This document shows positions 1 through 28,278 of a DNA stretch of 28,278 nucleotides, piece by piece. The translations under genes were made by a program, and so were the position numbers. The notes below the pieces were generated by a model. That model saw only the letters and a program-made list of their open reading frames with translations. It did no database searches and was not told the DNA's origin. The stretch lies in assembly GCA_037917625.1 (NCBI GenBank), contig JAVCBY010000074.1:1-28278 (forward strand), read 5' to 3'. How positions within the stretch are numbered: position 1 is the stretch's first letter; every line of letters begins with the position of its first letter. The DNA comes from Thermoproteota archaeon. Its GTDB lineage: Archaea; Korarchaeota; Korarchaeia; Korarchaeales; Korarchaeaceae.

Positions 1-511
1 TCTTTCATCTGATTGCTATAGTGAGGTTTCCGTAGGGTTTTCTAAGTCAAATTTTGGATGGGGGTCCTTAGGAAGGGGAGGAGTTAGAGCTCTCAGCATC
101 TCCTTAGGCGAGGAGATAGTAACTTATCTCTCAATAGATTGTAATAACATGGTACCGGAGCTCAGGAGCTTTCTAGATCTCAACTCCGTCGAGGGGACGA
201 AGCTAATAGTATCGACAACGGATACTCATGAGACTTTATCGACTAGGGTGTCATATAATCCATTAGGTCGCGAGTGCGAGGGAAAGATCGATTGTTTGAT
301 GGAAATAGCGGATCAATTGAAAAGAGTAGCGAGAGAGTCGATGGTTGAGATGAGAAAAGTTAGAGTGAGATATTATAGAGGATGCCTGAACCTACCATTA
401 ATAGGCGAGGAAAACATGCTTTCTTTAGTTTCCCTCATGGGGCTCAGTTCGATGGCAAAGGGATTGTTAGCACTCTCATTAATCCCCCAAATTTTAATAT
501 TTTTGCTATAA
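1..511 (+). CDS. DUF2070-family membrane protein, C-terminal part (5' end outside the window)
   Basis: The frame is open from base 2 (LSSDCYSEVSVGFS...GRGGVRALSI...SIDCNNMV), so ATG149 is internal. It has D.NNM and TTDTH motifs and a hydrophobic C-terminal helix, as in archaeal DUF2070 proteins. Confidence 0.7.
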   Translation, partial: LSSDCYSEVSVGFSKSNFGWGSLGRGGVRALSISLGEEIVTYLSIDCNNMVPELRSFLDLNSVEGTKLIVSTTDTHETLSTRVSYNPLGRECEGKIDCLMEIADQLKRVARESMVEMRKVRVRYYRGCLNLPLIGEENMLSLVSLMGLSSMAKGLLALSLIPQILIFLL

Positions 512-604
512 ATTTGCGATTTTGAATATAAAAATAACAGTTTATGGGGACCTTGTCCCTCTAAAGTTTTTTATTCTCGAGTCACATGAGAAGCTGAGTA
601 TTGT

Positions 605-678
605 GGGCCCGTAGCTCAGAATGGAAGAGCACCCGGCTTTTAACCGGGGGGTCGCGGGTTCAAATCCCGCCGGGCCCG
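605..678 (+). tRNA. tRNA-Lys(UUU), intronless, no encoded CCA
   Basis: Acceptor stem GGGCCCG/CGGGCCC; D-arm GCTC/GAGC; anticodon stem CCCGG/CCGGG with loop CT-TTT-AA (anticodon 639-641); T-arm GCGGG-TTCAAAT-CCCGC; discriminator G678. Confidence 0.97.
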
Positions 679-819
679 TCTTTTAAAAATACTGAGGATC
701 ATCTCAATTTCTCATGACTCAATTCTAGTCTCCTGACCTCGATCAAATTAAGCCCAGTCCGGAAGCATTCCCCACCTATTTTTAAATCCAGCGCACTTGC
801 CCAGCATGAGAGAGGACTC

Positions 820-1197
820 ATGATGGAAGATGTAAAGGTGCTCCTCAAGGAGGCATCCGATCTTAAGGCTAAGGGTAATTATATGGAATCCTTTACTATT
901 TTGAGGAGAGTACTGCAACTCTCATTCAAGCTAGTCCTATCTAGACTCGATGTAGACGCCCCTTATGATAGTACCCTATCCCTCTACCATCTAATCCCCA
1001 TCGAGCTCAGGCCCCCTATAGGGGAGAGGGAACTGGAGGATTTTGAGAGTAAGTATATGCTTTCCCTCAGCTCTGACCCTCCAGATCCTCGATCTCTAGA
1101 GGCGGGTCTCGAGATAGCGGAAAGAGTTATTCATTGGGCGGACTCCATCATAAAAAAGAAGGAATCACTCGAACCTCAGGGCTTTGGCAGGCTCTAA
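820..1197 (+). CDS. HEPN-domain protein (degenerate, stand-alone)
   Basis: 125 aa, all-helical pattern (LLKEASDLKAKGNYMESFTILRRVLQLSFKLVL ... P..STLSLY ... GLEIAERVIHWA) resembling archaeal HEPN proteins. Confidence 0.6.
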   Translation: MMEDVKVLLKEASDLKAKGNYMESFTILRRVLQLSFKLVLSRLDVDAPYDSTLSLYHLIPIELRPPIGERELEDFESKYMLSLSSDPPDPRSLEAGLEIAERVIHWADSIIKKKESLEPQGFGRL

Positions 1198-2421
1198 CTT
1201 AGCTGCCTGGCGCGCGGGTGGTATAGCTCCTATGAGCGTTATCAGGAGTGTGACTCCCGCTATCGTGAGTACGTACTCCAGCGGGAGGACTGGTGTTACA
1301 GAGAGACTTATACCACCATGTATTCCACCAGCTCTACTTGTGACCCTAAAGTTGGACGCACCGCCTCCACCTATAGCTAATGACATCAATTGAGAGAGCA
1401 AGATAGCCCCAGCATAACCAACGATAATTCCAAGTATAATGGCTATCGCGCTCATTATCACCCCTTCAAACAGGAATGAAAGCATTATTTCCCTTTGGAA
1501 TGCTCCCATTGCCCTCATAACTCCGATTATCCTGGTCCTCTCCGTGACTGTAGTGTACATAGCGTTCATTATCCCGACGGATGCTACCACTATAGTCATC
1601 ACAGCTATCGAGCCTAAGGCTATTATTGAAGTATTTATCAGTGTATCTAGAGCCCTTTGAAGATCCCTCATCGCTATAGGGTATGCGGAGTCTCCATATT
1701 CATCCCTTAACTCGCTAACAACCTGATCTATTCTATTCACATCATCAACTATCACAACGAGAGTCGGGTAGTCCTTCCTGTTGTAGAACCTTTGATACAC
1801 ATTCATAGCGTAATCTAAGGGGATAAGTATGGAGTTATCGACATCCGTCATTATTGAAGTGCCATACGGCGCTAGCACTCCATAAATAGTCCCTTTTATG
1901 CTTCCCTGGCCGATGGATCTGCCGATGGAGATCCTAACGCCTAATCCAATTAGATCTCTAGCTTCTTCGACAGAAATCTGACTTAATATGTTATTCCCTA
2001 TTATCACAGCCTGCTCAGCTTGATTCGATGGCCAATCTCCGAATTGGAGCTTTAGATCCGGGAAGAGCTCCTCCACATAGTTAACATCGAATCCAACGAT
2101 ACTAGCTCTGATATTCTGCCCCATGACATTAAATTCGCCGAATATCCTTATCATAGGGATTACAGTTTCCACTCCATCCATCGTGCTTATCTTAGCTAAA
2201 TCCGACTCCGTGAACGAGGTCTCCCTGGGAATGAGATAGATGACTTTCAAGCTCCCTCCTTTTATTATCCTCTGTATAGCGACCCCATAGCCAGCGGCAT
2301 AAGATACCACTGCAGTTAGAGTCAATACTCCGAGGAAAATGCCGAGGAGAGTGAGGTAGGTCCTCCTCTTTCTGCTCCTCATAGCCTTAAATGAGAACTT
2401 AAGTATATCAAGGAGCCTCAA
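1165..2421 (-). CDS. MacB/FtsX-family ABC transporter permease
   Basis: N-terminal RTYLTLLGI TM helix, an extracytoplasmic domain, GIMNAMYTTVTERTRIIGVMRAMGA and C-terminal PARQAAKLEPAKALRFE. Start moved from 2481 to TTG2421 (MRLLDILKF), downstream of a GGAGGTG SD; TTG2430 is the alternative. Confidence 0.92.
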   Translation of the reverse strand: MRLLDILKFSFKAMRSRKRRTYLTLLGIFLGVLTLTAVVSYAAGYGVAIQRIIKGGSLKVIYLIPRETSFTESDLAKISTMDGVETVIPMIRIFGEFNVMGQNIRASIVGFDVNYVEELFPDLKLQFGDWPSNQAEQAVIIGNNILSQISVEEARDLIGLGVRISIGRSIGQGSIKGTIYGVLAPYGTSIMTDVDNSILIPLDYAMNVYQRFYNRKDYPTLVVIVDDVNRIDQVVSELRDEYGDSAYPIAMRDLQRALDTLINTSIIALGSIAVMTIVVASVGIMNAMYTTVTERTRIIGVMRAMGAFQREIMLSFLFEGVIMSAIAIILGIIVGYAGAILLSQLMSLAIGGGGASNFRVTSRAGGIHGGISLSVTPVLPLEYVLTIAGVTLLITLIGAIPPARQAAKLEPAKALRFE

Positions 2422-4039
2422 TCTGATCAAGCACCTCCTCGCGCTTCCTCTTGAATAGGAATCTCCCGATAACCAGCCCAACCACTAGACCAGCTGCGAG
2501 CCAAACTGCCCAATAAGTTATGTTAGCCGTTGGGCTGACCCTCGCTGCGCTCATGTTTCCGAACGTTCTACCGGTCAAATCGCCCGTCAGATTCCCTATA
2601 CTCCCGGAGATAGAGACTTCCATCTTCGTCTCCTTCCAGTTTCCAGGGGAGGATAGATAACCGACGGAGATACCTAATGTTCTCGTTACCCTCCCTGTCT
2701 CACATGAGAGGGTGAAACCCGTGCTCTCTCCACTCTTCAGATCCCCTATATATGTTGAAGTACCCGCACAGGCCCCGGAGTATATCGTTACGTTAACGTA
2801 CTTCGCATCCCTCTCACCGACGTTCGCTATGTTACCGAAGACCCTCAGCCTCCCCGAACTATAGGTAGCGCTAGCACTTGAAATTACTACTTTAGCTTCT
2901 TGAACCCTCTCCAGTCCTATCTGAGCGCTAGTCTGCTTCTCGACATCCAAGCCATTCTCGAACTCCCTATAAGTGAACTGCAACAAGATTTGATATGAGG
3001 GGTAATCCTCGAGCGGGAGTACCCTAAGCGTGATATTCCTCTTCTCCTCAGGCATGATATCCCCGAGATCGAAGAGATTAGCTCCAATTATCGATACCGT
3101 TTGTGAGGATATCTGAACTCTCGTCTTCCTAGCGGTCTCATCCCCTGAATTCTCGATGGTTATCACTATGTTCTTAGGCACTCCGCCATAGGCGGAGCTC
3201 TCGTTAGAGAAGGCTATGAGGCTTGGTTTATTCTCAGTAGCTTCTGTCTTGAATATAGGGACTGTGAATACTTCTGATATCGAATAATACCTTCCTCCGC
3301 TCTTATATTGTATGGTGACAGCTACCCTATCGTACTTTCTCCCCGTTCCCCTCTCCACGAAGGTCCCCACTTGGAAGACCGTAGAGGTGTTCGGAGATAG
3401 GATCGCTTGATTCCCCACGTTAGGATTCAGCAACCTTATGAAGGACGAGCTAAGAACTATTGAGGATATCTGGACGTCCTCAGTGCCTCCATTTACAACT
3501 TTGAGCGTTAGAACTGAGGTATCCCCCTCTATAGCGCTACCTTTCAGGTAAACATAAACGGGAGAGGCCGATCTCACCTCAAGGTTGAAGGTGAAGAGAT
3601 CATAGTTGCTATCGACTCGATAGTTCTCGGAATCGAAGATCCTATAGCTCACGTTTAGGTTGAACTCGTAAAGACCCGGTGGAGCCGTTGATGGAACCTC
3701 TAGTGGGAACATAAGCTGAAATGATTCCCCATCAGTGAACTTAGTCTTCGATATTTGAAGGGATGGTGAAATTCTAACTACCTTCCCACCATTCGGGCTC
3801 CTAAGGTTTTCCGGGATCTCCAGACTGGCTTCAAAGGGGCTCAAAGTGTAATCTTTCGCTACATATGCCCTCAAAGTGACCGTTATATAAACTAGGCCGT
3901 CACCAGCATAGACTATGGCTGGCTGATCCCTCGTTCCCCACCTATAATCGACTAGAGTTAATCCCCAGAGCTTGGCTTCCCCATAAAACAAGGGGAGCAT
4001 GAGAAGGAATAAGAGGAGTAATATCTTAGGCTTCGACAT
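2408..4039 (-). CDS. COG1361-like S-layer/CARDB-domain surface protein, ABC exporter accessory
   Basis: Signal peptide, repeated Ig-like units (V.N.G.E.A..V.V ... .GDL..GE) and a C-terminal TM anchor followed by KRKR. Sits between the ATPase and permease genes; SD GAGGAGGTG 7 nt before the ATG. Confidence 0.8.
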   Translation of the reverse strand: MSKPKILLLLFLLMLPLFYGEAKLWGLTLVDYRWGTRDQPAIVYAGDGLVYITVTLRAYVAKDYTLSPFEASLEIPENLRSPNGGKVVRISPSLQISKTKFTDGESFQLMFPLEVPSTAPPGLYEFNLNVSYRIFDSENYRVDSNYDLFTFNLEVRSASPVYVYLKGSAIEGDTSVLTLKVVNGGTEDVQISSIVLSSSFIRLLNPNVGNQAILSPNTSTVFQVGTFVERGTGRKYDRVAVTIQYKSGGRYYSISEVFTVPIFKTEATENKPSLIAFSNESSAYGGVPKNIVITIENSGDETARKTRVQISSQTVSIIGANLFDLGDIMPEEKRNITLRVLPLEDYPSYQILLQFTYREFENGLDVEKQTSAQIGLERVQEAKVVISSASATYSSGRLRVFGNIANVGERDAKYVNVTIYSGACAGTSTYIGDLKSGESTGFTLSCETGRVTRTLGISVGYLSSPGNWKETKMEVSISGSIGNLTGDLTGRTFGNMSAARVSPTANITYWAVWLAAGLVVGLVIGRFLFKRKREEVLDQIEAP

Positions 4040-4733
4040 GGGATATCACCTCCTCACCTACTATGATACCATCCCTTATCCTAGCTATCCTATCACACAT
4101 CTGAGCCATCGCCTGATTGTGCGTGACCATGACAACTGTCCTTCCCTCCCTCACTAACTCTCTCAATATCTCCATGACTTGCAGGCCCGATGCTGAGTCC
4201 AAATTTCCAGTAGGCTCATCCGCTAATATTATAGAGGGATTGTTGGCAAGGGCTCTAGCTATTGCGACCCTCTGCTGCTCTCCTCCTGAGAGTTCAGAGG
4301 GCTTATGATTCTCTCTGCCCCTCAGTCCGACGCTATCGAGGAGTTCCATGATCCTCCTCTTTCTGTTCCCATTATATTCGCCTACAGCTAAAGCCAGCTC
4401 GATATTTTCAGCTGCTGTGAGCCAGGGCACTAAATTGAACGTTTGAAAAATGAAACCTATAGTTTTCCTCCTCATTAAGGTAATCTGTTTATCGTTGAGT
4501 GTTGCGAGATCTCTACCCATTATCCTCACGCTTCCAGAGGTAGGCCTCGTCAGGAGGCCCATTATGCTAAGGAGGGTCGTTTTTCCGCTACCTGAGGGAC
4601 CCATTATCGCTAAAAACTCGCCCTTTCTTACATCGAGATTTATCCCCCTAAGAGCCTCTACATAATTCCCTTTTGTCCCATAAACCTTTCTAACGTTCCT
4701 GAGCTCGTAGACATGCTCTGCAGCCATATGCAT
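4026..4733 (-). CDS. LolD/SalX-type ABC transporter ATP-binding protein
   Basis: Walker A GPSGSGKT, signature LSGGEQQR, Walker [13 protein letters not shown] and VTH switch. The start may be ATG4727. Confidence 0.95.
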
Positions 4734-4831
4734 CCGAGCATCTAAGAAGTATTTTATTAATAAACTTTGCTAAGTTACTTATTAAAAGCCATGTCAACAT
4801 TATGTGAATGTTTTATATTTAACTCCTTATA

Positions 4832-5209
4832 TTACAAATTTTTTATAATTTTTAAGAAAATATTTACGAGATTTGCAAATTCGTCCCCCATAAGTTTTTC
4901 TATTTCATTAATGAACTTCTCCTCTAGGGCCTCCTTATCCAGCCCGTATCTGTCCTCGATCATGCTTAAGTTGTAAGCGAATATCTTAACTACCCTCTCA
5001 TCCTCATCACTCATAGGTCTCGATAGCAGGGCATTCCTCAATACCTCAAAGCTTTCAAGAAAAGGCCCACTATCAGAGAGATCTAACTCAATTGCATAAC
5101 TTTCAGCAATTAAATCTATTAGTGATGAAATTTTTTCACTTGATAGGTAGTCCTCAGCTAGAGAAAGTGTCCTTATAGCCTCAGAGAGTGCTAACACAAC
5201 GACGCTCAT
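4832..5209 (-). CDS. Hypothetical acidic helical protein (125 aa)
   Basis: ATG-started ORF with protein-like composition and a TATA-like element about 25 nt upstream (5232-5239). No family recognised. Confidence 0.7.
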   Translation of the reverse strand: MSVVVLALSEAIRTLSLAEDYLSSEKISSLIDLIAESYAIELDLSDSGPFLESFEVLRNALLSRPMSDEDERVVKIFAYNLSMIEDRYGLDKEALEEKFINEIEKLMGDEFANLVNIFLKIIKNL

Positions 5210-5273
5210 CGGAATATTGCTACGCAGCTACTTTATAATCTCACCAATCGTCTCCGAGCCGAAGGGGTCGTCA

Positions 5274-6560
5274 ATGGTATCCATACCGAGGGGCTTCAGG
5301 GACTTCCCTCCGCCGATGATGATACTCAGGAAGAGGATCTTGAGCAAAATAGAGGAGATATTCAGAAGGTATGGCTTCGATCCAATGGAGACACCCTCCC
5401 TAGAGTACTGGGAGACAGTTAAAGGGAAGCTTGGGGAGGAAGCTGAGAACAAGCTCATGTTCATCTTCCCCGATTTCTTCAGTAAGGAGTGGTACACACT
5501 GAGGTATGAGCTAACCTTCCCTTTAGCTAGATATGTTGCTATGCACCCTGAGACGCCTCTCCCGTTCAAGAGGTATCATATCGGGAACGTCTGGAGGCAT
5601 GAGGAACCTCAAAAGGGTAGATATAGGGAATTCCTACAATGCGATGCTGATATAGTCGGTAGCCCATACCCGGAAGCGGATGCTGAGGTTATATCAGTTA
5701 ATATAGATGCCATGAAGTCATTCAACTTTGAGAACTTCAGAGTCAGGCTCAACGATAGGAGGCTCTTAACTGGAGTTTTTGAGGAGGAGCTCGGGATAAA
5801 CAATCCTTTCCCGATATATAGAGCCATAGATAAGCTCGATAAGATAGGAGTAGATGGAGTGAGGGGAGAGCTCACTAGATTAGGGGCTCATGAATCCCTA
5901 ATAGATAGAATCATGGAACTTATCTCGATGAGGGGTAGCTTCGGTGAGGTATCTCAGACATTCAGGAGGATAGAGAATGATAAAGTAAAGGCAGCTCTCG
6001 ATCATCTAGAGGAGATATTCTCCATAGTTTCGGATGATAGGCTCATCTTCGATCTCTCATTAGTGAGGGGCCTCGATTATTATACGGGCCCCGTCTTTGA
6101 GACTAGCGTCAGCGAACCTAGGATAGGCTCATTAGCCGGAGGAGGGAGATACGATAGGCTGATAGGTCTCTACTCTGGAAAGGATGTTCCAGCGACTGGC
6201 GTGAGCTTGGGCGTGGAGAGGTTAATAGACGCCGGTCTGGAGTTAGGTATCTTCGATTTGAGTGAGAGGAGCTACACGGATGTATTCATTGTGAGCATTA
6301 GGAGGGAGAACTGGAGGTATGCTTGGCGTATCTCTAGGATCCTCAGGGAGGGGGGCTTCAGTACATCGCTGGATTTGATGAGGAGGAGTCAGACAGCTCA
6401 GAGGGAGTACGCTAATAAGATAGGGGCTAAGGTCATCGCATTCGTGGGGCCATCCGAGGAGGAAACTGAGACAGTCACGCTATACTCCAAGGATCTCAGG
6501 AAAACTGTCAAAATCTCAGAACTGATAGATTCCGTGAGGGAGTTTCTCTTCGGATCTTGA
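5274..6560 (+). CDS. hisS: Histidyl-tRNA synthetase
   Basis: PRGFRDF, LRYELT, motif 2 WRHEEPQKGRYREFLQCDADI, LVRGLDYYTG, GGGRYD, GVSLGVERL and an anticodon-binding C-terminal domain. Start moved from 5217 to ATG5274 (MVSIPRG). Confidence 0.98.
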   Translation: MVSIPRGFRDFPPPMMILRKRILSKIEEIFRRYGFDPMETPSLEYWETVKGKLGEEAENKLMFIFPDFFSKEWYTLRYELTFPLARYVAMHPETPLPFKRYHIGNVWRHEEPQKGRYREFLQCDADIVGSPYPEADAEVISVNIDAMKSFNFENFRVRLNDRRLLTGVFEEELGINNPFPIYRAIDKLDKIGVDGVRGELTRLGAHESLIDRIMELISMRGSFGEVSQTFRRIENDKVKAALDHLEEIFSIVSDDRLIFDLSLVRGLDYYTGPVFETSVSEPRIGSLAGGGRYDRLIGLYSGKDVPATGVSLGVERLIDAGLELGIFDLSERSYTDVFIVSIRRENWRYAWRISRILREGGFSTSLDLMRRSQTAQREYANKIGAKVIAFVGPSEEETETVTLYSKDLRKTVKISELIDSVREFLFGS

Positions 6561-7188
6561 TCCTGTAATCTACATCTATCTTCACGAAACCCTCCAACTC
6601 GTCCAGGGAGTTCAGGAAATTTGGGAAATTCCTTAAACTCACGATAGCTACACCCTCTTTAGATCTAACAACTCCCGTATCGAGCCAAGAGACTATAAAT
6701 GGGATTATTTGAGATTTTCCGCTCTCCTTAATTAAGCCATTTATTGATCCAGATCTCATAGCCTCATCGAAAGCTTTAGCTTTCCTCAGGTGGTCCCTAG
6801 CTGCGGGTTCTATTTTCCCAGATCTCCCCCTCATGGACCACATCTTACAATCTATCAGTAGGATAAGCTTCTCGCCTATACCGAGGACGTCTATCTCATA
6901 TCTTCTATCATCCTTGAATCTTAATCCTCTAATAGCCTCCATTCCATGTATTTGAAGGCCTCTCATGCAGAAAGCCTCGAAGTCCTTCCAGCTCAATAGA
7001 GAAATAGCTCTCTCCGGGGAAACTCCTATCTTTAAGAGACAAAAGGCAACTCCTATTGGATCTCTCTCGGGCTCTGTTCCTAACTCATCCTCTAAATATT
7101 CTAAGAGTTTCGGGTCAACACTTTTCCAATCTCCTAAGATCATCAAGTGGAGCTGCCTCTCAGCGAGCTCCTTGAGTATTGAGAGCAT
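6508..7188 (-). CDS. PD-(D/E)xK nuclease, Mrr/NERD/restriction-endonuclease-like
   Basis: LSWKDFEAFC...G ... EIDVLG ... LLIDCKMW matches the Mrr-type E...D...(D/E/Q)xK catalytic pattern. Confidence 0.78.
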   Translation of the reverse strand: MLSILKELAERQLHLMILGDWKSVDPKLLEYLEDELGTEPERDPIGVAFCLLKIGVSPERAISLLSWKDFEAFCMRGLQIHGMEAIRGLRFKDDRRYEIDVLGIGEKLILLIDCKMWSMRGRSGKIEPAARDHLRKAKAFDEAMRSGSINGLIKESGKSQIIPFIVSWLDTGVVRSKEGVAIVSLRNFPNFLNSLDELEGFVKIDVDYRIKIRRETPSRNLSVLRF

Positions 7189-7287
7189 TAAGATGAGTAG
7201 CTAAGAGCTCATTTAAAAGCTCTTGCGATCGGTAATCTCTCATCGAGGAGATTCAAGCTTAGGAAGCCACTGCAGATACCATTGCTA

Positions 7288-7301
7288 GGAAAGTTTTTAA
7301 A
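7288..7301 (+). promoter_or_regulatory. BRE/TATA promoter for the trpB2 leader transcript
   Basis: Purine-rich GGAAAG directly followed by TTTTTAAA (7294-7301). The expected start is about 7323-7328, just before the SD at 7329. Confidence 0.65.
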
Positions 7302-7340
7302 GATGAAATTGGATTTCCCCTCACTACTGGAGGTGCGAGC

Positions 7341-7364
7341 ATGGGGGATTTAGTTTGGCTCTGA
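7341..7364 (+). CDS. Putative Trp-containing leader peptide MGDLVWL (uORF of trpB2)
   Basis: ATG GGG GAT TTA GTT TGG CTC TGA, preceded by a perfect SD GGAGGTG (7329-7335) at 5-nt spacing, the same spacing as argF, arcC, livH and korB in this window. Confidence 0.65.
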   Translation: MGDLVWL

Positions 7365-7442
7365 GTTCTATTTCGCTCCCATGATCCTAGCCCATATCGT
7401 ATCCGATTCCATGAGCTCTTCTAATCTCGGAGGTGATCCTAA

Positions 7443-8726
7443 GTGCTGAGAGTCGATCTTAGGAAAGAGGACTTACCGAAGTATTGGTACAATATAGTCT
7501 CTGACCTCCCTGACCTACCCCCTCCCATACACCCGGCTACGAAGGAGCCTCTCGGGCCCAAGGACTTCTACCCGCTTTTCCCTAAAGAGTGTGTAGATCA
7601 GGAGTTCTCCAAGGAGAGATATATAGCTATACCTGAGGAGCTAAGGGAATTCTACCTCAGAATAGGGAGACCTACTCCTCTCTACAGAGCTAAGAGGCTC
7701 GAAGAATATTTGGGGACTCCCGCTAAGATATACTATAAGAGGGAGGATGTATCACCGACGGGAAGCCACAAGCTGAACACAGCGTTAGCTCAGGCCTTCT
7801 ATGCTGCAAAGGAGGGACTGGAATACCTGACGACTGAGACTGGAGCTGGGCAGTGGGGCAGCGCCTTATCGTATGCTACGATGATGATGGGGATAAGAGC
7901 TCTCGTCTTCATGGTCAGGATATCCTATCTTCAGAAGCCTTACAGGAAGCTCGTCATGAAGCTCTACGGCGCTGAGGTAGTGCCCTCCCCGAGCGATAGG
8001 ACCGAGGTCGGGAGGAAGTACCTGGAGAGAGATCCTGAGCACCCTGGATCATTGGGAATAGCGATAAGTGAGGCTATAGAGGCAGCTATGAAGGATGATA
8101 AGGCTAAATATTCCCTAGGAAGTGTCCTTAATCATGTACTCCTCCATCAGACGATAATAGGATTGGAAGCCAAGAAACAGTTCGAGGTCATAGGGGAGAA
8201 GCCCGATGTCTTGATAGGGTGTGTCGGTGGAGGAAGTAACTTCGCGGGCTTCACTTTCCCATTCTTAGAGGAAGCCCTGAGGGGGAAGGAGAGTTATGAT
8301 GTAGTGGCTGTAGAACCATCAGCAGTCCCCTCACTGACTGATGGAGAATATAGGTATGATTTCGGTGATGCAGCTGGTATAACGCCCCTATTGATGATGT
8401 ACACGTTGGGTCATGATTTCGTACCGCCTCCTATTCACGCCGGCGGTTTGAGGTATCACGGCGCTGCGCCTACGGTGAGCTTACTGAAGAACAGGGGCTT
8501 AATAAGATCAGTTAAATACACGCAGGAGGATGTATTCGAAGCGGGCAGGATCTTCGCGAGGACGGAGGGAATAATTCCAGCGCCTGAGACGAATCACGCG
8601 ATAAAAGCAGCAATAGATGGGGCTTTGAAGGCTAAAAAAGATGGTGAGAAGAGAATAATTGCCTTTAACTTCTCCGGGCACGGATTGTTGGATTTAAAGG
8701 GTTATGAGGACGTTTTAAAAATTTAA
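7443..8726 (+). CDS. trpB2: Tryptophan synthase beta chain 2 (TrpB2, PLP-dependent)
   Basis: P..WYNI..DLP N-terminus, SPTGSHKLN (PLP lysine), [35 protein letters not shown] and [11 protein letters not shown] start with SD GGAGGTGA. Confidence 0.96.
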
Positions 8727-8727
8727 A

Positions 8728-9663
8728 TTATTTTTCTCGGATTATTCTAGTTCCTGTTTTTCCATCAAGGGCATCTGTAGCTTTATCCAGGCTCGTTATT
8801 ATAGCGGTCTTGCCCGTCCGCTCAACGAACCTGATCGCCGCTAGCATTTTAGGTCCCATGTTGCCCGGTGGGAAGTGCCCTTCCTCATAGTACTTCTTCG
8901 CTTCCTCCAATGTGAGGGTATCTAGGAACTTCTGATTCTCCTTCTTGAAGTTTATAGCTACTTTCTCGACATCCGTCAATATCATGAACACCTCGGCCCC
9001 TAAGGAGGAAGCAAGTCTCTCTCCGGCCAGATCCTTATCTATGACAGCATCTACCCCCTCTAGCTCCTTCTCATCTACTACAGGTATTCCCCCTCCTCCT
9101 GAAGCTATCACTATTATCCCTGAATCCACCATCCTCCTTATTGCCTCTATTTCAACTTGTTTTATCGGATCTGGTGAGGGAACTACTCTCCTCCATCCCT
9201 TTCCTACATCGTACTTCATTACCCAGCCTAATTTATCCTTCTCCTTGGCCTCCTCCTCACTGTACCACGGACCTATGAACTTCGTGGGATTCTTGAAGGC
9301 CCGATCATTCCTATCGACGAGGACTTGAGTGATGACAGTTACTACTGGCATATCAATTCCCGCTTTCCTAAGCTCATTTATCAGAGATTGCTGGATCATA
9401 TAGCCTATCAGCCCTTGGCTCATAGCACCACAAGCGTACAGAGGCATCGCGGGAACCTGAGAGGATCCTGCTTCTTGTTGAAGCAGTATAGCACCGACTT
9501 GAGGGCCATTACCATGAGTTATAACGACTTTGTACCCCCTCTTTATGAGCTCAACTATCTGCTTGGCAGTTAGCCTAGCGTTAGCTAGTTGCTCCTCGAA
9601 GGTCCCCTTCTGCCCGTATTGGAGGAGAGCATTGCCTCCCAAGGCTATAGTGAGTAGGCTCAT
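8728..9663 (-). CDS. arcC: Carbamate kinase
   Basis: [47 protein letters not shown] and G.MGPK. Confidence 0.97.
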
Positions 9664-9705
9664 GGGACCACCCTGTAATTGAAAAATAAAAATATTAGAT
9701 CAATA

Positions 9706-10644
9706 TTAGATCAAAGCAGCTAATATAGCTGCTTCAGTCCAGAGCCTGTTCTCGGCCTGATCGAAGACAACTGACCACTTGCCCTCTATCACATCCTCAG
9801 TCATCTCATTTCCCCTGTATGCTGGGAGGCAGTGCATGAATATAGCATTCTCTTTAGCTAGGCCCATTATCTCAGGTGTAACGGTAAAGGGAGCGAAATC
9901 CTCCTTCCTCTTATCCTTAGTCTCCTCAGGCTTCCCCATGCTCCACCATGTATTCGCATATACTATATCAGCTCCTTTGACAGCCTCCCTAAGATCGTGA
10001 ACTATCTCGAGCTTAGTTCCTCTACGAGCGGCCTCCCTCTCGCCGAACTTCCATATCTCCTCGATCGGATTGTACCCACGGGGGACTGCTAGTACTAAAT
10101 CCATGCCGAATAGCGGCGCTGTAGCTATTAGAGAGTGAGCGACATTCCATACATCCCCAGTATAGACAATCTTAAGGCCATCCCACCTCCCAAACTTCTC
10201 CTTTATTGTCATGAGATCGGCTAAGGCTTGACATGGGTGCTCCTCATCTGAGAGAGCATTTATCACGGGATTCTTCATGTAGTTAGCGTACTCCACTATC
10301 TCCTCCTGACCGAAGGTCCTTATGACGAGGGCATCATAGTACCTGTCTAGAACTCTAGCGGTATCCTTGATTGGCTCTCCTCTCTGGAGTTGGAGTTCAT
10401 CTGGTCTCATATAGACAGAGAATCCGCCTAATCTAAAGACAGCTGCCTGAAATGAGTTTCTAGTCCTCGTTGATGGTTTCTTGAAGAGGAGAGCTACTGA
10501 TTTGCCCTCGAGGGGTCTGACCCTTATACCGGAGTACCACATCTTCTTCAAATCGATGGACATCTGGATAAGGTATTCGAGCTCCTCCCTCGTGTAATCC
10601 CTCGTGGTTATATAATCTCTACCCTTCAAGTCGAACAGAGCCAT
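9706..10644 (-). CDS. argF: Ornithine carbamoyltransferase-family enzyme (substrate loop atypical)
   Basis: PSTRTR, HPCQALAD, W.SMG, HCLPAYRG.E and FDQAENR. Confidence 0.88.
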   Translation of the reverse strand: MALFDLKGRDYITTRDYTREELEYLIQMSIDLKKMWYSGIRVRPLEGKSVALLFKKPSTRTRNSFQAAVFRLGGFSVYMRPDELQLQRGEPIKDTARVLDRYYDALVIRTFGQEEIVEYANYMKNPVINALSDEEHPCQALADLMTIKEKFGRWDGLKIVYTGDVWNVAHSLIATAPLFGMDLVLAVPRGYNPIEEIWKFGEREAARRGTKLEIVHDLREAVKGADIVYANTWWSMGKPEETKDKRKEDFAPFTVTPEIMGLAKENAIFMHCLPAYRGNEMTEDVIEGKWSVVFDQAENRLWTEAAILAALI

Positions 10645-10772
10645 GGAATCACCCCTCAGGGGCTCCGGAGAATTATTAAAAACTTTTGTTTAGAATATGG
10701 ATATCTTACCGACCAAATAAGAAAGAATTTGTTAGAAAAATCCGCAGGATAGCTTCGAAGAATTTACTCAAA

Positions 10773-10782
10773 CTTTATAAAG
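10773..10782 (+). promoter_or_regulatory. TATA box for the LIV-type ABC operon
   Basis: CTTTATAAAG about 30 nt upstream of the SD GGGGGTG (10812-10818) of the substrate-binding protein gene. Confidence 0.55.
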
Positions 10783-10825
10783 AAGGTCGAGCGAGATGAG
10801 TACCTAGCGCAGGGGGTGTTTTTTC

Positions 10826-12028
10826 ATGGCTATGAGTAGAAGCGCTCTAATAGGTCTCGTGGTTGTAATTATAGTAATAGCAGCAGCCGCATTTTTCCTA
10901 ACGATGCAACCTACGGAAGGTGGAACCGTTAAGATCGGGCTTATCGCCCCATTAACAGGAGGCTTAGCCGAGCACGGACTTGATATGAAACAGGCAGCTC
11001 TCCTAGCTGTAGAGGAGATAAACTCTAAGGGTGGGATTTTAGGAAAGAAAGTGGAGCTCGTCGTAGAGGATACAGCTTGCAAGGCTGATTTAGGCACGGC
11101 AGCTGTCCAGAAGATGATAACTCAGGATAACGTTTATGCTATAGTAGGGGAGTACTGCTCAACTGTTACTTTAGCAGTTCAGCCGACGATCATGGAGAAT
11201 AAGAAGCTCCTCCTCGTGCCTGTATCTGTAGCAACTAAGATAACTGAGCAGGGCTACAAGTACACTTTCAGGAGTTGCGCTAATCAATGGATGCAAACGA
11301 CTCAACATGCCGATTGGGTAGTTGAGCATTTGAAGCCCAAGACTGCAGCTATGTTGGGAGTAAACGATGACTACGGGAGAGAGGGACTCAAGATCTGGGG
11401 AGAAAGAGTGAAGGCGAAGGGTGTGACAATAGTTGCGGAGGAATATTTTGATGCTGGAACTACGGATTTCACGCCTCAGCTCTCAAAGATAAAGGCTGCT
11501 AATCCGGATGTGATATTCGTAGTTGCTAACATAAGGGACGCCGCTAACATACTGAAGCAAGCCCATGAGATAGGCCTCTACAAACAGTTCAGTATGTTAG
11601 GTGGTGTCACAAGTGAGGAGTTCCTCAAATTAGCCGGTGATGATGCTATAGGACTCGTTCATGTCAGTTACTTTGAACCGACATCCAAGAGGCCTGCTGC
11701 TCAAGAGTTCGTTCAGAAGTTCATTCAGAAGTGGAATAGGATGCCTGCTATGTATGCCGCAGGTGTCTGGGATGCGTTCATGACGCTAAAATATGGGGTT
11801 GAGAAAGCTGGGACATGGGATGTCGATAAGGTAGCTGAAGCGATCAAGACTTTGAGGTTTGAGGGAGCTCAGGGAACGATATACTACGATGAGAAGGGTC
11901 AAGCTCAGACTAAGGTCCTCTTAGTGCAAGTGCAGAAGGTCGACGGGAAGCTCAAGAGGGTCATCCTCTACCCAGATTCCGATAAAGAAGGAGAGTACAT
12001 ACCTCCTGAGAAGCTTCATGGTGGCTGA
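10826..12028 (+). CDS. livK: LIV/HAAT-family ABC transporter substrate-binding protein
   Basis: N-terminal membrane anchor, KIGLIAPLTG, AVEEINSKGGILGKKVELVVED, DDYG and TDFTPQLSKIKAANPD. Actual substrate unknown. Confidence 0.92.
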   Translation: MAMSRSALIGLVVVIIVIAAAAFFLTMQPTEGGTVKIGLIAPLTGGLAEHGLDMKQAALLAVEEINSKGGILGKKVELVVEDTACKADLGTAAVQKMITQDNVYAIVGEYCSTVTLAVQPTIMENKKLLLVPVSVATKITEQGYKYTFRSCANQWMQTTQHADWVVEHLKPKTAAMLGVNDDYGREGLKIWGERVKAKGVTIVAEEYFDAGTTDFTPQLSKIKAANPDVIFVVANIRDAANILKQAHEIGLYKQFSMLGGVTSEEFLKLAGDDAIGLVHVSYFEPTSKRPAAQEFVQKFIQKWNRMPAMYAAGVWDAFMTLKYGVEKAGTWDVDKVAEAIKTLRFEGAQGTIYYDEKGQAQTKVLLVQVQKVDGKLKRVILYPDSDKEGEYIPPEKLHGG

Positions 12029-12064
12029 TACTCAAAATTCATCTTTTTTATCGGGGGTGTTAAC

Positions 12065-12976
12065 TTGCTCTCCACCTCACTCCTAGTAGAGCAGACGCTC
12101 CTGGGCCTAATGATGGGCGGTATTTACGCTGCGATAGGCGTCGGGCTGACAATGATATTCGGGGTGATGAAGCTTAGCAACTTCGCCCATGGCGAGTTCT
12201 ACATGCTGGGGGCCTTCCTTACCTACACACTGGTCAGCGCCCTGGGCAGCGATCCCTACGTAGTCGCACCTCTAGCAGCAGTAGCTGTTGGATTTTTAGG
12301 GATAATTCTCAATAAACTGATCTTCTTATCACTCTATAGAGAGCTTAGAGAGGCTAAAGGAGCAGCAGCTTTCTTTTTCCAGGACTTAAGATTCATCATG
12401 CTGACGATAGGGCTCTCGATACTCTTCGTAGATCTTGCATTGGTTATCTGGGGGCCCATCCCTATAGCGATACCCAGCGCCCTCACATCACATATAATAA
12501 AGCTTCCGGGAGGGCTTTCCTTCTCTCTAGCGAGGATAATGACTTTCTTCATGGCTTTAGCTTCATTGAGCATATTATACATATTCCTCAAGGCGACTAA
12601 GACGGGGAAGGCGATAAGGGCTACTGCTCAGAACCCATCAGCAGCCGCCTTAGTGGGGGTAGACACCTACAGGATATACGATGTAACGATGCTGATTTCC
12701 ACCGCCTTAGCAGCACTAGCTGGAGGGATCTTGGGACCCATATACAATGTATATCCGACTATGGGATTGGATGTCGTTGCTAAAGCCTTTGTAGTCGTAA
12801 TAACGGGAGGTATGGGCAATATAGTCGGTAGTATACTTGCTGGATTCCTCATAGGGCTTGCCGAGGGCTTAGGAGGTGTATTCCTCGGGACTGAGTATAG
12901 GCAAGTGGTAGCCTTCATCATAATGATCTTAGTCCTCTGGTTCAGACCTAAGGGCATTTTAGGAGGGAGGAGCTGA
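12065..12976 (+). CDS. livH: LIV-type ABC permease
   Basis: GLTMIFGVMKLSNFAHGEFYMLGA, TKTGKAIRATAQN...A.LVGV and KAFVVVITGGMG. TTG start with SD GGGGGTG. Confidence 0.94.
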   Translation: MLSTSLLVEQTLLGLMMGGIYAAIGVGLTMIFGVMKLSNFAHGEFYMLGAFLTYTLVSALGSDPYVVAPLAAVAVGFLGIILNKLIFLSLYRELREAKGAAAFFFQDLRFIMLTIGLSILFVDLALVIWGPIPIAIPSALTSHIIKLPGGLSFSLARIMTFFMALASLSILYIFLKATKTGKAIRATAQNPSAAALVGVDTYRIYDVTMLISTALAALAGGILGPIYNVYPTMGLDVVAKAFVVVITGGMGNIVGSILAGFLIGLAEGLGGVFLGTEYRQVVAFIIMILVLWFRPKGILGGRS

Positions 12977-13929
12977 TGTTAGGGATAACTAGGGATCTCG
13001 TAATTAAGGATCTCAAATATTACGTTTTAGTATTTATCCTACTTCTTCCCCTGCCTCTAGCCGGGGATTACGTTACTCATATAGCGATAATGATAATGCT
13101 TTACTCGATAACGGCAGCTAGCTTAGATATCCTAGTGGGTTACACGGGGAGGCTCTCACTGGGACATGCGGCATTCTACGCTATAGGTGCCTATACATCG
13201 ACCCTGCTCAGCATGAACCTCAACGTTAGTCCCTGGATAGGAATCGTAATTGGCGGTATACTGGCCTCGTTGTTCGGGTTGATACTTGGAATTCCATCTT
13301 TAAAGCTGAAAGGCCCTTATCTCGCTATTTCAACATTAGGTTTTGGCGTGATAGTTCAACTGATGTTGATAAACCTTGATTGGCTCACTAGAGGACCTAT
13401 AGGAATACCGAACATCCCTCCGCTCCCAGGAGGGCCTATAGATCTCAGGATAAAGTCTTCATTTTATTACATCGCCCTGATATTGACTCTTCTCAGTATC
13501 TCCTTCCTGCATCTACTCACTAAGTCGAGAGTGGGTAAGATATTAGTGTCAATAAGGGAGGACGAGGATGCAGCCCTCTCCGTCGGAGTTAACGTACCAT
13601 TCTTCAAGATCTTAGCCTTCATCATAGCGACGTTCTTTGCAGGTCTCTCAGGTGGTCTCTACGCTCATTATATAAGGTACATAAGCCCCGCGATGTCCGC
13701 GCTCTCTGAATCAATAAACATACTTTCCATGACGATAATAGGTGGATTCGGAACTTTAATAGGCCCGTTGATGGGAGCAGCTTTGCTCACAATCCTTCAG
13801 GAAGTCCTAAGGCCTTACCTGGAGTATAGGTATCTCATATACGGTGGCCTCATAGTGATAGTGATGAAGTTCTTCCCTTCAGGGATCTATGGGCTCCTCC
13901 AATTCATAATCAGGAAGGTGAGAGGGTGA
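12976..13929 (+). CDS. livM: LIV-type ABC permease
   Basis: [46 protein letters not shown] and [11 protein letters not shown]. Confidence 0.94.
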
Positions 13930-14666
13930 TATTGGAGATTAATAATGTCACTAAGAGATTCGGAGGGCTTGTAGCTGTAGATGACGTCACCTTCAGTGTC
14001 AAAGAGGGGGAGATATTCGGGATAATAGGCCCTAATGGTGCAGGTAAGACTACGCTATTCAACGTGATAACTGGCTTCTATAAGCCAGATAGGGGCAAGG
14101 TCCTCTTTCAGGGCAATGAGATAACTGGAAAAAAGCCGAATGAGATAGCTAAAATGGGACTCTTGAGGACTTGGCAGATAGTCAGGCCCTTCCTAGGGAT
14201 GAAGGTGATAGATAATGTGCTCGTCCCCATATACGTGAAGAAGGGTATAGTCAGAGGCATCACCGAAAGTGAGGCAATTGAGAGAGCTAATGAGATCTTA
14301 GAATTCGTGGGATTAGCTCATAGGAGGGATTTTCTAGCGGAAGCACTGCCTCAAGGTGAGAGAAAGAGGCTTGAGATAGCTAGAGCCCTCGCATCAGAGC
14401 CGAGATTGCTCATGTTGGATGAGCCCGCTGGAGGCCTTACCCCTACTGAGATGGATGAGGTGATGGATGTAGTGAGAAGATTGAGGGAATCCGGCATGAC
14501 TATAGTAGTGATAGAGCACAACATGAGGGTCATAATGGGGATATGCGAGAGGGTAATAGTCCTGAATTTCGGGAGGAAGATCGCTGAAGGAACTCCTGAG
14601 GAAATAGGGAGGAATGAAGAGGTGATAAAGGCTTATTTGGGGGAGAGGTTCCATGTTGGAGGTTAG
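13926..14666 (+). CDS. livG: LIV-type ABC ATP-binding protein
   Basis: [37 protein letters not shown] and C-terminal VIKAYLG. Confidence 0.95.
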
Positions 14667-15360
14667 GGATGTATCTGCATCTTACGGGAGGGCATTAGCT
14701 CTTAAGAATGTCTCGCTAAGGGTTGAGAGAGGCGAAATAGTATCTCTGATAGGAGCTAATGGTGCAGGTAAGACGACTACTCTAAGAGTGATCTCTGGTC
14801 TCTTAAGGCCTAACAGCGGCGATATAATAATGGATGGTCAGAGCATAGCTGGTAAGGAGCCCTTCCAAATCGCATCGTTGGGCCTCATACATGTCCCAGA
14901 GGGGAGAGGGCTCTTCCCCGAGATGACTGTCATTGAGAACCTCGAAATGGGGGCTTTCTTAAGGAAGGACAAAGAAGGCGTGAAACGCGACCTCGAGTTC
15001 GTCTACTCCCTCTTCCCGATCCTGAAGGAGAGGGGAAAGCAGTTAGCCGGGACCCTGAGCGGAGGGGAGCAGCAGATGCTAGCTATAGCTAAGGGCCTAA
15101 TGGGAGCTCCGAGGATCTTATTGCTCGATGAACCATCGCTTGGACTCTCACCCATAATGGTCGATAGGATATTCGATGCGATACAACAGATAAATAGGGA
15201 GAGAGGGATATCCATTTTAATAGCTGAGCAAAACGCCTACATGGCTCTAAATATCAGCCATAGAGCATATGTAATCGAAAACGGAACTACTGTCATGGAG
15301 GGCGCTGGAAGGGAACTTCTAGGAAATGAGCATGTGAAGAAGGCATATTTGGGGATCTAA
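14653..15360 (+). CDS. livF: LIV-type ABC ATP-binding protein
   Basis: GANGAGKT, VPEGRGLF, LSGGEQQMLA, LDEPSLGL and EQNA. Confidence 0.95.
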   Translation: MLEVRDVSASYGRALALKNVSLRVERGEIVSLIGANGAGKTTTLRVISGLLRPNSGDIIMDGQSIAGKEPFQIASLGLIHVPEGRGLFPEMTVIENLEMGAFLRKDKEGVKRDLEFVYSLFPILKERGKQLAGTLSGGEQQMLAIAKGLMGAPRILLLDEPSLGLSPIMVDRIFDAIQQINRERGISILIAEQNAYMALNISHRAYVIENGTTVMEGAGRELLGNEHVKKAYLGI

Positions 15361-15363
15361 ATA

Positions 15364-16788
15364 CTATTCGGGGACGCTGTACCTCTCTATTATCTCTTTT
15401 ATATCTAATAGCTCTACTTCCAATCCCCTCAAGCTGCTCAGATATTTCGCTGCTTTCGCGGAATTCGTGGTCACTTTCTTGACCCCCAATTCCTCGAGAG
15501 GGGAAACGACCATACAAGTATCATACCATATATTAGCTCCGAACCTCTCAATCTTCCACTTTAAACTCTCTATTATGGGCATGAATGCTCTAGCTGTGAA
15601 TATCCAGAATCTGACGAGTGCTTTCCTCCCATTCATCAGCTCCGAGAGCTCCTTAATCTCCTGAAGGGATAGATGAGGGCAACCGAGCACTACGAGATCA
15701 GTATCCCCATCAAAGGAGCTTAACTCCTCACACAGGTTCAATAAATCTCTCTTAGTGACTTGAATAGATCTCGTAACATCAGAGGCCTTGTTAGGAGTGA
15801 TCCCAGGTATGTGATACATTTCTATCGAGCCTGAGGCTGCACCAGCGGCTGCTAATGCCTTCAATTCTGGTAGAGAAGCCCTCTTAACGTTGTAGATGGG
15901 TACTGGATTGGGATAGTGAAGCCCTATGTAGTATGCGAGTAAGTAGTAGTGTAGTAAGTTCTCGAGGGGCTCCGGATAGACCGCTAAGTTGGGCAACCTA
16001 TTCTCATCTAAATGTTTCCCGTAAAGAGGAGTGTATCCCGTGGCTGCTGCTACTATCGTCTTCGTGGCCCCTTCTCTGTTCGATCTAGCCCCTATAACGC
16101 TGTTTATGAAAGCTACAGCGCTAGACTCACCCCAACAGACGCTCTCACCGTAAACCGGGAGGTTGCCAGAGAGATAGGGAGTACATGTGAAGGTCGGTAG
16201 GGCCCCCATTTCAATGAGCGAATCGACTATCTCTACTTGCTTCCTCGCGAAGTCCTCCGGTATTCCCATATCCCTCCAGCTAATTAGATCCATCCCAGCG
16301 GGATTCGTCGTAGCAGTCACCTTGAACTTTATCTTGCTCGCAATTTCCGATAACCATTCCCTCCCAGCATCCCCTATCGTAGCATAGGATACGCCTGATA
16401 TATGGACTGATCTGATCCTCGTGAACCCCTGAGCCCCTGAGATGGATGCCTCCCTCTCCAGATATCTCTTTAAGCTCTCATTTATCTCCTCATCCTCAAG
16501 TTTCACTTCCTTAACCCCTTTAAGCTCGACAGGTATCCCAGCGAGTTCAGCAGCTATTGTGACACTATCTGGTTCCTCTAGAATTATCTTCAATGGTGCG
16601 GTGTTATTTCTCTTCAGCGTGAAGAAGATATAAGCTCCTACCGTCGAGCCCGTGGATCCCCTTAACCTTATGACCCTGCCGGCGATACTCTCCCCCCTCT
16701 GAGGGTGGCCCTCCTGCACTATCCTACCTGTCCTCACGTCTATACCATCGAGCCAGGAGATAGGTGCGCTTAACGTGAGCTCGCTCAA
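15364..16788 (-). CDS. Aconitase X, fused swivel (DUF126) and catalytic (DUF521) domains; probable phosphomevalonate dehydratase
   Basis: N-terminal PISWLDGID..TG.I...HP..GESIAG...GSTVG; then HISGVSYATIG, TTNPAGMD, TCTPY, W.ESSA...NS..GAR.NRE, GCPH, DTCMVVSP and TNSAKAA.Y. The TTG start overlaps the upstream TGA. Confidence 0.88.
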   Translation of the reverse strand: MSELTLSAPISWLDGIDVRTGRIVQEGHPQRGESIAGRVIRLRGSTGSTVGAYIFFTLKRNNTAPLKIILEEPDSVTIAAELAGIPVELKGVKEVKLEDEEINESLKRYLEREASISGAQGFTRIRSVHISGVSYATIGDAGREWLSEIASKIKFKVTATTNPAGMDLISWRDMGIPEDFARKQVEIVDSLIEMGALPTFTCTPYLSGNLPVYGESVCWGESSAVAFINSVIGARSNREGATKTIVAAATGYTPLYGKHLDENRLPNLAVYPEPLENLLHYYLLAYYIGLHYPNPVPIYNVKRASLPELKALAAAGAASGSIEMYHIPGITPNKASDVTRSIQVTKRDLLNLCEELSSFDGDTDLVVLGCPHLSLQEIKELSELMNGRKALVRFWIFTARAFMPIIESLKWKIERFGANIWYDTCMVVSPLEELGVKKVTTNSAKAAKYLSSLRGLEVELLDIKEIIERYSVPE

Positions 16789-17867
16789 AGCTCTTGGAAC
16801 CCCCTCACTATTTTGGAATCCATCTTCCTGACGAGAGCTGAGAGTAGCTTAATTGCAGCTTCAACATCATCCGGAGAGAGTATTGAGCTATGAGAATGTA
16901 TATGCCTCGTAGGAATTCCTAGAACGACTGATGGAACCCCCTTACTGTGCAAATGAACTCTTCCAGCATCCGTCCCTCCTTTGACCGCTGAGAGCTGATA
17001 GGGAATGTTCTCCTCTTCCGCGACTTCTATCACGAACTCCCTCAGCTTGAAGTTCGGTATCATACTCCTATCCCAAGTTATTATTGAGACGCCCTCCCCC
17101 ATCTTCGCTGGGGCCTCGGCTGGAGATATCCCCGGAGAGTCACCAGCTATATCGACATCTACCGCGATGAAGACATCAGGATTGACCACATCAGCTGCTG
17201 TCTCAGCGCCTCTCAATCCGACCTCCTCCTGCACAGTCGCGACAGCATAGTAGGTATTGGGATGATCAACTCCCCTCTCCTTCAGATCTCTGAGTACTTC
17301 CATGACGACTAAAGTGCCGACTCTATCATCGAAGGCCTTCCCAAGCCAGGCCTTCCCTCCTCTCAATACCTCAAAGGGCGCTAGAGGGGCGACTGGATCC
17401 CCTATCCTTATCCCCATCTCCTTCACTTGATCCTTATTCTTGGCTCCTACGTCTATGAAGAGATCCTTCATCTCGATGGGCTTATTCCTCTCCTCAGGGG
17501 TCATCAAGTGAGGGGGCTTACTAGTGATCACCCCCACGTGATCCCCCTTCTTCGTCCTCACGATGACCCTCTGGGCTGGTAGTGTCGTTGAGGCCCATCC
17601 ACCTAGCGTTTCGAACTTCAGGAATCCGTTATCCTCTATTGAGACTATTATGAATCCTATCTCATCGACATGACCAGCGGCCATGACCTTTGGTCCCTCA
17701 ATTTCCCCAGGTTTCCTTAATATGAGAGATCCGAGACCGTCTCTTATTGAACTCTCTGAAAAAACTAAGTATCTCTCCTTGATTAAGCTAATTGGCTCAG
17801 ATTCGAACCCGGATGGGCCAAAACTCTCCGAGAGTCTGGAGAAGAAGCTCACTAACTCGTCGTCCAT
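16785..17867 (-). CDS. M42-family (TET-type) aminopeptidase
   Basis: GPSGFE, AGHVDEIG, KAFDDRVG, TVQEEVGLRGA, GGTDAG and PTRHIHS. Likely start ATG17867; the ORF track extends to 17882. Confidence 0.95.
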   Translation of the reverse strand: MDDELVSFFSRLSESFGPSGFESEPISLIKERYLVFSESSIRDGLGSLILRKPGEIEGPKVMAAGHVDEIGFIIVSIEDNGFLKFETLGGWASTTLPAQRVIVRTKKGDHVGVITSKPPHLMTPEERNKPIEMKDLFIDVGAKNKDQVKEMGIRIGDPVAPLAPFEVLRGGKAWLGKAFDDRVGTLVVMEVLRDLKERGVDHPNTYYAVATVQEEVGLRGAETAADVVNPDVFIAVDVDIAGDSPGISPAEAPAKMGEGVSIITWDRSMIPNFKLREFVIEVAEEENIPYQLSAVKGGTDAGRVHLHSKGVPSVVLGIPTRHIHSHSSILSPDDVEAAIKLLSALVRKMDSKIVRGFQEL

Positions 17868-17885
17868 AAGTCTAATGACCATATG

Positions 17886-17893
17886 TATAAATT
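17886..17893. promoter_or_regulatory. Shared TATA element between the divergent M42 and SIS genes
   Basis: TATAAATT on + and TTTATA on -, each about 19-23 nt from the respective ATG (17867 and 17913/17916). No SD on either side. Confidence 0.45.
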
Positions 17894-17912
17894 AACTTTA
17901 TTCGATGTAGCG

Positions 17913-18923
17913 ATGATGCCTAAGGAACCCGGAGCTTACATGAGAGCTGAGATAAATGAGCAACCCGAGGCCATCGCGAGAACGCTTAATGAGTGCTCAG
18001 ATGAGGTGAGTGAAGCCGCCAAATTACTTAATAATTCATTCATATACGTAACTGGCAGTGGGTCAAGCTATCACTCCTCGCTAGTGTTGAGCAGGGCCCT
18101 CTCTAAGATAACTGGCTTGAGAGCGACAGCAATACCGGCATCTGAGCTCCCAGAATGGATCCCAGGGGAGCTCACCAACTCATCTCTAGTGGCGATTTCC
18201 CAAAGTGGAGAGAGCATAGATGTTATAAATGCTGTAAAAGCTTTTAGAAAGGCTTCTAATGGATCTCCCGTTCTCTCGATAACGAATACTAGGAATAGCA
18301 CCCTTCATAAGATCTCTGATGTATCAATAATTACTAGGGCTGGGGAGGAGAGGGCTATAGCTGCTACGAAGACTTATACTACACAACTCGCAGCTTCTTA
18401 CCTTCTCTCACTCGAGTTAGCGGAGATCAGGGGTAAGGATAATGAAGAGCTCAGGAAGGAGCTTGAGAAGGTTCCTATAATCATCAAGGAGGTCTTAAAT
18501 AAGGATTATAAAATTTACGCTGATACTATAAGGGAAAAGGAGTTTGGATTCATTTTAGGTAAGGGACCAAATTATCCTACGGCTTTAGAATCTGCTCTAA
18601 AACTTAGGGAGACTGCTAACCTGCATTACGTGGGTTATTCAGCGAGGGAGTTTTTGCATGGCCCAATACAGCTCCTCACCAAGGGGACTCCCGTATTCTT
18701 TATACTAGGATCGGAGATAGAGGATATAGTCCAGAGGGTCAGGTCTCTCGGAGGAGATGTTATCAACGTGGATGAGGGAGGAGATATCGAACTGCCTAAG
18801 ATAAGTTATGAGCTATCCCCCATAGTTGCAGTAGTCCCGATGCAGCTGCTCTCACTGGAAGTATCTATTTTAAGGGGATTAGATCCAGATAAGCCTGAGA
18901 GACTGACTAAGGTGGTGAGATGA
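17913..18923 (+). CDS. Double-SIS-domain sugar-phosphate isomerase/deaminase (GlmS isomerase-like, no glutaminase domain; GlmD-like)
   Basis: M..EI.EQP, GSGSSYH, ISQSGES, AG.E.AIAATKTY, ALESALKLRE, EFLHGP and RGLDPDKP.RLTKVV. Likely start 17913 or 17916 rather than 17883. Confidence 0.9.
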   Translation: MMPKEPGAYMRAEINEQPEAIARTLNECSDEVSEAAKLLNNSFIYVTGSGSSYHSSLVLSRALSKITGLRATAIPASELPEWIPGELTNSSLVAISQSGESIDVINAVKAFRKASNGSPVLSITNTRNSTLHKISDVSIITRAGEERAIAATKTYTTQLAASYLLSLELAEIRGKDNEELRKELEKVPIIIKEVLNKDYKIYADTIREKEFGFILGKGPNYPTALESALKLRETANLHYVGYSAREFLHGPIQLLTKGTPVFFILGSEIEDIVQRVRSLGGDVINVDEGGDIELPKISYELSPIVAVVPMQLLSLEVSILRGLDPDKPERLTKVVR

Positions 18924-19576
18924 TGAAGCTACTCCTGATGGAATTGGATAACGTGCTCTACAATTCCAGGCTCCTCAAGGCGATAGCTAGGGAATGGGCT
19001 GTTACGGCGATGAGGGAAGCTGGCCTCCCAGTGGAGCATGAGATAGCTATAGAGACACTGATGGAGGTCGTTAAGGATAAGGGAGAAGACTATCCATTTC
19101 ATTTCGATGAAATGATGATCAGATTAGGACTTAAGAAAGATTTCAGGGTTATAGCTGCTGGAGTGATCGCATACCATGATATAAAGAGGGCCTTCCTCAG
19201 GCCCCAGCCCGGTATCATGGAACTCGTAATGAGAGCTAGGGACATGGGGCTTACTATAGGTGTTATATCGAGGGGAGAGCCCGTTAAGGAATGGGAGAAG
19301 GTCCTGAGGTTGGGCATCCATCATATCGCCCATAAGATCTGGATAGGGAGGGATGTATCCATTAGAAGCATCTTATCCGAGGGATTTAAGCCGGAAGAGA
19401 CAATATTTGTCGTTTGGAATCCTGAGAATTTTAATGAGGCTAAGGAGCTCGGCATCAAGCATCTAGTGAAGCTGAGCGATGGTAAGATAGAGGTATTCGA
19501 GGAGGGCGTCCTGATAAAGGAGGGTGAGCTTTGGAGACTAAAGGATGTTGTAGAAAGCCTTTTGGGAAGGCAATAG
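18920..19576 (+). CDS. HAD-superfamily hydrolase homolog with degenerate catalytic motifs
   Basis: The cap domain resembles the archaeal TIGR02253-type HAD (AMREAGLPV, YPFHFD, IAAGVIAYHD.K, K.WEK.LRLG). Motif I reads ELDNVL. Confidence 0.75.
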   Translation: MMKLLLMELDNVLYNSRLLKAIAREWAVTAMREAGLPVEHEIAIETLMEVVKDKGEDYPFHFDEMMIRLGLKKDFRVIAAGVIAYHDIKRAFLRPQPGIMELVMRARDMGLTIGVISRGEPVKEWEKVLRLGIHHIAHKIWIGRDVSIRSILSEGFKPEETIFVVWNPENFNEAKELGIKHLVKLSDGKIEVFEEGVLIKEGELWRLKDVVESLLGRQ

Positions 19577-20016
19577 TTGGAGGTAGTTTCGATAGACTTC
19601 ATAGAGGGCACAAAGAGCTCCTGGATCTTGCTTGTAGGGTGGCGGAGAGCCTAATCGTTGGACTAGCAGATGGACCCTTGATAGAATCGAAGCCCCTAGC
19701 AGATAAGATCCTCCCCTTCGAGGAGAGGGAGATTTCCCTCAGGGAGTTCCTAGATTCGAGAGGCGTCCCCTATGAAATTGTAAAAATTTTTGATCCAATA
19801 GGTCCCGCTGCCGACATCGAGGACGCTGATGTTATAATAGTATCTACTGAGAGCTATGAGGGAGCTCTAGCCGTTAACGAGAGGAGAAGGGAGAGAGGAT
19901 TGAGTGAACTCAAGATAATAGTTACCCCGCTCATCCTCGCTGAAGATGGTAAGCCTATATCCTCCAGTAGGATAAGGAGCGGGGAGATAGATGCGGAGGG
20001 TAAGCTCTCAATTTAG
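19531..20016 (+). CDS. coaD: Phosphopantetheine adenylyltransferase (archaeal/eukaryote type)
   Basis: VGGSFDRLHRGHKELL, I.DP.GPA, IIVS.E, VN..R...GL..L and DGKPISSSRIR.GEID. Confidence 0.92.
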   Translation: METKGCCRKPFGKAIVGGSFDRLHRGHKELLDLACRVAESLIVGLADGPLIESKPLADKILPFEEREISLREFLDSRGVPYEIVKIFDPIGPAADIEDADVIIVSTESYEGALAVNERRRERGLSELKIIVTPLILAEDGKPISSSRIRSGEIDAEGKLSI

Positions 20017-20062
20017 CGTTAAATTTTTCAATTATATGGATCCGGATAGGGGGTGTTAGCTT

Positions 20063-21205
20063 TTGCCAGGGGAACTGCGATTAATGACTGGTTACGACGC
20101 TTTAGTTGAGGGGGCAATTACAGCTGGCTGTCGCTTCTTCGCTGGTTATCCAATCACCCCTTCCACGGAAATCGCTGAGAGGATGTCCAATCGGTTGCCG
20201 AAAGTTGGGGGTATATTCATTCAGATGGAGGACGAGCTCGCATCCATAATAGCGATAATAGGGGCCTCATGGGGCGGCCTGAAGGCTATGACAGCTACTA
20301 GTGGACCCGGCTTCTCCCTCATGCAGGAAGGCTTGGGTTTCGCGGTAATAACTGAGACCCCTATAGTCTTAGTCGATGTCATGAGAGGCGGGCCCTCAAC
20401 GGGCTTAGTCACGCTACCATCTCAAGGGGATGTGATGCAAGCTAGATGGGGTAGCCATGGGGATTATGCTATAATCGCTCTTGCACCATGGAGCTCCCAA
20501 GAGATGTTCGATTTAGCAATAAAGGCATTTAATCTGGCTGAGATCTACAGAAATCCTGTTATCATTCTCTCCGATGAGGTAGTGGCTCACATAAGGGAAC
20601 CCATAAAGATCCCCCCTCCTGATGAGATAGAGATCGTTGAGAGGAGGAAGCCCTCCGTCCCGCCAACGGAGTTCATACCCTATCTCCCAGAGCCCGGAGA
20701 ATGGGTGAGCCCGATGCCTGCATTCGGGGAGGGCTATAATTTGCTAGTTGAGAGCGTCATGCATGACGAATTCGGGCACAGGATCGGTATGGGACAGCCT
20801 ATTGCTGAGAGGAAGATAAAGAGGATTTACTATAAGATAGAGAAGAACGTGGAGAGAATAGCGATGTATGAGGAGAGAGGATTAGATGACGCTGATGTAG
20901 CCATAGTCACATACGGTTCTTCAGCGAGGACTTCCCTGAAGGCTATGAAGGATGCTAGGAACCTTGGAATAAAAGTTGGGATGTTGAGGCTGATAACCCC
21001 ATGGCCTTTCTACGATAAGCTCATAGAAGAGCTATCCAACAAGGTGAAGTCCATCGTTGTCCCTGAGATGAATATGGGCAAGATCGTCAGGGAGGTTGAG
21101 AGGGCTTCCAAGGGACAGTGCAAGGTATTCTCAATCCCCAAGGTTGGAGGGGTCTTGCACAACCCGGATGAGATTTTATCAGCTGTGAAGCTGGCTGCGA
21201 GGTGA
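20063..21205 (+). CDS. korA: 2-oxoacid:ferredoxin oxidoreductase alpha subunit
   Basis: FAGYPITPSTE, QMEDE, TATSGPGFSLMQE, RGGPSTG and VPEMNMG. TTG start with SD GGGGGTG. Substrate not determinable. Confidence 0.93.
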   Translation: MPGELRLMTGYDALVEGAITAGCRFFAGYPITPSTEIAERMSNRLPKVGGIFIQMEDELASIIAIIGASWGGLKAMTATSGPGFSLMQEGLGFAVITETPIVLVDVMRGGPSTGLVTLPSQGDVMQARWGSHGDYAIIALAPWSSQEMFDLAIKAFNLAEIYRNPVIILSDEVVAHIREPIKIPPPDEIEIVERRKPSVPPTEFIPYLPEPGEWVSPMPAFGEGYNLLVESVMHDEFGHRIGMGQPIAERKIKRIYYKIEKNVERIAMYEERGLDDADVAIVTYGSSARTSLKAMKDARNLGIKVGMLRLITPWPFYDKLIEELSNKVKSIVVPEMNMGKIVREVERASKGQCKVFSIPKVGGVLHNPDEILSAVKLAAR

Positions 21206-21209
21206 TTAT

Positions 21210-22055
21210 ATGATTCAGGAGGAGAATTTTGAGCATATACTTGCGAAGAAATATATGAGAACTGAATTATTGCCTCACGCTTTCTGTTCTGGCTGCGGGA
21301 TAGGGATAATCGAGAGGATGATCTTGATGGCCTTCGAAGAACTGGGGGAGGAAGAGTGGAAGAGAACTGTCTTCGTCAGTGGGATAGGGTGCTCTGGTTG
21401 GACTCCATTGTACTTCAGGAGTGATGTAACCCATACATTGCATGGTAGGGCGCTTCCCTTCGCTATTGGCTTAAAATTGGCTAAGCCAGAGCTCAATGTC
21501 GTTGTGATAATGGGGGATGGTGATTCAATGGCGATAGGAGGCAATCACCTCATCCATGCAGCTAGGAGGAATATAGGGCTCACTGCTATCATCGTGACCA
21601 ACATGGTATACTCCCTCACTGGAGGTCAGATGGCCCCGACGACGCCAGAGGGGGCTATAACTCAGACCACACCTTATGGGAATATAGAGCCGAGCTTCGA
21701 CTTGATTGAGTTGATGAAAGCTGCTGGAGCTACTTATTTAGCTAGATGGACAACGTATCACATAATTCAAGCTAAGAACAGTATAAAGAAAGCGATAAAA
21801 CATAAAGGATTCTCGGTCGTTGAGATAGTATCCCAGTGCCCCACCTTCATGGGGAGGTATGTCCTCAACAAGTCGGATCCTAGGGATATAATGCAGTGGT
21901 TCAAGGAGAACTCGATACCGATAAGCATTGCATCTACTAAGAGTCCGGAGGAGCTTAAGGGTAAGATAATAGTTGGGGAGTTCCTCCACAAGCCTGAAGT
22001 TATGGAGTATACCGAGAGGCTTAAGCTCCTCAAGGAGAGAATTGGGAGGAGATAA
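21210..22055 (+). CDS. korB: 2-oxoacid:ferredoxin oxidoreductase beta subunit (TPP-binding)
   Basis: FCSGCG, SGIGCS, LHGRALP, GDGD...IGGNH, N..YSLTGGQ.APT and SQCPT. Confidence 0.94.
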   Translation: MIQEENFEHILAKKYMRTELLPHAFCSGCGIGIIERMILMAFEELGEEEWKRTVFVSGIGCSGWTPLYFRSDVTHTLHGRALPFAIGLKLAKPELNVVVIMGDGDSMAIGGNHLIHAARRNIGLTAIIVTNMVYSLTGGQMAPTTPEGAITQTTPYGNIEPSFDLIELMKAAGATYLARWTTYHIIQAKNSIKKAIKHKGFSVVEIVSQCPTFMGRYVLNKSDPRDIMQWFKENSIPISIASTKSPEELKGKIIVGEFLHKPEVMEYTERLKLLKERIGRR

Positions 22056-22057
22056 TT

Positions 22058-22387
22058 ATGTCAGCCGCTAGGGTAAAGCAAATAGCCGTTAGTGATAAGC
22101 TCTGTAAGGCATGTTACCTCTGCATATGGGCTTGTCCATGGGGAGTGCTGGAGATAAAGGAGGAGAGGAACTGGAGGGGGATAAAGAAGCCATATGCGGC
22201 CAGGATTGAGCAATGTAGAGCTTGCAAATTATGTGAGCTCTATTGCCCGGATTTCGCGATCCAAGTGATAGTCGATGAGGAGGAGGAAAGGAAGATCATA
22301 GAGATTGAGGAGAGCTATGAGAGGAAGTGGCTTGATAGGTTAAAGAAGAGGGATGAGATAATATCGAGGGGTGTGTGGTGGTTATGA
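22058..22387 (+). CDS. korD: 2x[4Fe-4S] ferredoxin-like delta subunit
   Basis: CKACYLCIWACP and CRACKLCELYCPDFAI, plus a charged C-terminal tail. Confidence 0.9.
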   Translation: MSAARVKQIAVSDKLCKACYLCIWACPWGVLEIKEERNWRGIKKPYAARIEQCRACKLCELYCPDFAIQVIVDEEEERKIIEIEESYERKWLDRLKKRDEIISRGVWWL

Positions 22388-22932
22388 GAATAGAGGTCAT
22401 GATATCCGGTTTCGGCGGTCAGGGTGTGGTTGTAGCTGGGGCTGTTTTAACTCAGGCGGCAGTCCTAGGGAATTATTACGCGACATCAACTTATACTTAT
22501 GGACCAGAGGCCAGGCTAGGGTCTACGAGGTCTGAAGTAGTGATATCGGAAGAGGAAGTGGATTACCCGAAGGTGCTCAACCCTGATTATTGGATAGTGA
22601 TGAATCAGCACTCCCTGAATACATTATCTCCCAGATATCAGTTTGGAAAAACTATTGTTATTGCTGACGAATCTAATATAAAGTATTTTGAACCAATAGA
22701 GAAAAAAGCGAAGATAATTTACAAAATCCCTGCCACGGATGAAGCTGAGAGGCTGGGAGATAGGCTAGTCACTAACATGTTGATGCTAGGAATATTCTCC
22801 GAGATTTCTGGGATAATATCATCAGATAATCTGAAAGAAGCTATAAGGGAAACTGTCAGGCCTCAGTTTATTGAGATCAATATGAGGGCTGTTGATAGAG
22901 GGGTCGAGATAGCCAGGGCCCTCAAGGGATAA
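22384..22932 (+). CDS. 2-oxoacid:ferredoxin oxidoreductase gamma subunit
   Basis: SGFGGQGVV, YGPEARLG...SEVVIS, IPAT..A and NM.MLG. ATG22384 overlaps the delta stop (ATGA). Confidence 0.93.
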   Translation: MRIEVMISGFGGQGVVVAGAVLTQAAVLGNYYATSTYTYGPEARLGSTRSEVVISEEEVDYPKVLNPDYWIVMNQHSLNTLSPRYQFGKTIVIADESNIKYFEPIEKKAKIIYKIPATDEAERLGDRLVTNMLMLGIFSEISGIISSDNLKEAIRETVRPQFIEINMRAVDRGVEIARALKG

Positions 22933-22960
22933 CTTTAATTCCCTCCCAACTATTTTTCCT

Positions 22961-23023
22961 CGGGCTGTGATGAGTGTTCGGCAAGAGGGCTTAAATGGCC
23001 CTTAAGAGGGTCAGCTGAGCCCG
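22961..23023 (+). ncRNA. Box C/D 2'-O-methylation guide sRNA; predicted target 23S rRNA helix 69 (E. coli C1920 equivalent)
   Basis: Terminal stem CGGGC/GCCCG, C box GTGATGA (22967-22973) and D box CTGA (23015-23018) in exact K-turn register. Bases 23000-23014 are the reverse complement of CUGACCCUCUUAAGG. TATA-like TTTAATT at 22934-22940. Confidence 0.88.
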
Positions 23024-23033
23024 GGAGGATAAA

Positions 23034-23714
23034 TTGCTACCGATTAGGGATGAGAATCCGAGTCACGTTAGGCCCCTCGTCAGCTACTCGCTCATAGTGA
23101 TCAATATAATGATCTTCATCTTGGAATCATCGAATCCGGAGCTTATGGATTCCCTCATAAGCAACTATGGTTTCATCCCCTCGGCCTTCATAGAGAGACC
23201 TGCCCCGAATTCCTACAGGTTGATCACATCCATCTTCCTCCACGGTGGTTGGATTCACTTAATCGGAAATATGTTATATCTCTTCATCTTTGGAGATAAT
23301 GTTGAAGCTGCCCTTGGGCGCATAAATTATTTAATTTTCTATCTTTTCTCCGGAATTTCAGCAAGCTTCTCCCATATGATCGCCTCGGCATCCCTCGGGA
23401 TGCCACTGGATCTGCCAGTAGTAGGCGCTTCCGGGGCGATAAGCGGGATTTTGGGGTCCTATCTGATCTTTTATCCGAGGGCTAAGATAATCACAGTCAT
23501 ATTCTTAGGATACCTCGTTACATTAAGGTCGATATCTGCCAAGTACTTTCTTATTTTCTGGTTCATCCTCCAGTTGATCCCAGGAGCTCTGGGAGAGGCT
23601 GTGGGCGTCGCTTACTGGGCTCATATAGGGGGCTTCCTCGTGGGCATGATGATAGCAATTCCCTATAGATTGACGAGGAGGGATCGCTCTGGAGGATATA
23701 GATTTACTGGCTGA
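23034..23714 (+). CDS. Rhomboid-family intramembrane serine protease
   Basis: P.RD.NP N-terminus, ITSIFLHGGWIHLIGNM, GDNVE, GASGAISG (catalytic Ser) and AYWAHIGG (catalytic His). Confidence 0.95.
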   Translation: MLPIRDENPSHVRPLVSYSLIVINIMIFILESSNPELMDSLISNYGFIPSAFIERPAPNSYRLITSIFLHGGWIHLIGNMLYLFIFGDNVEAALGRINYLIFYLFSGISASFSHMIASASLGMPLDLPVVGASGAISGILGSYLIFYPRAKIITVIFLGYLVTLRSISAKYFLIFWFILQLIPGALGEAVGVAYWAHIGGFLVGMMIAIPYRLTRRDRSGGYRFTG

Positions 23715-23730
23715 TGAGTTAGCTGAAGTC

Positions 23731-24285
23731 ATGAGGATAGCTTACATTAAGGGACTCACGACCGGAGGAGGGGGAAATGCGAGCATAAGGATCTCGAACG
23801 GGTTCCTCATAACCCCCTCTGGGAAATTCAAGGGGAGGCTCAGGGGAGAGGATATCCTTATGATAAACGATAAGGGTGAGGTACTTCGGGGGATTGGTAA
23901 ACCTAGCTCTGAATGGAGGTTGCACTTGAAGATATATTCTATAAGGGGAGATGTTAACTCCGTTTTGCATTGCCATCATCCTCTAGCTACAGCACTCTCG
24001 ATCTCCTTCAGGGACTCCTTGAGCGATATTATGAAAGATTTCATGACGGAGGAAGCGAACATCTTCCTGAAGAAACTGGCTGTAGTTCCATGGAGGCCGT
24101 TCGGGACTCAAGAACTGGCCGATATAGTTAGTGAAGCACTAAAAGATTCCAATGCGGCCCTGATAGAGAGACATGGGGCATTAGTTGTAGCTGAGGATCA
24201 CTGGAAGGCTCTCGCTGCTATGGAATCCCTCTTAGAGACACTCTGGATATTCTTATTTGATAAGATTTTGAGGAGGATCAGCTGA
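23731..24285 (+). CDS. Class II aldolase/adducin-family protein (FucA/MtnB-like); true start probably upstream at 23689
   Basis: GLT..GGNASIR, ITPSG..K, KPSSEWRLH..IY, VLHCHH, PFGT.ELA and HGALVV. Confidence 0.92.
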   Translation: MRIAYIKGLTTGGGGNASIRISNGFLITPSGKFKGRLRGEDILMINDKGEVLRGIGKPSSEWRLHLKIYSIRGDVNSVLHCHHPLATALSISFRDSLSDIMKDFMTEEANIFLKKLAVVPWRPFGTQELADIVSEALKDSNAALIERHGALVVAEDHWKALAAMESLLETLWIFLFDKILRRIS

Positions 24286-25657
24286 ACTTCCAGGGCCTCC
24301 CTACGCCGACATATGCCCTTCCAGCTGGGATGTGATCGACCTCCATTAAATCCCTACCGTCAACTATTAACCTTATTTTCTCACTCATTGAGAAGAGCTC
24401 ACTCACATTCATTCTATAGATACTATGATCCGTCGATATCACGATGACATCAGCTCCTAAGATCTCCCCCATATCTTTGACTAATCTCACCCCCATGGAG
24501 GAGAGCCTCTCATCCTCGCTTATGAACGGATCTTGGACCACTAAATCCCTGAACCCCATTGATAGTAGCTCTTTTATTAATTCATAAGTTGGAGAGAGTC
24601 TCGGATCTCCTATATCTCCCCTGAAAGATAGTCCAAGCACTGCTATCTTCGGATTCTCCAGTCCCAATCTTGAGACACCCTCTCTCACAAGTTCAGCGAC
24701 CTCCTTAGGCATGAGCTCATTTATGCCCCTAGCTGTTGAGATGAGATTTAACTTGAGTCCGAGGGATTTAGCCTTCCAGATTAAGAACTTAGGGTATATG
24801 GGGATGCATAACCCCCCGACTCCGGTACCAGGCCTATGGAGATTTGAGTAAGGTTGACTGTTCGCAGCTCTAGCGACCTCCTCATAATCTATACCCAGTT
24901 CTCTGCAAAGTATCGCTAACTCATTCGCTAAAGCTATATTGACATCCCTGTAAACTCCTTCAGCGAGTTTCTCAAATTCTGCCACTAGCTCATTCGATAC
25001 CCTTATCACTCCTCTCTTGGAGATCATTGAGTAGAGAATAGATGCTACTTCGCCGCTCCTCTCATCCACCCCTCCTATTATCTTCGGATAAGATTCTACG
25101 ATGTCCCTCAGGGCCCTACCTTCAGATATCCTCTCCGGGCTGTAAGCTAAGCCGAACTCACCTAAGGAAAGCCCACTTCTCTCCTCCAATATCGGTTTGA
25201 GGAGATACCTCGTTGTCCCCGGAGGGACACTGCTCTCCAAGATCACCAGATCCCCTCTCTTGAGGCCTGAAGCTATTGACTCAGCGACCGAGCTTATTGC
25301 CGATAGATCGGGCTCCCCATCTGCCATCATCGAAGGGGCAGCTATTATCTTCACATCGGATTTCGCTGATGCATCCTCCCCATCGGATGTCGCATATAGC
25401 CTCCCCTCCAACTTAGCCTTCCTGAAAATTTCGGAGAGGCAGGGTTCCTCTACTGGAGACTCTCCCCTATCCAGGGCTCCGATCTTATCCCCATCCTTAT
25501 CAACTCCTATCCCCTTAGCTCCAGCTAAGAGCCAAGCTGCCAGTATGGAGGATCCGACGTGCCCTATACCATATACAGCTACTGTTATTTTGCCAGTTCT
25601 CAAGCCCATCTTGAGCTCTGAGGGGCTTAATTCCATCACGGGCATTTTGATCAGCAT
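24278..25657 (-). CDS. Nucleotide-sugar dehydrogenase (UDP-ManNAc/UDP-GlcNAc 6-dehydrogenase family, WecC-like)
   Basis: GIGHVG, ESSVPPGTT, YSPERI.EG, AEFEKL.E..YRDVNIALANE, PG.GVGG.C.P..P and LGLSFRGD..D.R.SP. Confidence 0.93.
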   Translation of the reverse strand: MLIKMPVMELSPSELKMGLRTGKITVAVYGIGHVGSSILAAWLLAGAKGIGVDKDGDKIGALDRGESPVEEPCLSEIFRKAKLEGRLYATSDGEDASAKSDVKIIAAPSMMADGEPDLSAISSVAESIASGLKRGDLVILESSVPPGTTRYLLKPILEERSGLSLGEFGLAYSPERISEGRALRDIVESYPKIIGGVDERSGEVASILYSMISKRGVIRVSNELVAEFEKLAEGVYRDVNIALANELAILCRELGIDYEEVARAANSQPYSNLHRPGTGVGGLCIPIYPKFLIWKAKSLGLKLNLISTARGINELMPKEVAELVREGVSRLGLENPKIAVLGLSFRGDIGDPRLSPTYELIKELLSMGFRDLVVQDPFISEDERLSSMGVRLVKDMGEILGADVIVISTDHSIYRMNVSELFSMSEKIRLIVDGRDLMEVDHIPAGRAYVGVGRPWKFS

Positions 25658-25745
25658 CTAGTTGAGCTCGCACTTAAAGACGTTAACCCCTATTACGGAA
25701 TTTGTAATAATAAGAATTAAAGCATTGAGAGATGCGATCCTGGGG

Positions 25746-26576
25746 GTGATTAAAATAAGGGAAGAGGAGCTAAAGCTTCTACTGGACCCGTACGTTAGAA
25801 GAGCGGACTTAGCACTAATGGAAGCTTTAAGGAATAACATGGAAAATCCTTTCGCTGATCCATTAATTGAATTTACGAAAGGGGGGAAGAGGATAAGGCC
25901 CGCGATACTCTTCCTCGTCAATGAAGCTTGTGGCGGTGGGGGGAGCCCTGAGCTCGCTGCTGCAGCTGTAGAGTTAATACATACGGCCTCCCTGATCCAT
26001 GATGATATAATAGATGGTAGCGATTCTAGGAGGGGGCTTCCATCTTTTCATGTGAAGCATGGCATGGAGATGGCGATATTAATAGCTGATTTCATCCTAT
26101 CGATCGTCCTGGAGATAGTGAGTGAGTATGATGATAAGAGGATAGGGAAGCTCCTCTCGGAAGCTACTAAGCTCATGTCAATAGGGGAGATGATGGAAGT
26201 TGTCCTGATCAAGAGGGGAGATCCCATAAGTTTGGATGATTATCTGGAGGTGTTGAAGTACAAAACAGCTTCCCTCTTCCAAACAGCTTCATCATTGGGG
26301 GCGCTTATAGCTGGAAGGGATGACCTTTATGAGGAGATGGGCCTCTACGGCCTCTACCTCGGGCTATCTTACCAGATAAGGGATGATCTCCTCGACTGGG
26401 GGAAGAGGGGAGAGATCACATACCTTCTGAAGGGAAGCAACATCAGAGAATTTCTCGAGGATTTAGCATTTCAATTCTCGATGAAAGCAATAGATAAACT
26501 CAATAAAATCCCAGATTCCCCTCAAAAGATGATTTTGAGGGAGATCGCAGCTTATTCCATTGAGAGGAAAGTATGA
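25746..26576 (+). CDS. trans-Polyprenyl diphosphate synthase (probably longer than C20)
   Basis: GGKRIRP, first Asp-rich motif LIHDDIID...RRG, YKTASLF and second motif YQIRDDLLD. The track start at 25662 is unlikely; GTG25746 or ATA25755 fit better. Confidence 0.92.
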   Translation: MIKIREEELKLLLDPYVRRADLALMEALRNNMENPFADPLIEFTKGGKRIRPAILFLVNEACGGGGSPELAAAAVELIHTASLIHDDIIDGSDSRRGLPSFHVKHGMEMAILIADFILSIVLEIVSEYDDKRIGKLLSEATKLMSIGEMMEVVLIKRGDPISLDDYLEVLKYKTASLFQTASSLGALIAGRDDLYEEMGLYGLYLGLSYQIRDDLLDWGKRGEITYLLKGSNIREFLEDLAFQFSMKAIDKLNKIPDSPQKMILREIAAYSIERKV

Positions 26577-26579
26577 GGG

Positions 26580-27290
26580 TCATATGTAAGATAGCAATCC
26601 AACTAACAGGAAGATGTTCGATACGAGCCACGTAACTAGCGACGCTACTGCAGCTCTCACCCGCGTCATCCCATACCCTCTAGTGTAAGAGAGCAGGAGC
26701 ACTAAGAGGAACCAAATTGAGATTACTAGCTCTAAGATAGATTCTTGGAGGAATATCTCCCAAGGAACATTAGTATTGAAATTCATTTGAGGTCCTATCT
26801 CGATGACCCATTTCGCAGTAGGTAAGGAAAGCCCAAGTATTGCTAGCAATATCCCGTAAACTATGGATGGGAGGCTCCTAAGACCAGCCAAAGCTATCCC
26901 TGATGAGAGACTCCCCTTCCTCATGAACAATCTCACTATTAAAAATATTACGACTCCTGAGATTATTCCAGCTAATAACTCGCTGAAGAGAGACTCTATG
27001 AAAATAATTAGCGGGTTTTTCAGCATTAAATCCATTATACCTTTCATGAGTTGTAGAGTCTCCACCGGGAGCTCCTCCGATGCCCTTATCTCAATGATAA
27101 GTTTGCTCATGATGAGCCAGTTGCCCAATGCTTGGAAAAGAGAGCTTATTATCGTAGCCAGGAGCCAGTATTTGAGTTTTGGGGATGATATAATTGCTGA
27201 GAAGATCCTATTTGATAGTATTGCAGGTTGGAGGATGTAGTCCTTGAATGAATATTCCTCAATAGGGGCTTCCTCTATCTCGAACCCCAT
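26580..27290 (-). CDS. Yip1-domain-like multi-pass membrane protein
   Basis: About five hydrophobic segments, N-terminal IL.P...F..I and C-terminal YGMT..RA pattern. SD GGAGGGA 6 nt before ATG27290. Confidence 0.65.
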   Translation of the reverse strand: MGFEIEEAPIEEYSFKDYILQPAILSNRIFSAIISSPKLKYWLLATIISSLFQALGNWLIMSKLIIEIRASEELPVETLQLMKGIMDLMLKNPLIIFIESLFSELLAGIISGVVIFLIVRLFMRKGSLSSGIALAGLRSLPSIVYGILLAILGLSLPTAKWVIEIGPQMNFNTNVPWEIFLQESILELVISIWFLLVLLLSYTRGYGMTRVRAAVASLVTWLVSNIFLLVGLLSYI

Positions 27291-27394
27291 CACATATCCC
27301 TCCTCACTCTCAGCGTCACACAATATATAACTAGTTAAATCGGAGCGCCCACCGGAGGGAAAAATTTATTTTCCCTCACAGCCTACAATTCGGC

Positions 27395-27460
27395 GGGGCG
27401 ATGATAGGAACGAACATCAACGAAACTAAGGGATGTAGTTCCCAGCTCACACTGAGCCCC
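27395..27460 (+). ncRNA. Box C/D guide sRNA; predicted target 23S rRNA PTC region (E. coli A2577 equivalent)
   Basis: Terminal stem GGGGC/GCCCC, variant C box ATGATAG (27401-27407) and D box CTGA (27452-27455). Guide CCCAGCTCAC (27441-27450) is the reverse complement of GUGAGCUGGG. TATA-like TTTATTTT at 27365-27372. Confidence 0.8.
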
Positions 27461-27498
27461 CATAATATTTATTAATTCAAGGAGTGGAAAAAGCAAGA

Positions 27499-27599
27499 GC
27501 CGGGGTAGCTCAGCCTGGTTTGAGCGCCGGACTCATAAGTGGGTAGGGCCCCGGCGCTGGGAGATCCGGAGGTCCCGGGTTCAAATCCCGGCCCCGGCA
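27499..27599 (+). tRNA. Elongator tRNA-Met(CAU) with a 26-nt intron at the canonical 37/38 position (intron 27538-27563)
   Basis: Acceptor stem GCCGGGG/CCCCGGC; anticodon stem CCGGA/TCCGG; CAT at 27534-27536. BHB: CTCA (27532-35) pairs with TGGG (27558-61), with bulges TAA and AGA. G1-C72 and no triple G-C anticodon stem argue against initiator. Confidence 0.93.
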
Positions 27600-27640
27600 T
27601 AAAATATTATTATTTGAGCCCTGACTTATGAGTGATAAAT

Positions 27641-28278
27641 ATGGAATCTCTAATCCCGCTACTATCATTTCCGCCTCCAGCTTACGGGCTCCTGATATTC
27701 GCGTTAGCGCTCATTCTCTCCTCAATTAAACCTGAATATAAGTCCCTAATATTTATATCATCTTTCGCGGTAATAGTTAATATATATTCGCTAAATATAG
27801 AGAAAATATTCATAGAAAGAAAGGAAATCATAAAGATTGTATCGGCAGTTTTCGGCCTCGAGGTACTATCAGCGATCCTGAGCAAGGGGAGGTTCTACGA
27901 GCTGATATCCCTCAAGATCCCAGGGAAGCTAAGATCCCCGAATGGGATATTTATAACGATGAATTTACTAACGGCATTACTATCAGCGATCCTGAGCAAC
28001 GTTTTAGTCCTCTCCTATATGGTTTTAATAGCTATAAAACTGTCTGAATGTACCCCGGAATTCGATCCCGGGGACTTAGTTGCCTCTCTCATAATCTCCT
28101 CTAATTTGGGTTCGATAGCCACATTCATGGGAGATATATCCAATATAATAGTTGGAGTCTACGGTAACATAAGTTTTCTAGACTTCCTATCCGTTGCTGC
28201 GCCCATAGCGAGCTTATCGACCCTTCTCTCACTTTCAATACTTTTCATCCTAGTGAGAAGGGGTAGAAGGTTTTACTG
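27641..28278 (+). CDS. ArsB/NhaD/CitM (SLC13-like) ion-transporter permease, N-terminal part (runs off the window; absent from the ORF track)
   Basis: Open frame from ATG27641 (MESLIPLLSF...) to the window end. Very hydrophobic, with LSAILSN and SSNLGSIATFMGDISNIIVG...ISFLDF. Confidence 0.82.
   Translation, partial: MESLIPLLSFPPPAYGLLIFALALILSSIKPEYKSLIFISSFAVIVNIYSLNIEKIFIERKEIIKIVSAVFGLEVLSAILSKGRFYELISLKIPGKLRSPNGIFITMNLLTALLSAILSNVLVLSYMVLIAIKLSECTPEFDPGDLVASLIISSNLGSIATFMGDISNIIVGVYGNISFLDFLSVAAPIASLSTLLSLSILFILVRRGRRFY
27864..27999 (+). repeat. Perfect 22-bp direct repeat TACTATCAGCGATCCTGAGCAA (27864-27885 and 27978-27999)
   Basis: Read directly from the sequence. The copies are 114 bp apart, in frame, and both encode LSAILS. 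Confidence 0.9.

Follow-up and report, generated by a model that had tools for sequence, protein, structure and literature searches.

A conserved tryptophan leader in the Korarchaeaceae with the anatomy of a putative programmed +1 frameshift sensor of charged tRNA-Trp

In trpL-type control, a short leader ORF precedes the Trp biosynthesis genes, and its Trp codons gauge the supply of Trp-tRNA. In Gram-positive bacteria, the T-box RNA directly binds uncharged tRNA. Post-transcriptional sensing of amino-acid supply in archaea is, to our knowledge, largely unknown.

Ribosomal frameshifting has been linked to supply in several systems. The bacterial prfB site has the form AGGGGG-N3-CUU_UGA_C, with rare UUU variants (PMC12421855). 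In Ty1, at CUU_AGG_C, and at the hungry codons of Escherichia coli, a P-site NUU slips while the sense codon in the A site awaits a scarce aminoacyl-tRNA; the E. coli events are described as error (PMC5009743). The passages on hungry codons in the same 2016 recoding review report no known starvation-induced frameshift at such codons that makes specific trans-frame products (PMC5009743). In human cells, a shortage of Trp is reported to cause ribosomes to change frame at Trp codons (PMC13751296). In the antizyme feedback loop, a regulatory +1 shift senses a metabolite, and the archaeal portion of the 2021 review that covers it gives a -1 event as the sole demonstrated archaeal frameshift, with no cellular +1 event (PMC8211752). 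Within the literature collection searched, neither an archaeal Trp leader nor frameshifting at trpS or trpB2 was described.

The window analyzed here is a stretch of 28,278 nt, contig JAVCBY010000074.1 of a member of the Korarchaeaceae (GCA_037917625.1), with positions given on the forward strand (Table 1). A preliminary description of this DNA had proposed that a Trp-containing leader peptide attenuates trpB2. Re-reading of the sequence located the TATA-like box, the leader SD, the MGDLVWL ORF, the second SD and the trpB2 GTG where they had been reported. The leader has one Trp codon, TGG at 7356-7358. The identification of trpB2 as a gene for a TrpB-like PLP enzyme was likewise borne out, as the full-length product matched NF009057 at 700.4 bits (cut-off 366) and TIGR01415 at 682.2 bits (cut-off 518.85). 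An orthologue was detected at E<=1e-80 in 33 of 36 family genomes. The hisS gene of the window had no analogous leader, and its ATG at 5274 lay in an ordinary context.

Table 1. Features of the leader and trpB2 region in the window
Feature	Positions	Strand	Details
BRE/TATA-like promoter box	7288..7301	+	TTTTTAAA at 7294-7301; putative promoter
SD GGAGGTG for leader ATG	7329..7335	+	Read directly in the sequence
Leader ORF, zero frame, MGDLVWL	7341..7364	+	Translation; stop TGA at 7362-7364
Internal SD-like hexamer GGGGGA	7343..7348	+	4 nt before the slippery codon; candidate stimulator by analogy with prfB
+1-frame TAG	7351..7353	+	Directly upstream of the shift site
Proposed +1 shift heptamer G_UU_UGG_C	7353..7359	+	P site GUU, A site UGG; predicted shift
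+1-frame ORF, 31 codons, FGSEF...GGDPKC	7354..7449	+	Translation, ending in a stop codon
Second SD GGAGGTG, for trpB2	7429..7435	+	Extended to GGAGGTGATC at 7438; read directly; also in the relatives compared
trpB2, TrpB-like PLP enzyme, 427 aa	7443..8726	+	Profile matches

The leader pattern ATGGGGGATYTAGTTTGG, with up to 2 mismatches allowed, was found in all 21 genomes of the genus, yielding 22 matches compared with 2 for a reversed control pattern. Twenty-one of these matches lay upstream of trpB2, where the leader is single-copy in every genome, and the 22nd lay at the head of a trp operon. Upstream of the leader start, G[AG]GGTG ended 5-6 nt before the ATG and a T/A box ended 39-45 nt 5' of it at 21/21 loci. 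A 19-nt core of the leader was invariant in the genus, although the spacers had decayed to the shuffled baseline. The leader stop kept a fixed position yet was TGA, TAA or TAG depending on the species, and Leu codons 4 and 7 varied synonymously among species. The conservation check set out in the preliminary description was applied, and the leader passed it: SD, start and Trp codon were kept in every relative examined. The proposal of a real Trp-linked element was also upheld, since close variants of the leader precede trpS and a trpE operon, as a sensor of Trp-tRNA supply predicts. Within the genome that contains the window, the full architecture was present at just 2 of 12 motif matches and 2 of 6 looser uORF matches, which were the trpB2 and trpS leaders. 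The four other looser uORF matches comprised two (contigs C2 and C112) without a +1-frame gene and two with +1 frames of 3 and 7 codons. Its pattern of conservation marks the small ORF as a genuine and conserved leader that is specific for tryptophan. What the sequences establish directly is the anatomy of this element, how well it is conserved, that its +1 frame is continuous and that it is confined to Trp genes.

Across trpB2-type, trpS and trpE loci in the genomes scanned, 43 from this phylum, 54/54 leaders fit RGGKGR-N4-NUU_UGG-N, a count to be read in light of the regular expression used to collect them, which already contained the counted features, including RGGKGR. The hexamer 4 nt upstream of the slippery codon, itself part of that expression, was GGGGGA in 31 leaders, AGGTGA in 9, AGGTGG in 6, GGGTGA in 5, AGGGGA in 2 and GGGTGG in 1. 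The codon preceding UGG was GTT (31), CTT (22) or TTT (1), and was thus always NUU though it specified Val, Leu or Phe. TGG itself was present in all 54 leaders and was followed by C (44), T (9) or A (1); within the genus, the heptamer G_UU_UGG_C was invariant. The zero frame closed 0-5 codons past UGG, and the +1 frame was open for at least 31 codons in 54/54 leaders, running into a short stub, a gene here called gene X, TrpRS or TrpE. The caveat already raised that the leader has only one Trp codon holds generally, as 51/54 leaders had a single one, with MGDLLWWRESC, MQGGSLWQW and MTGDLLWPLRGW as the exceptions.

The tRNAs expected to occupy the P site were found as tRNA-Val(GAC), tRNA-Leu(GAG) and tRNA-Phe(GAA), G34 tRNAs that read NUU via G:U wobble. 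On UUU, tRNA-Leu and tRNA-Phe moving from CUU and UUU would re-pair fully, and tRNA-Val(GAC) moving from GUU, the codon in 31/54 leaders, would be left with a first-position mismatch. The RGGKGR hexamer also encodes Gly-Asp or Gly-Gly, and synonymous changes in this region (GGG/GGT and GAT/GAC) preserve the peptide. Thus, selection on the peptide is not separable from a role of the RNA. Transcriptional slippage in the G5 run was considered and rejected, as loss of one G sets the ATG before the +1-frame TAG and leaders of the GGTGAC type lack a homopolymer.

The spacer between the leader and trpB2 displayed continuity in the +1 frame. Over 21 loci, the spacers contained 0 stops in the +1 frame, compared with 42 in the +2 frame and 51 in the zero frame. 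Spacers from different clades were 39-60% identical, and shuffled sequences gave 48+/-3%, indicating that the clades are nearly independent; the chance of the open frame was about 7e-5, calculated as a product over 7 clades with the largest shuffle probability taken from each. The leader ATG and trpB2 shared a frame at 20/20 loci, with spacer lengths of 78, 93, 96, 99, 111, 120 or 135 nt, every one divisible by 3. At all 21 loci, the +1-frame stop fell on the trpB2 start, as ATGA in 13 and RTGCTGA in 8; in the window, the TGA at 7447-7449 overlaps the GTG at 7443-7445 as GTGCTGA. The preliminary description of a leader before trpB2 was therefore right about the uORF and the second SD, but the 78-nt interval from the uORF stop to trpB2 is probably more than untranslated filler: its +1 frame is open and ends on the trpB2 start. 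Read-through of the uORF stop into trpB2 in the same frame was rejected, as three more in-frame stops lie in the spacer. The trpB2 gene of the window has a perfect SD and start of its own, an observation that counts against a need for the frameshift at this locus.

In the genus, the +1 frame encodes a stub of 31-49 codons whose peptide is not conserved between clades. Most stubs hold some ATG or TTG, but no start codon was conserved over the 21 loci, and the stub of locus L007 had no ATG, GTG or TTG at all. Directly 5' of the TTT, a TAG in the +1 frame was present at 21/21 stub loci and at 9/12 gene X loci (30/33 trpB2-type loci). Thus, the +1 ORF at these loci is not enterable from upstream.

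At 12/12 loci of four sister genera, a SerK/SbnI-like gene of 135-164 aa occupied the +1 frame downstream of TTT-GGY, and this gene X ended on, or adjoined, the trpB2 start at every one. Gene X matched NF053625 at 54-61 bits, below the cut-off of 380, with only profile positions 14-98 of 244 aligned, and a Pfam search was without a match. The gene X product is best described as a shorter relative of the N-terminal domain, with a putative function by homology. Candidate in-frame starts ahead of the domain all lacked an SD match of at least 5 nt at the 12 loci, and their positions were not conserved. At locus L052, a natural in-frame variant, the G run is one G shorter and the leader ATG reads directly into gene X (MGIVFGRD...). 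No gene X domain was left in the stubs of the genus.

The same leader was found upstream of trpS at 20 of 28 loci examined, 16 in this genus and 4 in genus g4; the trpS of the genome under study, on contig C64, is among them. At trpS loci with the leader, there were 0 stops from the TTT to the conserved PWEV block. TrpRS was identified by a match to NF008924 at 655 bits, in which residue 4 fell on profile position 7, and three g4 genomes (G028-G030) each had one TrpRS match at E<=1e-40. At two loci, L146 and L175, the TrpRS frame was closed 4-6 codons upstream of the TTT; the first canonical in-frame start at L146 came no earlier than codon +31, and L175 had none before its contig ended after 116 codons. 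In another genome (G024), a leader encoding MGDRVWLY stood at the head of trpE-G-D-C-F-B-A. Other loci offered alternative starts. A GTG inside the leader was in frame with the downstream ORF for gene X of genus g3 and of two g4 loci and for clade-A trpS of the genus, trpE had an alternative in-frame ATG 5 nt upstream, and nine trpS loci had their own SD and ATG 9-14 codons downstream. At such loci, the shift is not strictly needed.

Collectively, the continuous +1 frame, the NTT before TGG in 54/54 leaders and the two trpS genes lacking a start suggest that ribosomes shift by +1 at the Trp codon. We consider it probable that charged tRNA-Trp is sensed through a programmed +1 ribosomal frameshift and that the leader forms its zero-frame head. 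In this model, a ribosome would start at the SD-served ATG at 7341 and read M-G-D-L-V, so that the P site would hold GUU and the A site UGG. When Trp-tRNA is plentiful, UGG would be decoded, the stop would follow one codon later, and a 7-residue peptide would be freed with nothing made for the downstream gene. When Trp-tRNA is scarce, the A site would stay empty and the peptidyl-tRNA would re-pair from GUU to UUU, after which GGC would be read; the internal GGGGGA 4 nt upstream may aid the slip. The shifted ribosome would follow the stub to the stop on the trpB2 start (GTGCTGA or ATGA) and re-initiate on trpB2 by translational coupling. In the sister genera, the +1 frame would instead supply the SerK-like gene coupled to trpB2. 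Behind the trpS leader, the +1 product would be TrpRS, giving an autoregulatory loop like that of prfB, and elsewhere it would be TrpE of the full trp operon. What we infer is that the shift takes place, that it depends on Trp-tRNA, that the SD-like hexamer contributes and that translation of trpB2 is coupled to it. Such an effect would act on translation only, and the predicted mode is not transcription attenuation.

The reading closest to the original proposal is a classical leader peptide, in which a stall at UGG without a change of frame alters termination or RNA structure and switches on trpB2. The uORF is short, conserved, SD-served, equipped with a Trp codon and placed before three kinds of Trp genes, all as this reading expects, and many single-sequence folds share a recurrent pairing of AUGGGGG(AUCU) with a downstream CUCCC-type segment, in spacers too diverged to align. 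However, trpL-type attenuation, as the preliminary description had envisaged it, was not supported by the sequence. A consensus scan of 7000-7700 found 0 terminator-like sites, no T-run of at least 5 was present in 7365-7442, and the leader has one Trp codon. When 21 leaders were folded singly at 37 and 75 C, with energies of only -2 to -17 kcal/mol at 75 C, neither a shared secondary structure nor consistent masking of the second SD emerged. An Rfam scan of 6900-7800 at E<=10 gave three weak snoRNA/lncRNA-type matches, each on the minus strand within 6945-7163, and no match to the leader or elsewhere in 7200-7450. A promoter consensus scan returned 0 matches with a bacterial sigma-70 model that is uninformative for archaea. 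Simple stalling also leaves unexplained the +1 frame open at 21/21 loci, the spacers in multiples of 3, the NUU in 54/54 leaders and the trpS genes without an in-frame start. The Trp leader of the earlier stalling model stands, but its mechanism is not supported. Further, at trpS and trpE the start lies within or beside the leader, where a stall would block initiation under starvation, the wrong direction. A classical leader peptide is thus unlikely. Two other readings of the RNA were set aside: a C/D-box sRNA (AAGATGA ... CTGA, about 7300-7364), which lacks internal D'/C' boxes and has the wrong guide spacing, and an intron or bypass, which had no support.

The remaining alternatives dispense with the Trp codon as a slip site in other ways. 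If the stub, gene X, TrpRS and TrpE used their own starts, with the leader competing for ribosomes or feeding re-initiation, the GTG and ATG codons inside or beside several leaders, the SD and ATG of nine trpS loci and the ATG or TTG of most stubs would be accounted for. This reading is nevertheless quite unlikely, given the +1-frame TAG directly before TTT at 30/33 trpB2-type loci, the missing canonical starts of the L007 stub and of the L146 and L175 trpS genes, and the lack of an SD-served start for gene X at 12/12 loci. Further, four unrelated ORF types open with TTT-GGY, which is sensible only if they are read from the leader, and the in-frame L052 variant takes the leader ATG as the start of gene X. 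A TnaC-like arrest peptide, in which the nascent chain (G-[DG]-x-[VLF]-W) and free Trp jointly block the ribosome and lower downstream expression, would explain why the peptide core is kept across families through synonymous changes (GGG/GGT, GAT/GAC and TTA/CTA). Yet the peptide has just 7-12 residues, the stop follows W after anything from 0 to 5 codons with no conservation of the residues in between, and the residue before W can be V, L or F, always encoded by NUU. Arrest also leaves the open +1 frame and start-less trpS aside and is highly improbable. We regard it as equally improbable that leader and stub are mere leftovers in the genus after loss of gene X, with trpB2 translated from its own SD. 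The perfect SD (7429-7438) and start of trpB2, the unconserved stub peptide and the absence of a gene X domain from the stubs fit such a relic, but the 19-nt core is invariant despite spacers at the shuffled baseline, and the open frame, the multiple-of-3 spacers and the overlap of stop and start are maintained at 21/21 loci.

The proposed frameshift sensor most resembles bacterial prfB, with which it shares an SD-like purine run, a short spacer, a slippery CUU_U, an A-site codon predicted to be slow and then C; 17 trpS leaders read CUU_UGG_C, one base from the prfB CUU_UGA_C. UUU variants and in-frame homologues without the shift occur in both, L052 being the in-frame case here. The logic would also be the same, in that the rate of shifting reports the supply of the A-site reader and the trpS product restores that supply. 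In contrast to prfB, the A site of the leader holds a sense UGG and not a stop, so that charged tRNA-Trp would be sensed in place of a release factor; with the stop replaced by a single UGG, the ribosomal A site itself would gauge charged tRNA-Trp. The hexamer spacing is 4 nt rather than 3, and the shift site lies 4-6 codons after the start, limiting the zero-frame product to just 7-12 residues. We know of no +1 site documented only 4-6 codons past a start, as the leader site is. The leader is also archaeal and would serve several genes as a regulon.

The likeness to other systems is partial. The P-site slip would be that of Ty1 and of hungry codons, but in Ty1 the tRNA is constitutively rare and the ratio of products is fixed. 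Like trpL, the leader is a short ORF before Trp biosynthesis genes, but it has one Trp codon, no terminator or antiterminator was found, and its +1 frame is continuous with the gene. As with the T-box, one cis element precedes the synthetase and biosynthesis genes of one amino acid and would respond to tRNA charging; in the leader, however, the sensor would be the ribosomal A site. Antizyme differs from the leader in being eukaryotic and polyamine-sensing, in shifting at a stop codon and in producing an inhibitor rather than a biosynthetic enzyme.

If the model is correct, Archaea would have their first cellular +1 programmed frameshift, and hungry-codon frameshifting would for the first time be seen to serve naturally as an amino-acid sensor. 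The leader would show that the prfB principle, in which the A site waits and the ribosome then slips, was reached independently with a sense codon. For annotation, trpS, trpE and gene X ORFs that follow such a leader would be cut short or given wrong starts by gene callers. The 17-nt motif may also provide a compact, tunable, amino-acid-responsive switch for the engineering of thermophiles. One regulon would then unite a synthetase with a biosynthetic operon and a salvage pair. On balance, we lean toward the view that the Korarchaea possess a tryptophan regulon built on a prfB-like +1 site with UGG in place of the stop, which would turn on TrpRS, the trp operon and a SerK-like/TrpB2 indole-salvage pair, and that what is left of gene X in this genus is a stub that keeps the frame and would only carry ribosomes to the trpB2 start.

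The TATA-type box, the two SD sequences, the small ORF MGDLVWL* with its TGG codon and the trpB2 GTG start reported in the preliminary description were all found in the sequence where that description had placed them. An opposite-strand gene lies upstream at 6508-7188, and the 254-nt gap to it forms a divergent promoter region; this gene is a divergent 226-aa ORF (minus strand) with only a NERD match, below threshold. The window is contig C26 of an assembly of 1.22 Mb in 116 contigs. The listed TTG of the histidine-tRNA ligase is probably not its true start, as judged from an ATG at 5274 that follows a TATA-like CTTTATAAT at 5232-5240.

Features of the leader, trpB2 and neighboring genes in the window
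Feature	Position	Strand	Basis or remark
T/A box TTTTTAAA	7294-7301	+	read in sequence
SD GGAGGTG of leader	7329-7335	+	read in sequence
Leader ORF MGDLVWL*	ATG 7341 to TGA 7364; TGG 7356-7358	+	translation
Second GGAGGTG	7429-7435	+	read in sequence
trpB2, 427-aa ORF, TrpB-like PLP enzyme	start GTG 7443	+	NF009057, 700 bits vs cut-off 366
+1-frame stop on trpB2 start, GTGCTGA	7443-7449	+	translation
Histidine-tRNA ligase	5217-6560		listed start TTG 5217
Carbamate kinase and ornithine carbamoyltransferase, listed in that order	8728-9663 and 9706-10644	both -	neighbors of trpB2

TrpB2 was present in 33/36 family genomes. Within the window's genus, ATGGGGGATYTAGTTTGGC followed by a stop codon was found upstream of trpB2 in 20/20 fetched loci, and a 21st locus (L033) also fits. 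The leader, whose conservation in relatives had been proposed as a test of the preliminary description, was kept in 21/21 genus genomes; a pattern search with its 18-mer gave 22 matches, and the reversed control gave 2. The leader stop was TGA, TAA or TAG at a constant position, and Leu codons 4 and 7 varied synonymously. Because the T/A box ended 39-45 nt and G[AG]GGTG 5-6 nt upstream of the leader ATG in 21/21 loci, the small ORF occupies a normal gene-start position.

The leader ATG was in the frame of trpB2 in 20/20 loci, with spacers of 78, 93, 96, 99, 111, 120 or 135 nt. Each length is divisible by three, and the reason lies in the +1 frame, one base forward from the leader. In every locus this frame was closed by a TAG across GAT-YTA-G, reopened at TTT-GGC and remained open up to the trpB2 start. 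Over the 21 loci, the +1 frame of the spacers was free of stop codons, whereas the two remaining frames held 42 and 51. Since between-clade spacer identity (39-60%) was close to that of shuffled sequences (48 ± 3%), the clades amount to nearly independent trials; by our own arithmetic, taking the most favorable shuffle probability for each clade, the product over seven clades for an open +1 frame by chance was about 7e-5. The +1 stop always overlapped the start codon of trpB2, as ATGA in 13 loci and as RTGCTGA in 8. The peptide encoded by this +1-frame stub was not conserved between clades, and no conserved start codon was found in it, the stub of L007 being devoid of any ATG, GTG or TTG. As judged from these sequences, selection appears to maintain a path by which ribosomes pass from leader to trpB2, and not a protein.

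Among sister genera, g2 (5/5 genomes) and g5 (2/5) have the motif some 500 nt ahead of trpB2, and g3 and g4 have variants of it. The +1 frame after TTT-GGY was a gene of 135-164 aa, gene X, in 12/12 sister-genus loci. The free serine kinases SerK and SbnI have an N-terminal domain to which gene X is related (NF053625, E 1e-14 to 1e-16), with scores of 54-61 bits, below the cut-off of 380, and no Pfam match. Its stop overlapped or nearly abutted the trpB2 start. The approximately 20-30 codons from FG to the domain varied in length and sequence; no in-frame start candidate before the domain had an SD match of at least 5 nt, and even closely related loci disagreed in the position of the candidates (L022 has TTG at codon 11, L024 has GTG at codon 18). 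The same arrangement, with ATGGGTGACCTAGTTTGGC as leader, was observed in Ca. Methanodesulfokora records L049 and L055. The best reading of the stub in the window's genus is a putative remnant of a gene X whose body was lost in frame.

A locus from a MAG outside the compared set (L052, approximately 180-330) carried ATGGGGATCGTTTTTGGA, whose G run counts four instead of five. Because of the missing G, the leader ATG reads directly into gene X (MGIVFGRD...), and the former zero frame, GDRFWT*, is still there without a start. This in-frame version is the counterpart of those bacterial prfB (release factor 2) genes that lack the autoregulatory +1 frameshift. The gene X of L032 (G028:C40) looks degenerate, with DGHHR replaced by NKHHR and 28% identity to the others; instead of overlapping the trpB2 ATG, its stop falls 14 nt short of it, and the frame still runs open through 135 codons.

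TrpB2 enzymes are reported to prefer O-phosphoserine. A short SerK/SbnI-like protein is encoded beside trpB2 in korarchaea (gene X: L022-L034, L138, L141), and a SerK/SbnI-like gene directly follows trpB2 in four distant MAGs (Patescibacteria, Norongarragalinales, Aestuariivirga and Nitrososphaeria; L045, L059, L091, L097). This adjacency in distant lineages suggests that the protein supplies phosphoserine to TrpB2.

The exact degenerate pattern gave 28 matches in 24/43 phylum genomes and none with the reversed control. Additional g4 matches preceded tryptophanyl-tRNA synthetase (TrpRS; NF008924, 655 bits), residue 4 of the +1 ORF aligning to profile position 7 of 381. Across the phylum, a leader was found at the 5' end of trpS at 20/28 loci, of which 16 belong to the window's genus (its own genome among them) and 4 to g4; the remaining 8 (g5, g6, g8-g10) had ordinary starts and no leader. 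In the window's own genome, trpS (contig C64, L156, minus strand) carries the leader MQGGSLWQ*, with AGGTGG-N4-CTT_TGG_C and TrpRS in the +1 frame; the leader ATG lies about 5.7 kb into reverse-complemented C64, and an in-frame GTG precedes TTT by 3 codons. At L146 and L175, TGA closes the TrpRS frame 4-6 codons before TTT, and at L146 no ATG, GTG or TTG was found before codon +31, past the conserved PWEV..DYD.LI.EFG block. G028, G029 and G030 each had a single TrpRS match at E<=1e-40. On sequence grounds, a canonical in-frame start cannot give full-length TrpRS at L146 and L175.

In two genus clades (L149-L154, L159, L162, L164), the trpS leader ATG lacks an SD and lies about 25 nt past a CCTTAAATT box, as in leaderless mRNAs, and 9-14 codons past TTT a separate SD plus ATG serves TrpRS in the same frame. 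This suggests two routes, one basal and one inducible. In four g5 trpS loci without the leader (L166, L170, L172, L173), the start regions (e.g., GGGGGGATCTACTTTGAG) resemble the leader core; the G run would serve there as SD and a TTG as start, and this may hint at the origin of the leader. The window's genome also encodes a divergent TrpRS-like paralogue (C29, 16009-17100, minus strand; 364 aa, 35% identity) with its HIGH-type motif altered to GPIHIGN, an ordinary SD plus ATG and no leader.

A second leader in G024, a genome of the window's genus, is MGDRVWLY* and leads in the +1 frame into anthranilate synthase I (TIGR01820, 524 bits), at the head of a complete operon of trpE, then trpG, D, C, F, B and A (L116/L176, G024:C1:377000-387700, minus strand). 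Among 40 class genomes, G024 alone gave a TrpE match at E<=1e-60. Most class members appear to lack the Trp pathway and to have kept TrpB2 alone, and these TrpB2-only genomes suggest indole salvage.

The motif RGGKGR-N4-NUU_UGG-N fits 54/54 leaders (21 stub, 12 gene X, 20 trpS and 1 trpE), a tally that is descriptive and no independent test, since the collecting regex contains the counted features; every locus found through gene context matched it. The codon before UGG was GUU in 31, CUU in 22 and UUU in 1, with no other Val, Leu or Phe codon; the following base was C in 44, U in 9 and A in 1, and the zero-frame stop came 0-5 codons past UGG. The window's own genome had 12 regex matches, with the full architecture only at the trpB2 and trpS leaders, and a looser uORF scan gave 6 matches, of which the same two were real. 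The prfB site of bacteria, as given in PMC12421855, consists of AGGGGG, a gap of three bases and CUU_UGA_C, with rare UUU variants. The leader CUU_UGG_C is one base away from it. The TTG within GTTTGG, 6 nt past the hexamer, has good initiation spacing (window 7355-7384, +2 frame; equivalent place in all leaders) and would open a +2-frame ORF of 7-18 codons, an alternative reading of the hexamer.

The sequences show this anatomy, its conservation, the continuity of frame and the restriction to Trp genes. Among the readings, a programmed +1 frameshift at a hungry Trp codon has the best support; we infer the shift, its dependence on Trp-tRNA, a role for the SD-like hexamer, and coupling to trpB2. 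When the P site holds GUU (or CUU, UUU) and UGG waits in the A site, a shortage of Trp-tRNA would lengthen the pause, and the peptidyl-tRNA would re-pair on UUU; the G34 tRNAs for NUU codons are present. GGY would be read next, and translation would go on into TrpRS, TrpE or gene X. In the window, the shifted ribosome would enter the stub and be delivered onto the trpB2 start; at trpS, the shift would close a prfB-type autoregulatory loop. Counting against a shift, GUU-to-UUU re-pairing leaves a first-position mismatch, and the SD-like hexamer, spaced by 4 nt rather than the 3 of prfB, doubles as coding sequence for G-D or G-G. At many loci, an alternative in-frame start would also make a shift unnecessary. 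The trpB2 gene has a perfect SD of its own, and no masking structure was found in leader folds.

Simple stalling or attenuation at the leader would also use the Trp codon, but no terminator and no conserved structure were found, and stalling would block the overlapping starts under starvation. An arrest peptide sensing free Trp fits poorly with a distance between W and the stop that varies among leaders. If the +1 ORFs were initiated independently, they could draw on these in-frame starts at many loci (a GTG within the leader, the trpE ATG 5 nt upstream of the leader, the own SD plus ATG of nine trpS genes), but this reading breaks down at loci blocked by TAG or lacking a start. The invariant leader, next to spacers decayed to random, contradicts a functionless relic. 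All four explanations leave the +1 continuity unexplained.

An archaeal recoding review (PMC8211752) gives one demonstrated -1 event and a single +1 event, viral and only suggested, and a 2016 recoding review (PMC5009743) states that hungry-codon frameshifting yielding starvation-specific products has no known example. No description of the korarchaeal Trp leader element was found in the literature searched. Read as a frameshift site, the element belongs to regulatory +1 frameshifting, and its interest lies in its conservation and specificity and in being open to direct test.
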